64,000 nt of DNA. Origin: Nitrospina sp. LS_NOB (GTDB lineage Bacteria; Nitrospinota; Nitrospinia; Nitrospinales; VA-1). Numbering within the stretch: position 1 is the stretch's first letter; every line of letters begins with the position of its first letter. Below the pieces are notes generated by a model. It saw only the letters and a program-made list of their open reading frames with translations. It made no database searches and was not told the origin of the DNA. A program made the position numbers and the translations under genes. The stretch covers positions 324,875 through 388,874 of the forward strand of contig LFLA01000021.1 of NCBI GenBank assembly GCA_001542995.1, in the 5' to 3' direction. This document shows positions 1-64,000 of the stretch, piece by piece.

Positions 1-1482
1 GCGCAACAGCATTTCCTGCGTGGCGTTGCTGCCCTGCACTCTTTCTGGTACGCCGAAGCGCTTGCTGCGTTCCAGCGGTCTACCAAAGCCGATCCGCAAT
101 TCGCAATGGGTTACTGGGGACAAGCCATGGCCCACAACCATCCACTCTGGGAAGAACAGGATGCCGAATCTGCACAGGCCGCGCTGGCTAAGATCCCAAA
201 AAATGCAAAGCTGACTCAGCGGGAACAAGATTATATTCATGCTGTCCGGCTGCTTTATGGGGACGGTAAAAAACGGAACGTAAAAAAACCCATGCGCGAT
301 AAAGCTTATTCCAAAGCCATGGAAAAAATTTATGGCACCTATTCGGATGACCTGGAAGCCGCCTGTTTTTACAGTCTGTCGCTTTTAGGCCTGGCACGAA
401 ACGCGGAAAATAAATTGCCCTTGCAGGTCGAGTCGGGTGCTATTGCTCTGGAGGTTTTTCAGAGGAGTCCAGATCACCCCTGCGCGGCGCATTACGCCAT
501 CCACGCCCTCGACACTCCGGATCTGGCGCGGCTGGCCTTGCCTTCCGCCAGACGGTTCGCCAAAATCGCTCCGGCATCGGCTCACGCCCAGCACATGCCG
601 GCGCATATTTTTGTGCAGCTTGGCATGTGGCAAGAAGCGGCAACATCCAATAAAAACGGGTGGACCACTTCCGTCGATTGGGTGGAAAGAAAAAACCTGC
701 CGAAAAGCGAACGCGGTTACCACAGCCTGCAATGGCTGCACTACACCACTTTGCAACAGGGACTCTTGCAGGAGTCCGCTGCGGTTTTTGCCATCCAGCA
801 AAAAGATATGCGGGAGGGGATCCCGTCCGAATCCAATTTAAGGGCCGGAAAATATTATCCCCGCATGTTCGCCGCTGCCATTATTGAGACCGAGCAATGG
901 GCAGATCAACTCGCTCCGCCAGAGGGATGGAACCCTAAAAGTTATTCCCGGGCCGAATATAGTTTCGTCCGTGGATTCGCCGCCGCCATGCAGGGGAATC
1001 TTGAAGAAGCCCATAAATATCTCGTGGAGTTAAAAACCATCCGTGAAAAAGGGTTTCGCGAAAACTATTTCAAACGCCCCGAAAGCCTGCAAGTGTGGGA
1101 ACTGGAAATCCGGGTGGCGATTAAACTTCAGCAGAAAGAATACGACACCGCCATCCAACTCGCCAAACAGGCCACGTTGATTGAAGAAAAACTTCCGGCG
1201 CCATCCGGACCGCCGCGCATACTGAAACCCACTTACGAATTACTGGGTGAAGTTTATCTGCAAGCCGGCAAACCGGTTCTGGCGCAAGAGCAATTCGCCA
1301 TCTCCCTGCTTAGGCACCGCAATCGACTCCGTTCTCTGGTGGGGGCGGCTCGCGCCGCCAGAGCAAGTGGTGACAAATCCGCAGCAAAAGAAACCTATGA
1401 ACGGTTGCTCAGCCAGTTAAAAAATGCCGACCCGGGTTTTCCTGAACTTACAGAGGCAAAGGAATATTTGAATGACTTTTGA
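1..1482 (+). CDS. TPR-like helical-repeat protein (5' end outside window)
   Basis: Frame 1 is open from base 1 (AQQHFLRGVAALHSFWYAEALAAF...) into the 106..1482 track ORF. Repeated amphipathic helix pairs (EEAHKYLVELKTIRE, GKPVLAQEQFAISLL, DKSAAKETYERLL). Stop overlaps the next gene's start. Confidence 0.6.
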   Translation, partial: AQQHFLRGVAALHSFWYAEALAAFQRSTKADPQFAMGYWGQAMAHNHPLWEEQDAESAQAALAKIPKNAKLTQREQDYIHAVRLLYGDGKKRNVKKPMRDKAYSKAMEKIYGTYSDDLEAACFYSLSLLGLARNAENKLPLQVESGAIALEVFQRSPDHPCAAHYAIHALDTPDLARLALPSARRFAKIAPASAHAQHMPAHIFVQLGMWQEAATSNKNGWTTSVDWVERKNLPKSERGYHSLQWLHYTTLQQGLLQESAAVFAIQQKDMREGIPSESNLRAGKYYPRMFAAAIIETEQWADQLAPPEGWNPKSYSRAEYSFVRGFAAAMQGNLEEAHKYLVELKTIREKGFRENYFKRPESLQVWELEIRVAIKLQQKEYDTAIQLAKQATLIEEKLPAPSGPPRILKPTYELLGEVYLQAGKPVLAQEQFAISLLRHRNRLRSLVGAARAARASGDKSAAKETYERLLSQLKNADPGFPELTEAKEYLNDF

Positions 1483-2155
1483 TGAGTGGAAACCGTTAGC
1501 GGAACAAGGAGAAGCCGAAGCCCAATATAACCTTGGCTTTTACTACAGTAGAGGCCAGGACGTTGAGCAGGACTTTAAGGAGGCCGTCCGGTGGTATCGG
1601 CAGGCGGCGGAACAGGGATTCGCCGAGGCTCAAACCAACCTGGGGCTGATGTATGGGAAAGGCGCAGGCATCGAACAGAATTTTAGCGAAGCGGTTAAAT
1701 GGTACAGGCTCGCTGCCGATCAAGGATTAGCCCAGGCCCAGCACAATCTTGGAGTCTTGCATGCAAGAGGCCAGGGAGTTGTGCGGGATTATATGGAAGC
1801 GATCAAATGGTTCAAGCTATCGGCCGATCAGGGGTATGGTCAGGCCCAATACAATCTTGGGTTGATGCATATGAGGGGCGAGGGAGTCCCTCTGAATGAT
1901 AAAGAAGCGGTCAAATGGTATAGGCTTTCAGCCGAGCAGAGGATTAGCGGTGCCCAGTCCAACCTTGGCCTGATGTATGAAAAAGGCCAGGGGGTTGATC
2001 AGGATTATGTAGAAGCTCACAAGTGGTTCAACATTGCCGGGGTGAATGGCAATGAAGTGGGAAGCAGAAATGCGGACATTATAGAAAAGAAAATGACCCC
2101 GGGGCAGATCATCACTGCGGTGGGGCTCGCCAGAGAGTGGCTGGAGAAGCTTTAA
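1472..2155 (+). CDS. Sel1-like repeat (SLR) protein
   Basis: Six or more tandem about 36-aa units of the form AEAQxNLGxMYxxGxGVxQDxxEAVKWYRxAAEQG. ATG overlaps the upstream stop by 11 nt. Confidence 0.85.
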   Translation: MTFDEWKPLAEQGEAEAQYNLGFYYSRGQDVEQDFKEAVRWYRQAAEQGFAEAQTNLGLMYGKGAGIEQNFSEAVKWYRLAADQGLAQAQHNLGVLHARGQGVVRDYMEAIKWFKLSADQGYGQAQYNLGLMHMRGEGVPLNDKEAVKWYRLSAEQRISGAQSNLGLMYEKGQGVDQDYVEAHKWFNIAGVNGNEVGSRNADIIEKKMTPGQIITAVGLAREWLEKL

Positions 2156-2199
2156 AGAGGCTAGCAGGTCCCACCCGCGTCGCCCCTGCGAGCAGGCCC

Positions 2200-2761
2200 T
2201 TATGCCAATACGACCAGAATATCGCAGTACTGGTCTCGGATATCCTGTTCAAACTTCTCAACCGGCAATTCATTGAATCCCAGTTTTTGCAAGTACTCAG
2301 ACTTAACAGGGTTTGCAGCAGCTTCCCCGCTGGTCCCCCAGTTTCAACTCATCCACAATACTGTCAGCCACATGGACAATTTGGGTTATAAGGGGAAAAT
2401 CCTTTGCTTGTTCAGGCCGGTGATGAAAAAACACAGGTTCACAGAGACTCATGGGAAGCCCCCAGCCTTTAAGTAACTGGCTCCCAAAAAGAATCCATTG
2501 TGACACCAAGTGCTTGGGAATATCAGTGAATTGGTCCATAACGGATGTCGCCAGTACCAATTCCGTCAATGACTCCGTTCCAACTATTGCAAGAGTATGG
2601 GTGATTGTCTCGATTTCGGTTTCGAAGGAGTAGAATAGACTGTTTACAATTGCCAGGGATGTGGTTTTAATTTTGAGGGAAGTTATGGGGAAATGGGCAA
2701 AGACTTTATCGGAGCTCACCATCTGGTGCCCATTTCTTTGTTCAAGGGCCAAGTGGTGCAA
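2200..2761 (-). pseudogene. HDOD-domain gene remnant (N-terminally truncated, apparent frameshift)
   Basis: ORF 2303..2761 contains HDOD-like sequence (LAIVNSLFYSFE..TITHTLAIVGTESLTELVLATSV ... GWGLPMSLCEPVFFHHRPEQAKDFPLITQIVHVADSIVDEL). After G-runs near 2325-2345 the sensible reading continues in another frame (AAANPVKSEYLQKLGFNELPVEKFEQDIRDQYCDILVVLA*, stop 2200-2202). The 5' part is antisense to the HNH fragment. Confidence 0.45.
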
Positions 2762-2890
2762 CTAGACCCGAAGCTGGATTTTGTCGGCTTATGCTCCAAC
2801 TGCCATCAGATGATTCATCGCACCGAAAATCCCGATGATGTGAAAGCCTTCCAGAGCATCATCAAATCGGCGGAGAACCTCCGCAGGTAA
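2639..2890 (+). pseudogene. HNH (McrA-like) nuclease C-terminal fragment
   Basis: Frame opens right after TAG 2636-2638: TVYNCQGCGFNFEGSYGEMGKDFIGAHHLVPIS...LCSNCHQMIHR (CxxC..HH..CxxCH). No N-terminal domain and no RBS; the only ATG (2693) lies inside the domain. Confidence 0.5.
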
Positions 2891-3073
2891 TAGCAATATC
2901 TTTATCATGCGCTCATCAGCCTCTCGGCTTGATGGGCTATTACTCATTGGCCCCACGCTTGCGGGCGGAGAACACTCGCAGATAACAGGCCACAACTTCC
3001 AGAGACTCGTCATGCCCTCAATAATTGCCCCCCCTCGTTCGATTGTGCTGGCTGAATCTAAGTCTATCTGTGT

Positions 3074-4084
3074 CTAATCCCTGTAAGCGACTCCATGGGT
3101 TTCACCATCGGTATCGACTTTCATCGTGAGGCTGAGGTCACTGGCGGAGACGATGGCCAGTTTATTTTCATCGCGAATGGCGACGTAGAGTGTTTTCCCA
3201 TCTGAGCTAATGGCTATCATATCCGGACGTTGGCCCAGTGACGTGGTTTTTGTGATCTTGCGACTGGCTGTGTCGATCATGGCAATCTGGCCCAGTTTTC
3301 GTTGCCCAACGTAGACGGTTTTCCCGTCCGGACTGTGGACCAGCCCATGCGGTTCCCCCGGCACATCGATGGAAGCTTCTAACGCGCCAGTGCGTGAGTT
3401 CAACAATAATAATTTATTATCCGCCGGAGCGGTGAGCCAGAACTGCCCCCAGTTTTTAGTCGGTTTGATGGCCATAGCACCTTTGGCACCTTGCCGGGTT
3501 CCGGTGACTTTTTTGGATTTTACATCTACCACCGAAATATTCCCCGCCCCGGCGTTGACCACATACAACGTGTTTCCATCGGGAGAAAATACAGCAGTGA
3601 TGGCTTTCTTATCCGTCGCCATGGTGTGAACGGCTTTCTTTGAGGCAACATCGATGAAGGTAATGTTGCCCGCCCCCACGTTGCAGGAGACGGCAATCTT
3701 GCCATCGGGGGAAACGGCGACATCGTGGGCTTTGGTGTCTGTCACGATATCGGCCAAAATCTCTTTCGACATTGCGTCTATGACAGTGATGCTGTTGGTA
3801 CCCAGGTTAGCGATGTAGGCCAGCTTGCCATCCGGACTGAAGGTAACATTATGTGCCCCGGCACCCGTGGCTATAGTCTTGACGACTTTGTTGGAACTGG
3901 TATCTATGATCTGAACATTAGCGCCTTTCATATTGGCGACCCACACTTCACCCGCCATGCTCGGCACCGCTACCGAAAGGAACATAACCGTAAAAATGGC
4001 AACCCCTAACCACGACTGCCGTCTTTGCTGAAACGTGCTTTTAAATTTCCTGCCGATGGGATGGATCTTTTTATCTCCGCACAT
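3074..4084 (-). CDS. secreted YVTN-type beta-propeller repeat protein
   Basis: N-terminal hydrophobic signal (LGVAIFTVMFLSVAVPSMA). Repeated about 40-aa units (AHNVTFSPDGKLAYIANLGTNSITVID, AHDVAVSPDGKIAVSCNVGAGNITFID, ...). GGAGG 5 nt upstream of the ATG. Confidence 0.8.
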   Translation of the reverse strand: MCGDKKIHPIGRKFKSTFQQRRQSWLGVAIFTVMFLSVAVPSMAGEVWVANMKGANVQIIDTSSNKVVKTIATGAGAHNVTFSPDGKLAYIANLGTNSITVIDAMSKEILADIVTDTKAHDVAVSPDGKIAVSCNVGAGNITFIDVASKKAVHTMATDKKAITAVFSPDGNTLYVVNAGAGNISVVDVKSKKVTGTRQGAKGAMAIKPTKNWGQFWLTAPADNKLLLLNSRTGALEASIDVPGEPHGLVHSPDGKTVYVGQRKLGQIAMIDTASRKITKTTSLGQRPDMIAISSDGKTLYVAIRDENKLAIVSASDLSLTMKVDTDGETHGVAYRD

Positions 4085-4340
4085 ATTTGCCTCCAGAGAA
4101 AATAGATGGTGGATGAATTGCGTAACGTTTCTGCCGCACTTTAAACCATATTGAACACTTTAATAGTTAGAGTTGCAAGGCAAGGAATAGGATTCAAACT
4201 CTCTGATAAAGATAGGGGGTATAAGCGTACCCTTATTGAATTTATTGGAGAAAAAGGTTCTTCATGGCTCAAACCGTGTGGGTGGCTTGACGGGCAATTA
4301 CCCACTACCACAGCCACTTTGGCCGTCGGCGACTTGTCGG

Positions 4341-5033
4341 CTAGTGCGTGTTCAGATTCTGGCCGCCTCTTAATTTGTTGAGGACAGCGGTCATATGGTC
4401 GTAACCCATCTGGTTTTCGAGGGCGGAGAAGGTATCGCGGGCGCGTGTATACCAAAGGATGGCTTCGGGAATATTTTCTTCTTTCTTCCAGTAGATGCGC
4501 CCCATATTCTCGAACAGGACCGCCTGAATCTGATGCGGGGGAACATCTTGCACCAGTTCCACGCCTTTTTTATACCAGTCCCCTGCTGGAGCATGCTCGC
4601 CGCGCTCCATGAACAAGTCGCCGACGCGGTTCATGGCCCGGGCCTCACCCAATGGATTTTTGATTTTGTGGTGATAGTTCATGGCGAGGATGTATTGTGC
4701 CTCGGCTTCCTGAATTCTTGTGCGAAACTTATACAGGTCGCCTAAGGACTCATAAATCTTCGCGGCTTTTTTCAGTCGGTTTTCTTTTTCATAGGCGGTG
4801 ATGGCCTTGCCATAGTTCTCGATGGCGTGGTCAAACTCGTGGTAGAAAAAATCTTCCGATGCCTGTTGCAGGTACCGCCCGGCCTCGTCTTTGGCATCTA
4901 TCGGAGTGGTGATGGACGCGGACTCATCTCTTTGCTTTTTCCCATGCGGCAGGAGCCAAACGGCAAACCCCATTGCCAACGTCACCACAATAATGAGGAA
5001 ATATTTCAGCGCTGGTTTGAGGAAAGAGTCCAT
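4341..5033 (-). CDS. membrane-anchored TPR-repeat protein
   Basis: N-terminal TM helix (YFLIIVVTLAMGFAVWLL), then TPR-like helices (AIENYGKAITAYEKENRLKKAAKIYESLGDLY...). Stop TAG lies in a CTAG. Confidence 0.6.
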   Translation of the reverse strand: MDSFLKPALKYFLIIVVTLAMGFAVWLLPHGKKQRDESASITTPIDAKDEAGRYLQQASEDFFYHEFDHAIENYGKAITAYEKENRLKKAAKIYESLGDLYKFRTRIQEAEAQYILAMNYHHKIKNPLGEARAMNRVGDLFMERGEHAPAGDWYKKGVELVQDVPPHQIQAVLFENMGRIYWKKEENIPEAILWYTRARDTFSALENQMGYDHMTAVLNKLRGGQNLNTH

Positions 5034-5111
5034 TAAAGATACCTGATGATAATGAGGAAGCAGATTTCATCAGGCTAACATGAAATAGGGCCATCCACTA
5101 GGCGTGCGGCT

Positions 5112-5150
5112 GTGATGTCCCCTTCAATAACTTTCATGCCCTGTAAGGGT
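5112..5150. repeat. R1 hairpin repeat unit (GTGATnTCCCCTnAnTAACTTTCATGCCCnnnAGGG)
   Basis: gtgatgtccccttcaataactttcatgccctgtaagggt. Same unit seen at 8131, 19441, 20662, 20746, 24157, 32384 and 54110 in either orientation. Confidence 0.7.
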
Positions 5151-5515
5151 ACAATGAGCAATGGCTTGGAGCTGATATTTAGTTGAAAAATATGGGGAAA
5201 TCTCATCACAACCGCTTTAAAACACAAGGAAAATATTGGTAATACGATATCCCCAGGGGGTTAACAGGCGATTTATCAGTGTTTTACATACATTTTTTTA
5301 TTGTTTTTTTGGACTACTTTAGCGATCTATTTTGGCTATTGGAGATTGCACCGGTTGAGTATAGAATACATCCGCCTTTCATCCGGAGTGTTGTTCCGCG
5401 CAATGCCTGGAAACCTCCAGCTTATTTGGAGGGTCATCGCAACCAAAACAATCGACTCGCTTTCCTGAAAAATGTCCCGTCCCGAGATAAACTTCATCAG
5501 AGGGGAATTAAATTC

Positions 5516-8017
5516 GTGTTGAGTTTATTTGCCAACGTCTACAGGAAATGGGTGATTGAAAAACCCCTCGCCAGCCTGATATTGGTTTTGCTGATTGTGG
5601 GTTATTTTTCTTATCATATCCCAAACTTCAAGCTTGATGCCTCCGCTGAATCCCTGGTGCTGGAAAACGATGACTCCCTGCAATATTACCGGAAGATCAG
5701 CAAATCTTACGGCTCTGATGATTTCCTAATCATCACTTATGCTCCGTTCAAGGATTTGATGTCCGATGCAGTACTGGCAGATTTAAAATCGCTAAGCGAT
5801 GAGCTTGCCAAACTGGACCGGGTTCACTCTACAGACAGCATCCTCAACGTTCCCCTTCTGAACAGCCCGCGTGTTGAAATATCCAAACTGGCTACCGATA
5901 TCCGCACTTTGGAAACTGCCGGTGTAGACCGGGAAATGGCCCGCAAAGAATTTCTCGAAAGTCCTATTTATAAAAGTCTGTTGTTGAGTTCGGATGGAAA
6001 GATCACGATCATCCGTGTCAATTTCGAACGCGACGAAAAATACTTTTCCCTGATGTATCGGCGCAATGACCTGCGCGACAAAAAAAAGGAGTTTGGCCTC
6101 GACGAAAAAGAAGAGGCGCTATTTGTCAAAGCCCGTCAAGAGTTCCGCGATTATCACGCCCAGGTGCTGGACAGTGAAGACCGGCTCATAAGATCCGTTC
6201 GGGACATCATGGACAGGCACCGCGATCAGGCAGAGATGTTTCTTGGCGGGATCCCTATGATCACTACGGATATGATCGGCTTCATCGAACACGATCTGAA
6301 AACTTTCGGTCTGGGTGTCATAGCCTTCCTTATCCTGATGCTCAGCCTGTTTTTTAAGAAAAAACGATGGGTTGTATTGCCTATGAGTTGTTGCGTCATC
6401 ACCGTCCTGGTGATGGTGGGCTTTTTAGGATTAATGGATTGGCGGGTGACGGTGATCTCATCTAATTTCGTTTCGATTCTGCTTATCATCACCATGTCCC
6501 TGACCGTACACTTGATCGTGAGGTATCAGGGTTTAAACGATAACAACCCGGGCCAAAGCCAGAAGGAGCTGGTCTGGCAGACGGTCTGCCTCATGGCTCA
6601 GCCCTGTTTTTATACTGCCATCACCACAATCGTCGCTTTTAGTTCCCTCCTGGTGAGCGGCATTCGCCCGGTGATCGATTTCGGCTGGATCATGACCAGC
6701 GGAATTTCCCTGGCCTTTATCTTAATTTTTATATTTTTTCCGGCGGCGCTGGTTCTTTTAAATCCCGAGGCTCCCGGGTCCGGCAAGGACAGAACAAAAA
6801 GTTTCACTCTGTCCATTGCGGCATTTTCAAATCGCAACCGCAATGCAATTCTTTTTGGATCGTTGTTACTGGCAATGGTTAGCGCTATCGGGATTTCCAA
6901 ACTGGAAGTGGAAAACCGTTTCATCGATCACTTCAAAAGCAACACTGAAATCTATCGGGGAATGGAAGTGATCGACCAGCAGTTGGGAGGCACCACGCCG
7001 CTCGATATTATTATGAATCCGGACCAGAAGTATTTTGATTATCTCAAAGAAGCCAATGAGAAGAATATCGAAGAAGACATTTTTGATGATGATCCCTTCG
7101 CTGAGGAATCGGAAGAAGTGGAAAACAATTATTGGTTCAATTCCAATATGCTCGACCGGGTAGAAAAAATACATGACTACCTGGAAGGCCTGCCGGAGGT
7201 GGGCAAAGTCCAGTCCATATCCACCCTGATAAAGGTCTTCACCCAACTGGATAAAGGTCGAAAACCGGACGATTATGATCTGGCACTCATCCGCAAACTC
7301 ATGCCCGAGAAGGTCAAGGATTCCCTGGTCAACCCTTACCTGTCTCCAGATGCAAACCAGATTCATATCAATATAAGGTTGATCGAATCTAACCCCACCC
7401 TGAGACGCTCTCAACTGATAGAAAAAATCCGCTCCCATCTTGTTGAAGAATTAAAGTTCGATCCCAAGACCATCCATTTCACAGGAATGGTAGTGCTTTA
7501 TAACAATATGCTGCAGAGCCTGTATCGGTCACAGATTCTCACCATCGGCGTGGTTTTTTTCGCCATCATGTTCATGTTCATGATTTTGTTCAGAAGTGTG
7601 TCGTTGGCGTTGATCGGCATCGTTCCCAACCTTCTTGCCGCGGGAACGGTATTGAGCCTTATGGGCTGGCTGGGCATTCCCCTGGACATGATGACGATTA
7701 CTATCGCGGCCATCACGTTAGGAATAGCAGTAGACAATACTATCCATTACATCCACCGGTTTCAAAGGGAATTTAAGGTTGACCAGAATTATCTATCCGC
7801 GATGGACCGGTGCCACGGGAGCATTGGCAAAGCCATGTACTACACATCCGTGACCATTACCCTTGGTTTTTCTATCCTGGCGCTTTCGGAATTCATGCCG
7901 ACTATCTATTTCGGCCTGCTGACCGGCGCAGCAATGGTGATTGCCCTGATCGGCGCTCTCACCCTGCTGCCACTTTTGATTGTTGTCTTCCGCCCCCTTA
8001 GCAGGGGAGGCAACTAG
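5516..8017 (+). CDS. RND-superfamily (MMPL/HpnN-like) exporter
   Basis: Two 6-TM bundles separated by large soluble loops, typical of MMPL/SSD exporters (LDASAESLVLENDDSLQYY, GLGVIAFLILMLSLFF..., second half GIVPNLLAAGTVLSLMGWLGIPLDMMT). GTG 5516 preceded by AGAGGGGA is preferred over the track start 5279, whose first 79 codons look non-coding. Confidence 0.85.
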   Translation: MLSLFANVYRKWVIEKPLASLILVLLIVGYFSYHIPNFKLDASAESLVLENDDSLQYYRKISKSYGSDDFLIITYAPFKDLMSDAVLADLKSLSDELAKLDRVHSTDSILNVPLLNSPRVEISKLATDIRTLETAGVDREMARKEFLESPIYKSLLLSSDGKITIIRVNFERDEKYFSLMYRRNDLRDKKKEFGLDEKEEALFVKARQEFRDYHAQVLDSEDRLIRSVRDIMDRHRDQAEMFLGGIPMITTDMIGFIEHDLKTFGLGVIAFLILMLSLFFKKKRWVVLPMSCCVITVLVMVGFLGLMDWRVTVISSNFVSILLIITMSLTVHLIVRYQGLNDNNPGQSQKELVWQTVCLMAQPCFYTAITTIVAFSSLLVSGIRPVIDFGWIMTSGISLAFILIFIFFPAALVLLNPEAPGSGKDRTKSFTLSIAAFSNRNRNAILFGSLLLAMVSAIGISKLEVENRFIDHFKSNTEIYRGMEVIDQQLGGTTPLDIIMNPDQKYFDYLKEANEKNIEEDIFDDDPFAEESEEVENNYWFNSNMLDRVEKIHDYLEGLPEVGKVQSISTLIKVFTQLDKGRKPDDYDLALIRKLMPEKVKDSLVNPYLSPDANQIHINIRLIESNPTLRRSQLIEKIRSHLVEELKFDPKTIHFTGMVVLYNNMLQSLYRSQILTIGVVFFAIMFMFMILFRSVSLALIGIVPNLLAAGTVLSLMGWLGIPLDMMTITIAAITLGIAVDNTIHYIHRFQREFKVDQNYLSAMDRCHGSIGKAMYYTSVTITLGFSILALSEFMPTIYFGLLTGAAMVIALIGALTLLPLLIVVFRPLSRGGN

Positions 8018-8300
8018 CGATACCCTATCTGCTAGCCAATGACGCACCTCCTTAAGCCGAGACCACTCTTTGCTAGCGGTAAAGAACTATTGCGTTATGT
8101 ACCCATCCGGGGCACGAGAGCTTTGGAAGTACCCGTACCGGGCATGAAAGCTAATGAAGAGGACATCACAAATATCACGGCCGCTCAGCATGACAATCCA
8201 AACCCCCCTCAGTCCCCCCTTATCATGGGGGAGGCTTTTTTCACCGAGTCCAGCGTCACACGCTGGCCACGCGGAGTGGGCGGGAGACGAAACGGAAGGG
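8014..8300. repeat. intergenic cluster of modular repeats (R5, R1 x2, GCTCAGCATGACA module, C/G hairpin + T-run, R6 hairpin)
   Basis: CTAG at 8014, 8032 and 8073 delimits modules. R5 copy 8050..8076, R1-type units 8101..8169. Hairpin cccccc-ttatcat-ggggg followed by ggcttttt (8214..8241). R6 hairpin gtccagcgtcacacgctgg 8248..8266. Confidence 0.7.
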
Positions 8301-9257
8301 AAGCACCTGGTCTCCCCTTGAGGTGAGTGCTTCTATTATGGATTGTTTTTTAGCTGGCGGCACGATGAAGGCTATACACCCGCCGCCGCCCGCACCGCAT
8401 ACTTTGCCCGCCAACGCTCCCTTTTTCAGGGCAAATCGAATCAACCGGTCCATCTCGGGAGTGCTGATGTTGGGGGCCAACTGTTTTCGGGCTTTCCATT
8501 CTTTCGCAAAAATCGGCGCCAGACTTTTAAGTTGTCCCCGGCTCAATACCCGTTCCATTTCCACAGCACAATCGCGAATGGATTTCAGGTGACGGATCAC
8601 TGCCCGGTTTCCATCCACCGCTTTTTTTGTGACCTCCCAATTATTGATCCCCGAGTTTCGCGGTTTGCCGGTATAACACAGCACAAAATGCCGGGTCAGT
8701 TCAGCAGGGCTGATGGCAAACTTTTCGGTCTCGGTGCCTTGGACTCCGGGAACAACTTTTCGCACCCCTCCATACATTGCCGGAAAATAATCCTGGTATC
8801 CTGCGGGAACCTTAATGACCTGGGTTTCGATATTTTTGGCGATTTCAATCATCTCGGCCTTACGGTAACGTCGACCGGTAAAACGGTTGAGCGCCCCGTG
8901 CAGAGCAATGTTCAAAGCTGAAGAACCACCAATGCCCGAGCCCTGCGGAGCCTGACAGTCTGTCGATATTTCCAGTCCCGACTTTGGCGCGTAGAACTTC
9001 AACGTGCGCACAATAAGTTCCAAAGGGTGATTATCAGGAAGCGCATCCAGCGAGGAAAAGTTGTCGCTCAAACCCAAGTCGCGTGAGTTCAGGAAAATCC
9101 GTTTGTCTTTTCGGGGAATGATTTCAACCGTGGCATAAAGGTCGATCGCCGCGTTGAGGGTGGGGGGATTATCAAAAAGCAGGTGCAAAGGCCAGATATC
9201 CAGCGTGCCCCCGGCCAGATCAATGCGGGTGGGGGCAGAGCTTTTAATGTGGAGCAC
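8256..9257 (-). CDS. GHMP-family sugar/small-molecule kinase
   Basis: N-terminal APTRIDLAGGTLDIWPL and the GHMP ATP motif PQGSGIGGSSALNIA. GTG start 14 nt after the mlaC stop. Last about 8 codons and the stop lie inside a repeat hairpin. Confidence 0.8.
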   Translation of the reverse strand: MLHIKSSAPTRIDLAGGTLDIWPLHLLFDNPPTLNAAIDLYATVEIIPRKDKRIFLNSRDLGLSDNFSSLDALPDNHPLELIVRTLKFYAPKSGLEISTDCQAPQGSGIGGSSALNIALHGALNRFTGRRYRKAEMIEIAKNIETQVIKVPAGYQDYFPAMYGGVRKVVPGVQGTETEKFAISPAELTRHFVLCYTGKPRNSGINNWEVTKKAVDGNRAVIRHLKSIRDCAVEMERVLSRGQLKSLAPIFAKEWKARKQLAPNISTPEMDRLIRFALKKGALAGKVCGAGGGGCIAFIVPPAKKQSIIEALTSRGDQVLPFRFVSRPLRVASV

Positions 9258-9271
9258 CTGATCCAGGTCTC

Positions 9272-9901
9272 TCAGAGGTCTTCTGAATCTTTAATTGCTC
9301 TGGCTTCAAGTTCGTCGATTTTTTTGCTCAGTTTGCTGACCAGAGCCGCGTAGGATTCGGTACTGATTATTTTGGAGAACTGGGACCTATAATTACGAAC
9401 CAGGCTAACCCCTTCTATCACGAAGTCATAGACCAGCCATTCACCATTACTCTTGAGCATTTTGTAATCAACATCAATCACCCCATCCTTGCGGACAATC
9501 TGGGTTCTGACCAAGGCATATTTCCCCTTAACCTGTTCGTCCACATAATTAATAGTCTCATTCCGATAATTCTCAATTTTGTTGGCGTAGGAGTTTTCAA
9601 GTAATTTTTTAAAAAGTCCGGTGAACTCTTTGCGCTCCGCATCGCTCCGGTCGTTGTAATTCTTGGCCAGAGAGCGCATCACCATCTGCTTATAATTGAA
9701 ACGCACGCCAATCACCTGGCGCAGTTTTTTCCTTCTTAAGACAGGATCTTTCTTGAGGTTTTCGTCAGAAAGAATCTCCAAGACCTGATCAATGGTTCCC
9801 TTCACGTCCGCAGTGATTTGTGACCCCGCAAACACCTGCCCGGAACCCAAAAGCAAAAAAACCGCAATCAACGAATAAACCCAAGTATATTTTCTGTTCA
9901 T
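9272..9901 (-). CDS. mlaC: MlaC/Ttg2D-family phospholipid-binding periplasmic protein
   Basis: Signal peptide MNRKYTWVYSLIAVFLLLGSGQVFA, then MlaC-like body (FNYKQMVMRSLAKNYNDRSDAERKEFTGLFKKLLENSYANKIENY ... EWLVYDFVIEGVSLVRNYRSQF). ATG 9901 with GAGGA upstream is preferred to track start 9985. Confidence 0.85.
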   Translation of the reverse strand: MNRKYTWVYSLIAVFLLLGSGQVFAGSQITADVKGTIDQVLEILSDENLKKDPVLRRKKLRQVIGVRFNYKQMVMRSLAKNYNDRSDAERKEFTGLFKKLLENSYANKIENYRNETINYVDEQVKGKYALVRTQIVRKDGVIDVDYKMLKSNGEWLVYDFVIEGVSLVRNYRSQFSKIISTESYAALVSKLSKKIDELEARAIKDSEDL

Positions 9902-10147
9902 CAAAGAATCCTCACAGTTAGTTTCACCCCCGCCTTTTTGAGCAACTCTAACAAATATGGTATTTCGAATCAAGCATCCAGCCACCTCCCATCAAGATAA
10001 TTCCTCACTTAACTCATAATTCAACCCAAGAAAATGCCGATAAATTATAGGGGACTCAGGCCCATTTTCACCCGTCGAAATACTAGCGGGAGGAGGAAAA
10101 CTTCCCGGATCATAATTTATTTAAATTTAAACAAATTCTTTAAAATA

Positions 10148-10176
10148 TTGACAAATTTCACAGGATTTCATATAGT
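10148..10176 (+). promoter_or_regulatory. sigma70-type promoter (TTGACA-17 nt-TATAGT)
   Basis: TTGACA 10148-10153, 17-nt spacer, TATAGT 10171-10176, about 50 nt upstream of the lipoprotein gene start. Confidence 0.5.
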
Positions 10177-10228
10177 AGATAAATCTCTAAACGATCAAAT
10201 AATCAATAATTTAGACGGGTATCACATC

Positions 10229-11188
10229 GTGGGCCATTACCGTATTCCCCCATTCCTGAAACTATCCCTCGCACTTTTGGGACTTCTCTTTGCCGGGTGT
10301 GGCACCATTGACCTGGAAATTCGCCACGGTAGCGCAAATACGGGCATGCAACCCCGATCGGTGGCAATTTTGCCCTTCACCCTTGAGGAACCGGCTCATG
10401 AAAAAGTTGCTCCTCACGAGCTGTTCCGAGACTGTTTTTACAATTATTTCAGTTTTCTCGGTTATGTGGACCTGCCCCTGGAAACCATTGACCAAAAATT
10501 ACAGCAGGCGGGCCTGACCGACAATAAAAAGATTTTAGAGTTGAGCCCTGAAAAGCTTCGGGAAATCCTGGGCGTTGACGCGGTGATTCGTGGCCGTGTT
10601 CTATCCGCCAGCAATTTCACCGGAGGCATTCACGCGGAAACTTCCCTCAAAGCAAAAATTGACATGCTTGATCTGAGAACAGGAGATGTTCTCTGGGAAA
10701 CTGAACATAAGGAAATGACCTATTCAGGAATCCTTTCCCCAACGATTATTGAGATCATCCAGAGTCAAATGGACAACGTCAAAGTAAACCAAGCCTATTA
10801 TAAAATGGCGGAGATGTTTTCGATCAACATGATGAAGGAAATCCCCGACCCTGCTGACAGCTGGAAAGAGGAAATTCGTCTGCCAAAGATCATCAGCATT
10901 GAAACCAACTTGAAGCCGAGCCTGAAACTGAAACCCAATGACCGGATTTATGTGAACCTGAAAGGCGACCCGGGACTGACCGGGTACTTCGGTATTGGAA
11001 GCTGGAAATCAGACATACCTTTAAAAGAAATCGTGCCCGGACTCTACACCGGAAGCTACACCATCAAAGCTTCTGATGATGTGAGCAGTTCTTTGATAAT
11101 CGGCACTCTGAAAAACAAAAACGGCCTCACTGGAAAAAAGTTCTACAAAGACGGCATGGCCCAGTTTGATCGTTCATCTACGCACTAA
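10229..11188 (+). CDS. lipoprotein with LpoB/CsgG-like (DUF799-like) domain
   Basis: Lipobox LALLGLLFAG|C. Domain SVAILPFTLEE...LREILGVDAVIRGRVL...LDLRTGDVLWETEH is paralogous to the next gene. GTG 10229 is chosen because the promoter at 10148 lies inside the longer track ORF. Confidence 0.6.
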   Translation: MGHYRIPPFLKLSLALLGLLFAGCGTIDLEIRHGSANTGMQPRSVAILPFTLEEPAHEKVAPHELFRDCFYNYFSFLGYVDLPLETIDQKLQQAGLTDNKKILELSPEKLREILGVDAVIRGRVLSASNFTGGIHAETSLKAKIDMLDLRTGDVLWETEHKEMTYSGILSPTIIEIIQSQMDNVKVNQAYYKMAEMFSINMMKEIPDPADSWKEEIRLPKIISIETNLKPSLKLKPNDRIYVNLKGDPGLTGYFGIGSWKSDIPLKEIVPGLYTGSYTIKASDDVSSSLIIGTLKNKNGLTGKKFYKDGMAQFDRSSTH

Positions 11189-11190
11189 CT

Positions 11191-12477
11191 ATGATTTTGG
11201 CTAAACACATTTCTAGTCTTCGTCGGTCTTTTGCGATGTTGCTTTTGGCAACCCTGGTTTCTGCCTGCGCTTCAGACCTACAAACCAAGGTGTCCGGACA
11301 TCTTAATGGACTGTCCAAGCATCAAACCGTGGCCATCCTGCCCGTTGAAGCAAGCAATAAGGGGCAAAAAGAAATGGCAAAATTGTTCCGGCAAGGTTTA
11401 TATGCCAACCTCAAGCAATCCAAATTCAATTTACTGGAAAAATATATTGTAGACGGTCTGCTGAAGCAAAACAACTTGAACGATCCCGCAAGCTTTCTCG
11501 CTATCAATCCCATGCAGTTTGGTGAAATCCTGGGCGCAGATGCTATTGTGTTCAGCCGAATCAACAAAGTGGAACGCAGTTACTTTATTGTGCATTCCTC
11601 CATCGAACTCAGCGTCTCCGTGCAAATGGTGGACACACGCACCGGAGAGATTCTCTGGCGAGCCGAACAAACGGAACATGATTTTTCCGGTATCGGCAAA
11701 ATTCCAACCGGAATCTTCACCGCCCTGCTCGCTCCCATTCAGTTTGTGACCAATAAATTCAACCTAAGCAAGATGACCTCTAAAATGGTCAATAAGCTGA
11801 CCGCCTTGGTGAAGAAACCCGAAGACGCGGAAAAAGAAACTCAATTCGAAAAAACGGTGATCGCAAAAAAAGCCACCACCGACCTGAATAAAATTGAAGA
11901 ACTCCAGCAACTCAAAGCTGAATGGAACCAGGTGCTGGCTCTGGATGAGGAAGTTTTATCAAGTGAAATCCAAAAAGAAGCGATGGTTCCGATAAAAAGT
12001 TCCCCATCTTACGTACCGGTAGGAAAAATTCAAAACGAGGGGCCACTGAAAGCCGTGGTTCGAAAAATTGGGGCCACGGATGCAGAAAGGACCCAGCATC
12101 CAACTGCTCCTGAAACAAAAAAACAAAAAATCGCAACATCCATTCCCTTGAGCGCGTATAAAGCAACCCCGGCTATATCTCCCCGCATCGATGACCGACT
12201 GTCTCGCGTAAAAGCTAAATCCGGCAAAAACATAAATAAAAGTCTAACACCGACGTTATATACCGTGCAGGTGGGGGCTTATAAAACCAAAGCCTATGCT
12301 CAAAATCTTTTGAAGAAACTGGTAAAAAAAGGCTACAACGCTTTCGTGATTCACAACAAGATTTACAAAGTGCAGGTGGATAAATTTAAAAATAAGCAGG
12401 ACGCCCTCAAACTCGCCCAACTCATCCGGAAAAACGAAAACCTGAAAAACTTTGTGACCACCATCCAAACGGGTTAA
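11191..12477 (+). CDS. lipoprotein, LpoB/CsgG-like domain + C-terminal SPOR domain
   Basis: Lipobox LLLATLVSA|C. QTVAILPVEASN...FGEILGADAIVFSRIN...VDTRTGEILWRAEQTEHD. C-terminal SPOR-like YTVQVGAYKTKAYAQNLLKKLVKKGYNAFV...YKVQVDKFKNKQDALKLAQLI. Confidence 0.75.
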   Translation: MILAKHISSLRRSFAMLLLATLVSACASDLQTKVSGHLNGLSKHQTVAILPVEASNKGQKEMAKLFRQGLYANLKQSKFNLLEKYIVDGLLKQNNLNDPASFLAINPMQFGEILGADAIVFSRINKVERSYFIVHSSIELSVSVQMVDTRTGEILWRAEQTEHDFSGIGKIPTGIFTALLAPIQFVTNKFNLSKMTSKMVNKLTALVKKPEDAEKETQFEKTVIAKKATTDLNKIEELQQLKAEWNQVLALDEEVLSSEIQKEAMVPIKSSPSYVPVGKIQNEGPLKAVVRKIGATDAERTQHPTAPETKKQKIATSIPLSAYKATPAISPRIDDRLSRVKAKSGKNINKSLTPTLYTVQVGAYKTKAYAQNLLKKLVKKGYNAFVIHNKIYKVQVDKFKNKQDALKLAQLIRKNENLKNFVTTIQTG

Positions 12478-12481
12478 ACCT

Positions 12482-13324
12482 ATGGTCAACGAAATTTTTC
12501 CTATTAAAGATATCGGCTACTGGTCAGAAATTAAATTAGACATAATAAAAAAATATGCCCACGCCTACTCCACGATACTTACTCAACAAAGAGGCCTAAA
12601 GCCAATTTACATAGATGCTTTTGCCGGCACAGGGATCCACCGAAAAAAAGGCTCAGGAGAGCTAATTCCAGGATCCCCTCTTAATGCAATAAATGTCGAC
12701 CCACCGTTTTTTGAATACCACTTTGTTGACATTGACAAAGACAAAGTTGATTTCCTGAAAAATATTGTATTAAAAAGGGTAAATGTCAACGCCTCTGTCT
12801 ATGAGGGCGATTGCAATGACATCTTAATAAACGATCTTCTTCCTAAAGTTAGATATCAAGACTTTAAAAGAGCGCTATGCTTTTTAGATCCTTATGGACT
12901 ACACTTAGATTGGAATGTTATTAAAAAGGCGGGAGAAATGGGAACATGTGATATTTTTTTAAATTTCCCGATTCTTGACATGAACAGGAATGTGCTTCTA
13001 TGCGACCCCGATAAAGTTGCACAAAAAGAAATTGAACGAATGAACCGATTTTGGGGAGACGAGAGTTGGAAGGAAGAAATTTACAATACCCAACAAGGTT
13101 TATTTGGAGAAGACCAGAAAATTAAGGGAGATATTTTAGGGCTAATAAAAGCTTTCCGAAAAAGGTTAAAGGAAGTGGCTGGTTTTTCTGAAGTAACCGA
13201 GCCTATTCCCATGAAGAACGAACAAGGGGGAACATTATATTTTTTGTATTTTGCCTCCCAAAAACGGGTAGCAGCAAAAATTGCTCGGGATCTTTTTAAA
13301 AAATACCGAGTTGCAGGTTTATAG
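12482..13324 (+). CDS. three-Cys-motif partner protein TcmP-like (methyltransferase-like fold)
   Basis: WSEIKLDIIKKYAHAYSTIL...IYIDAFAGTGIH...PGSPLNAI matches my recollection of the TcmP family, which pairs with Gp37/Gp68 proteins. Visibly AT-richer than its flanks. Confidence 0.7.
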   Translation: MVNEIFPIKDIGYWSEIKLDIIKKYAHAYSTILTQQRGLKPIYIDAFAGTGIHRKKGSGELIPGSPLNAINVDPPFFEYHFVDIDKDKVDFLKNIVLKRVNVNASVYEGDCNDILINDLLPKVRYQDFKRALCFLDPYGLHLDWNVIKKAGEMGTCDIFLNFPILDMNRNVLLCDPDKVAQKEIERMNRFWGDESWKEEIYNTQQGLFGEDQKIKGDILGLIKAFRKRLKEVAGFSEVTEPIPMKNEQGGTLYFLYFASQKRVAAKIARDLFKKYRVAGL

Positions 13325-13327
13325 TTT

Positions 13328-14047
13328 ATGGCCTCTCAATCTACAATTGAATGGACGGAATCAACCTGGAACCCGGTAACGGGGTGCACCAAAATCAGTC
13401 CCGGTTGTAAGCTTTGCTACGCAGAGCGGATGGCTCACCGCCTTGAAGCCATGGGTTCGCCTAATTATCGCAACGGCTTTGAAACCACCCTTCATCTCCA
13501 TGCCCTGGGAATTCCTCTAAAATGGAAAAAACCACAAATCGTTTTTGTCAATTCTATGAGCGATTTGTTTCACGATGATGTACCTTTAGAATTTATTCAG
13601 CGTGTTTTTGAGGTTATGGCTCAAGCCTCACAACATCAATTCCAAGTCTTGACTAAACGCGCAGAAAGGCTGGAAAAAATAAGTAAAGACCTTATTTGGT
13701 CAGAAAATGTCTGGATGGGAGTAAGCATCGAACGTGCGGATTATTTATACCGGATTAAACGTCTTCGAAAGACAGGCGCCAAAATCAAATTCTTATCCCT
13801 CGAACCATTATTAGGCCCTTTAAGTAAAATAAATTTAAAGGGAATGGATTGGGTGATTGTTGGGGGAGAATCAGGGCCCGGAGCAAGGCCTATGAAACCA
13901 CAATGGGTTACAGGGATTCGAGAACAATGCCATCAAGCCAATGTTCCTTTTTTCTTTAAACAATGGGGTGGCACCAATAAGAAGAAAGCAGGTAGAACTC
14001 TGGAGGGAAAAACCTACGACGAAATGCCGGAACTCGCCACCATATAA
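13328..14047 (+). CDS. DUF5131 / phage Gp37-Gp68 family protein (three-Cys motif)
   Basis: N-terminal [29 protein letters not shown] (C-x6-C-x2-C) and C-terminal [15 protein letters not shown]...FFFKQWGG, typical of the family. Lies 3 nt after the TcmP stop. Confidence 0.8.
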
Positions 14048-14085
14048 ACTCAAGTCTAGACAAATCAGTTTATTACCCTAAAATA

Positions 14086-14263
14086 GCCGACGAGCAGAGC
14101 CGAGATTTTATTAAGCGAATGCAAAAATCCGCATATGGAATGAAAAAATTTATCGATGACTTGCTTCGTTTTTCAAAGGTTTCAACCGAAAATATTCCTT
14201 TCAAAAAAAGTTGACTTGGAACATAACAGCAAAAACAGTTGCGGCTTGGCTTTCTGGCGTTGA
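14086..14263 (+). pseudogene. histidine-kinase remnant (end of HisKA/DHp helix region only)
   Basis: ADEQSRDFIKRMQKSAYGMKKFIDDLLRFSKVSTENIPFKKVDLEH resembles the ...a.rM..LIdDLL.fSRv......f..vdL segment of sensor kinases. No phospho-His box, no HATPase domain, no start codon. Confidence 0.45.
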
Positions 14264-14272
14264 AGGTTTTGG

Positions 14273-15412
14273 TTACTGTTTTGATGCCACAAATTTATCC
14301 AGCAGATCGAAGAAACGGCTGACCTCATCTTCACTATTATAAAAATGTGGTGAGAGACGGACCAGACCGTCACGGACGGTGAGCTTGACCTTGTTCTCCA
14401 ACATCCATTCATAGAGCTGGCTGATATCCTGATTCATGACGAAAGCAATATTTCCAGAACGTTCTTCCGGGCGGGTGGAGCTATAAACTTTCAGTCCGCG
14501 CCGGTTGAGTTGTTCGAGAATCCTATCGCCCAGAGTCATCACCCGTTTCTCGATATTTTCGATCCCTGTTTCCAGTAGCAGGTCCAGTGCCGCACCAAAT
14601 GCGTGAATGCTCATCGTGTTGGGCGAACCTTCTTCAAAACGTTGCGCACCCGGCCTGAAGGCAAACTCATAATTCATGAAGTCTGCGGCATTGACCATGT
14701 TTCCCCATCCTACCGTTACCGGATAGACCTTTTCTAGAGCATCCCTGGAAATATAGAATCCGCCAAGCCCCTCGACACTGAGCATCCACTTATGCCCATC
14801 TGCAGAGAGAAAATCAATATGATCGCGTTTCACATCCATCGGCAGGAGTCCCAGGCTTTGAATAGCATCGACGCAAAACAGGATGCCCTTTTCTTTGCAG
14901 AACGCGCCGATGCGGTTGAGGTCACAACGGAAGCCACTATTGCATTCCACCGAACTGATGGAAATGAGTCTGGTCCGGGCATCCACATGCTTGACCAGAT
15001 CGTCAAACAACACCCGCCCCTCAACAGCAGGAACCATGCGGGTTTCAACACCCAAACGTTTCAGGTTCCACCAAGGGTAAACATTGGCAGGAAACTCAAT
15101 GTCAGGGATGACCACATTGTCGCCCGACTTCCAATCCAGTCCATTGGCAACGATGGAAAGTCCTTCGGAGGTATTTTTGACAAATGCCACCTCATCTGTC
15201 CCGGCGTTGATGAGCCGGGCAAAACTTTTTCGGGACTGTTCGATGCCCACCATCCAGGTTTCGTAATGGACCGTGCCGTAGCGGGTGGCGTCATCCACAA
15301 ATGCAGTCACTACTTTACGCACCCGCTCGGGCAAGGGTGCCACCCGGGCATGGTCGAAAAAGATCAACTCCTCCGTGACGGGAAACTCTTCTTTGATATT
15401 TTCAAAATTCAT
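14273..15412 (-). CDS. class V aminotransferase (cysteine desulfurase/selenocysteine lyase-like)
   Basis: MNFENIKEEFPVTEELIFFDHARVAPLP..., PLP-lysine context FLSADGHKWM, ...RLSPHFYNSEDEV. ATG 15412 is preferred because the track's 40 extra codons overlap dinB. Confidence 0.85.
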   Translation of the reverse strand: MNFENIKEEFPVTEELIFFDHARVAPLPERVRKVVTAFVDDATRYGTVHYETWMVGIEQSRKSFARLINAGTDEVAFVKNTSEGLSIVANGLDWKSGDNVVIPDIEFPANVYPWWNLKRLGVETRMVPAVEGRVLFDDLVKHVDARTRLISISSVECNSGFRCDLNRIGAFCKEKGILFCVDAIQSLGLLPMDVKRDHIDFLSADGHKWMLSVEGLGGFYISRDALEKVYPVTVGWGNMVNAADFMNYEFAFRPGAQRFEEGSPNTMSIHAFGAALDLLLETGIENIEKRVMTLGDRILEQLNRRGLKVYSSTRPEERSGNIAFVMNQDISQLYEWMLENKVKLTVRDGLVRLSPHFYNSEDEVSRFFDLLDKFVASKQ

Positions 15413-15419
15413 TTTAGCC

Positions 15420-16586
15420 TTACGCCGAGTAGCGGCTCGTCCCTCGTAATATGGATTTAAAACCATATTTATGACGGATGCGGTCGATACCCTGATACAG
15501 ACCATCCCAGCATTGACCTCCTTTATCATCAAACAATTCTTCCTGCCGATAAGGGTGTGCGGTCAACGAAGTGAACGCGATACCGATGAGACGCACCTGC
15601 ATCTGGCGCGTAAACAGCTTGCGGAATAATCCCGCACAGGTTTTAAATAACATATGGTCTTCCGCTGTTGGCATCTCCAGTGTTTTTGATCGGGTCACTG
15701 TCTTAAAATCGGAGTAACGCAGTTTCAACGTCACCGTACGAGCAAACAACTTGTTTTCCCTGAGCTGGCCCGCTGCTTTTTCGGTCAGGTAACTGAGTGC
15801 GGACTCCAGAAATAACGGGTCTGTTGAATCCGTCTCCAATGTCGTTTCACGGCTGATCGAGCGTGGGTCTTCAGTTTCGCTGATGACCGGACTGTCACTG
15901 ATCCCCCTGGCCTTGCGGTAAAGAGACACACCCCATTTGCCATAAACCTCTTCAAGAAGTTCAAGCGGCAGGCGGGCCAGGTCGCCCACAGATTTAACGC
16001 CCATGCGTTGTAGTTCAGCACCGCCTTTTGGTCCGATACCTGGAACGCGGCGGATGGGGAGCGGAGCCAGGAACCTTTGTTCCATCCCCGGTGCGATCCA
16101 CAACATTCCATTGGGCTTGCAATAAGCCGAGGCAATCTTGGCCAGTAGTTTGTTGGAAGCAATGCCAATGGAAGCGTTCAAACCCAGCACCTCACGAATC
16201 TCGTTGCAAATTTTTTCCGCCGACACCAGAACCGGACCGTGCAGCCTTTCGCATCCGGTCAAATCGACAAACGCTTCATCGAGCGAAATCGGTTCGACCA
16301 GAGGAGAATAGCGTTTTAAAATTTCAAACACCTTAACCGAGTATTCGCTGTACCGTCGGTGCGAACCACTGAGAAAAATTGCGTGCGGACACAACCTCTT
16401 CGCTTTCGCAATCGGCATTGCGGAATGAACACCATACCGCCTCACCGCATAGGAGGCGGCCGCAACCACCCCTCTTCCTTCAGGGCTACCACCGACTATT
16501 ACAGGTTTGCCCTTCAGGGATGGGTCGAGCACCTCTTCCACCGACACGAAAAACGCGTCCATATCCACATGCAATATATTTCGCAA
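15420..16586 (-). CDS. dinB: DNA polymerase IV (Y-family)
   Basis: (M)RNILHVDMDAFFVSVEEVLDPSLKGKPVIVGG..., SLDEAFVDLTG. TTG 16586 preceded by AAGGGG gives the canonical N-terminus. The track start (GTG 16658, overlapping the lexA stop) adds 24 codons that coincide with an R5 repeat copy. Confidence 0.9.
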   Translation of the reverse strand: MRNILHVDMDAFFVSVEEVLDPSLKGKPVIVGGSPEGRGVVAAASYAVRRYGVHSAMPIAKAKRLCPHAIFLSGSHRRYSEYSVKVFEILKRYSPLVEPISLDEAFVDLTGCERLHGPVLVSAEKICNEIREVLGLNASIGIASNKLLAKIASAYCKPNGMLWIAPGMEQRFLAPLPIRRVPGIGPKGGAELQRMGVKSVGDLARLPLELLEEVYGKWGVSLYRKARGISDSPVISETEDPRSISRETTLETDSTDPLFLESALSYLTEKAAGQLRENKLFARTVTLKLRYSDFKTVTRSKTLEMPTAEDHMLFKTCAGLFRKLFTRQMQVRLIGIAFTSLTAHPYRQEELFDDKGGQCWDGLYQGIDRIRHKYGFKSILRGTSRYSA

Positions 16587-16654
16587 ACCCAACCCCTTAT
16601 TAAGCCGAGACAACTTTTTGCCTGCCAGATAAAATTTTGCTTGCCCCCGGTGGC

Positions 16655-17251
16655 TCACCGGTTATCAAACTTGCGCAACACACCTATGACCACACCCTGA
16701 ATGGCAAAGTCGCCTTCACGGACGATGATTGGTTTCATATCCGGGTGGGCGGGTTGCAGGCGCACCCGGTCCTTTTCCCGGTAAAACCGTTTCAAGGTAG
16801 CCCGGTCGTTGTCGATCAATGCCACCACCGTTTCCCCGTTTTCGGCCACATCGCGCCGCTCCACGATCACATAATCTCCGTCCTGAATATGGTCTTCGAT
16901 CATCGAATTGCCTTTGACCTTGAGAACAAAGATATCTTTCTCTCCGGCATCGGGCAACAGAGCCATCACTTCACGGTGGTCCATCACCTCAATCGGCTCA
17001 CCCGCAGCGATATAGCCCAGCACCGGGTATTCCCGCGCGGGCTCTTCCACCACTTCAATGGCGCGGCTCAAATTATGTTGCTTCTTGATCAGCCCCTTCT
17101 TTTCCAAATGGGTCAGGTGCTTGTGCACCGTCGCCGGAGAACTGAGCTGGAAATGTTTGCCAATTTCCACAATGCTCGGCGCATACCCCTTGGAATGGAT
17201 ATGCTCCTTGAGGTACTCATAAATCTCCCGCTGACGTTTGGTGAGATACAT
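16655..17251 (-). CDS. lexA: LexA repressor
   Basis: N-terminal wHTH (LTKRQREIYEYLKEHIHSKGYAPSIVEIGKHF), cleavage/peptidase S24 region (VKGNSMIEDHIQDGDYVIV ... ATLKRF). Confidence 0.95.
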   Translation of the reverse strand: MYLTKRQREIYEYLKEHIHSKGYAPSIVEIGKHFQLSSPATVHKHLTHLEKKGLIKKQHNLSRAIEVVEEPAREYPVLGYIAAGEPIEVMDHREVMALLPDAGEKDIFVLKVKGNSMIEDHIQDGDYVIVERRDVAENGETVVALIDNDRATLKRFYREKDRVRLQPAHPDMKPIIVREGDFAIQGVVIGVLRKFDNR

Positions 17252-17318
17252 GGTGTAGACTCCTTCGACTTTCTCTAAAGAAAACGGGCCTCACCCGGAG
17301 GAATGTTGCAATATTTCA

Positions 17319-17500
17319 TTAAGCCGAGAACAAGCTTGCTCGCCTAAAGCAGTCGCTGCCATTTGCCTCCCTCGTAGAGGGTGGAGGCACTCCACAGAAT
17401 AAGCGAAAAAAAAACGAAAATCAAGCCCGCAACACGGGCTGGAAACGGGGCAATTTGCCTCCAGTCGCTGGCCCCACGCCGAGTGGGGTGGTATCCTGAA
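17319..17500. repeat. intergenic repeat modules between lexA and arsC
   Basis: R5-type attaagccgagaacaagcttgctcgcc (17319..17345). tggccccacgccgagtgggg (17470-17490) recurs at 34621-34640, and in variant form at 2941-2968 and 8264-8285. Confidence 0.55.
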
Positions 17501-17504
17501 CCCT

Positions 17505-17936
17505 ATGGCAACGAAACTGAAGCTTCTATTTTTGTGTACCGGCAACTCGTGCCGAAGCCAGATGGCCGAGGGCTGGGCGCGGCACTTGAAGAGCGACTCC
17601 ATCCAGGCGTTTTCAGCCGGACTCGAGGCGCATGGCCTGAATCCCAGCGCAGTTAAAGTCATGCAGGAGGTCGGAGTGGACATCACCGATCAGAAGTCGC
17701 AGAAAGTGGAGGAAGTGGAAACCATCCCTTTCGATTTTGTGATCACCGTGTGCAGTCACGCCGATGAGAACTGCCCGGTTTTCACCTGCACCTCCACCGT
17801 CGTGCATTTCGGATTTGATGATCCACCCAAGCTTGCGCAAAACGCAAACACAGAAGAAGAAGCCCTCGATCATTATCGCAGGGTGCGGGACGAGATCCGC
17901 ATCTTCGTCGAAACCCTGCCGGAAGTGTTGTGGTAG
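17505..17936 (+). CDS. arsC: arsenate reductase, LMW-PTP/thioredoxin-coupled type
   Basis: P-loop LCTGNSCRSQMAEG. Distal cysteine pair VCSHADENCP. HFGFDDPP. Confidence 0.85.
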   Translation: MATKLKLLFLCTGNSCRSQMAEGWARHLKSDSIQAFSAGLEAHGLNPSAVKVMQEVGVDITDQKSQKVEEVETIPFDFVITVCSHADENCPVFTCTSTVVHFGFDDPPKLAQNANTEEEALDHYRRVRDEIRIFVETLPEVLW

Positions 17937-17962
17937 TCGGCAAGAAAAACAAATCACCCCAG

Positions 17963-18014
17963 CCCCTCTTTGTAAAAGAGGGGTCCATTGAAGCTCCCCC
18001 TTCTGCGAAGGGGG
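17963..18014. repeat. two tandem perfect C/G hairpins downstream of arsC
   Basis: cccctcttt-gta-aaagagggg (17963..17983) and cccccttc-tgc-gaaggggg (17996..18014). No T-run. Same style as other intergenic hairpins. Confidence 0.6.
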
Positions 18015-18073
18015 TTGGGAGGATTTAAAGCTTCTCATGCAATATGCACACTAAACAAATTTAGGACATCTCT

Positions 18074-19201
18074 ATGAAATGGTTCGCGGTGAAAATTATT
18101 TTTCTCCTGGCTCTCGCCCTGTTTGTGAGCTATTCCCTCAGCGAAGGCGCGCCACGTAAAAAAACGGGAGTCCAGAAGGTCATGGCCCCGTTTCCCCAAA
18201 GCACCACCACGCGCATCGCCATCGTCGGTGATACCGGCACCGGAGAGCGGGCTTACGCACCGGGATTCTCCGCCGTGCAAAAAGCCATGCGCGATACCAA
18301 GCCGGACGCGTTACTGCATCTCGGCGATTTCGTTTACCAGCCGGAACCGTTCCCCGACTCCTGCCTGGATCGATACATAGAAGAAATCAAAAAAACATTG
18401 GTCGATCCCTATCCCCTGCGTCTTTTTGTTGCGGGCGATAACGATTTGCCTGCGCATAAATACAAACCCAAGGCTTCGGGTTGCTGGGATAAAATCGATC
18501 CGCTCGATTCCGGTTTTGACAACGCTGCTAAAAGTGCCGCGCGGGATTTCGAAGGCACCCGAGTGGTGGGCAACGCCTTGATCGGCATCATCCATAACTA
18601 TCCCTGGCAGGACCCCACCGAATGGCTGAAGCCGCGCATTAAAGAGGCAAGAGAAAAAGGGCTCTGGGTCATCCTTGCCGTCCACGAACCGGCGCTCACC
18701 ACCGCCTGGTATCTGGACAAACGCAACACGGTTCTCAAACAGTTGAATGCCTTAAAACCCGATCTGGTGTTCGCTGGCAACCAGCACTCCTACGAACGGT
18801 TTCATCCCATGAGTCCGGTAAAAGATGGCACATTCAAAGTGATCAAATCTGAATCCGGGAAATACCAAAGCGGGGATGGAACAATGCACATAGTTTCAGG
18901 CGGCGGCGGGGCCACATTCAAACCTTTTGCCGACACGCAAGGAAATGAAAAACGCACTGCGCCGAAAGAAGTGTTTGATGCGCTGGCAAAAAGGGCGCTG
19001 ATGAATCATTTTGTCACACTGGATATTTCGCGGGATGTTTTGAAAGGAACGGTCTGGCGAGTATGTGTGAACGATGATCCTGATGACCAACAAAACCCGC
19101 GCTGGAAATCGCGAAAGAAATTCTGGGACAACATCCCCCTGGAATGCGACGACAAGCCGGAAGGGGTAACGGTTTATGAGCAGTTTGAAATTAGCCACTA
19201 G
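18074..19201 (+). CDS. secreted calcineurin-like metallophosphoesterase
   Basis: Signal peptide. Motifs IVGDTGTGE, HLGDFVY, AGDND, AVHEP, GNQHSYE. Stop TAG within a CTAG. Confidence 0.75.
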   Translation: MKWFAVKIIFLLALALFVSYSLSEGAPRKKTGVQKVMAPFPQSTTTRIAIVGDTGTGERAYAPGFSAVQKAMRDTKPDALLHLGDFVYQPEPFPDSCLDRYIEEIKKTLVDPYPLRLFVAGDNDLPAHKYKPKASGCWDKIDPLDSGFDNAAKSAARDFEGTRVVGNALIGIIHNYPWQDPTEWLKPRIKEAREKGLWVILAVHEPALTTAWYLDKRNTVLKQLNALKPDLVFAGNQHSYERFHPMSPVKDGTFKVIKSESGKYQSGDGTMHIVSGGGGATFKPFADTQGNEKRTAPKEVFDALAKRALMNHFVTLDISRDVLKGTVWRVCVNDDPDDQQNPRWKSRKKFWDNIPLECDDKPEGVTVYEQFEISH

Positions 19202-19767
19202 CCGCCAGCGTGATGCTGGCCTCAATGTGCAATAACCCCCGTTTAACCACCGATGCACACAGATCGACACGGATAAAACATTCCTCTCCTCTCATGAGGG
19301 GAGGCTAGGTGGGGTGTGGATTTTCCTTTCGTCATCCTGAGGCTCTCAAAGGATCATGCCTGTCATCCTGTTATCCCTCTCCCCTCCGAGGGAGAGGCAA
19401 GGTGAGGGGGGGCATTTTGTTTACCCCCTCTTTCTTAAAGTACCCCTTCGGGGCATGAAAGTTAATGAGGGGATATCACAAGGGCGGAGGTGATTGACCT
19501 CAAGAGGGTTTTTGTCTGTCATCCTGAGCCACTTGCCGTGGGGGCGATACTGTCATCCTTGAGGAGCCGCAGGCAACGAAGGATCTCGTCATTGCGAACG
19601 ACTAAAAGGAGTGTGGCAATCCAGAGAGAATTTTTAGCGTTTTTCTCGTCATCCTGAGGCTTGATACCCCCTCCTTAAAACATCATGCCCTGCAAGGGTG
19701 GCCCCTTGATCTTTGACAATATAGTTTTGGATGTCAGAAACTTTTAATTTATTGCCGTTTTGAACCT
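19198..19767. repeat. 570-bp non-coding block made almost entirely of modular repeats
   Basis: R6 hairpin gccagcgtgatgctggc 19204..19220. cctctcccctccgagggagagg hairpin about 19374-19398. R1 unit 19441..19479. Five GTCATCCTGAG-type modules (19330, 19362, 19517, 19551, 19648). 71-bp R3 copy 19588..19658. Confidence 0.75.
19588..19658 (+). repeat. R3 71-bp repeat, copy 1
   Basis: gtcattgcgaacgactaaaaggagtgtggcaatccagagagaatttttagcgtttttctcgtcatcctgag. Differs from the 20586..20656 copy at 5 positions by my alignment. Confidence 0.85.
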
Positions 19768-20142
19768 TTAATCGGGATGCCCCTCGGCTCTGAAACCCAC
19801 ATCTATCATAATCCCCGGCGCGATGAGGCGGTTCAACGGAATTTCGTCTATGCGCCAGCGTCCTTTGGCAAAATGGGCCAGAGTGTCTATGTGAGTGCCA
19901 CCGTGCTCGGCTCCGCTGAAATTGTTAGCTTCGTACCAAAATCCGGATTCCGTTTTCCCTTTATAAACCTCATCCAATTGAAAAGGTCGGCTGGTCGGCC
20001 AGTAAATAGTGGATTGGTCAAAAGGATGGGTCAAGTCGATGTAGCGTGTTTCTGCCCAGGCAAGAGTAGGGAATGTGAAATGGGATGCCCAGACTCCCAA
20101 AAAAAGGAACAGAACAAATGGAATTGACTGAAATTTTTTCAT
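19768..20142 (-). pseudogene. cyclase-family (kynurenine formamidase-like) gene, C-terminally truncated
   Basis: Signal peptide plus YIDLTHPFDQSTIYWP...AEHGGTHIDTLAHF...IAPGIMIDV matches the N-terminal half of the putative-cyclase family. The ORF stops after 124 aa where repeats begin; family members are roughly twice as long. Confidence 0.55.
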
Positions 20143-20156
20143 TATATTAAGTGCTA

Positions 20157-20471
20157 TCAGTTTTCAGAAGTAGGACCATCATTGCGCTTTACAACAATAA
20201 TAGCGTAAACCCCATAGCCCAAAGCCAATACACCCGCGAGTGAATGCAAAGAACCGACAATCCAGAATCCGACCTACGGCCAAAATATATTCACCAGAAA
20301 GGCAATGAGGAGAAAAAAATTGGCATGAACATTATGCCGGGCATTATAGAAACCCCACCCCAATCTTTTTTTCCTTGCTTGACGACATCCACCGCTTTTT
20401 CTGCAAGCTCCGCCAGGGTTGATAAATATCCAGGCTGTCAGCAAACCCAGATAGAGCCATAAATAATCCAT
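20157..20471 (-). pseudogene. small multi-TM membrane protein gene interrupted by an in-frame TAG
   Basis: MDYLWLYLGLLTAWIFINP...FFLLIAFLVNIFWP-TAG-VGFWIVGSLHSLAGVLALGYGVYAIIVV.... The hydrophobic reading continues in the same frame for 38 codons after the stop (20274..20276). Confidence 0.3.
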
Positions 20472-20585
20472 ATGGACCTCACTCACTCTCCCCCTAATAG
20501 AATTAGAATACAATTTCAAAAAGAAAAGGCCCAGGCCAAAAAACCCAGGCCATTTCAAATCAAAGAAGAACTGAGGGGGGTTGTC

Positions 20586-20656
20586 GTCATTGCGAACGAC
20601 CGGAGGGAGTGCGGCAATCCAGAGAGAATTTTTAGCGTTTTTCTCGTCATCCTGAG
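20586..20656 (+). repeat. R3 71-bp repeat, copy 2
   Basis: gtcattgcgaacgaccggagggagtgcggcaatccagagagaatttttagcgtttttctcgtcatcctgag. Direct repeat of 19588..19658. Confidence 0.85.
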
Positions 20657-20661
20657 CTGCC

Positions 20662-20790
20662 GTGATATCCCCTCATTAACTTTCATGCCCCGCAGGGGTA
20701 GAAGGATCATGCCCCGCAGGTACACGTGATATCCCCATCAGTAACTGTGATGTCCTCTTCCTCAGCCTTCATGCCCGGTACGGGTAGAAC
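20662..20790. repeat. three consecutive R1-type units
   Basis: gtgatatcccctcattaactttcatgccccgcaggggta (20662..20700). Partial unit 20706..20745. gtgatgtcctcttcctcagccttcatgcccggtacgggta (20746..20786). Confidence 0.7.
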
Positions 20791-20881
20791 GGGTAGACCC
20801 CTTCATTTAGTCAAGAAAAGACTTGACCCCCTCATGATCCCCCCCTCATTAACCCCTGTAATAAAGTTGTTATAATGGGCC

Positions 20882-21094
20882 ATGGAGAAGCACATGGAAA
20901 AATTTATAGAACTCATAATGATGCTCCTTGTTTTTTGGTTGGCTACGAATTTTTTAATGAAGTTTTTGCCCGGTTTAGCCACTCAACTCCCGCTTCCTAT
21001 TTATGAGTTTTTATATGCATTTACGGGGGCTGGTGAAGACATACCCCAAGACCCTACCGGATTTTTTTCACCTGAACCTAGCCCTGACTCTTGA
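20882..21094 (+). CDS. hypothetical small membrane protein
   Basis: 70-aa ORF with one clear TM helix (LIMMLLVFWLATNFLMKFL). No recognisable family, weak RBS. Confidence 0.25.
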   Translation: MEKHMEKFIELIMMLLVFWLATNFLMKFLPGLATQLPLPIYEFLYAFTGAGEDIPQDPTGFFSPEPSPDS

Positions 21095-21148
21095 TAGATG
21101 AAAATCTAATTTTTACTATTACTTTACTGGGATCGAGAAAACAGCTGA

Positions 21149-22813
21149 TCATTTTTTCTTTGAAATTAGGGTTTTAAGGCGGGCTTTGATATTTTCATAC
21201 TTCAAACGAAGATGGGCTTTACCATTTTTGGTTAATAAGCCTGTGTGACCAACAACATTTCTTACTGGTGCATAAGCAATCGCGTCGTCCCGCAATGACT
21301 GCTTGCCCCCTCCGTCCTTAGAGCCTTCTGCGGTGATAGCAAGATCGTCCATGCTCAAATAACTTATATCGCTATTATCTTTTCTTATATCGAAACTGAG
21401 ATTAGCTTTACCCTTCTTAACTGATTCACGTTGTCGCCATTTTTCAGCTTCTTGTTTGGTTTTTTTCTCGAGCTTTATCGTATTCGAATCAATATATTTA
21501 CGGACTAAATTTTCAGATAAAAAGCAGTCGGCGTAAGAGGATAAATTAAACTCAGCATCGTCGCGCAATGCATTCAGCCATTCTTCAACTTGATCTCTCT
21601 GTGGTGAATCATCATCGGGCTCATATTCTTCTTTCGTGGCAGAATATAAATCCCTCGCCTTTCTTTCCTTCTTTGTTTTTCGCGTATTTTCTTGATCTCC
21701 CTCTTCACCTCTGTCTAGACGCAGTTTATCCCAAGAATCGAATATTGCTGGCAGCGCCTCACGCTTTAAATAATCGAGTAAAGATTGAAAATTTTCGTCA
21801 TCCTCGACTATGCCTTCTCGGCTGCTGGTAAAAGGGTCTTTGCCTAAAACATCCATTGAATCGAAATGGATCTGTCCATATATATAACTTTCTATAATTC
21901 GCTGAGTAGGAATATGGCTAATTATGTTCTTTTCTCTTAGTCTACCGTTTACGAACAAATCAATAGTTGCGCGCTCTTCAGTGCCTGTTATCTTTAGGTT
22001 TCTTGGCTTTTTTACAGATGCTATAAATCCCCCAACATCTAACGCAGTAGTAAGCTTTATTTTTTTATGCTTTAAGCTCTTTAACTTTTTAACGAAATCA
22101 TCATCAAGATTGTTTATTACCCATACGAATTCGGTAGCGTCTACCAGGTCTTTTATGTCATCAAAAGAGACTTTTTCGTTATTAACGTGAATAGAAAAAT
22201 TTTCGTCTATCAAAGAAAAATGAAAATTGAGTGCGATGAGCTTCTTTATGTGTGCAATAGAGTTCTTTATTTGATCTTTAGTTTCTTCAAAGCAGATAAT
22301 TGTTCCCCGTTTATGTTTCTTGGTTAAGTCATGTATTGATTTAACATCAAAAGCTTCTAATGGATACTTATCTGGAGTTAAGTCACTTTTAATAGCTTGG
22401 TCTAAACTAGTATTGTCAATTACCCCGCCGACATAGTCGCCCCCTGTTTTTTTTGTAAAAACAGAGATACGTTTTGCGCATGATAGAAGTGCTAGTTTTC
22501 CAATTCCTTTGGCTCCTATAAATGGTCGTTCGGACTTCGTATTCATCTTGCCAGATGCCCGTTTGCTATATCCGATTTTTAAAAATTTCGATTGAAAATC
22601 ATTGGCGTCCATCCCAATACCATCATCTTTGATGCTAAATACTTGCTTATCCTTGTCAATTTCTATCCACACGTTTTCAGCATCAGCATCCCAAGCATTA
22701 GATATCGCTTCGCCCAAAACTGTAATAAAGTTGCGATATAAATTCCGCCCAAGGTGATTTAATACACTCAGAGAAATTTCGAAGTTAAAATTATTATTTA
22801 ATTTCTTATTCAC
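21149..22813 (-). CDS. GHKL (HSP90/MutL/MORC-like) ATPase with helical C-terminal region carrying an RNxxxH motif
   Basis: Bergerat-fold motifs: GEAISNAWDA (N box), IKDDGIGMD (DxGxG), IGAKGIGKLALLS (G2). C-terminal ...APVRNVVGHTGLL (R518-H523). AT-rich. Lies 13 nt downstream of dcm on the same strand. Confidence 0.8.
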   Translation of the reverse strand: MNKKLNNNFNFEISLSVLNHLGRNLYRNFITVLGEAISNAWDADAENVWIEIDKDKQVFSIKDDGIGMDANDFQSKFLKIGYSKRASGKMNTKSERPFIGAKGIGKLALLSCAKRISVFTKKTGGDYVGGVIDNTSLDQAIKSDLTPDKYPLEAFDVKSIHDLTKKHKRGTIICFEETKDQIKNSIAHIKKLIALNFHFSLIDENFSIHVNNEKVSFDDIKDLVDATEFVWVINNLDDDFVKKLKSLKHKKIKLTTALDVGGFIASVKKPRNLKITGTEERATIDLFVNGRLREKNIISHIPTQRIIESYIYGQIHFDSMDVLGKDPFTSSREGIVEDDENFQSLLDYLKREALPAIFDSWDKLRLDRGEEGDQENTRKTKKERKARDLYSATKEEYEPDDDSPQRDQVEEWLNALRDDAEFNLSSYADCFLSENLVRKYIDSNTIKLEKKTKQEAEKWRQRESVKKGKANLSFDIRKDNSDISYLSMDDLAITAEGSKDGGGKQSLRDDAIAYAPVRNVVGHTGLLTKNGKAHLRLKYENIKARLKTLISKKK

Positions 22814-22826
22814 TAAGGGAATCCTT

Positions 22827-23885
22827 TTAGCAAGCTTTAATAATGGTTTTTCCTATCGCTTTTGCCAGCTTAACGGGGACTGCATTTCCAATCCATCTGC
22901 CTACTTCAGTAAAAGAAATTTTTTCATTAACGGGTAAAAATTCGTATCTGCGAGGAAAAGACTGGAAAATCGCAGCTTCTCTCAGGGAAATTGCTCGATT
23001 TTGCTCTGGGTGGCCAAATCGACCATTACCATAACCATAGCACTGTGTTGTCATTGTGGGTGATGGGTCATCCCATGTCATACGTGCATAGACGCCCGAA
23101 TATGTTTTTCCAGTGACGCGACGGTGGCATGGTGAGCGTAACCCTTTAGGCCAATCGCGCCAAGTTCCTCCTGGGGTAGATGCCTTAATTCGTTTTAGAT
23201 TTAAATTTGATAGAAATGCAGCAATATGGAGAGGGTCTTTACTGCTGGACTCACCGGCCTCTAGCTGGGGCAATTTGCCAATTGCCTTACATACAGAAAC
23301 AAAATTTTTATGTGAGGGTCGCAATGGTTTAAGGTTTCCAGCTTTGGAAGCTATAACTACTAGTCTTCTTCTCTTTTGCGGTATCCCGAACTCTTCACAT
23401 TTTGCTACAGTCCATTCCACTTGATAGCCAGCCTTCCGAAGAGAGTTACAAAATTGCTTAAATACGATGCCATTTTTGTATTTCATGAGTGCTGGAACAT
23501 TTTCCATTGTTACAAAATCCGGATTTGCTTTTACTGCCAGTTTTGCAAATTTTGCAACTAAGTCCCAACTTGGGTCTTCGTCATACCTTTGTTTATATGT
23601 TGAAAATGGTTGGCAGGGAGCACATCCCGCAAGGATGGAAGGTGCATTTCCACTAAAGTGATTCTTGATTTCTTTAGCGGTAAGCTTTGCTACATCTCTC
23701 GTATAAAACGTAGCGTCATTATTTTTTTCAAATGCATACCTACACCTTGCATCTGTGTCATATCCAGCAACAATTTTTAGCCCTGCGCATTTTAGCCCAT
23801 GACTTAAAGCGCCGACGCCGCAAAACAAATCAACCACTTCGCCAAAATTTGAATGTTTCCCTTTTTTTCTCCTTTGTATAGCCAT
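22827..23885 (-). CDS. dcm: DNA (cytosine-5)-methyltransferase
   Basis: Motif I DLFCGVGALSHG, motif IV GCAPCQPFS, motif VI TMENVPAL, motif VIII QKRRRLVVIAS, motif X GNAVPVKLAKAIG. Confidence 0.92.
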   Translation of the reverse strand: MAIQRRKKGKHSNFGEVVDLFCGVGALSHGLKCAGLKIVAGYDTDARCRYAFEKNNDATFYTRDVAKLTAKEIKNHFSGNAPSILAGCAPCQPFSTYKQRYDEDPSWDLVAKFAKLAVKANPDFVTMENVPALMKYKNGIVFKQFCNSLRKAGYQVEWTVAKCEEFGIPQKRRRLVVIASKAGNLKPLRPSHKNFVSVCKAIGKLPQLEAGESSSKDPLHIAAFLSNLNLKRIKASTPGGTWRDWPKGLRSPCHRRVTGKTYSGVYARMTWDDPSPTMTTQCYGYGNGRFGHPEQNRAISLREAAIFQSFPRRYEFLPVNEKISFTEVGRWIGNAVPVKLAKAIGKTIIKAC

Positions 23886-24156
23886 ATTTTTAAAAATTTC
23901 CCCATTCAGTATGATGCAACATTTTGTGTTTAAACTAGTTTAGCCTTTAAAGTCATTACATCTTGGAAAAATTTGATAATAAGCTAGTGGAATTTTAAGT
24001 AAAATTATTCGGATAACCTTAAACTTTTGCCAATTTAGGTCAATTTGCTTTAGAAGTCAAATTGCCAGTTTTTATGTAATGGCAAAAAAGATGGAATAAG
24101 GAGTAGAAAATGAATTTTGTGAATATTTATTACTTAAAAAAAATCTAAAAAGGATT

Positions 24157-24240
24157 TACCCTTGCAGGGCACGAGAGCTCTGGAAGAAGATATCACGGAA
24201 GCTCAGGATGACGGCAAATCCCCCCGACCCCCTTCACTTC
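24157..24240. repeat. host-type repeats (R1 unit + GTCATCCTGAG module) inside the AT-rich island
   Basis: tacccttgcagggcacgagagctctggaagaagatatcacgg followed by aagctcaggatgacgg and a C-run. Lies immediately 3' of the HNH gene stop. Confidence 0.65.
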
Positions 24241-24243
24241 GGT

Positions 24244-24792
24244 TTACCTTTGGACAAAAGCCTTGTCTAATTGTTTATATAGGTCTAGAGATTTTTCTAA
24301 TTCATTTTTTGTATTTTCATACAGAGAATTGGCAATTACCCGGATGGCGTGACTTTCTTCTTTTGATAAATTTGGATATTTTTCAATTTTAATATGTTTT
24401 CTTATTTTATTTCTCCTTTGCTCAAACTTGTGTTCTTCTCCCTGATCTTTGCAAATACGTTCTAATTGTTCTTCCCAGTTCACATATTCCCCTTTTGGTC
24501 CTCTGATTCTTTTATTGCACTTTGAACAAATAGGAACAATATTTCCAGGATGATGCAATCCACATTCTTTGCGATTAAACATAATTAAATGCTCAATTTG
24601 TAATTTAGCGCTGTCCTCATCACAATATGCACATTTCTTTTGAAACACCTTATTTTTAACTCTTTCCCAATCCGATTTTCCCTGGCCGCTTGAGGTATTA
24701 AAGCTCCGACCTAAATAAAATTCACCCACTTTTGTAAGAAATGCTCTTACCGATGTATTAGCACTATCTGCGGCAGTGTTATATACAGTCAT
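24244..24792 (-). CDS. HNH endonuclease (candidate restriction/effector nuclease)
   Basis: CAYCDEDSAKLQIEHLIMFNRKECGLHHPGNIVPICSKCNKR = CxxC...H...N...CxxC beta-beta-alpha-Me zinc-finger nuclease core. AT-rich. Confidence 0.8.
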   Translation of the reverse strand: MTVYNTAADSANTSVRAFLTKVGEFYLGRSFNTSSGQGKSDWERVKNKVFQKKCAYCDEDSAKLQIEHLIMFNRKECGLHHPGNIVPICSKCNKRIRGPKGEYVNWEEQLERICKDQGEEHKFEQRRNKIRKHIKIEKYPNLSKEESHAIRVIANSLYENTKNELEKSLDLYKQLDKAFVQR

Positions 24793-24912
24793 TTTTATTC
24801 ATTATGTTTGTTTAGAATTTTTTTAGCATCATGTGAGGAATCAAGGATAAGTGATAAAGCTAATCCCTGAGGATAGTGAAACTATTTCTAGCCTCCTTCA
24901 TTTCTAAAGTCT

Positions 24913-25146
24913 TTAATGTTTCTCAATTTCTTTTATTATTGAGATTGGAGAAGCTCCCATTGATCGTGCGACTTTTATAAATTCGACGATATCCAATCGC
25001 CGTTCTCCGTTTTCATATTTCGACACAAATGATTGGGGCTTCTTAAGAATGTCAGCTACATTCTGCTGGGTCATTTTTGCGGATCTCCGCTTTCGTATGA
25101 GTAACTTCAGAAAATTTTTATATTCACGACTGAATACAGATTTCAA
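24913..25146 (-). CDS. XRE-family HTH protein (controller C-protein-like)
   Basis: LLIRKRRSAKMTQQNVADILKKPQSFVSKYENGERRLDIVEFIKVARSMG. TTG start with GGAG 10 nt upstream. A stop 2 codons upstream fixes the start. Lies 120 nt upstream of the HNH gene, same strand. Confidence 0.7.
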   Translation of the reverse strand: MKSVFSREYKNFLKLLIRKRRSAKMTQQNVADILKKPQSFVSKYENGERRLDIVEFIKVARSMGASPISIIKEIEKH

Positions 25147-25224
25147 TTCCTAATTCTCCAAATAAAGAACAACTTGAAAATAAATAAACCTATTTCCAAA
25201 TAAACCCAAGTTGGGATATTTTTA

Positions 25225-25253
25225 TTGACAACAAACCACCATGGGAATAGATT
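25225..25253 (+). promoter_or_regulatory. sigma70-type promoter (TTGACA-17 nt-TAGATT) for the 25334 HTH gene
   Basis: TTGACA 25225-25230, 17-nt spacer, TAGATT 25248-25253, in the divergent region between the two XRE genes. Confidence 0.35.
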
Positions 25254-25333
25254 GAAACTGTCAAAACGTTAGAAATGGTCCCTAGTGTCCACACACACCA
25301 CAGGACTTTTTTTGTGTAAATCGGTAGGAGAAG

Positions 25334-25645
25334 GTGATGAAAAACACAGGGAGAAAGATCAAGTTCGCAGGAATGGGAATGCGGATTCGCAGTTGGCGAG
25401 AAAGCCAGGGCATGAAGGCCAAAGAACTGGCTCGGAGGCTCAAAATTTCCGGAGGAAGTTTGTCGGAGATTGAAAACGGAAAAACCCTTCCATCGGCCTT
25501 GACTCTGGCGTCTATTCATCAGAACACCGGCCTGAATGTGGGTTATGTTTTAACTGGCGAAATTGCGGGCGGGACATCGGGTGATAAACGGGTTCTCATA
25601 GTGGAGGTCGATCTTATGATTTTGAAAACAAAAACCAATTCTTGA
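25334..25645 (+). CDS. XRE-family HTH transcriptional regulator
   Basis: IRSWRESQGMKAKELARRLKISGGSLSEIENGKTLPSALTLASIHQNTGLNVGYVLTGE. Divergent from the 24913..25146 HTH gene. Confidence 0.7.
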   Translation: MMKNTGRKIKFAGMGMRIRSWRESQGMKAKELARRLKISGGSLSEIENGKTLPSALTLASIHQNTGLNVGYVLTGEIAGGTSGDKRVLIVEVDLMILKTKTNS

Positions 25646-25649
25646 ACAA

Positions 25650-26098
25650 ATTCCATAAATTTCAAGGCAGAGGATAAGACATAACCCTGCAAGGCATAAA
25701 GGCTAAGGCGACCCTTCGAGGACCTCAGGGTGACAGAATCCCCCCCCCTCACCGCGGCCACGCCTTGCCTCTCCCTCGGAGGAGACCTTTGCATAACCCC
25801 GAGATTCTTCGTCACGTTGTTCCTCAGAATGACAAAATGGCCCAGTGTTGTCATGCTGAGCTTGTCGAAGCATCGCGCTTTTCTGCTTTATCGACTTACG
25901 CAAAGGTCTCTCGGAGGGGAGAGGAATAATTGGATTACCCCTCAAGGCATGGATCTGGATTGCCGCGTTTCACTCGCAACGACGAGATGCTTCGAGGTCC
26001 TCAGCATGACAGGAAAACCCGAGATGCTTCGACAAGCTCAGCATGACAACATTGGCGCCACGGCGAGGTGTTTTGAACGTTGCCCCTCTGGCGAAGAG
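25650..26098. repeat. 450-bp intergenic repeat cluster
   Basis: Contains cgaggacctcagggtgacag, cctctccctcggagg, the 132-bp MITE-like element, gattgccgcgtttcactcgcaacgac, and two gcttcga..ctcagcatgaca modules. Track ORFs 25730..26557(+), 25543..25854(-) and 25703..25945(-) lie in it. Confidence 0.75.
25781..25912 (+). mobile_element. MITE-like 132-bp element with about 15-bp terminal inverted repeats, copy 1
   Basis: Starts gGAGACCTTTGCATAAcc and ends TTACGCAAAGGTCTCtc (TIR, 1 mismatch). Internal inverted cctcagaatgaca/tgtcatgctgag. Second copy inverted at 32491..32623. Confidence 0.5.
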
Positions 26099-27052
26099 TT
26101 ACGATCCGTTTTTCAGGATCGCGTCTATTTCATCGCAGGTTTTCTTCACATCCCGTGCCGACGCATCGAGAGCGGCTTGTTCTTCATCGGTCATTTTAAG
26201 CTCAATGACTTTTTCGATGCCGTGGATGCCCATCATGACGGGAACGCCGAAGAAAATTTCGCTCCAGCCATATTCGCCTTCCAAATAAGCGGTGCAGGGG
26301 AGGATGCGGCGTTTGTCCTGCAAGATCGCTTCAATCATTTTCACCACCGAAGCACCAGGCGCGTAAAAGGCGCTACCGGTTTTAAGCAGTGCGACAATTT
26401 CCGCCCCGCCTTTTCGGGTGCGTTCCACCACCCGGTCGATCTGTTCCTGGGTCATCAGTTCGGTGATCGAGATGCCCGACACAGAAGTGTAACGGGGCAA
26501 TGGGACCATGGAGTCGCCATGCCCGCCAAGGACCATCGCATCCACATCCACCAGTGAGCAGCCCAGCTCCAGCGAAACGAAGGTTCGCAACCGGGCCGAG
26601 TCGAGCACGCCGGCCATGCCGATGATTTTGTTCTTGGGCAGGTTGCCGGTTTTCTTGGCCATGTACACCATCGCGTCAAGCGGGTTCGACACCACGATGA
26701 CAATCGGGTCGCGCGAATGCTCCATGATCTGCTCGGTCACCGATTGCACAATTTTCGCATTGGTGGCGAGAAGGTCTTCGCGGCTCATGCCCGGCTTGCG
26801 CGGCAGCCCTGCTGTGATCACCACGATATCGGAATTGGCCGTGTCTTTATAGTCGTTGGTTCCTGTCACCAGACTATCGAAAACCTGCAGACAACTTGAC
26901 TCCTGCAAATCCAGAGCTTTTCCCTGCGGGATTCCCTCAACAATATCGATGATCACCACATCGCCGAGGTTTTTATAAGCGGTTAACTGGGCAACAGTGG
27001 ACCCAACCTGACCCGCCCCAACGACCGTGATTTTTTTTCTTGCGCTTGACAT
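26099..27052 (-). CDS. mdh: malate dehydrogenase (LDH-like family)
   Basis: [49 protein letters not shown] 27052 with GAGGAA upstream is preferred to track start 27076. Confidence 0.92.
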
Positions 27053-27117
27053 AGCAGTTCCTCTACATGAAGGCAAACCTGAACCCGGTTTGACCTGTTA
27101 TTAGCCAGCGGAAGCTC

Positions 27118-29376
<2,259 letters not shown>

Positions 29377-29625
29377 TTAATTATGTTTAGTTAATGAATA
29401 ACAAAAATTATTAAATCTCGAATGACAGAGATAACAGGTAAGCGCAACATAAAATGTCTGTTAGAAGAACGGTTTAAGCTAAATTATTACCCCCTTCTTG
29501 TCAAGCAATTTTGGTCGGACAATTTCCCACAAAAACACTGAAAAAAGGCACACAAGGCAGCACAAGCAAAACGGTCCAGGAAGCCTTTATATTTAATAGG
29601 ACCAAAAACAACAATGCTTAAAATT

Positions 29626-29634
29626 TGATATAAT
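29626..29634 (+). promoter_or_regulatory. extended -10 element TGaTATAAT upstream of glnD
   Basis: tttGaTATAAT: TG 29626-27, TATAAT 29629-34. It overlaps the TTG track start 29634, arguing for ATG 29676. Confidence 0.4.
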
Positions 29635-29675
29635 TGTCTTATTCTTCAAATCATCTTCCTGCTGATTTTCCCTCT

Positions 29676-32366
29676 ATGGACAATTCTGAAAAACACTATC
29701 GACTGGCGATTGATTTCAGCCCGGTGCAGAATATCCCTGCCGATCCCAAGCAGCGACTGCCCTATTTTCAGACCTTTAAACAATTATTGAAGGATGAGAA
29801 GGCCAAGATCAAAAACTGGCATCGCTCGGGAACCGGCGGACGCGAAATCATCCAGGCCCACACCAGCCTGGTCGATGAGGTCATCCGGCACGTCCTTCTT
29901 TCCATGACACAGCTTGAGGTTTATGCCGACGCCCGGGTTCTGGAAGGGTTCTCCCTCATCGCGGTGGGGGGCTATGGACGGGGAGAACTCAATCCGCTTT
30001 CGGATATTGATTTATTGTTTCTTCTTTCCAAAAAAACCAAGCCTCTCACAAAAACATTTATTCAGGACGCGCTGTCGGTTATTTGGGGATTCGACATGGA
30101 AATCAGTCACAGCTCCCGCACCATTAAAGACTGTATAAAACTTTCCCGGGAGGATGTGACCATCAAAACCTCCATGATCGAAACCCGGTTCCTCATTGGC
30201 AACCGAACCACTTATGATAAGTTTTACAACTCCATCCATAAAAATGTTTTGCAAAAACATGTGAAACAGTTTTTGAACTCCAAATTGAAAGAAACATACA
30301 CCCGCTACGGACAGGAGGACGGCGTGGTGTGCCACCCGGAGCCGGATATAAAAAACGGGCCGGGAGGATTGCGCGACTACCATAGCGCCCTGTGGGCCAC
30401 CGCCGTGCGCTATGGATGTCATTCGCTTCGCGAAATTAATGAGACCCACGTGCTTTCCCGGGAAGAAATTGAGTCGCTCTACCATTCTGTCGATTTTTCA
30501 CTGCGCGTCCGGAATGAACTGCATTACCTGACCGAAAGAAAAACCAATGTCCTGACTTTCGACGTCCAGAAACAACTGGCCGCCAATCTTGGATACAGGT
30601 CTTCCACCCACGGGCAACCCGTTGAAGAGTTCATGCGCGACTATTATCTGCACGCCACCAATATCTATAATTTTTCGCAAAACCTTTTTGAGCATTGCCG
30701 ACAAACCAAAAGATCGCTCAAAAAAGTAATCTCTTCATTAACTAAAAAATCCGTAGGGAGTGGATTCCATATTTCAGATTCCTCCCTGATTTATGACGGC
30801 GATGCGAAAGAGGATTTTAAAAAAGATAAATCGCTTTTATTGATTGCGTTAGAGCTTTGCAGAAAACATCAAGTCGCGCCGGATTACAAGCTTCAGCGGC
30901 AAATGCGGCTGAGCAAAAATCTCATTAGCCCGCAATTCATGAAGGGAGAAGAGACTCGGGATTTCCTGTTTTCCATTCTGAAAGACAAAGGCGCTGAAAA
31001 AATCCTGCGGCTGATGCATGAAACACACATTCTGGAACAGATTCTTCCGGAATTCGGGCTGGCACACTGCAAGGTGAATCATGATTTCTATCATCATTAC
31101 ACTGCCGATGAACATTCCCTGCGCATCATCCGCTTTCTCGATGAACTGGCCATTACCGGCATCACCAATCCCACCGACCTGTCCGCCTTGTATCAGGATT
31201 ACTTTCGGAAGGGGGTTCTCAAGTTATCAGCCCTTCTGCAATCGGTAGGAGAAATGCGCGAGGGTGAACAGGGCGAATTTTTAAAATCCATGACCGAAAG
31301 ACTGAACCTGGAAGAGGCGGATGTGCAAATCCTGCTTTTTCTTCTCGCTAATCCTTACACCATGATCGAAACGGCCTTGCATCAGGATATCCACCAGCCA
31401 GGGGTGATCCGGAAATTCGCCAAAACCTTGGTGAACGCAGAGAGGTTAAAGGGACTCTACCTCCTCAGTTATGCCGAGTTGCGGGCGGTGGCACCGGGAA
31501 CCCTGACCGCCTGGAAAAAAATATTGCTCTCGGAGTTATATGAAAGAACCTTGAAGTATCTGGAAGACCCAGGTTCTCTGGAACAACAGCCCCGGGCCAC
31601 CCGAGTGGGGGTATTCAAAGCCCTGCATCGGGAACTGCCCGTGAACGATATCGAAAAGCACCTTCGCCAGATGCCGGAAGATTATTTGATGACAGTATCC
31701 TCTGAAGAGGTGGCGCTTCATATCCGCCTCATCCGATCTTTTAAGGATAAACTGTTTGTTCTGCATCACCAGTTCCATGAAGCAGGCAACTACCATAACT
31801 TAACCCTGTGTTGCCCTACCGGCATTGAATCGTTCAAAAAACTGGTGGGAACCGTCACCGCCAAAAGCCTGAACATTCTCGGTGCACAAATCTATCTCAA
31901 ACAGGATGGCATCGTGATTGTCACCATACAGGTCGAAGCAGGTGCCAACGCCACAGCCGATGACCTCGAAATCTGGAAAGATATTAAAAATACTCTGGGC
32001 CAGTTGTTTGCAGGGGAAACCAGTTTGCAGAAAATGTTGAAATACCGAACCCGTTACGCCGACGAGCAGAAAAAGGTGGCGATGGTCCCGAGAGTGCATG
32101 TTGAAAAAACGGTGGATAATCCGTTCACAGTAATCCGGATTGAAGCCCGAGACCATATCGGCATGCTCTACAAAGTTGCCACCATCTTTGCCGATTTTGG
32201 CATTCGCATTCACCGGGCCAAAATTTCCACCCAGGGCGATCGGGCCATCGATGTTTTTTACGTGTCTCTGAAAAGTCCGAATTTTGACCTCAATAAGGTG
32301 ATCCTCCGGTTCAAGGAACATATGGTCCAGACCTTGATGATCGAAAAACTGGAAAACATCCGCTAG
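29676..32366 (+). CDS. glnD: [protein-PII] uridylyltransferase/uridylyl-removing enzyme
   Basis: NTase motif GGYGRGELNPLSDIDLLFL, HD domain HDFYHHYTADEHSL, two C-terminal ACT-like domains (TVIRIEARDHIGMLYKVATIFADFG). Start uncertain (TTG 29634 vs ATG 29676). Stop TAG within a CTAG. Confidence 0.88.
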   Translation: MDNSEKHYRLAIDFSPVQNIPADPKQRLPYFQTFKQLLKDEKAKIKNWHRSGTGGREIIQAHTSLVDEVIRHVLLSMTQLEVYADARVLEGFSLIAVGGYGRGELNPLSDIDLLFLLSKKTKPLTKTFIQDALSVIWGFDMEISHSSRTIKDCIKLSREDVTIKTSMIETRFLIGNRTTYDKFYNSIHKNVLQKHVKQFLNSKLKETYTRYGQEDGVVCHPEPDIKNGPGGLRDYHSALWATAVRYGCHSLREINETHVLSREEIESLYHSVDFSLRVRNELHYLTERKTNVLTFDVQKQLAANLGYRSSTHGQPVEEFMRDYYLHATNIYNFSQNLFEHCRQTKRSLKKVISSLTKKSVGSGFHISDSSLIYDGDAKEDFKKDKSLLLIALELCRKHQVAPDYKLQRQMRLSKNLISPQFMKGEETRDFLFSILKDKGAEKILRLMHETHILEQILPEFGLAHCKVNHDFYHHYTADEHSLRIIRFLDELAITGITNPTDLSALYQDYFRKGVLKLSALLQSVGEMREGEQGEFLKSMTERLNLEEADVQILLFLLANPYTMIETALHQDIHQPGVIRKFAKTLVNAERLKGLYLLSYAELRAVAPGTLTAWKKILLSELYERTLKYLEDPGSLEQQPRATRVGVFKALHRELPVNDIEKHLRQMPEDYLMTVSSEEVALHIRLIRSFKDKLFVLHHQFHEAGNYHNLTLCCPTGIESFKKLVGTVTAKSLNILGAQIYLKQDGIVIVTIQVEAGANATADDLEIWKDIKNTLGQLFAGETSLQKMLKYRTRYADEQKKVAMVPRVHVEKTVDNPFTVIRIEARDHIGMLYKVATIFADFGIRIHRAKISTQGDRAIDVFYVSLKSPNFDLNKVILRFKEHMVQTLMIEKLENIR

Positions 32367-32660
32367 GCGCGGGGCCAGTAGCCGTGATATTTCTCCTTAG
32401 TTTTCGTGCCCCGAAGGGGTAAATGGCTTTATCTGCTAGCAAAGAATTATCTCGGCTTAAAAAGGTTTTGCGATTTCCATCCCTCCCTATGAGAGACCTT
32501 TGCGTAAGTCGATAAAGCAGAAAAGCGAGATGCTTCGACAAGCTCAGCATGACAATAAAGGGCTGTTTTGTCATTCTGAGGAACAACGTGACGAAGAATC
32601 TCGGGGTTATGCAAAGGTCTCTCCCTATGAAGGGAGGGTTGGTTTATTTCAAAGAAGGCT
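32363..32660. repeat. intergenic repeat cluster downstream of glnD
   Basis: CTAGgcgcggggc..., R1 unit 32384..32421, R5 copy 32436..32460 (CTAGcaaagaattatctcggcttaa), MITE-like copy 32491..32623, ccctatgaagggagggttgg. Confidence 0.75.
32491..32623 (-). mobile_element. MITE-like element, copy 2 (inverted relative to 25781..25912)
   Basis: Its reverse complement matches copy 1 end to end, except a central about 15-nt patch and isolated substitutions. Same TIRs (gagagacctttgcgtaag ... ttatgcaaaggtctctc). Confidence 0.5.
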
Positions 32661-32699
32661 GAGGCGATTTACATTTTAAGCAAGCGAAAAAAGCCGGGC

Positions 32700-33035
32700 T
32701 TGATTTTTCTTTTATGTGTCCTCATTGTGGGGTTTTTCCTGCCCAGCGCCTTCGCAGAGCCTGTCGACTCAGAAACCGGCCGGGATATTTTCTACAAACA
32801 TTGCAAAGCCTGCCACGGCGGTAAAGGTGACGGCAAAACTTTCGCCGCGAATGTGTTGAATCCAACGCCCAAAAATTTCACCCATGAAGAATCGAAAAAA
32901 GAACTGACCGAAAAACGGATGATTGAATCCGTCACAAAAGGAAGGAAAGGCACCGCCATGATGCCGTGGGAATCGAACCTCACGAAAGATGAAATCAGCG
33001 CCGTTGTAAGTTACATCAGAAAAGTTCTGATGTGA
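32700..33035 (+). CDS. class I c-type cytochrome (monohaem, secreted)
   Basis: Signal peptide IFLLCVLIVGFFLPSAFA, haem site CKACHG, distal GTAMMPW. TTG start, RBS weak. Confidence 0.75.
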   Translation: MIFLLCVLIVGFFLPSAFAEPVDSETGRDIFYKHCKACHGGKGDGKTFAANVLNPTPKNFTHEESKKELTEKRMIESVTKGRKGTAMMPWESNLTKDEISAVVSYIRKVLM

Positions 33036-33453
33036 GAAAACTTCCTACAGACAAAAAGTGATTTTCATCACTTAAAGTTCCATAATTAATTTTACAGTTA
33101 TTGTCCCTTGCAATACGCCAATCATGCCTAATATTCCAATTTAGTTGAGATTTTGAGTAACGGTAGCCCGCCTTATTTGATTCTAAAAGAACGAGATAAT
33201 AATTATTCAGTGAACCATTTAATCTATCTAAAATATTCATGTCCACCCCCAAAAACGGTTTTTTTGATCGACTAATTTTAATTATCAGGAATTTCCAATC
33301 ATCATCTTTTTCTAAGACAAAATAATTTTCTCTCCTAAAAATACGCAGAGGAAGCAAATTTGTTCCAACCGCATCGTTAAACTGTATTTGCGTTAGCTTG
33401 CGAACAGAAGTTGCATTTATCTTACTTGTGAAAGTTTCTATTTCAGGTTCCAT
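33016..33453 (-). CDS. hypothetical protein (AT-rich orphan)
   Basis: 145-aa ORF, strongly AT-rich, no motif I can assign. Its 3' end overlaps the cytochrome c gene by 20 nt, convergently. Sits beside higBA. Confidence 0.4.
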   Translation of the reverse strand: MEPEIETFTSKINATSVRKLTQIQFNDAVGTNLLPLRIFRRENYFVLEKDDDWKFLIIKISRSKKPFLGVDMNILDRLNGSLNNYYLVLLESNKAGYRYSKSQLNWNIRHDWRIARDNNCKINYGTLSDENHFLSVGSFLTSELF

Positions 33454-33508
33454 AGGGATTCCAAGTTTTTGGGAATAATCCGTATTAACTCAGTAGGTGA
33501 TAAAAGGA

Positions 33509-33814
33509 TTAAACCATGTTTTGCGGCAGGGGGCGGATATTTTTCTCCAGCGTGGGCCAATCATCTCGCCTGGCAAGCTTGAGGTCGTAGCGAGACTGCA
33601 AATTCATCCAGAATTCGGCAGTGGTTTTAAAGTATTTTCCCAGTCGCAAAGCACTATTGGCCGTGATACCGCGTCGAGCATGAACGATATCGTTGATACG
33701 CGCTACAGGGACATCAATATCCCTTGCGAGTTTGTTCTGGCTGATCCCAAACGGCAACATAAACTCTTCCAGTAGAATTTCTCCCGGCGTGACTGGCTCC
33801 AATTTTTTTCTCAT
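33509..33814 (-). CDS. higA: HigA-family antitoxin (XRE HTH)
   Basis: PVTPGEILLEEFMLPFGISQNKLARDIDVPVARINDIVHARRGITANSALRLGKYFKTTAEFWMNLQ. Confidence 0.85.
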   Translation of the reverse strand: MRKKLEPVTPGEILLEEFMLPFGISQNKLARDIDVPVARINDIVHARRGITANSALRLGKYFKTTAEFWMNLQSRYDLKLARRDDWPTLEKNIRPLPQNMV

Positions 33815-33830
33815 AATTCCGTTGCTCTAT

Positions 33831-34109
33831 TTAATGATAATCAATGATTTCCACATCATAGGCATGTTTGTCCTTCCATTTGAAACAAACCCGCCATCTA
33901 TCGTTGATGCGGATACTATACTGGCCTTTTCGGTTTCCCTTTAAAGCTTCTAATCTGTTACCCGGCGGTTGCCGCAAATCATCAAGTTCTGTAGCAGCTT
34001 CAAGCATTTCCAGTTTTCTCCGGGCAACCCTTTCAATACTTCTAAAACGGGAAACCAGTTCGTCCTGAAACAGATTTTCCGTGTCTTTACAGCGAAAACC
34101 TTTAATCAT
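33831..34109 (-). CDS. higB: HigB-family (RelE/ParE superfamily) toxin
   Basis: MIKGFRCKDTENLFQ...LDDLRQPPGNRLEALKGNRKGQYSIRINDRWRVCFKW...VEIIDYH. Toxin-first order typical of higBA. Confidence 0.85.
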   Translation of the reverse strand: MIKGFRCKDTENLFQDELVSRFRSIERVARRKLEMLEAATELDDLRQPPGNRLEALKGNRKGQYSIRINDRWRVCFKWKDKHAYDVEIIDYH

Positions 34110-34207
34110 CCCCTATAGTATTCTGAAATAAGGAATACGTCAACAGGAATTCTTTAACCAGTACATCCTTCTATAGCATTTACCAGCCTACGGACTCCTT
34201 GGAGAGT

Positions 34208-34516
34208 CTACTTCTTCATCTCTTTTCCCAGTTTGTTTTCGATGGAAGCGATTTTGGATTCCAGCCTGCCCGATTTACCCTCCCTATAGTCAATCTTGAT
34301 GCCGCAGGTGATGCGTTTGCAATCCTTCTTCATCATCTCGTAACATTGTTTGACAACATCCATAACGTCATCGAACTCGCCTTCCAGCACCGTTCCCATC
34401 GGATTCAACCGATACGGCACACCGCTATCGTCAATAATTTTAAGGGAACGGCTAACCTGTTCGCTGACGCTCTCTCCTTTATCCATGGGGCTCATGCTGA
34501 ACTCAAGTAGTACCAT
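34208..34516 (-). CDS. MTH1187/YkoF-family (DUF77) small ligand-binding protein
   Basis: MVLLEFSMSPMDKGESVSEQVSRSLKIIDDSGVPYRLNPMGTVLEGEFDDVMDVVKQC. ATG 34516 with GAGGA 8 nt upstream is preferred to GTG 34537. Confidence 0.8.
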   Translation of the reverse strand: MVLLEFSMSPMDKGESVSEQVSRSLKIIDDSGVPYRLNPMGTVLEGEFDDVMDVVKQCYEMMKKDCKRITCGIKIDYREGKSGRLESKIASIENKLGKEMKK

Positions 34517-34540
34517 ATTTATGTCCTCAAAATTCACTAG

Positions 34541-34655
34541 GCGGAGTACCTCCGCTGGTAATTTGCAATTTCTTTATTTCGCGGGCAAACGTTCTCTCGG
34601 CCCAACGAGTCATTGCGAGTTGGCCCCACGCCGAGTGGGAATTTATTACTTGCAT
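34541..34655. repeat. intergenic repeat modules (ggcggagtacctccgc hairpin; ctctcggcc; cattgcgagttggccccacgccgagtggg)
   Basis: Hairpin ggcggag-tac-ctccgc recurs as gcggaggttctccgc at 43276 and 43382. The ggccccacgccgagtggg module recurs at 17470. Confidence 0.55.
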
Positions 34656-34674
34656 TTTAGGGCTGAAATGTGAA

Positions 34675-35814
34675 ATGATCAACCATCCCGCTCAGGCAAT
34701 TTCGGGAAATCCAAGTAAAGGCGGTATTTGTTTTTTGTCCCAGTTAGATGATCTGCGCCAGCAGATTGACAGAATTGACGACCAGCTGGTAAAGCTGATC
34801 AGTCGCCGTGGCCAATTGGCCCGGAAAATCGGCGATGAGAAGTCCCGTCAGGGGAAGACGAACCACTTCCACGTCCCCCAACGCGAACGGGCGATCCTTG
34901 AACGGTTGAGGGAGCTGAACAAGGGCCCTTTCCCCAACTCTTCCATCGAATCCATTTTTCGCGAACTGTTCTCCGCCACGCTCGCTTTAGAAAAGCCTTT
35001 GAAGATTGCTTTTCTCGGGCCAGAAACCACCTTCAGCCATCAGGCAGCAGTACGGCATTTTGGCCATTCCTGCACCTTCAATCCTTGCGGAAATATTGAA
35101 ACTGTTTTTTCGGAAATCGAGCTGGGCAACTCCGATTACGGAGTCGTGCCGATAGAAAATTCCATTGAAGGGGTTATCAACCTGACCCTCGACTGCTTTG
35201 TCGATTCTCCTCTTTATATTTGCAGTGAGACCCGACTGCCCATCGGGCTTTTTCTTTTATCCACAGTCGCCGACCGAAAAAAGATCAAGAAAATCTATTC
35301 ACATCCCCAGCCTTTTGCGCAGTGCAGAAACTGGCTGAACAGTAACCTGCCTGGTGTTGAGCAGGTTCCCGCTTCCAGCACGGCCCAGGCGGCGCAACTG
35401 GCCAAACAAAATAAAAACACGGCCGCCATCGCCGGGGAACTTGCCGCCGAGGTCTATGGATTAAAAACTGTCGCGAAAAATATTCAGGATCGGGCCGAAA
35501 ACCACACCCGGTTTCTGGTCATCTCCAAAGACAAGGCTAAAAGAACCAAGAAGAATAAAACATCGCTCATGTTTTCCATCGCCGACGAATCCGGGTCTTT
35601 GCTCAAAACCTTGCAGTTGTTTGCCAAAAACAAAATCAGTCTATCGAAAATACAATCGCGGCCTCTGCGCAATCGGCCTTGGGAATACTTGTTCTATGTC
35701 GATTTCATCGGCCACGTTGAAGATAAAACGGTCGAACGCGTTTTAAAAACATTGGGCAAACAGACTCTGTTTTTGCGGGTACTGGGCTCTTATCCCGAAC
35801 AGGGGCAACCGTGA
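34675..35814 (+). CDS. pheA: bifunctional chorismate mutase / prephenate dehydratase
   Basis: CM helix LRQQIDRIDDQLVKLISRRGQLARKIG. PDT domain IAFLGPETTFSHQAA. C-terminal ACT TSLMFSIADESGSLLKTLQLFA. Confidence 0.9.
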   Translation: MINHPAQAISGNPSKGGICFLSQLDDLRQQIDRIDDQLVKLISRRGQLARKIGDEKSRQGKTNHFHVPQRERAILERLRELNKGPFPNSSIESIFRELFSATLALEKPLKIAFLGPETTFSHQAAVRHFGHSCTFNPCGNIETVFSEIELGNSDYGVVPIENSIEGVINLTLDCFVDSPLYICSETRLPIGLFLLSTVADRKKIKKIYSHPQPFAQCRNWLNSNLPGVEQVPASSTAQAAQLAKQNKNTAAIAGELAAEVYGLKTVAKNIQDRAENHTRFLVISKDKAKRTKKNKTSLMFSIADESGSLLKTLQLFAKNKISLSKIQSRPLRNRPWEYLFYVDFIGHVEDKTVERVLKTLGKQTLFLRVLGSYPEQGQP

Positions 35815-36674
35815 AGCTTTTTGGAAAAATGACGGTGATCGGTGTTGGCCTGCTTGGGGCCTCTTTGGCCAAGGCCTGCAAAGAGCGCGGCCTTGTGGAA
35901 GAGATTTCGGGATATGGCAGGAACCGTGAGAACCTGGAAAAAGCTAAGGATTTAAAAATCATCGATCACTGCCCCGCTGATTTGGGTGCGGCGGTCAGCG
36001 GTGCCGACCTGATCGTGTTGTGCACACCGGTTTCAACCCTCGTTCCCTTGATGCAAAACCTGGCCTCCGAGGTTCGGCCTGGCACGCTGATCACTGATGT
36101 CGGCTCGGTGAAAGAGCCCATCGTCAAGGGCATAGACAAACTGGTTCCTAAAGGCGTTTTTTTTGTCGGGTCGCACCCGATCGCCGGAGGGGAAAACTCC
36201 GGACTGGAAGCTTCCACCGCAGATTTATACCAAGACGCAAAATGCATCGTGACCCCAACAGACACCACCGATAAAAAAGCTGTGGAAAAAATCAGCGCCC
36301 TCTGGCAAGCGGTCGGCATGAAGGTCGTCAGCTTATCAGCAGAAGAACATGATTTTATTTTTGGCGCGGTGAGCCATTTGCCTCACATCGTGGCTTACGC
36401 CCTGATGAACACTCTTGGCGCCTTGAGAACCCCCAATGGTTGTGAAGTCACCGCCTATTCAGGGGCTGGACTAAGAGACATCACCCGAATTGCTTCCAGC
36501 GACCCGGTTATGTGGCGGGATATCTGTCTTTCCAATCGCAACCATTCGCTGGATCTGATCGACCGGTTCCAGAACAAACTGGAAGAAATTCGCAGTACCA
36601 TCGAAAGAGGCGACGGACAGGAATTAAAAAAAGAATTTATAGCCGCGAACAAATACCGGCTGAATGTGATTTGA
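35811..36674 (+). CDS. tyrA: prephenate (arogenate) dehydrogenase
   Basis: Rossmann VIGVGLLGASLA, catalytic GSHPIAG. GTG start overlaps the pheA stop (GTGA). Confidence 0.85.
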   Translation: MKLFGKMTVIGVGLLGASLAKACKERGLVEEISGYGRNRENLEKAKDLKIIDHCPADLGAAVSGADLIVLCTPVSTLVPLMQNLASEVRPGTLITDVGSVKEPIVKGIDKLVPKGVFFVGSHPIAGGENSGLEASTADLYQDAKCIVTPTDTTDKKAVEKISALWQAVGMKVVSLSAEEHDFIFGAVSHLPHIVAYALMNTLGALRTPNGCEVTAYSGAGLRDITRIASSDPVMWRDICLSNRNHSLDLIDRFQNKLEEIRSTIERGDGQELKKEFIAANKYRLNVI

Positions 36675-36678
36675 TCGA

Positions 36679-37335
36679 ATGATTATCGCAATAGACGGGC
36701 CCGCCGGCAGTGGCAAAAGCACGGTCGCCAAGTTGGTCGCTAAACGGCTGAACTACCGGTACATCGACACCGGTGCCATGTATCGGGCCGTGGCTTGGAC
36801 CGCCCAGAAAAAAGGCCTGGATCTTACCGATGAATCAGTTATGACCAAGATCGCCTTGAGCCTGAATATTGAATTCGTTCCTGGCGCTGAAGGGCAATCA
36901 GTATTGGTGGAGGGTGAAAATGTCACCACCCTTTTGAAAAATGAAACGGTGGGACGGGGAGCCGCAACAGTTGCGGCGCAAAAGTTTGTTCGCGAAGTCC
37001 TGGTAGCCCGGCAACGTCAGATCGGGGAGACCGGCAATGTTGTCATGGATGGACGCGACATTGGAACGGTCGTATTCCCCCAGGCCGATAAAAAATTTTT
37101 TTTCGTTGCCGACGCGGAAGAACGCGGACGACGGAGGTATGAAGAACTGAAATCTAAAAACCCGGGTTTGGATTTGAAAACCATTATTGAAGAAATTCGG
37201 CAACGTGACCATGAAGACCGCAACCGAAAAATTTCTCCACTGGTCAAAGCAGACGATGCCCTGGAAGTTGATACTACTCGATTAAGTATTGAAGAAGTCA
37301 CCGATCATATTTTTAAAAATATAAATAACCTTTAA
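36679..37335 (+). CDS. cmk: cytidylate kinase
   Basis: IIAIDGPAGSGKSTVAKLVAKRLNYRYIDTGAMYRAV. Confidence 0.93.
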   Translation: MIIAIDGPAGSGKSTVAKLVAKRLNYRYIDTGAMYRAVAWTAQKKGLDLTDESVMTKIALSLNIEFVPGAEGQSVLVEGENVTTLLKNETVGRGAATVAAQKFVREVLVARQRQIGETGNVVMDGRDIGTVVFPQADKKFFFVADAEERGRRRYEELKSKNPGLDLKTIIEEIRQRDHEDRNRKISPLVKADDALEVDTTRLSIEEVTDHIFKNINNL

Positions 37336-37367
37336 ACATCCCAGGAGAAAGTGAGAATCAGGAGGTC

Positions 37368-39071
37368 ATGAAAATATCCAAGGAATTGCTAGAGCAAATG
37401 GAAAATGATGATAAAGAGGAACAGGAGGAGCTAACCGCAACCCAGATCGCCGCCTATGAAGAGATGGAAGGCTATTTTAACGAGAGTCTTGGCCGCTTTA
37501 AAGCGTCGCAGATCATCATGGGAAAGGTGATCGCCATTTCCAACGGACTAGCCACCATCGATGTCGGCTTTAAATCAGAAGGCATGGTCTCGCTTTCCGA
37601 ATTCCCTGAAAACGGCAAGAACCTACAGCTTGATGAAGAGGTTGAGGTCTATCTTGAGAAGGTTGAGGACAACAATGGCAATGTAGTCCTGTCCAAAGAA
37701 AAAGCCAATAAAATTAAAATCTGGGATGACCTGGTTCAAACTTATGAAGCGGATAAAACCATTCAGGGTACTGTTGTGGCCAAAGCCAAGGGCGGACTGA
37801 CCGTCGATATCGGCCTGAAAGCCTTCCTGCCTGGTTCCCAGATCGACCTTCGCCCGATTCGCAATCTGGAAAAACTACTGGGCGAAAAATTCGACATGAA
37901 AATCATTAAGATGAATAAAAAACGCGGCAATATTGTCCTGTCGCGAAGAATTCTCCTTGAAGAACAACGCAAACAGATTCGCGAAGGCACTCTGGAGAAA
38001 ATGAGTGAAGGCAGCCTCATTGAAGGTATCGTTAAAAATATCACCGAGTACGGAGTGTTCATCGACCTGGGCGGAATTGATGGTCTGCTTCATATCACCG
38101 ACATGTCATGGGGCCGGGTCAACCATCCCTCCGAAATGTTTTCCATTGGTGACAAAGTCACGGTCATGGTTCTCAAGTACGATAAAGAAAAAGAGCGCGT
38201 CTCGCTCGGTCTCAAACAAACCAGTGCCGACCCATGGGTGGATGTCGATTCCAAATACCCGGTCAGCACCCAAATTAAGGGACGGGTGGTCAGCATCACC
38301 GACTATGGCGTGTTTGTAGAACTTGAAAAAGGCATTGAAGGGCTGGTCCACATTTCCGAAATGAGCTGGAGCCGTCACGTCAAACACCCGAGCAAAATGG
38401 TTTCGATCGGAGATGAAGTGGAAGCCATTGTGCTGACCCTCGATAAAGAGAAAAAACGGATTTCTCTCGGCATGAAACAAATCGAGCCCAACCCGTGGGA
38501 AAAAATTGAAGACAAATATCCCATTGGTTCTGAAGTTGAGGGCACGGTTCGTAACCTGACCGACTTTGGCGCCTTTGTGGAACTGGAAGACGGCGTGGAT
38601 GGGCTGATCCATATTTCCGATTTGAGTTGGAAAAAAATCAAACATCCTTCTGAAGTCCTGAAGAAAAAGGACAGAGTCACATCAGCCGTGCTCAGCATCG
38701 ACAAGGAAAACTGCCGCATCTCTCTTGGGGTTAAACAATTGCAACCCGACCCCTGGGATGATATCGCAGCCAACTATCCTATCGGCACCGAAGTCACCGG
38801 CAAGATCATCAAAGTGACAGGATTCGGAGCGTTCGCAGAATTTGGCGACGGATTAGAAGGCCTGATCCATGTTTCGCAACTCAGTTCTGAAAAAATTACA
38901 GATCCTGAATCTGCGGTGAAGGTGGACGATGACATCAAAGCAAAAGTGATCAAAGTGGATACCTCTAACAAAAAGATCGCTTTAAGCATTAAAGCCCATA
39001 TGGAAAAACTCGACATTTCGCAGATCGAAAAAGAACAGGTAGATCTGGAAGGCTTTAAAGAAGAAGAGTAA
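37368..39071 (+). CDS. rpsA: 30S ribosomal protein S1
   Basis: Six S1/OB repeats (GxVxxItxxGaFVdLgg.dGLlHiSe). AGGAGG RBS. Confidence 0.95.
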   Translation: MKISKELLEQMENDDKEEQEELTATQIAAYEEMEGYFNESLGRFKASQIIMGKVIAISNGLATIDVGFKSEGMVSLSEFPENGKNLQLDEEVEVYLEKVEDNNGNVVLSKEKANKIKIWDDLVQTYEADKTIQGTVVAKAKGGLTVDIGLKAFLPGSQIDLRPIRNLEKLLGEKFDMKIIKMNKKRGNIVLSRRILLEEQRKQIREGTLEKMSEGSLIEGIVKNITEYGVFIDLGGIDGLLHITDMSWGRVNHPSEMFSIGDKVTVMVLKYDKEKERVSLGLKQTSADPWVDVDSKYPVSTQIKGRVVSITDYGVFVELEKGIEGLVHISEMSWSRHVKHPSKMVSIGDEVEAIVLTLDKEKKRISLGMKQIEPNPWEKIEDKYPIGSEVEGTVRNLTDFGAFVELEDGVDGLIHISDLSWKKIKHPSEVLKKKDRVTSAVLSIDKENCRISLGVKQLQPDPWDDIAANYPIGTEVTGKIIKVTGFGAFAEFGDGLEGLIHVSQLSSEKITDPESAVKVDDDIKAKVIKVDTSNKKIALSIKAHMEKLDISQIEKEQVDLEGFKEEE

Positions 39072-39081
39072 AACCTGAAAA

Positions 39082-39107
39082 ATTCTGGACCCGAAAGGGT
39101 CCAGAAT
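39082..39107 (+). other. perfect 11-bp stem / GAAA tetraloop hairpin between rpsA and sppA
   Basis: attctggaccc-gaaa-gggtccagaat. No U-tract. Ends 7 nt before the sppA ATG. Confidence 0.6.
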
Positions 39108-39114
39108 CTTGAAA

Positions 39115-40014
39115 ATGGAACCTACGACTCAACCTAAACGATCTTTCTTCAAATCTTTTATGCGGTTTGCGGCAGGGCTTTTTGTCTTGATGATATTGAT
39201 AAGCATCGGCTCTGCCCTGTTGCCGGATCGTTGGAAATCCCCTTCCGGCGAAATCGCCCTGATCCACGTTCAGGGAGTGCTGATGAATTCCCGGGACATT
39301 GTCCGCCAGCTCTCCGACTATCGCCACAATCCGAAAGTGCGGGGCATCATCCTGCGCATTAATTCTCCAGGCGGAGCGGTTGCACCGGCACAGGAGATTT
39401 ACAGCGAAATCATGAAACTCCGGGCCGATCATAAAACGGTTTATGCCTCCATGGGAACGGTGGCGGCCTCGGGTGGATATTATATTGCCTGCGCGGCCGA
39501 TTACGTACTGGCTAATCCCGGTACCCTAACGGGGAGCATATCTGCCGTGATGGCTTTTAATAACATTGAGGAACTGACAAAGAAAATTGGCGTTAAACCC
39601 AATATCATTAAGAGCGGTAAATTCAAAGACATGGGTTCCCCCCTGCGAGCCATGAGCCCAGAGGAACAAAAACTTTTGCAAGATGTCGTGGACGATGTGC
39701 ACCAACAATTTGTGCAGGCTATCGCGAAAGGCCGAAACCTGCCCGTTGCCCAGGTTCATAAGATTGCTGATGGAAGGATCATGACCGGCCAGCAGGCTCT
39801 TGAGCTCAAACTGATTGATGAGGTGGGCGGGCTCGAAAAAACCATCGAACTGCTGGCAAAAAAGCTCGGTATCAAAGGAAGGCCTGAAGTCATTGAACAA
39901 AAAGAAAAAATTCCTTTCCTCGACTGGCTTCTGCAAAGTTCGCTCGCCAGTGAACTGGCAGAAACCTTAATGCCATCCTCCTACCCCCGCTTGCAATATC
40001 TTTGGTTTCCATGA
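39115..40014 (+). CDS. sppA: signal peptide peptidase SppA (36K type, S49)
   Basis: TM anchor, NSPGG, nucleophile region GTVAASGGYYIACAAD, KSGKFKD. ATG 39115 lies 2 codons inside the TTG track start. Confidence 0.88.
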   Translation: MEPTTQPKRSFFKSFMRFAAGLFVLMILISIGSALLPDRWKSPSGEIALIHVQGVLMNSRDIVRQLSDYRHNPKVRGIILRINSPGGAVAPAQEIYSEIMKLRADHKTVYASMGTVAASGGYYIACAADYVLANPGTLTGSISAVMAFNNIEELTKKIGVKPNIIKSGKFKDMGSPLRAMSPEEQKLLQDVVDDVHQQFVQAIAKGRNLPVAQVHKIADGRIMTGQQALELKLIDEVGGLEKTIELLAKKLGIKGRPEVIEQKEKIPFLDWLLQSSLASELAETLMPSSYPRLQYLWFP

Positions 40015-40171
40015 AAAAACAATGAGCTATGGCACTTGCGCCGCACAGAAAAACTAAAATACCCTCCCCCAGTCAGGTCATGCGACCGCGTTAATCCAGA
40101 CTCCTGAAGGGGGACTTTTCAAGCGCAAAACCGGGGCCTTAAAACCGGGTAAACCCATTAAAATATTGGGC

Positions 40172-40199
40172 TTGACTTAATTCCACCTAATGCTATACT
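40172..40199 (+). promoter_or_regulatory. sigma70-type promoter (TTGACT-16 nt-TATACT) for the IHF/HU gene
   Basis: TTGACT 40172-40177, TATACT 40194-40199. Followed by leader hairpin cttctg...cagaag. Confidence 0.45.
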
Positions 40200-40257
40200 T
40201 CTGCGATTCTTATTTCAGAAGCAGTTAAAATGTTTACCGGTGGGGGGAGATTTTTTA

Positions 40258-40560
40258 ATGACTAAAGCGGAGCTTGTTGAAAGAGTGGCCAACCAGATCA
40301 ACCTGACGAAGAAACAGACCGAGGTCGTGGTGAATACTGTTTTTTCTAGCATTACTGAATCGTTGGCAGAAGGAAAAAAAGTCGAATTGAGAGGGTTTGG
40401 AAGTTTCCGAATCCGGCAAAGAAATGCCAGGGTTGGACGCAATCCCAAGTCTGGGCAAAAAGTGGAGGTTCCCTCTAAAAAAGTGCCTTTTTTCAAGGCC
40501 GGAAAAGAGTTGAGGGAACTGGTGGACAAGCACGAAAAAGCTCAAGAGGTAGAGTCCTAA
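40258..40560 (+). CDS. IHF/HU-family DNA-bending protein (IHF beta-like)
   Basis: MTKAELVERVANQ...LRGFGSFRIRQRNARVGRNPKSGQKVEVPSKKVPFFKAG. GGGGGAG RBS before ATG 40258. The cmk-rpsA-...-ihf neighbourhood is as in many bacteria. Confidence 0.85.
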   Translation: MTKAELVERVANQINLTKKQTEVVVNTVFSSITESLAEGKKVELRGFGSFRIRQRNARVGRNPKSGQKVEVPSKKVPFFKAGKELRELVDKHEKAQEVES

Positions 40561-40762
40561 AAGGGATTTTAAAGTTAAAATCCCCCACCTCATTCGTATA
40601 AAACCGGGGCCACTGCGTCCTCTGGCGCCCACACCGCACCCCTTCCCCACCCAAAAACAATTAGTCTTTAGTTTTCAATAACTTCATCCCAGGAATACGC
40701 GAGTGAACGTTCTGTTACCCAGTCGGGCCTTAACAGAAAGAGTTACATTCAGCCTATAATTT

Positions 40763-41833
40763 ATGTCTGGAAGCACGTTCGGAAAACATTTTAAAATTAC
40801 CACCTGGGGCGAGTCTCATGGTGATGGCGTCGGGGTTGTCGTGGAAGGTTGCCCGGCCGGATTGCCCCTCAAAGAATCTGATATCCAAAAAGATCTGGAC
40901 CGGCGACGAACCGGCCAAAGCAAAGTCACTACCACCCGCAAGGAAGGCGACAAAATCCAAATCATGTCCGGTGTCTTTAAGGGCAAGACCACCGGTACGC
41001 CTATTTCCATGCGCGTCGATAACAAAGATGCCGATTCCTCAAAATATGAATTGATCAAACACCTGTACCGTCCCGGTCACGCGGACTACACCTATGATGC
41101 GAAATACGGCTTTCGCGATTACCGGGGTGGAGGACGGTCCAGCGCACGGGAAACTGTAGGCCGAGTGGCCGCAGGGGCCATCGCTAAAAAACTTTTAGCC
41201 CGCGATAAAATCACCATCACCGGGTTCACCCGGCAGATCGGGCACCACACAGCAACAACCGTAAACTTCAAGGAAATAGAAAAAAATATTGTGCGTTGTC
41301 CGGATGCGAAAACCGCCGAAAAAATGGTGGCCGCCATCATGCAGGCACGTAAAAACGGCGACTCGCTGGGAGGTATCGTCGAAGTGATTGCCAAAGGAGT
41401 GCCTGCCGGATTGGGAGAACCCGTCTTCGACAGACTGGATGCCGACCTGGCCAAGGCGGTCATGAGCATCCCTGCGGTAAAAGGAATGGAAATTGGCGCA
41501 GGGTTCCAAACCGCCACCATGACCGGCTCGGAGTGTAATGATGTCTTTGTCACAAAAAACAAAAAGGTGATGACCACAACCAATAACGCCGGGGGGATTC
41601 TCGGTGGCATTTCCAATGGCATGGATATCGTTGTCAAATTGGTGGTGAAACCAACTTCATCGATCAACAAGACGCAAGAAACCATCACCCAAGAAGGAAA
41701 AAAATCTGAAATCCGCGTTGAGGGCCGACACGATCCCTGCGTCGCCCCAAGAGCCGTTCCTATTGCCGAGGCCATGGTCGCCCTGACCCTGATTGACCAT
41801 CTGCTGAGAAACAAAACTTCCCGGCTGACCTGA
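40763..41833 (+). CDS. aroC: chorismate synthase
   Basis: MSGSTFGKHFKITTWGESHG..., RPGHADYTY, GGGRSSARET. Confidence 0.95.
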   Translation: MSGSTFGKHFKITTWGESHGDGVGVVVEGCPAGLPLKESDIQKDLDRRRTGQSKVTTTRKEGDKIQIMSGVFKGKTTGTPISMRVDNKDADSSKYELIKHLYRPGHADYTYDAKYGFRDYRGGGRSSARETVGRVAAGAIAKKLLARDKITITGFTRQIGHHTATTVNFKEIEKNIVRCPDAKTAEKMVAAIMQARKNGDSLGGIVEVIAKGVPAGLGEPVFDRLDADLAKAVMSIPAVKGMEIGAGFQTATMTGSECNDVFVTKNKKVMTTTNNAGGILGGISNGMDIVVKLVVKPTSSINKTQETITQEGKKSEIRVEGRHDPCVAPRAVPIAEAMVALTLIDHLLRNKTSRLT

Positions 41834-41845
41834 CCCGAACCCACT

Positions 41846-42643
41846 ATGAGAGTTGGATTCGTTCAAAACAAACCCATTTTTGCAGGCGTTCAGGATAACC
41901 TTGACCGGATTGAAGAACTTCTTAAAGGTCAGAGTGCTGACCTGTTTGTCCTGCCCGAACTTTTTGCCACCGGCTATCAGTTCAAAGATATGGAAGAGTC
42001 GCGTAGCCTGGCGGAACCAGTTCCAGGAGGACTCACCACCAGCGCGCTGACCGCCATCGCCAAGAAAACCAATGCCACTATCATCGCCGGTCTTGCCGAG
42101 ATCGAAGACGATCAGGTCTACAATTCCGCCGTTATCACGGGACCGAATGGATATATCGGAAAGTATCGCAAGCTCCATCTCTTTGATACGGAAAAGGACT
42201 GCTTCCAACAAGGCAACTTGCCGCTCAAGCTTTTTGATATCGCCGGCGCAAAAGTAGGAGTCATGATTTGTTTCGACTGGCGCTTTCCCGAAACCGCCCG
42301 ATCCCTTGCGCTGATGGGAGCGGATCTGATCGCTCATCCCTCCAACCTGGTCCTGACCCACTGTCCGCAGGCCATGATCACCCGTTGCCTGGAAAACCGT
42401 GTCTTCGCTGTCACCGCCGACCGGGTGGGAATGGAAGATCGTTTAGAGGAAGAACCTCTTAACTTCATGGGCCAGAGTCAGGTGATAGACCCCAACGGTA
42501 ATATTTTGGTCCGGGCCTCGATGACCGATGAAGAAGTACATGTGGTCCAGTTAGACCTCAGTCTAGCCCGCGACAAATTCCTCAACCCCCGCAACCACAT
42601 TTTCAATGACCGCCGCACAGACCTCTACCCCCCCCCCTCTTAA
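41846..42643 (+). CDS. carbon-nitrogen hydrolase (nitrilase superfamily)
   Basis: Catalytic triad contexts VLPELF (E), YRKLHLF (K), VMICFDWRFPE (C). Confidence 0.85.
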   Translation: MRVGFVQNKPIFAGVQDNLDRIEELLKGQSADLFVLPELFATGYQFKDMEESRSLAEPVPGGLTTSALTAIAKKTNATIIAGLAEIEDDQVYNSAVITGPNGYIGKYRKLHLFDTEKDCFQQGNLPLKLFDIAGAKVGVMICFDWRFPETARSLALMGADLIAHPSNLVLTHCPQAMITRCLENRVFAVTADRVGMEDRLEEEPLNFMGQSQVIDPNGNILVRASMTDEEVHVVQLDLSLARDKFLNPRNHIFNDRRTDLYPPPS

Positions 42644-42769
42644 TAGATAACAATGGCCCCACTTTGAAATAACCTCACCATAGGTTAAAATAGGGCTACA
42701 GTTTAATCGAAAAATATTACATATCATCCATCAGCATTCACTGCTTGCTGATTATTTGAGAGGAATAGA

Positions 42770-43198
42770 ATGGGTAACGAAAAGTCACGGTTTTTAAAAA
42801 GAGACGATGGAACTATTTACGATTCTCTGACCAGCGTCACTTGGATGGCGAACGACTCACGGTTGGATCTGGATAAAGAAGTCTCTTATTCGGAAACGGA
42901 AGAATACGTAAAATCAATGAACGAAAAGAAAGTGGGCGGATATGCGGACTGGCGTCTCCCTTCCATCCATGAGGCATCCTCCATTTATGATAAGGAAAAG
43001 CTGAATAAAGATTTCAAGGGTGCCGACATTCATCTCGACTCTGTGTTTCCTCCCGGTGCGGGCAACTGCACATGGACTTCAGCCACTCGCGGCAAGGAAG
43101 CACAAATCCTTTTCTACATGAATGGCTGCGCCTACTGGTACGGTAAGGAGGACAAAACCATTTCCCACGGTGCACGCCTCGTCCGCCGCGATAACTAG
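42770..43198 (+). CDS. DUF1566 (Lcl C-terminal-like) domain protein
   Basis: TWMANDS..., GYADWRLPSIHEASSIY, CTWTSAT..., HGARLVRR. Stop TAG within a CTAG that starts a repeat. Confidence 0.65.
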   Translation: MGNEKSRFLKRDDGTIYDSLTSVTWMANDSRLDLDKEVSYSETEEYVKSMNEKKVGGYADWRLPSIHEASSIYDKEKLNKDFKGADIHLDSVFPPGAGNCTWTSATRGKEAQILFYMNGCAYWYGKEDKTISHGARLVRRDN

Positions 43199-43520
43199 GC
43201 GTTAGGCCAATGAACAATGAGTCGTTGGGCTGTTTTTCATCTCTTGCCAGAGCTGAGTCCAGCGTCACGCTGGACAGCGGAGGTTCTCCGCCAATTAGCC
43301 ATTGAGACATTGAGACAATGTGCAATTTCCCGTTGAGCCGAAATAACTATTGCCAGCTGTGAAAAACTTTAAAAGGTACCAGCGGAGGTTCTCCGCCAAC
43401 TAGGCGTTAGGCCAACTAGCAATAAGGTGTTTGACCGACAAACTTCTTCTCGGCTTGAATAGGTTTTACCCAATTCTTCCCTCCCTTCATAGGGAGGGAC
43501 TGAGGGAGGGTTGGCTTTTT
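43195..43520. repeat. intergenic repeat cluster
   Basis: CTAGgcgttaggccaa at 43195 and 43400. agcggaggttctccgccaa at 43274 and 43380. R6 hairpin gtccagcgtcacgctggac 43257..43275. R5-like CTAGcaataagg...tcttctcggcttgaa 43416..43459. ccctccct-tcat-agggaggg hairpin 43479-43498, followed by gagggagggttggcttttt. Confidence 0.75.
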
Positions 43521-44582
43521 ATGACTTATAACAAGAAAAGAAAATTTAAATTCTTTCTATGTTTCGTTTTGATATTTTTAATCTGCACCCCTCGCACTAG
43601 CCTGGCGAAATGCCCCACAAGAATGGGTTCCATTTTTACCCCGGACCATTTTTCAGTGATCACGCGCAGGGGCTCGGTCACCAAATTCCCAGAAAATACT
43701 ATTCCAGCTTTCCAGGAGGCGTTGAACGTGGATGGCGCCAACTCTCTCGAAGTCGACCTGTCTATGACCAAGGATAGAAAAATTGTTCTCTGGCACGATT
43801 GGGATCCGAACAGTCCAATGGCACTGATCAGGCAGGAGAAGGGTGGGCCGGTTGAAAAATTCAAGCCCTCCGGCCCCTCGTTAGGGGAGTCAAGATGGAG
43901 AAAAAAAGTAAGCAAACTCACTTTGGCCGAATTTATAGAACACTACGGATATGAGGATAAAATCACTAACACCAAATCGGATGTTAAGATCCCAACCCTG
44001 CAGGATTTAATGGAATGGGCCACACAGCAGGATAAACTCAAGCTGGTGTTATTGAAGTTAAAGATTCCAGCGAATGAAAGCCACTTAGCCCCGATTATGC
44101 TCAAAAAAATAAGGCTGGTTATTGGCAGCATTGATCCAGCCCCCCGATTTCAATTCATACTGTCAACACCGCATAAAGAAGTTTTAAATCTGATCAGAAA
44201 TCGATTTGATGAATTTTCATTTTCTTATGACCGGGAAATCCCCCCTGTTGGAATCATAAATTATCACGGCTTTACATCTGTTCCCGCTGCCATGGACTTT
44301 AAAAACAGCTTTGCGGGTATCGGGCTCCTCACTCATGCTGGCCTTCCTGACTCCTCAACCCCGGACCCATGGCTGACCTACAAATATGTCTTAACGCTCG
44401 ACTTTAAAATTCGTGATGGCTACAAAAAAAGCACTTCCAATTATATTAAAATTATCAGCCGGACCTTTAATGACGAGAAAAAAATGAGATGCCTGATTAA
44501 TCTGGGGGTCGATGGAATTGTGACGGACAAGCCTAAAATGCTACGCAGAATCGCATTGGATATGGGGAAAATTTTAGATTAA
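43521..44582 (+). CDS. secreted GDPD-like phosphodiesterase-family protein
   Basis: Signal peptide KFKFFLCFVLIFLICTPRTSLA. RRGSVTKFPENTIPAFQEALNVDGANSLEVDLSMTKDRKIVLWHDWD resembles the HRG..PENT...E.D...T.D...V..HD core, but with Arg where the first His is expected. ATG 43521 is preferred because the track's 30 extra codons are repeat sequence. Confidence 0.65.
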   Translation: MTYNKKRKFKFFLCFVLIFLICTPRTSLAKCPTRMGSIFTPDHFSVITRRGSVTKFPENTIPAFQEALNVDGANSLEVDLSMTKDRKIVLWHDWDPNSPMALIRQEKGGPVEKFKPSGPSLGESRWRKKVSKLTLAEFIEHYGYEDKITNTKSDVKIPTLQDLMEWATQQDKLKLVLLKLKIPANESHLAPIMLKKIRLVIGSIDPAPRFQFILSTPHKEVLNLIRNRFDEFSFSYDREIPPVGIINYHGFTSVPAAMDFKNSFAGIGLLTHAGLPDSSTPDPWLTYKYVLTLDFKIRDGYKKSTSNYIKIISRTFNDEKKMRCLINLGVDGIVTDKPKMLRRIALDMGKILD

Positions 44583-44651
44583 GAGGGCGAATTTTTATTT
44601 GTGCTATCTGCCTGCCCTGTCAAGGGCTCATGTACTTTGGGTTGTCAAGCA

Positions 44652-44918
44652 TCAGGCCGAAAGTAGGAGCTTTTTTTGGGCTGGCGGGTCAGGTTTGCGG
44701 TATATCTCGTGAAATGATTCAGTATCCAACGAATCATCCCTCAACCCGGCCAGTTGCTGCGGGGTGATGGCATTCATCGAATTTTCCGAAAACAGCGAAG
44801 TTCCGATTCCGGACCAATGCGAAGAACCAAAACCCTGGTGCACCAGATGGGTAGTGCCGAGTGAGTATTCCCCGGCTTTGGCAAGGAACGGGGTACGGCT
44901 AGTGGGCGGTTTTGACAT
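44652..44918 (-). CDS. hypothetical protein, paralogous to the C-terminal module of the upstream gene
   Basis: GEYSLGTTHLVHQGFGSSHWSGIGTSLFSE...ITPQQLAGLRDDSLDTESFHEIYRK aligns with MEYSTGVESLVQQQFVHTHWVGVGVTMFDE...VSAEQVQQLLKQDISDEEFHVLYRK in 44899..45471. ATG overlaps the upstream stop by 20 nt. Confidence 0.4.
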   Translation of the reverse strand: MSKPPTSRTPFLAKAGEYSLGTTHLVHQGFGSSHWSGIGTSLFSENSMNAITPQQLAGLRDDSLDTESFHEIYRKPDPPAQKKLLLSA

Positions 44919-45471
44919 TAGGCACCTTCAATCCAAAGTAGGGAACCAGTTCATTGGGCACCGACAATTTTCGGTACAGAACATGAAATTCCTCATCGGA
45001 AATATCCTGTTTCAGCAGTTGTTGAACCTGCTCGGCAGAAACGATCTGTTGCGAAGGTTCATCAAACATGGTGACGCCAACACCCACCCAATGGGTATGG
45101 ACAAACTGCTGCTGCACCAGACTCTCGACACCGGTGCTGTATTCCATGGATTTTTTGATGATATGCTGGGCGATATAGGCTGGAACGCATCGCCCCACCG
45201 CAATCACTTTTGAGGTCTCGCCCATGGGGTACACCCTCAAGGCCACGCGTGTGGAACCGATCTCAGCAAATTCCTTGAAGACCTGTTTTCTTTGTTTGCG
45301 ATAAGATTTGGAAATATAGCCCTCAATTTTGATACGTTTTTTATCGACAGGTTCACATTTTTCTTCGGCAAACACCGGAGCCACCATCCCTAAAACTATC
45401 AAAACAGGTAAACCCTGCATTCGGAACCGCTGCCATAACTTACTGAATTGCTGCTTTTTAAATTGCATCAT
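44899..45471 (-). CDS. hypothetical secreted protein
   Basis: Signal peptide LPVLIVLGMVAPVFA. ATG 45471 with AGGAAA/GGAG upstream is preferred to TTG 45501. Confidence 0.5.
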   Translation of the reverse strand: MMQFKKQQFSKLWQRFRMQGLPVLIVLGMVAPVFAEEKCEPVDKKRIKIEGYISKSYRKQRKQVFKEFAEIGSTRVALRVYPMGETSKVIAVGRCVPAYIAQHIIKKSMEYSTGVESLVQQQFVHTHWVGVGVTMFDEPSQQIVSAEQVQQLLKQDISDEEFHVLYRKLSVPNELVPYFGLKVPNVKTAH

Positions 45472-45544
45472 GAAATTTCCTGTTTCTCCGGTTTGAGACA
45501 AATCCTCTGTTATAATAGTTCGACCCCGATTGACCTTGCTCTAC

Positions 45545-45778
45545 CTATGGGGTCTTGTTAATGAATTCTTCAGCGCTTTGTTCGCTTGAAAAATAATATT
45601 CCTTGCCGTTGATGGTTTTTTTGATCGCCTCAGATTTCGGGATATACACCCCATTATTGGGGTCCATGACCATTTCTGTAGGTTCCTGTTCCGCGGATGG
45701 GCTTTTTGATGGGAAAATCGCGCGCGCGATAAAAATCAGCAGAACTACGGCAATTCCAAATAGTGCTAAACGGACCAT
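45545..45778 (-). CDS. small membrane-anchored protein (YHS-like C-terminal motif, no Cys)
   Basis: TM helix LALFGIAVVLLIFIARAIF, then ...INGKEYYFSSEQSAEEF, reminiscent of YHS-type domains. Confidence 0.4.
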   Translation of the reverse strand: MVRLALFGIAVVLLIFIARAIFPSKSPSAEQEPTEMVMDPNNGVYIPKSEAIKKTINGKEYYFSSEQSAEEFINKTP

Positions 45779-45864
45779 AGGGTTATTTTAAAGTTTTGCC
45801 GCACAAAATACAACCCGGCAGAAATTGGCAGGAACAGGCAATTTATTAAATCATACCTCAAACT

Positions 45865-46782
45865 ATGAACGACGAAACAACCACAGACAAGCCGGATAAA
45901 TCACGGTTGCCAGCGGTTCGGACCAAAGGTTCACTGGTCCCGCTCGACCCTTATTCTGCTTATCTTCAGGAAGTCCGTAAATACCCACTTCTGACGGAAG
46001 AGGAGGAGAAAGAGCTGGCCATCCGTTACAAAGAAACCGGTGATCTTGAGGCTGCCTATAAACTGACCACCGCCAACCTGATGCTGGTCATAAAAATTGC
46101 CATGACGTTCAAGCGCGAATGGCAGAACCTGATGGATTTGATTCAGGAAGGCAATGTTGGCCTGATGAAAGCGGTTAAAAATTTTGACCCCTTTCGCGGA
46201 GTACGTCTTTCTGCCTATGCCACCTGGTGGATCAAGTCATATATTCTGAAACATATTCTCGATAACTGGCGGCTGGTGCGTGTGGGCACCACCAACGCGC
46301 GGCGAAAACTATTGTTCAACCTGAAAAGGGAAAAGGAAAAGCTCGAGCAAGAGGGGTTTGACCCCACCACCAAACTGCTGGCCGAACGGTTTGGGGTTGA
46401 TGAAGGAGAAATCATCGATGTCTCTGCCAGCATCGGTGCGATGGATGTTTCCATCGACACCCCCACCCACCCCGACAGCACCATGACTCCAGCGCAAACT
46501 CTTACGGACGGGAAATCTGTTGAAGCCAATGCGGAGCTTAACCAGTTCCGGGAAATTCTCAATAAAAATATTGAAAGCTTTAAAACCGATTTGAACGCCA
46601 ATGAAATAGAAATTCTCAACCAGCGCGTTCTTTCCGAGGATCCTTTATCGCTGCAGGAAATTGGCGACCAGAGAGGAGTCACGCGAGAAGCTGTGCGCCA
46701 GGCCGAGCAAAGATTATTAAAAAAATTTAAAACTTTTATCGAAGAAAAAATGCCGGAAGCGGCAGACTATTTTAAAACCTGA
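45865..46782 (+). CDS. rpoH: RNA polymerase sigma-32 (heat-shock sigma factor)
   Basis: Region 2 [34 protein letters not shown]. RpoH-box-like [12 protein letters not shown]. Region 4 [27 protein letters not shown]. Confidence 0.9.
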
Positions 46783-46793
46783 GGAGGAGCATT

Positions 46794-48185
46794 ATGAGTA
46801 CCCGGACCGAAACCGACAGCATGGGAGAGATCGATGTCCCGGCCAGCAGTTACTATGGAGCCCAAACCGCGCGATCATTGATCCATTTTGATATTGGCAC
46901 CGAAACCATGCCACGCGAAATCATCCGGGGAATGGGCATCCTGAAAAAGGCTTCGGCCATGGTCAATGCCGAGTTAGGGCTCTTGCCTGAAAATGTTAAA
47001 GACCTGATCTGCCGGGCCGCCGATGAAGTGATCGAGGGGACACTGGATGAACATTTTCCTTTAAGAGTCTGGCAAACCGGTAGTGGAACGCAGTCCAACA
47101 TGAACACCAACGAAGTCATCGCCAACCGGGCTATTGAAATAGCGGGCGGGACCATCGGCTCCAAGGACCCGGTGCACCCCAACGATCATGTTAATATGGG
47201 CCAGTCTTCCAACGATACCTTTCCCACCGCCATGCATATTGCAGCAGTGGAACGGATTCGTGACACGCTCATCCCTTCTATATCGACTTTAGCCGGATCA
47301 TTCAGCAAAAAAACCGACGAGTTTCAAGACATCATAAAAATCGGCCGCACTCATCTGATGGATGCCACCCCGCTCACCCTGGGCCAGGAGTTCAGCGGAT
47401 ACACGACTCAGTTGGAATACGCACTCGACCGCATTAACAATTGCATGCCCAGAATGTATCAAATCGCGCTGGGTGGAACCGCAGTAGGAACCGGCCTCAA
47501 CTCGCACAAGGATTTCGCCGTGAAAGTTGCCAAACAAATTTCCGACCTCACCGGCTGCCCCTTTGTAACTGCGCCCAATAAATTTGAGTCTCTCGCGGCA
47601 CATGATGCTATTGTAGAGACCAGCGGCGTTTTAAAAACCATCGCCTGTTCACTCATGAAAATCGCCAACGATATTCGCTGGCTCGGGTCAGGTCCGCGAT
47701 GCGGAATCGGAGAAATCATTTTACCGGCCAATGAACCGGGAAGCTCGATCATGCCGGGCAAAGTCAACCCGACCCAGTCTGAAGCAATGACCATGGTCGC
47801 AGCACAGGTGATCGGCAATGACACCACCATCAATGTTGGGGGATCCTCCGGGAATTTCGAACTCAATGTTTTCAAACCGGTGATGATTTATAATCTTCTA
47901 CAGTCCATTCGCCTGCTTGCCGATTCCTGTCGGTCTTTCAACGACCATTGCGTGGTGGGCATTGAGCCTAATAAAGTACAGATCGAAAAACATCTTAATG
48001 GCTCGCTCATGCTGGTCACGGCCCTCAATCCGCATATCGGCTATGACAACGCGGCGAAGGTTGCCAAGAAGGCCTATCAGGATAACAGCACTTTGAAAGA
48101 AGCGGCGGCGGCTTTGAACCTGCTCACGCCGGAGGAATTTGACGAAAAAGTGCGACCTGAAAAAATGACCGGCCCAAAGGGATAA
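46794..48185 (+). CDS. fumC: class II fumarate hydratase
   Basis: [21 protein letters not shown], signature [16 protein letters not shown]. Confidence 0.95.
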
Positions 48186-48222
48186 AAGGTTGCTTGAAGT
48201 TTATAAATTTTGAGATCCTAAA

Positions 48223-48882
48223 ATGAAAAATGTCCTCAGTCCATCCCGAAGAAATTTTCTAAAAAGTTCCGTGGCACTGGGAAGCCTGCTCGGTGCTGAA
48301 TTCCTGAACCCGCTTCCCGCCTTTCCGGCTTGCATCCCAACCCCATGGGAAACTTCGGGGCCCTTTTATCCCAGGACATTTCCACTGGACGACGATAATG
48401 ATCTTACTTTTTTGAAAAGTAAATCAGACAAAGCTCAGGGAGATATTATTTTTATCGAAGGAGTGGTTCAGAATGAAAAATGCCAGCCTGTTCCCGGAGC
48501 ATCGGTAGAAATCTGGCAGGCATGTGCTACGGGAAAATATAATCACCCGGAAGATCGAAACTCCGCAGAACTCGACCCGCATTTCCAATATTGGGGGAAA
48601 GCCATTTCCAATGATAAAGGTGAATATGGCTTTAAAACTATAAAGCCTGGTTCTTATCCTGTCAGTTGGTTCTGGACGCGCCCACCGCATATTCACTTTG
48701 CGGTTCACTCCCGCAATTTTCATCCTTTTACCACCCAAATGTACTTTTTGGGAGAACCGTTAAATAAAAAGGACCGCCTTCTAGGGGACCACCCAAAGGA
48801 AGAACAGAAGCGATACATTGTTCCCTTTCAGGCAATCAACGACATTCGATTGGGGAAATTGGACCTGACCCTGAAAAAATAA
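48223..48882 (+). CDS. intradiol ring-cleavage dioxygenase-family protein with Tat-type signal
   Basis: SRRNFLKSSVALGSLLG twin-arginine-like signal. TSGPFYP, GASVEIWQACATGKYNH, RPPHIHFAV. Confidence 0.8.
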   Translation: MKNVLSPSRRNFLKSSVALGSLLGAEFLNPLPAFPACIPTPWETSGPFYPRTFPLDDDNDLTFLKSKSDKAQGDIIFIEGVVQNEKCQPVPGASVEIWQACATGKYNHPEDRNSAELDPHFQYWGKAISNDKGEYGFKTIKPGSYPVSWFWTRPPHIHFAVHSRNFHPFTTQMYFLGEPLNKKDRLLGDHPKEEQKRYIVPFQAINDIRLGKLDLTLKK

Positions 48883-48902
48883 CCGGCCCAAAGGAGGAAA
48901 AT

Positions 48903-48986
48903 ATGTTTCAAAACTGGGAAAATTTTATAGGAATTGTGATCGTACTGGCCATCCTGCTTCCCATCATTCTAAAGAAAATGTATTAA
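48903..48986 (+). CDS. 27-aa hydrophobic micro-ORF with strong Shine-Dalgarno
   Basis: AAAGGAGGAAAAT-ATG. MFQNWENFIGIVIVLAILLPIILKKMY* is a single TM helix. Starts 21 nt after the dioxygenase stop. Too short for the ORF track. Confidence 0.35.
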   Translation: MFQNWENFIGIVIVLAILLPIILKKMY

Positions 48987-48996
48987 AAGGGATTCC

Positions 48997-49377
48997 TCAC
49001 AGAGAGGAAGGCTGGCTGTTTAAATTGTTCAAAGAAACTACTCCGAGAAGCACCCCATTCTGATTGGTCACCGCAATAAAATTCACATCATGTTCCGCCA
49101 TGATTTCTGCCGCTCGAGCCTCAGGCTCATTGCTCTTAATCATCAGCAGAGGCTCCATATATTCGCGGATTGTAGAACCCAACATATCCTCCGACTTGTA
49201 ATTTTCCAGTAACTGACTCGTAGCAACAATGCCTGCCATTTTATCTTCATGCTGGACAAAGGCATGATCGCAATCATTGAGAATCATATATTCGATGGCG
49301 TCAAAAATGGTGGTTTTTGAATCCAGAGTCGGTGTGGGCGAAGCAAACTCTCCTATTAAAGACATGGCCTCCTCCAT
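48997..49377 (-). CDS. CBS-domain pair protein
   Basis: Two CBS-like units (TIFDAIEYMILNDCDHAFVQHEDKMAGIVA; ARAAEIMAEHDVNFIAVTNQNGVLLGVVS). Confidence 0.75.
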   Translation of the reverse strand: MEEAMSLIGEFASPTPTLDSKTTIFDAIEYMILNDCDHAFVQHEDKMAGIVATSQLLENYKSEDMLGSTIREYMEPLLMIKSNEPEARAAEIMAEHDVNFIAVTNQNGVLLGVVSLNNLNSQPSSL

Positions 49378-49633
49378 TGCAGCTATCCTAATAAAGTTAT
49401 GAAAATGACAAAATCCTTAAAATACAACTAAAATATATAGACACAGGAGAAATTTTTCAATCCCGCAAATGAGGGGGCACTCGAAATCTATTGAAAAACA
49501 GGTGTTTTTATCCATGATCCCGGGGATTCCAACTATCTCCCCAGCATATATAGGATCGGAGAACTTGTTTATTTACTTACGGTTATAGTATTATATAAAT
49601 ATATTTACACTATTAAATTAACATTTACATATT

Positions 49634-50464
49634 TTGGTGAAGCAGTCGCCCATCTGTTGCGCTTTTCAGGAAGAGGAATTAAGGCACATTTATAGTGTCG
49701 GCAACAAGATGCGCCTGAAAAAGGATCAGGTGCTTTTTTCAGAAAATGCCGTGCAGGATACCCTGTACATCATCCTTTCTGGAAGAATGGAAGTGTATAA
49801 AAAACAAATTGCCATTCGGGAAGCCAGTGATTTTTTGGGTGAAATGGCCGTACTGGAATCCAAACCCCGTTCAGCCAGCGTCCGGGCTCTTACTGATACA
49901 GAAGTGCTGGAAATTAATAAAGAAACCTTCTTCGATTATTTTGTTTCGAACCCGAAAATAGTTTGGGAGATTTTAAGGTCCATCTCTTCAAGAAATAGGG
50001 AGGACCTGAATGTCATCGTCGCCAGCTACCAGGAAATCAGAAACAGCCGGGAAAAATACCGTAGGGTGGTCGATGCAACCTCCGATATCATTATCCAGAC
50101 CAATCCAGAGGGTAAAATCATTTTTGCCAATAAAGCGATCAGTTTTTTAGGGTTTGATGTGTTTGACCTGATCGGAAAGGACTTTGAGAGTTTTTGCGAG
50201 GAAAAGCTTAGTGATACCAGCAGAGCCTATATTTTAACCCAGCGTGTCGGCCCCAGAACCACAACCGATCTGGAAATTTCCTTGAAAGTGAACGAACAGT
50301 CCAACCTGTACGATGTCTGTCGCAGCATGAGCTTTATGATGACCGCTACCGGGATATGGGATGTGCCGCAGGAAATGGTAATAAAAAAGGGCGTCAAAAA
50401 AGAATTTCAAGGCACCCTGCTGATCCTCCGAAAAGAAAAATTGGGAAGCTACCGACTGGTTTAA
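49634..50464 (+). CDS. cyclic-nucleotide-binding domain protein with C-terminal PAS-like domain
   Basis: cNMP motif FLGEMAVLESKPRSASVRAL. PAS-like YRRVVDATSDIIIQTNPEGKIIFANKAISFLGF. TTG start in a very AT-rich upstream region. Confidence 0.7.
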   Translation: MVKQSPICCAFQEEELRHIYSVGNKMRLKKDQVLFSENAVQDTLYIILSGRMEVYKKQIAIREASDFLGEMAVLESKPRSASVRALTDTEVLEINKETFFDYFVSNPKIVWEILRSISSRNREDLNVIVASYQEIRNSREKYRRVVDATSDIIIQTNPEGKIIFANKAISFLGFDVFDLIGKDFESFCEEKLSDTSRAYILTQRVGPRTTTDLEISLKVNEQSNLYDVCRSMSFMMTATGIWDVPQEMVIKKGVKKEFQGTLLILRKEKLGSYRLV

Positions 50465-50524
50465 TCAAACCCCAAAAGGCGCCTCCCCTCCTATTTTCAG
50501 AACGAAGAAAAATTTCCTGAATTT

Positions 50525-51049
50525 TTAGATAGTGGTTATAGAATTCAAGATTTGGGATTCAGAACTCTCACCATAATTTGTCAGAATCGCCTGAACTCTG
50601 GATTCGATCAAAGCATCCAGGTTTGTGCTGGATCGCAGGAGCGAGTTTAAATCTTTTTGCCGGTTTACCCCATCACTCAAGAATTCGACGATACTGCTGG
50701 TAGAAATCCCCGATCGGTTAAAAATGGTTTGCAGTTGGGTCAAGAGTTCGTCCTGCCCCTCTCCGGCCCTGGCCCGGTCCGCAATCAATTCCGTAGCTGA
50801 GAGTTCTCCGTTTTTGTCAGAGTCGATGGAGTCAAAATTGTCCAGCAGGTTCTGACCGCTGCTGGTCGCGTCTATTTTTTTCTGGATTTCGTCGACATCT
50901 AATCCGCCTGAGTGGTTGCTGTCATCTTTGGGGAACTGCTGAAAAATCCGCTGGGTGAAACTGTTAAGAATGGTTGAACCGAGTCCTCCACTGCCTCCGA
51001 TCATTGGTCGCCCTCCACCAAAAGGATGTTTAAAATTGGGCCATTCCAT
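50525..51049 (-). CDS. EF-hand calcium-binding motif protein
   Basis: Canonical loop DSDKNGELSATEL and a second DSNHSGGLDVDEI. Gly-rich N-terminus. Confidence 0.65.
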   Translation of the reverse strand: MEWPNFKHPFGGGRPMIGGSGGLGSTILNSFTQRIFQQFPKDDSNHSGGLDVDEIQKKIDATSSGQNLLDNFDSIDSDKNGELSATELIADRARAGEGQDELLTQLQTIFNRSGISTSSIVEFLSDGVNRQKDLNSLLRSSTNLDALIESRVQAILTNYGESSESQILNSITTI

Positions 51050-51202
51050 GCCCTATACATCCTTAACGGCATCCGTGAAAAAGGCCATAAGCTTTTATTT
51101 GAAAAGGGTTATAGCAATCGCAAAATCAAGGGTTTTCCCACCCCCTATAGCAGGGGCAGGCAGATTGCCATAGCTTAATCTCGGGCCCAATCGGCCTTCG
51201 GC

Positions 51203-52219
51203 TTAGTGAGCCGAGTACTCAAACATGCGTTCTACGCATTGGAGGGAGCGCTGCTGGGTTTCCGGGTCGAGGGTGATGGTGTTTTCGGGACCGGGGTTTT
51301 CGAGGACGTTGAGTATATCTTCCAAAGAATTGGACTTCATATATTTGCAGAGTGTACAACTTCCGGCAAAGGTTTTTTGCGGGAACTCGGATTGCAGAAC
51401 ACCGGTCAACCCGCACTCTGTCACCAGAAAAAAGGAGTCGCCGTTGGATTCCCTGACATGGTTGAGCATCTGGCTAGTGCTTCCCACATAATCGGCCTTG
51501 CCCACCACTGAAGAACTGCATTCGGGGTGAACGAGAATTTCCACACCCTCAAAGTTTCTCCGCACCTGGTCTATACTTTCCGGCTGATATTCTTCATGAA
51601 CGTAGCAGGTGCCATCCCAGAGTTGGATATCCTTATTCAGGCCCTTGGATTTGAAATGGTTGATCACATTTTCACCCATGAGCCGGTCGGGCAGGAAATA
51701 AATCTTGTTATTGGGAATTTTTTCAATGATAGCGTAAACATTCGAAGAGGTGACGCACACATCACACTGGGCTTTCACCTCGGCGGTCGTGTTGATGTAG
51801 CAGACGAATGTGTGATCGGGAAACTCTTTGCGGAGCCTTATAACATCTTCCGCCGTTATGCCATCGGCCAGGGAGCAACCGCCATTGGGATTGGGATCAA
51901 GCACAGTTTTTTGAGGATTGAGAATCTTGGCGGTCTCTGCCATAAAACGAACCGCTGCGAACACAATAACATCGGCATTGGATTCCTTAGCTTTTTTCGA
52001 CAGGCCATAAGAGTCGCCGGTAAAATCGGCGACACTGTAATAAATTTGCGGCGCGACATAATTATGCACGAGGATGATGGCATTTTTTTCGCGCTTGAGC
52101 TCTTCAATCTTTCTGATGGTGGGGAGCAACAGCTCGCAATTTTCCTGAGTGAACCGGCAAATCGGATTGCCCACCTGAATATCTTTAAGCTTTTCGTATA
52201 ACTGTTCTGCGGTAACCAT
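51203..52219 (-). CDS. nadA: quinolinate synthase
   Basis: ILVHNYV...DFTGDS, FMAETAKIL, HPEC..., conserved Cys ligand contexts (CYVHEE, TECGL). Confidence 0.93.
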   Translation of the reverse strand: MVTAEQLYEKLKDIQVGNPICRFTQENCELLLPTIRKIEELKREKNAIILVHNYVAPQIYYSVADFTGDSYGLSKKAKESNADVIVFAAVRFMAETAKILNPQKTVLDPNPNGGCSLADGITAEDVIRLRKEFPDHTFVCYINTTAEVKAQCDVCVTSSNVYAIIEKIPNNKIYFLPDRLMGENVINHFKSKGLNKDIQLWDGTCYVHEEYQPESIDQVRRNFEGVEILVHPECSSSVVGKADYVGSTSQMLNHVRESNGDSFFLVTECGLTGVLQSEFPQKTFAGSCTLCKYMKSNSLEDILNVLENPGPENTITLDPETQQRSLQCVERMFEYSAH

Positions 52220-52223
52220 TTTT

Positions 52224-52568
52224 CTAACCCGGCGGCCAGTTCAAGGCGCGACCGCCTAAAAGATGATAATGAATATGATACACCGACTGCCCGGCCCCGG
52301 CACCACAATTGACCACCAGCCGAAACCCTGATTTATCGAGTCCCCTCTCCTTCGCCAGTTGGTTTGCCACACTGATCACCGAACCCATCAACGTATGATC
52401 CTTCTCCTCGACATCCAGCAAGGTAGCCTGATGGATTCGGGGGATGATCAGGATATGCGTAGGAGCTTGCGGGTTGATATCATTAATCGCGAACAAGGTG
52501 TCCGATTCATAAACCTTATCTGAAGGGGTAGTCCCCTCGCTGATTTTGCAGAACAGGCAATCACTCAT
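52224..52568 (-). CDS. HIT-family (histidine triad) nucleotide hydrolase
   Basis: MSDCLFCKI..., triad GQSVYHIHYHLLGG. ATG 52568 overlaps the pafA-like stop by 8 nt (ATGAGTGA). Confidence 0.88.
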   Translation of the reverse strand: MSDCLFCKISEGTTPSDKVYESDTLFAINDINPQAPTHILIIPRIHQATLLDVEEKDHTLMGSVISVANQLAKERGLDKSGFRLVVNCGAGAGQSVYHIHYHLLGGRALNWPPG

Positions 52569-54063
52569 AAGATTTTTTTCCGTGTCGCTCCGGGTTTCCC
52601 ATATCCTGTTTATTTTCCTGGTGGGGGAGAGAATCAAACTGCTCAAGATGCTCTATGATTTCTTCTTTATAGGAGATGAATGGATCGAGCATCAGAAACG
52701 GTTCGTCAGTTTTGCTCAGGCGAAATCCGATCCAGTCTATGAGATAACCCATGTGAGAATGCTGGTTCATGAGCCTTTTAACAAGCTCTCCCCGGCCATG
52801 CGCCCGGGTTCCTCTTGGAGGATTGACTTTTGAGAAGTCGACGGCCTCATCGGTGGTTTTGCGGTAACCATCGCCACTGGCTTCCAATCCCCAGAACAGA
52901 CCGGTTTCCTTATTCAGGTTATGGTATTCCAGATCCAGGCTTTTGAGCCAGGGGTCGTGCCATTCCAGGTTTTCTTCGTTTCTAAACTCGTTGAGCATCC
53001 AATACTTGCTGGCCCAGTCCACTCGGCCGATCACCGCTTCCGGTCCTTTAGGTAAATCGGTCAAGACCGATTCCCAGCCCTCCAGAATCCAGTCGGTCTC
53101 CCGGTTTGTCCCAGCCAGATGTTCCTTACAGGTATTTAAAATATCCCATTGTAGTTCCAAAGCGGTGGAATATTTTCCCGAAGCCAGTTTCACCTCCCAT
53201 TTAAAATCCGGATCGCGAGAAATAGAACGCATGGCAAAAACCGAGTCCGCAAGAATCCATTCCCGTTTGGCGACCCCCAACTGCATGATTTCCAACATGA
53301 GGGTTGTGGTTCCCATCTTCATGGCGGTGGCAAACTCACTCATCGTCGAGTCACCGACCAAAAGATGAATGCGCCGGTATTTGCTCGGGTCCGACAACGG
53401 CTCGTCGCGGGTGTTGACAATCGCCCGGTTATATTGCACCCACCGGTAAAATTCATTGGGAATGTGGTCAGCCCTTTGTGACAGCTGAAAGTTCACCTCA
53501 TCGTCCTGATTTTCATAAGGTGTGATGCCATCCCAATCCTGAAACGGGTGGGGATCGCAGGAACCGATGCGGCCCGCACCGCAATAAATCAGTCGAGTAG
53601 TTAAAAAGGAAGAAAGCAGTTTCAGGTTGTCGCGCTCATCGAAAGGGAATCCTCTACCGACCAGATAATTCTCGTGGCAGCCGAACGTCGCGCTGGTTTC
53701 AAGATCCACATTGTTCTTGATGAACGAAACATGATCGGCCCAGCCCAACTCCTCCACCGCTTCCTGAATCAGCGTGTCGCCGGCGCGGTCAAAAGTCACC
53801 AGGTCAACAAGATTGGAACATTCCGGAGAGGCGTATTCTAAATGCCCCATGTCGAGATACAAGCGCCCACCGTTAAGCAGAAACCCGCCGTTACCGGGGG
53901 GCTCATCGTTAGCGCGGTAGTGAAGGTCCAGCACACCATGATTTTTTGAGAAAATATGGTTCTTGACCTTGTTGGCCACTTCCATCGAGTCGAGAGGGAA
54001 CTCCGCATCATTTTTGATCAGCAGGCCGTATTCCGTTTCGATGCCGTAGATTCGTTTTTTCAT
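52561..54063 (-). CDS. pafA: Pup/UBact ligase PafA homologue
   Basis: MKKRIYGIETEYG..., short N-terminal region then LNGGRLYLDMGHLEYASPEC (as in PafA [22 protein letters not shown]). Lacks the long acidic insertion seen in the Dop-like paralogue. CHENYLV. Confidence 0.85.
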   Translation of the reverse strand: MKKRIYGIETEYGLLIKNDAEFPLDSMEVANKVKNHIFSKNHGVLDLHYRANDEPPGNGGFLLNGGRLYLDMGHLEYASPECSNLVDLVTFDRAGDTLIQEAVEELGWADHVSFIKNNVDLETSATFGCHENYLVGRGFPFDERDNLKLLSSFLTTRLIYCGAGRIGSCDPHPFQDWDGITPYENQDDEVNFQLSQRADHIPNEFYRWVQYNRAIVNTRDEPLSDPSKYRRIHLLVGDSTMSEFATAMKMGTTTLMLEIMQLGVAKREWILADSVFAMRSISRDPDFKWEVKLASGKYSTALELQWDILNTCKEHLAGTNRETDWILEGWESVLTDLPKGPEAVIGRVDWASKYWMLNEFRNEENLEWHDPWLKSLDLEYHNLNKETGLFWGLEASGDGYRKTTDEAVDFSKVNPPRGTRAHGRGELVKRLMNQHSHMGYLIDWIGFRLSKTDEPFLMLDPFISYKEEIIEHLEQFDSLPHQENKQDMGNPERHGKKSYE

Positions 54064-54097
54064 TTCAGAGCGTCTTGTTCGTCAGAGAGAATCATTG

Positions 54098-54211
54098 CTA
54101 GTTTACCCCTTTACCCCTTCGGGGCATGAGACAAATGAAGAAATATCACAGGCTCACGAAGGCTGAGGAAAAATATCACGACCACCGGTTGCTCACTGGC
54201 ACCACGCCTAG
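54098..54211. repeat. 106-bp repeat insert (two R1-type units) bracketed by CTAG ... CTAG between prcB and pafA
   Basis: CTAG 54098-54101. ttaccccttcggggcatgagacaaatgaagaaatatcac (54110..54148). aggctcacgaaggctgaggaaaaatatcacg (54149..54180). CTAG 54208-54211 is the prcB stop. Confidence 0.7.
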
Positions 54212-55011
54212 TGGCCGCGTTTTAAAGAGGACTTGCATAGTTTCGCCAGATCCTTATCGTTCAAAAACTGGTACCCCGCCTCGGTGACCAATGCCACGGT
54301 AGGAAATATTTCATCTTCCGGACGGGCTTTGCCGGTTGCAGAATCAAACTGCGCCGCAGTCTGCAAAAGCCGAATGGCCAAGGTGACCGCATCGCTTTCC
54401 GATCTTTCTACCAGGGGCTTATCTCCCCAGAGATCTTCATGTTCCAGAATTCCCCGAATGGTCGGCGAACCAGAGCCGGTCGCGGTATGGGTACTGATCC
54501 TGAAATCGGCTCCCAACATATCGTAAAAATGTATCGCCGCCTTTTTACATTTCAAGTCGTAAGTAGCAAATATTGGACTCACCGCTCCCAGCCCCTGCAC
54601 CGCCATCCCGACATTCTCTTTCAGCAGTTTTGATAAGGCGCGGATTTTCCCTTCCACACTCATGGTTTGCATCTGTGACCGTCGGTAGTATTCAAAATTA
54701 TGCGTGAGAACCCGTGCCATCTCGAAAGCCGTAGCAGGAACCCCGGCAATCGCCATGAGCGTATAATCGTCGATGGGAATGACCTTGTCGCAACGTTCAT
54801 ACATGATACTGTTGCCCGCCGTGGCCCGTCGGTCACCGGCAACAATCACGCCATCCTTAAAGTGGAAGGCGAGAACCGTAGTGCCCTGGGTTACTGTAAT
54901 GCCGCTTGGCGCCTGCGAAGAATCGATGCGAGCATGCCAGCGATAGCCGGATTTTTCCAGTAGCTCGAAAAAATCTCCGGGCGAAGTATGAGGATCTGTT
55001 TGAAAACTCAT
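54208..55011 (-). CDS. prcB: 20S proteasome beta subunit (bacterial type, with propeptide)
   Basis: Propeptide then ..TQG|TTVLAFHFKDGVIVAGDRRATAGNSI (Thr1 after Gly), closely parallel to actinobacterial PrcB. ATG overlaps the stop of the tag ORF (ATGA). Confidence 0.88.
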   Translation of the reverse strand: MSFQTDPHTSPGDFFELLEKSGYRWHARIDSSQAPSGITVTQGTTVLAFHFKDGVIVAGDRRATAGNSIMYERCDKVIPIDDYTLMAIAGVPATAFEMARVLTHNFEYYRRSQMQTMSVEGKIRALSKLLKENVGMAVQGLGAVSPIFATYDLKCKKAAIHFYDMLGADFRISTHTATGSGSPTIRGILEHEDLWGDKPLVERSESDAVTLAIRLLQTAAQFDSATGKARPEDEIFPTVALVTEAGYQFLNDKDLAKLCKSSLKRGH

Positions 55012-55184
55012 TGACCGGTTCTCTGTTTGTATTTTTCAGATTGTTTCGGGTCCACCTTTTTCATCCGCTTCAAAAGATTATCCTTTCCCGGCCGTGAAGG
55101 TTCCGGGCTGGAAGGGCCGGAATCATCGCGATCTGGACTGGTTTCTTTTTTTTCTTCCCGTCTCAGGGGATCATTCATTTCCAT
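55008..55184 (-). CDS. Pup-like small protein modifier (UBact-type), 58 aa, C-terminal ...KYKQRTGQ
   Basis: AAGGAG 8 nt upstream of ATG 55184. MEMNDPLRREEKKETSPDRDDSGPSSPEPSRPGKDNLLKRMKKVDPKQSEKYKQRTGQ*. Disordered charged N-terminal half, helical basic C-terminal half, terminal Gly-Gln. Sits between the proteasome subunit genes. Confidence 0.75.
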   Translation of the reverse strand: MEMNDPLRREEKKETSPDRDDSGPSSPEPSRPGKDNLLKRMKKVDPKQSEKYKQRTGQ

Positions 55185-55234
55185 GGGATCAACTCCTTTT
55201 GTTGCCAGGCCGTTTCTGCCTTATCACCCGGGCA

Positions 55235-55969
55235 TTAACCGACCGATGATTTTAACTTACCTATCTCTTCTTTCGTAAGCGCTCTGTAAATGGCTCTTCG
55301 CTCCACCTTTCCAGATAAAACAGCAGCCTCAAGATACCATTGATCAAAAGCCTCTTTCAAAGTCTTGGGTATATTTTCATCGTCTTCTTCCTGCTTTCTA
55401 CTTTCATCCCAAAGGCGGCAGGTTTCCTTTAAAGCTTTATTCAGAGGAAACGTCGCAAAGGGCGTGTCCTGAATTTTCTTCTGCACCTCCTCCATAACTT
55501 TTTCATTACCGGCGATAACGGTTCCATTTTTAAATGTTTCCCAATGCCCATCATAGTTCACACGGAAAAAGTGGGGATGGCCATCACCGTCCAGTTCAGC
55601 AAGAAGAAGGCGGATGATATAAGGAGCCCGTTGGATTTCCTCAAAATTCTGTTTGAGTGCGGGAGCGATGCCAAACTGTAGCAGCCTTGCCAATGTCACA
55701 TCTTGAGCCGAACGGTTGAATCCTTCCAGATGCGCCATATCCAAAAGCGTCATGCGCAACCGCTCCACATCAGCAGGGTGGCCCACGCCGCCCAGGGCGA
55801 TGCGGTCATAGACTTCGAATATCTTGCCCGGCTGGGGGGCAAACCCCATAATCAGCACCCCTTCATTGAAAGGAACCGACAACACCGGCTGGCCCATTTT
55901 CAGCTTTTCCTGAACATAACTGTGGCGGGTGGAAACCGCTTCCATCCAGCGATACGGCTCTTCAAACAT
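55235..55969 (-). CDS. prcA: 20S proteasome alpha subunit (bacterial type)
   Basis: ..QPVLSVPFNEGVLIMGFAPQPGKIFEVYDRIALGGVGHPADVERLR...YIIRLLLAELDGDG..FFRVNYDGHW parallels the actinobacterial PrcA layout. No Thr1-type active site. Confidence 0.8.
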   Translation of the reverse strand: MFEEPYRWMEAVSTRHSYVQEKLKMGQPVLSVPFNEGVLIMGFAPQPGKIFEVYDRIALGGVGHPADVERLRMTLLDMAHLEGFNRSAQDVTLARLLQFGIAPALKQNFEEIQRAPYIIRLLLAELDGDGHPHFFRVNYDGHWETFKNGTVIAGNEKVMEEVQKKIQDTPFATFPLNKALKETCRLWDESRKQEEDDENIPKTLKEAFDQWYLEAAVLSGKVERRAIYRALTKEEIGKLKSSVG

Positions 55970-56114
55970 TTCCCCCTCTTCCTTTTACGTTTTGAACCAA
56001 TTTGTGGAAGCCGAGAAACTTTTAAATCTCTTCACTCTTCCTCTGTTGTTCTAAACCAAGTTATCCCTTAAAGCTGGGGATATTTTTAAATCCTTCAAAT
56101 TTCCTATTTTGTCT

Positions 56115-57575
56115 TCAAACCAATTGTTTGCTGGAGTTAAGAACCTCTTCAACCTCTTCGGAGCTAATGACTCCGGTCAAATCAAGAATCTCTCCGTTCA
56201 TAAACTCAACTCCGGTCCAATGAATACTTTTTATTTTTTCCGCTCCTTGAGCCACCGCCTGCCCTCTTATCTGAGCGCGGGTTCCTACCGGGGGCGACTC
56301 AACAGCCCGGGCGATTTCTTCTTCACTGAGCAGGGAAAAAACATCTCCCTCCTGCTGCAATCCCCGATACAATCCGCGATCAGGGTCCAGATTATGGTAT
56401 TCCAAATCCAGGCTCTTGAGCAAGGGGTCATCCCAGCCAATGCCCTCGGACTGCATGAACCCGGCAAATAGTTTTTCCTTGATCGCCCAGTCAATGCGAT
56501 CCGAAAGTTTTTCCGGACTGTGCCGAAGTTCATCCAGTGTCTTTTTCCATTCCGCAAGAATCCAGTCCCACTCGCGATCCTTTCCGGCAAAGGCTTTTTC
56601 CACCACTTCCAGATACGCTTCCTGAATCTCAAGAGCCGTGATAGTACCACCAGTCTTGCGACGTAAAACTGCAGTTTTGTCGAGAGACACTCTCAACACA
56701 TCGGCCACTGGGTCCGCCAATTCCAAATGGAGAAGTTTCTCCCCACGGGCGATCAGATTGAGAACCAGCGATGTACTCCCCACCTTCAGGGCCGTGGCAT
56801 AAGCGGACATATTGGCATCGCCGAGAATTAAATGCAAACGCCGATACCGACTGCTCACCGCATGCGGTTCGTCCCGGGTATTGATGAGGGGACGTTTCGT
56901 CATGGTCTCAATGCTTAAAACTGTCTCGATAAAGTCGGACCGCTGGGCCAACTGCAATCCTTGAAAATCACTAGCGCTTTCCGATCCCACTTTTCCTGCC
57001 CCGGCATACAACTGGCGCGTCACCAGAAAAGGAGCCAGCCCTTTTACCACATCTTCAAAGGGAGTTGCTCTGGGGATGAGATAGTTATCATGAGTTCCAT
57101 AACTATGGCCGCTGTAATCAGTATTATTTTTGAACACCTGAAGGGGTTTGCCCTCCAGCTCGCGGTTGCGAATGGCCGCGCATTCGGCGACAATCCGCTC
57201 GCCCGCCACATCATGTGCCACCAGAGATAACACCGACCGGCATTCCGGGGTGCTGTATTCCGGATGAGTATGATCATTATAAAATCGGGCACCATTTGTC
57301 AAAACCCGGTCGCACTTCATATCTAAATAAGAATAAGGCCTTTTACGATCTTCGGCGCAAAAGGCATCTTCTTCCTCATCCTGAGCCAAAGACCCCACCC
57401 GAAACCCACGCATATCCAGATGCGAGTTCTCCTGCGAGTAGGCCCATTTGCCAAAAACACTTTTGCGCTCGCAGGCCTTTAAAAGTTTCATGGACTCTTC
57501 AACCGGGTCGGAATTTTCCATATCTTCCCGGACTATCCCATACTCGGTCTCCATACCCAGGAGAGAAACACTCAT
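56115..57575 (-). CDS. dop: deamidase/depupylase Dop homologue
   Basis: MSVSLLGMETEYGI..., long acidic insertion (LDMRGFRVGSLAQDEEEDAFCAEDRKRPYSYLD) before LTNGARFYNDHTHPEYSTPEC, like the Dop loop and DHAHPEYSAPEC. ATG overlaps the mpa stop (ATGA). Confidence 0.85.
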   Translation of the reverse strand: MSVSLLGMETEYGIVREDMENSDPVEESMKLLKACERKSVFGKWAYSQENSHLDMRGFRVGSLAQDEEEDAFCAEDRKRPYSYLDMKCDRVLTNGARFYNDHTHPEYSTPECRSVLSLVAHDVAGERIVAECAAIRNRELEGKPLQVFKNNTDYSGHSYGTHDNYLIPRATPFEDVVKGLAPFLVTRQLYAGAGKVGSESASDFQGLQLAQRSDFIETVLSIETMTKRPLINTRDEPHAVSSRYRRLHLILGDANMSAYATALKVGSTSLVLNLIARGEKLLHLELADPVADVLRVSLDKTAVLRRKTGGTITALEIQEAYLEVVEKAFAGKDREWDWILAEWKKTLDELRHSPEKLSDRIDWAIKEKLFAGFMQSEGIGWDDPLLKSLDLEYHNLDPDRGLYRGLQQEGDVFSLLSEEEIARAVESPPVGTRAQIRGQAVAQGAEKIKSIHWTGVEFMNGEILDLTGVISSEEVEEVLNSSKQLV

Positions 57576-59188
57576 ATGATAGACCTGCGAATCGTATTTT
57601 CGGTTGCCTTATCCGATTCGCTGGGCTTTCTTACCCGCACAACATTTTTTGATTCCATATCCAAAAGCTGAAGCCAGTCTTCCATATTGGATTCGGCGGG
57701 AAGCAGGTTGCCTTCCTCAAATTCAGCCTCCAGTGAAACAATAAGATCGTCCACCGTCATACACAGCGTTTCACCCTGAATCGCCCGTTCAATGGCTCTC
57801 TCTTTAGCGCGTTTCATGATTCCCTCAATGACCGCGCCGGAAATGAAATCGTTCCAATACAGTTTCTTCGTGCCACCGCTTCTTAAAGTCAACACCAGCA
57901 CTTCCTGTTTCGAACTGCGGTCAAACAGACGATCCAGAAAGGGTTCAGCCATGGCGTCAAAATCTTCATGTTCGCGGGGAAGCCCTTCTTTCAGATAAAC
58001 ACGCAGGATGGCTTTAGACTCTTCGCGGTTGGGACGCGACACTTTGATCTTCCTGTCAATTCTTCCGGGCCGGATGACAGCCGGGTCGATCAGGTCGGGC
58101 CGGTTGGTCGCCAGAATCACCACCGTTTCGCGAAGGGACTGGATGCCATCCATCTCCGCGCAAAACATGGGGACCACCGTGTTGCTGATGTTCGATCCGC
58201 GCCACGCCTGCCGGATTCCCAAAATTGACTCCGCTTCATCTATAAAAATGAAAGGGATCTGACCTTTTTCTTTATAGTCCCGGGCTTTCTTAAAAATTTC
58301 ACGGATTTTACGTTCCGATTCCCCCAGCCACATATTGAGGATCTCCGGTCCTTTGACATGAATGAACCGGCCCTGAAGTTCGGAATCTTCCTGCTCGGAA
58401 AGTTTGCGGATCACTTCGGTGAGAATCGCTTTTCCTATGAGAGTTTTTCCGCAACCCGGAGGACCATAAAACAAAAATCCTTTGGGCACCTGATATTCCA
58501 TCTGGCTCAGAATTTCTTTGTGCAGGAGCGGATATTCGAGGACTTTGCGCACCTCTTCTTTTACTTTTTCTTGTCCGCCCACTTGTGACCATTCCACATG
58601 TTCATAATCGTCTTCAACCAGAGTGCGAGACTCGCGTTTAGAAAGTTTGCCTAAAATAACTCTTTGGTTACTGTCGAGAAAAATTTCTTCCCCCTCTTTC
58701 AGCCCATCTTCATCCAGACCATCTCGGACCAAAACAATCGTCTCGGTATTGCCAGTCGCCGCCTGCACCAGCCATTGCCCGCCAGCAAGCTTTCCGGAAA
58801 TTTTTGCAAGTGGCCCCTGAGTGGGAAAAGGTAGCAGTGCAATCACCACAAATCCTTCATTCAGCGCCACCTGATCACCGGTTTTCAATCCCTCATTTTC
58901 CGTAAGTTCCGGGACGACCGCAGCCTGGTATTCCGTGCCTCCGGAAACCAGACGCACCAGACCGTCCTCCCCCTGGCCCAGAATCGTGCCGATCCGATGG
59001 GCGGGAGACTTTAACTTTTCAATGGCTTCCTCCAAGGTCTTGATTTTCAATGCATACTGCTGGGCAGACTGCTGGGCCTGGAACAGAGCATCCCTAAGAT
59101 CAAGAATCTTTTCCTGCAATTGGGGTCGATCCTGGGTTTCATTTAAAACCTGGTCGATCAACTCTACGATATGGGTCTGGTCTCCCAT
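57572..59188 (-). CDS. mpa: proteasome-associated AAA+ ATPase (Mpa/ARC homologue)
   Basis: N-terminal coiled coil (LQEKILDLRDALFQAQQSAQQYALKIKTLEEAIEKL), OB-like region, Walker A GPPGCGKT, Walker B FIFIDEAES, second region of homology. Confidence 0.9.
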   Translation of the reverse strand: MGDQTHIVELIDQVLNETQDRPQLQEKILDLRDALFQAQQSAQQYALKIKTLEEAIEKLKSPAHRIGTILGQGEDGLVRLVSGGTEYQAAVVPELTENEGLKTGDQVALNEGFVVIALLPFPTQGPLAKISGKLAGGQWLVQAATGNTETIVLVRDGLDEDGLKEGEEIFLDSNQRVILGKLSKRESRTLVEDDYEHVEWSQVGGQEKVKEEVRKVLEYPLLHKEILSQMEYQVPKGFLFYGPPGCGKTLIGKAILTEVIRKLSEQEDSELQGRFIHVKGPEILNMWLGESERKIREIFKKARDYKEKGQIPFIFIDEAESILGIRQAWRGSNISNTVVPMFCAEMDGIQSLRETVVILATNRPDLIDPAVIRPGRIDRKIKVSRPNREESKAILRVYLKEGLPREHEDFDAMAEPFLDRLFDRSSKQEVLVLTLRSGGTKKLYWNDFISGAVIEGIMKRAKERAIERAIQGETLCMTVDDLIVSLEAEFEEGNLLPAESNMEDWLQLLDMESKNVVRVRKPSESDKATENTIRRSII

Positions 59189-59437
59189 GAATAAGTCCTT
59201 TATTTTGGTTGTGAACTCAATTGTATGAACAAAAAATTTTATAAATCAAGTCAATTTTCTCAAAGGTTTAGTAGAGAAAACCTTGTCATTATATTAGGAT
59301 GAAGGCTTCTATTGATTATTATCCTGAAAAGCTTTTCGCTCAACTTTTTTGTATTCCTACAGAGCCCGGCAAAACCCCAGGTGGCGCAAGACCACCTTTA
59401 ACACGAAAGTGATTCCTGACAACAAGTTTTTGATTCT

Positions 59438-60748
59438 ATGACCTTTGCGAACAACAAAACCCCTATCGAAAAATGCATCATCAGTTTCAGCCATAACAAA
59501 TATTCCACCCGTAAAGAAGCTGATACAGTGAGCCTTGCCAAGGCAGAGCGTGAAATTGCCGCCAGGAAAAATGGCATCAGCCATCTTCTTCTAAGAGCTG
59601 AGGATGATGACATCGATCGACTGAAATTTCTTTTTTTGATCCGGGGAATTCCTATCATGTGTTACGCGCTGGGGAACCTGCTGAACTCCAGCTTGCGCGA
59701 AATCGTGGTCGTCGGCTCTGAGGAAGTCAAAAAAGTTATGGATCGCTTCCTCGACATTGTTGGCACCTGCGGAAAAACCATTCGGTTTGTCCGGGAAGAT
59801 GCTCAACACCTCAACCTGGTTCACACCATGAATCTGGGCCGGGAGTTGCTTTCCCCTTCACCCGACGAACTGGTTCTGTTCCAACCCGGTGACCTGCCTT
59901 TCCTATACGACCTGGAAAAAGTCTTGCACTTTCCAGACAACAAAAAATATAACCTGGTGCTCTGGCTGAACTCCCGGCAAACGATGTTCCCGGATTTTGC
60001 AAAGAATCCGGAGAGCGAGTTCGTCAAGCGCAATTACCATTACCGCTCTTTTAGCGAAAATGAAGATAGCCTGCTGGATCTCAAAGAACCCAATTTATAT
60101 CCCATTAATTTTGCAATGATGGATTCGGATATCATTGACCACCTGCACTCTTCCCGCAAAGATGGACAAATAATTCACGCGGGCATCCAAGTTGCCTTGC
60201 AAAAACCTTTACGCTTACTCAAGGTTCTGCCTTATGTCATGGACCATCTGTTGACGTTCCGGACGAATGTAAACCGCATCAGGCCCGGCGACCGGTATGA
60301 TTTCGGCATGTCCCGAAAAAATTTCCATAAAGGCATCTCCCGCTTGCTCAATACTCCTTTGACCACCACATTGCATGACGACCCGGCTTTCGTTTCCGAT
60401 GTCGATGCACTAGAAGATTGGGAAGATTTTGAGTCTCTCACCCATCATGCGGAAACAACCCATGGCCGGGAGGGACTGGAGACCATCCACCCGTTTGGAA
60501 AATCCCTGACCCAATTTCGTGAAGAGGGCATGCCTCAGTTGAAAACAGAGATTCCCATGTACCGGGATTTCCCTTCATACCTCAACTCTATTTATGAAAC
60601 GCTCGAGATGGGTTATGTACCCTTTGACAGGGACAACCAATACATCTCGCCCAATGCGAACTTGAAAGAAGTGGAAATCGCATACCGCTGGTATAAACAA
60701 AAATGTGCCCTATTGAAACAACCTCATGAAAACCGGCAACAGGTCTGA
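59438..60748 (+). CDS. hypothetical protein with MobA-like nucleotidyltransferase (GT-A) N-terminal region
   Basis: IRGIPIMCYALGNLLNSSLREIVVVGSEEV...LFQPGDLPFL resembles NTP-transferase family cores. The C-terminal 250 aa are unassigned. Start uncertain. Confidence 0.4.
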   Translation: MTFANNKTPIEKCIISFSHNKYSTRKEADTVSLAKAEREIAARKNGISHLLLRAEDDDIDRLKFLFLIRGIPIMCYALGNLLNSSLREIVVVGSEEVKKVMDRFLDIVGTCGKTIRFVREDAQHLNLVHTMNLGRELLSPSPDELVLFQPGDLPFLYDLEKVLHFPDNKKYNLVLWLNSRQTMFPDFAKNPESEFVKRNYHYRSFSENEDSLLDLKEPNLYPINFAMMDSDIIDHLHSSRKDGQIIHAGIQVALQKPLRLLKVLPYVMDHLLTFRTNVNRIRPGDRYDFGMSRKNFHKGISRLLNTPLTTTLHDDPAFVSDVDALEDWEDFESLTHHAETTHGREGLETIHPFGKSLTQFREEGMPQLKTEIPMYRDFPSYLNSIYETLEMGYVPFDRDNQYISPNANLKEVEIAYRWYKQKCALLKQPHENRQQV

Positions 60749-60865
60749 CCGGAAAAACCACTGGCGTTATCCCGAGACCCGCTTTCTGTAAACCAAAAAT
60801 AACGCTATAATAGTAACTGTTATTTTACAGGCTAAAATTTAAGCACGCGGACAAACGAGCCAAAA

Positions 60866-61822
60866 ATGCCAAAATCATGGCAGGGAAATAGTTTATTAAA
60901 CCGAACCCGATTATCCGGGTTTATCCTTTTATCGCTGGGCATTCACATAACATCGGTGATCGCACACATGGCGATCCCCACCGCGAAAGAAGAAGTAAAG
61001 GGACCTCCCCCTATCCGAATAAAATATATCGAACCGGAGAAACCCCTGGCCTCCAAAGGCGGCCGAATCATCGATACGCCAACGCCACCCAAAAAAATCG
61101 AGAAACCCAAAAATAAAGATTTGCTGACAAAATTTGACAGCCGAGCCCACTCCAATATCAAAAAGAAAACTGCAAAAACCTATCAGCGCAAAAAAACCGT
61201 GGTACCGAAATCGAAAGGGTCGGTGGGCAAGACAGGTACCGCTCCTGTTCGAGAAAAGAAAGTCGCACGAAAACCTCAAAAACGGGCCGCGATTGTGCCG
61301 AGAAAAAGGCTCCTCCCGGAATCAGATATTGGAAAATATAAATCCGTTTTCAGAAAAAAACCCAAACCCACGACGTCCCCCGCCAACCCCAAAGCAGGAA
61401 CAGGTAGCGCTTTGGCTCTTCTGGACAGGTTTGACCCCGAACCCTTCGCATCGCTCAGCACAGAGGATCTCGAAAACATCGATGATGACGAACCGGTTTC
61501 CCTCGATACAACAGAAGTCAAATACGCTTCCTATTTTGCGAGAATTAAGCACCAGATTGAACGGGTTTGGATTTATCCCACCGAGGCGGCGCAACGCGGC
61601 ATCAGCGGCAATCTCACTTTGACGTTCAGGATTTCCAAGGACGGCACCCTTCTGGGAGTGCAGCTGTTGGATCAGTCAGGCTATGAAATTCTGGATGTGG
61701 CTGCGCTCAAAGCCGTGAAGGAAGCGGCCCCCTTTTATCCCTTCCCGGCAACCATTGACAGGGAGAAATTCTCCATCCAGGCCAACTTCGTTTACACCCC
61801 TCAATTCGAACCTGCCCGCTAG
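60866..61822 (+). CDS. tonB: TonB-family energy transducer
   Basis: N-terminal TM anchor, Pro/Lys-rich spacer, C-terminal TonB domain (YPTEAAQRGISGNLTLTFRISKDGTLLGVQLLDQSGYEILDVAALKAVKEAAPFYPFP). Confidence 0.8.
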   Translation: MPKSWQGNSLLNRTRLSGFILLSLGIHITSVIAHMAIPTAKEEVKGPPPIRIKYIEPEKPLASKGGRIIDTPTPPKKIEKPKNKDLLTKFDSRAHSNIKKKTAKTYQRKKTVVPKSKGSVGKTGTAPVREKKVARKPQKRAAIVPRKRLLPESDIGKYKSVFRKKPKPTTSPANPKAGTGSALALLDRFDPEPFASLSTEDLENIDDDEPVSLDTTEVKYASYFARIKHQIERVWIYPTEAAQRGISGNLTLTFRISKDGTLLGVQLLDQSGYEILDVAALKAVKEAAPFYPFPATIDREKFSIQANFVYTPQFEPAR

Positions 61823-61871
61823 CCAGCGTGACGCTGGACTCAATGAGGGGAAATCACAGCCCCGCGCCTAG
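61819..61871. repeat. 45-bp repeat insert bracketed by CTAG ... CTAG between convergent tonB and dinG
   Basis: CTAG(61819-22)-ccagcgtgacgctggactcaatgaggggaaatcacagccccgcgc-CTAG(61868-71). The left CTAG holds the tonB TAG and the right CTAG holds the dinG TAG on the other strand. Confidence 0.75.
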
Positions 61872-63826
61872 CGGAAGAAGTCTCGGACTTCATCCAAGTG
61901 GGTCGTGACCGGACAAGGTGGTAATGATGCGATGAACTGTTTGCCATACCCACGCCGCCTCATGCGGGAATCAAGAATTGAAACCACACCGGTGTCGGTC
62001 TTCTTGCGGATCAACCTGCCGAACCCCTGCTTCAACTGAAGGATCGCCCGGGGAATCTGGTAATGCCTGAACGGGTCGATATGTTGCCGACGCAATTCTT
62101 CAATACGGGCTTCTGTCAAAGGTTCTTTGGGAACGTCAAAGGGAAGTTTGGTGATGATGACACTTTGCAACGCGTCACCGGGTATGTCCACTCCCTGCCA
62201 GAAGGAGTTGGTTCCGAAAATCACTGAGGGTTCCTGCTTGAACTTTTTGATCATCTGGACGGTGGGCATTTCTCCCTGGCGAATGAGCGGGAACTGGAAC
62301 TGAAGCTCGTCCAGTCTTTCATAAACCTGATTGAGAAGCGCATAACTTGTAAACAGGATAAATGTTTTACCGCCGGAAGCCTCCACTAGTTCCCGGCACC
62401 GGTTAGCAATACCCTCTACATAAACTCCTGCTTCATCCCCCGGTTCGGGGAGATCATCAGGAACATAGAGCAGGGCTTGGCGGGGGTAATCGAAAGGTGC
62501 CTCTAAAGACAACTCATCATCCGGCTGATAACCAATACGCTCTTTAATAAAATCGAATCCTTTGGCAGTGGTTAATGTCGCCGAGGTCATGACCACCCGG
62601 TCAATTTTATCGAACACCTGTGCGTGCAGTTCTTCCGCAACATGAATGGGAACCCCGCGCAAGACCACACGGGCAAAATGTTTTCTTGGCGTGATTTCCA
62701 ACCAATAAACATATCCGCACATGTGCTGGTTGAGAATGGCAGATAGAGCGTTATTGAACTCAAAACAACGCTCGGCAGCGGATGAAACATCAACCCGGTC
62801 TTCCTCCGAATGCAGACCTCCTTCCAAAGATTTCAATGCCTCCCGCAGGGCTTCGAGCGGAACATACACACCGTTATCCAACACGGGCGGTTTGTAGAAC
62901 CGTAAGACCCGGTCGTTTTTTCCATACTGTTCCAGAAGTTGATTGAAAAAAACATCGGCCGCTTGACGTGCGGACATCACCAACTTGCGAATATGCGGCA
63001 CCGAGTCGTGATTGATGCGAGTCAACAACCCCCGTTTGGTGCGCGGATTATGCAACCGGTCGAGAAAATAGATCAAACTGGAATTGGAAATTTCCAGCCC
63101 CAAAAACTGGGTGGCCGCTTCTTCCAGATTCTGAGCCTCGTCAAAAACCACCGCGTCGAAAGCCGGTAGTACCGCTCCGGCGTTGGCAACGTTGGCAAAA
63201 AATAAATGGTGGTTGACGATCAAAAGATGGGCGCCGAACCATTTCTTGCGGGCTTTGAAATAAAAACAAGACGAATGTGTTTCACAGTTTTTTCCCAGAC
63301 ACAGGTCTTTCTGCCGCCCCACCTCTTCCCACACCTGAGGAAGCACCTCAAAAGACAGATCACTGCGATAGCCGGTCTCAGTCTCTCCAGCCCAGTTGAA
63401 AATTCCTTCCCATTGCTTTTCCTCATCGGGTTGGGTGAACAACCCCGCCTGCGCCGACCGTTTCAACCGCCTGAGCGATAGGTAGTTTTCGTTACCCATG
63501 CACAAGGCATAGCGAAAGGCTATTCCCAATTTGTCGCGGAGCAGAGGAATATCGTGATTGATAATCTGATGCTGAAGCGTCTTGGTATAAGTGGAGATGA
63601 CCACCTTCTTGTTATTTTCCACGGCCCATAAAATGGCCGGGATGAGGTAGGCCAAACTTTTGCCCGTTCCGGTGCCCGCTTCGACAATCAGATGCCGGGC
63701 ATTGCCAAACGCCTCCTCCACCGCCTCGGCCATATCCATTTGCTGACGACGGAATTCGAATCCCTCCAACCGCGAAGACAGAATGCCCTCTTTACCGAGA
63801 TAGTTTTCCACCCTATTTGCTGTCAT
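61868..63826 (-). CDS. dinG: DinG/XPD-family ATP-dependent DNA helicase (Fe-S type)
   Basis: Walker A EAGTGTGKSLAYLIPA, DEAQ box VVFDEAQNLEE, Cys cluster (..LCMGNENY.. CLGKNCETHSSCFYF), C-terminal helicase motifs (QGFGRLIRKKTDTGVV). Confidence 0.85.
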   Translation of the reverse strand: MTANRVENYLGKEGILSSRLEGFEFRRQQMDMAEAVEEAFGNARHLIVEAGTGTGKSLAYLIPAILWAVENNKKVVISTYTKTLQHQIINHDIPLLRDKLGIAFRYALCMGNENYLSLRRLKRSAQAGLFTQPDEEKQWEGIFNWAGETETGYRSDLSFEVLPQVWEEVGRQKDLCLGKNCETHSSCFYFKARKKWFGAHLLIVNHHLFFANVANAGAVLPAFDAVVFDEAQNLEEAATQFLGLEISNSSLIYFLDRLHNPRTKRGLLTRINHDSVPHIRKLVMSARQAADVFFNQLLEQYGKNDRVLRFYKPPVLDNGVYVPLEALREALKSLEGGLHSEEDRVDVSSAAERCFEFNNALSAILNQHMCGYVYWLEITPRKHFARVVLRGVPIHVAEELHAQVFDKIDRVVMTSATLTTAKGFDFIKERIGYQPDDELSLEAPFDYPRQALLYVPDDLPEPGDEAGVYVEGIANRCRELVEASGGKTFILFTSYALLNQVYERLDELQFQFPLIRQGEMPTVQMIKKFKQEPSVIFGTNSFWQGVDIPGDALQSVIITKLPFDVPKEPLTEARIEELRRQHIDPFRHYQIPRAILQLKQGFGRLIRKKTDTGVVSILDSRMRRRGYGKQFIASLPPCPVTTHLDEVRDFFR

Positions 63827-63975
63827 GACCGTGCATGGTACGGGGACAACTTAAAAAGCGCAAAATTAAATTTGCATGCCAGCAATAAAGACGTCGATTA
63901 TCTCTGGTTCAACGAGGTTGAATTGTGTGGCGGACTTCCTTTATAGTAGATACAGGTAATTTAACTGGAGCCAGC

Positions 63976-64000
63976 ATGAAAACCCTCAGCATCATCCTCA
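63976..64000 (+). CDS. start of an ORF running off the window (MKTLSIIL...)
   Basis: ATG 63976 with GGAG 7 nt upstream. Only 8 codons visible. Confidence 0.2.

Follow-up and report, generated by a model that had tools for sequence, protein, structure and literature searches.

A UBact-type gene lies between the proteasome subunit genes of a Nitrospinales operon

Introduction

Genes of actinobacterial pupylation follow the order Mpa-Dop-tag-PrcB-PrcA-PafA, and the docking motif of the actinobacterial ATPase is GQYL. Actinobacterial Pup, for example Rv2111c of M. tuberculosis, is represented by PDB entries 3m9d, 4bjr and 7px9. A further family of small tags, UBact, was reportedly named by Lehmann, Udasin, Livneh and Ciechanover in 2017 (BBRC 483:946), and Nitrospinota is said to be among the phyla of the original description. 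Pup is biochemically characterised. For UBact, our searches of the open-access literature yielded no experimental work, and the mentions that we saw occurred only as a citation or in passing. A first-pass annotation of the DNA studied here had described the chemistry and the substrates of the tag as experimentally unexplored; the literature supports this statement, and it is true of the whole family.

Two earlier analyses provide the background for our comparison. Iyer et al. (2008) predicted a 'bihelical unit plus extended tail' for Pup-like tags and, by means of profile searches, reported tags with G-[EQ] ends outside actinobacteria as Pup orthologues (PMC2588565). Barandun, Delley and Weber-Ban (2012) called the pupylation gene order 'rigidly conserved' (PMC3511204).

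Results

Position of the ORF and its sequence signals

We analyzed a stretch of 64,000 nucleotides from Nitrospina sp. LS_NOB (contig LFLA01000021.1), which we call the window. The first-pass annotation had pointed to an unlisted 58-codon ORF on the minus strand, located between the proteasome subunit genes. We recovered the same reading frame, which runs from 55184 to 55008 with the ATG at 55184-55182, 58 sense codons and a TGA at 55010-55008. Its translation, MEMNDPLRREEKKETSPDRDDSGPSSPEPSRPGKDNLLKRMKKVDPKQSEKYKQRTGQ, is identical to the peptide that had been reported. The alpha-type gene (55235-55969) lies upstream and the beta-type gene (54208-55011) downstream. A strong AAGGAG, said to precede ATG 55184 by 8 nt, was found at 55198-55193, and the TGA indeed overlaps the prcB ATG as ATGA, as the prcB ORF (54208-55011) starts at A55011. 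These features are:

55008..55184, minus strand: UBact gene, 58 aa, R-T-G-Q end, TGA stop (ORF reading and PF20513/NF033388 matches)
55193..55198, minus strand: Shine-Dalgarno sequence AAGGAG, 8 nt 5' of the UBact ATG (read from the sequence)
55008..55011, minus strand: ATGA overlap of the UBact stop (TGA 55010-55008) with the prcB start (ATG 55011-55009)

Joint translation of tag and beta subunit, possibly by translational coupling, is suggested by the ATGA overlap. Judging by match coordinates, many Nitrospinota loci probably have this 4-nt overlap too. It was absent in Nitrospirota loci, where the UBact and PrcB matches were approximately 20-500 nt apart. In the 14 kb around the UBact locus, the ORF listing contains 107 frames of at least 40 aa. 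The length of the ORF alone is therefore unremarkable, and the case for it rests on comparative evidence.

Family membership and conservation

The ORF was compared with curated protein families. It scored 71.8 bits (E 3.9e-20) against Pfam PF20513 UBact, for which the gathering score is 27.8 bits, and 73.8 bits (E 9.4e-21) against the NCBIfam equivalog NF033388 "ubiquitin-like protein UBact", for which the cut-off is 35 bits. Since both scores lie far above the curated UBact cut-offs, the proposed reading as a UBact-type tag was upheld by the two models.

Among 5.8 billion proteins searched, 173 UBact homologues were found. Among the 120 that were listed, PF20513 was present in all, the length was 58 aa in 99, and the C-terminus was RTGQ in 114 and RTGE in 6. 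Both the ORF and its terminal G-[QE], which the annotation expected to be conserved in related genomes if the reading was right, are thus conserved. Several of the listed homologues are already named 'ubiquitin-like protein UBact' in records of Nitrospina, Nitrospinaceae and Nitrospinota. An identical protein is encoded on 21 public contigs; the neighbouring genes agree in all four places shown, two of which lie on megabase-scale contigs. A genome scan detected a 100%-identical copy in the Nitrospinales MAG OZ253496.1. The best 80 UBact genome loci belonged to Nitrospinota and Nitrospirota, which are non-actinobacterial phyla.

Selection on the gene was estimated from 24 Nitrospinota UBact genes. 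We obtained a dN/dS of approximately 0.06, with synonymous sites near saturation and the protein barely changed. In an alignment of 27 diverse members, P24, R40, Y52, Q54, R55 and G57 are invariant. The N-terminal part varies, and approximately 40 C-terminal residues form the conserved core GPxxPDVxRPxxxxLLKRMKKVDPxQAKRYRQR[TS]G[QE]. The profile E-values, the conservation of length and C-terminus among homologues and the low dN/dS place the ORF above chance. These comparisons show that the gene is genuine, that purifying selection on it is strong and that it belongs to the curated UBact family.

The novelty of the ORF had been overrated, as the family is named, curated by Pfam and NCBIfam, and annotated in Nitrospina. 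The window's UBact has the small size, R-T-G-Q end, conserved core and Mpa/Dop/PafA/proteasome neighbourhood of the 2017 family (PF20513/NF033388). The protein does not differ from that family; only the local gene order does, with prcA upstream of UBact. We regard it as a typical representative of a known, database-curated family; the same protein is already present in public assemblies.

C-terminus and predicted shape

The window's UBact ends in ...Q-R-T-G-Q, directly followed by the TGA. The annotation had given R-[T/S]-G-[E/Q] as the ending of UBact proteins, and we compared this with the endings across the family. Searched exhaustively with HMMER, 1.84 billion cluster representatives gave 104 UBact matches, each of which stands for a 50%-identity cluster. 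RTGQ was found in 57 of them, RTGE in 24, RSGQ in 6 and RSGE in 5. The ending given therefore matches the family (92/104 representatives); among the remaining 12, most appear to be truncated or read through. Glutamine and glutamate endings coexist in the family. A split into PupQ and PupE has been described for Pup (PMC3511204), and the parallel dimorphism at the last residue of UBact is the strongest indirect argument that the chemistry is shared.

We obtained an AlphaFold2 model of UBact using 40 homologues (mean pLDDT 66.5, modest confidence). The model contains no helix of at least 4 residues in positions 1-33 and two helices at 34-42 and 46-56. A disordered N-terminal half and a helical tail, both proposed earlier from composition, are consistent with this prediction: the former is predicted to be unstructured, and the latter to consist of the two C-terminal helices. 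The predicted arrangement, an unstructured N-terminus with two helices, also matches the bihelical-plus-tail prediction for Pup-like tags (PMC2588565). Residues 34-58 carry a net charge of approximately +6, as counted from the sequence.

Operon partners

The cluster consists of Mpa-like, Dop-type, alpha, UBact, beta and PafA-type genes, all on the minus strand. The partners of UBact are:

57572..59188, minus strand: Mpa/ARC-like proteasomal AAA ATPase, 538 aa, comprising a coiled-coil-like segment at the N-terminus, OB domains and an AAA domain
56115..57575, minus strand: Dop-type deamidase/depupylase homologue, 486 aa; 4-nt overlap of its start with the end of the mpa ORF
55235..55969, minus strand: proteasome alpha-type subunit, PrcA-like, 244 aa, upstream of UBact (profile and PDB matches)
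54208..55011, minus strand: proteasome beta subunit PrcB, 267 aa; propeptide present, Thr1/Asp17/Lys33 site intact
52561..54063, minus strand: PafA-type ligase homologue, 500 aa (profile and structure-chain matches)

The ATPase matched the Pfam models AAA, Prot_ATP_ID_OB_N and Prot_ATP_ID_OB_C, the last of them without any stretch passing alone. It scored 380.7 bits against TIGR03689, below the equivalog cut-off of 504.75, and its residues 20-521 match M. tuberculosis Mpa (7px9_A). Its C-terminus is ...RRSII, not GQYL. An [S/Q]-I-[I/V] ending of the partner ATPase is conserved in Nitrospinota and Nitrospirota. Charge complementarity through the Mpa coiled coil was considered and rejected: the N-terminal segment 20-61 has a counted net charge of approximately 0, and there is no simple electrostatic story.

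The alpha-type subunit scored 31.8 bits against the Pfam Proteasome model and 59 bits, below the cut-off, against 20S_bact_alpha; its best PDB matches were the alpha subunits of Rhodococcus and M. tuberculosis. PrcB reads ...TQG|TTVLAF, which makes T44 correspond to Thr1, D60 to Asp17 and K76 to Lys33.

Both ligase-family paralogues matched the Pfam Pup_ligase model. The gene at 56115-57575 scored 509 bits against it, and 432.7 bits with the Dop model vs 352.7 with the PafA model; the NCBIfam equivalog cut-off for Dop is 492.3. Residues 5-458 match A. cellulolyticus Dop (4b0r), including the region of the Dop-loop (approximately 40 residues). The signatures of Dop are D-H, E-Y-S-T-P and the alpha-loop Phe (Hecht et al., Table 1, PMC7947786), and the protein has D101 at the position of the catalytic Asp followed by H102, then EYSTPE and the Phe of an alpha-loop 'DF'. 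The annotation had invoked an adjacent Dop homologue. A Dop-type gene is present in the cluster, but prcA separates it from the tag gene, so the two are not immediate neighbours.

The gene at 52561-54063 scored 418.8 bits against Pup_ligase, and 317.5 bits with the PafA model vs 299.1 with the Dop model, both below the cut-offs. It matches C. glutamicum PafA (4b0t) over the full length and lacks the Dop-loop. Signatures given for PafA are L-D-V-G-S at the catalytic Asp, His and Trp in the alpha-loop, and E-Y-A-T-A (PMC7947786, Table 1). The window's enzyme has L-D-M-G and the His of 'ADH', without an extra residue after the Asp, while its motif EYASPE is a mixed Dop/PafA signature. The catalytic residues of the beta subunit and the signature of the Dop-type paralogue are intact, and the second paralogue appears to retain a PafA-type signature with the mixed motif described above. 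The six-gene set was present in nearly all of the 84 loci from Nitrospinota and Nitrospirota that were long enough to show it.

Comparison with Pup

The Pfam Pup model did not match the UBact ORF even at E<=10, and the Pfam scan returned UBact only; on the Pup side, the profile comparison thus did not bear out a relationship. No Pup chain was matched when the UBact profile was searched against PDB at E<=10. We aligned UBact with M. tuberculosis Pup by hhalign (the query sequence is identical to 7px9_G) and obtained a probability of 0.46% and E 0.13, which is not significant. This non-significant alignment lines up D-x-L-L and the Y-x-Q-[KR]-x-G-Q tail of both proteins.

The two tags resemble each other in several respects. 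Both are small, mostly disordered proteins that have two helices at the C-terminus (predicted in the case of UBact), both end in G-Q or G-E with a Q/E dimorphism at the last residue, and the Y-x-Q-[KR]-x-G-Q tail pattern is common to them. They also keep the same gene company (Dop, PafA, Mpa/ARC, PrcB/PrcA): the Pup-type neighbourhood of dop, pafA, mpa/arc, prcB and prcA was found at the UBact locus. The differences concern the third residue from the end, which is Gly in Pup and Thr or Ser in UBact, the partner ATPase, which ends in GQYL in the case of Pup and in S-I-I in the case of UBact, and the charge of the helical region. The latter, which in Pup binds the coiled coil of Mpa and the groove of PafA, is strongly acidic in Pup (approximately -10 for residues 34-64 of the M. 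tuberculosis protein, counted from the sequence) and basic in UBact (approximately +6). Recognition by Mpa, PafA and Dop is therefore not transferable residue for residue from the Pup structures.

The annotation had already noted that the ORF does not match the GGQ/GGE ending of actinobacterial Pup. This agrees with our reading, as the ORF ends in T-G-Q and only the final G-[Q/E] is common to both. We rejected the identity with actinobacterial Pup (no profile match, a TGQ and not a GGQ end, opposite charge). By profile, by the GG[Q/E] end and by the acidic helices, UBact is not a member of actinobacterial Pup as far as such comparisons tell; it works in the gene context of Pup and presumably would use the same chemistry.

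Gene order

The gene order was surveyed by tblastn of the window's proteins against 84 related loci. The order in the window is mpa-dop-prcA-UBact-prcB-pafA, and Mpa-Dop-PrcA-UBact-PrcB-PafA was also observed in its closest relatives (L001-L013 and L031). Nitrospirota and most Nitrospinota have the order Mpa-Dop-UBact-PrcB-PrcA-PafA. A similar ORF had been expected at the same position of syntenic loci. This was only partly the case: UBact is retained in nearly all of the loci, but its placement between the alpha and beta genes is lineage-specific. The order called rigid for pupylation loci (PMC3511204) is therefore broken in a Nitrospinales subclade, where prcA precedes the tag gene.

A second prcB-like gene (54-57% identity) was detected between dop and prcA in L010, L013 and L031. 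The copies of L010 and L031 have an intact G|TTV...D...K site, and the copy of L013 is a fragment. In the window, tblastn of the 145-nt spacer between dop and prcA revealed no trace of such a gene. One parsimonious history would be a tandem duplication of the UBact-prcB-prcA block followed by loss of the first UBact and the last prcA; the extra prcB would then have been lost as well in the lineage of the window. Duplicated or rearranged loci have been described in actinobacteria and Leptospirillum, where the second pupylation copy of L. ferrooxidans has a tag without GGE (PMC3511204); the window's relatives with an extra prcB (L010 and L031) or its fragment (L013) are comparable as duplicated loci.

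Non-coding sequence around the operon

Candidate promoter hexamers were found upstream of mpa:

59220..59263, minus strand: candidate sigma-70-like promoter hexamers, 10/12 and 9/12 consensus matches, weak

Promoter and terminator counts in the operon were no higher than in shuffles. For this reason the hexamers are only suggestive, and we make no claim of an internal promoter or terminator. No Rfam family was matched at E<=1 over 50000-61000, and a structured RNA or riboswitch in the operon was rejected on this basis. The 144-nt prcB-pafA spacer occurs once in the window, and we rejected a repeat or mobile element as its origin. It contains only two short inverted repeats and is not conserved in the relatives, in which spacer lengths vary widely. 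We left this stretch as a variable spacer.

Discussion

We consider it very probable that the ORF encodes UBact, a Pup-like tag of non-actinobacterial phyla, within a Nitrospinales proteasome operon, and that its mechanism can be described by analogy with Pup. According to this analogy, the Dop-type enzyme would deamidate the C-terminal Gln58 to Glu. The PafA-type enzyme would then phosphorylate the gamma-carboxylate of this Glu with ATP and join it to epsilon-amines of target lysines through an isopeptide bond. An Mpa-like hexamer would recognise the two-helix C-terminal part of UBact, thread the disordered N-terminus and feed the substrate into the 20S alpha/beta core, and the Dop-type enzyme could also remove the tag. 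Deamidation of the terminal Gln before ligation appears reasonable, since enzymes of the Dop type and the PafA type are both present.

Some observations point away from a Pup-like mechanism. There is no significant similarity between UBact and Pup, and the ATPase ends in ...S-I-I, not in GQYL. In addition, the PafA-type enzyme has a mixed signature near the catalytic Asp and scores below the PafA equivalog cut-off.

It is extremely improbable, in our opinion, that the frame is open by chance or that only non-coding sequence separates prcA from prcB. Short ORFs are plentiful (107 of at least 40 aa in 14 kb), but profile E-values near 1e-20, 173 homologues (among the 120 listed, 99 of 58 aa and all with RTGQ or RTGE ends), a dN/dS of approximately 0.06 and a good Shine-Dalgarno site at correct spacing all speak for a gene, and the profile matches, homologue conservation and dN/dS rule chance out. 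The relationship to Pup is more evenly balanced. We see about an even chance that UBact is a divergent Pup, whose separate name reflects drift and charge reversal after horizontal transfer of the operon. The neighbourhood is the same, with the order Mpa-Dop-tag-PrcB-PrcA-PafA in Nitrospirota and most Nitrospinota, both tags have two predicted helices, and the non-significant hhalign alignment brings together D-x-L-L and Y-x-Q-[KR]-x-G-Q. Moreover, tags of 50-90 residues with G-[EQ] ends from nitrospirae, verrucomicrobia and planctomycetes were recovered as Pup orthologues (PMC2588565). These similarities have to be set against the absence of significant profile similarity (hhalign probability 0.46%, E 0.13; the Pfam Pup model silent at E<=10; no Pup chain matched in PDB) and against the curation of UBact and Pup as separate families by Pfam and NCBIfam. 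A common origin of this kind would alter the label of the tag, not the mechanism.

The fate of the conjugates was also considered. UBact could be conjugated and yet serve mainly as a reversible regulatory mark or a proteasome-independent signal, not as a degradation signal, which we find improbable. The ATPases of both phyla end in [S/Q]-I-[I/V] and lack a C-terminus of the GQYL type, ATPases of proteasome-less actinobacteria have no docking motif (PMC3511204), and a removal activity of the Dop-type enzyme would make tagging reversible. However, the alpha and beta genes are located inside the operon, the active site of the beta subunit is intact and the tag gene overlaps prcB. The conserved hydrophobic C-terminus of the ATPase is easier to reconcile with a variant docking motif than with an ATPase that no longer docks.

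A more far-reaching proposal would combine two parts, namely that UBact recognition is mechanistically distinct from that of Pup, and that the operon of a Nitrospinales subclade was remodelled to alpha-tag-beta, probably by way of an intermediate in which duplication had produced two active beta genes. We think it rather unlikely that both hold together. For distinct recognition, UBact keeps only the Y-x-Q-[KR]-x-G-[QE] tail, which must enter the active sites of Dop and PafA, while its helices are charge-inverted (approximately +6 vs -10), its ATPase ends in [S/Q]-I-[I/V] and its ligase has a hybrid Dop/PafA signature. As for remodelling, such an intermediate would survive in relatives, and the tag gene overlaps the beta gene. 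If both parts were true, bacteria would possess a second, independently tuned solution to recognition between tag, ATPase and ligase.

In summary, the window's locus adds nothing new to the biology of the UBact family, and the experimental gap belongs to the whole family. An annotation length cut-off of 60 aa here conceals a genuine and conserved gene with a central part in the function of the operon. Specific to this locus is a single, evolutionary point, the departure of one Nitrospinales subclade from the supposedly rigid order of pupylation-type operons.

Gene order around UBact

We compared the proteins of the window with 84 related loci (L001-L084) by tblastn. In Nitrospirota and most Nitrospinota the order was kept as Dop-UBact-PrcB-PrcA-PafA, whereas the Nitrospinales subclade of the window (L001-L013 and L031, compared with L014-L084) had Dop-PrcA-UBact-PrcB-PafA. 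A published review describes the gene order of pupylation loci as "rigidly conserved" (PMC3511204). The genes concerned in the window are:

55235-55969 (-), prcA, alpha-subunit gene, upstream of UBact
55008-55184 (-), UBact

In the close relatives L010, L013 and L031 an additional prcB-like gene is sited between dop and prcA.

Second prcB-like gene in close relatives of the window
L010, 6327-7127: active site G|TTV...D...K intact
L031, 6387-7166: active site G|TTV...D...K intact
L013, 918-1283: fragment

Identity between the second and the main prcB-like gene of these loci was 54-57%, and no remnant of a second prcB was observed in the window. The second gene suggests a two-beta proteasome in these relatives. 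It also suggests duplication as a possible route to the rearranged gene order.

Spacer and flanking genes

Between prcB and pafA the window has a spacer of 144 nt (54064-54207), whereas just 19 nt separate the two genes in the near-identical L001-L005. Within the window the additional sequence is single-copy; Rfam gave no match for it, and L006, L007 and L011, where the prcB-pafA spacer also varies in length, do not conserve it. Three further genes were observed near the operon:

52224-52568 (-), HIT-family gene, 114 aa counted from its ATG
59438-60748 (+), gene of a 436-aa protein, divergent from mpa
50525-51049 (-), gene of a 174-aa protein with a pair of EF-hands (EF-hand_7, 31.4 bits)

The HIT-family gene starts 8 nt ahead of the pafA stop. 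A copy lies downstream of pafA in 22 loci, all of Nitrospinota type, whereas no Nitrospirota locus has one at that place. Either simple synteny within the phylum or a functional tie to an adenylate- or phosphate-handling ligase could account for this distribution. The 436-aa protein had no confident Pfam or NCBIfam family, with a weak NTP_transf_3 match below the cut-off; the position of its gene was kept in 23 loci, again all of Nitrospinota type. The EF-hand domain is uncommon in bacteria, and the EF-hand product was absent from the gene calls for the relatives L001-L004.

ATPase C-terminus, PafA-type enzyme and UBact tail

The Mpa-like ATPase of the window ends in R-S-I-I (57572-57600 (-)), and a C-terminal [S/Q]-I-[I/V] is kept at the same position in 41 loci across Nitrospinota and Nitrospirota. 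GQYL, the motif known from Mpa, is absent from this C-terminus. The [S/Q]-I-[I/V] terminus may be a variant proteasome-docking motif.

The PafA-type enzyme (52561-54063 (-)) carries a hybrid signature flanking its catalytic Asp (residues about 68-82). L-D-M-G is a PafA-like element, there is no extra residue after the catalytic Asp, and E-Y-A-S-P combines Ala as in PafA with Pro as in Dop. The PafA and Dop models gave near-equal scores.

Whole-sequence similarity between UBact and M. tuberculosis Pup was not significant. However, the UBact tail E-K-Y-K-Q-R-T-G-Q (residues 50-58; 55008-55034 (-)) and the Pup tail R-A-Y-V-Q-K-G-G-Q have Y-x-Q-[KR]-x-G-Q in common. This pattern may be the portion which both UBact and Pup offer to the active sites of Dop and PafA.
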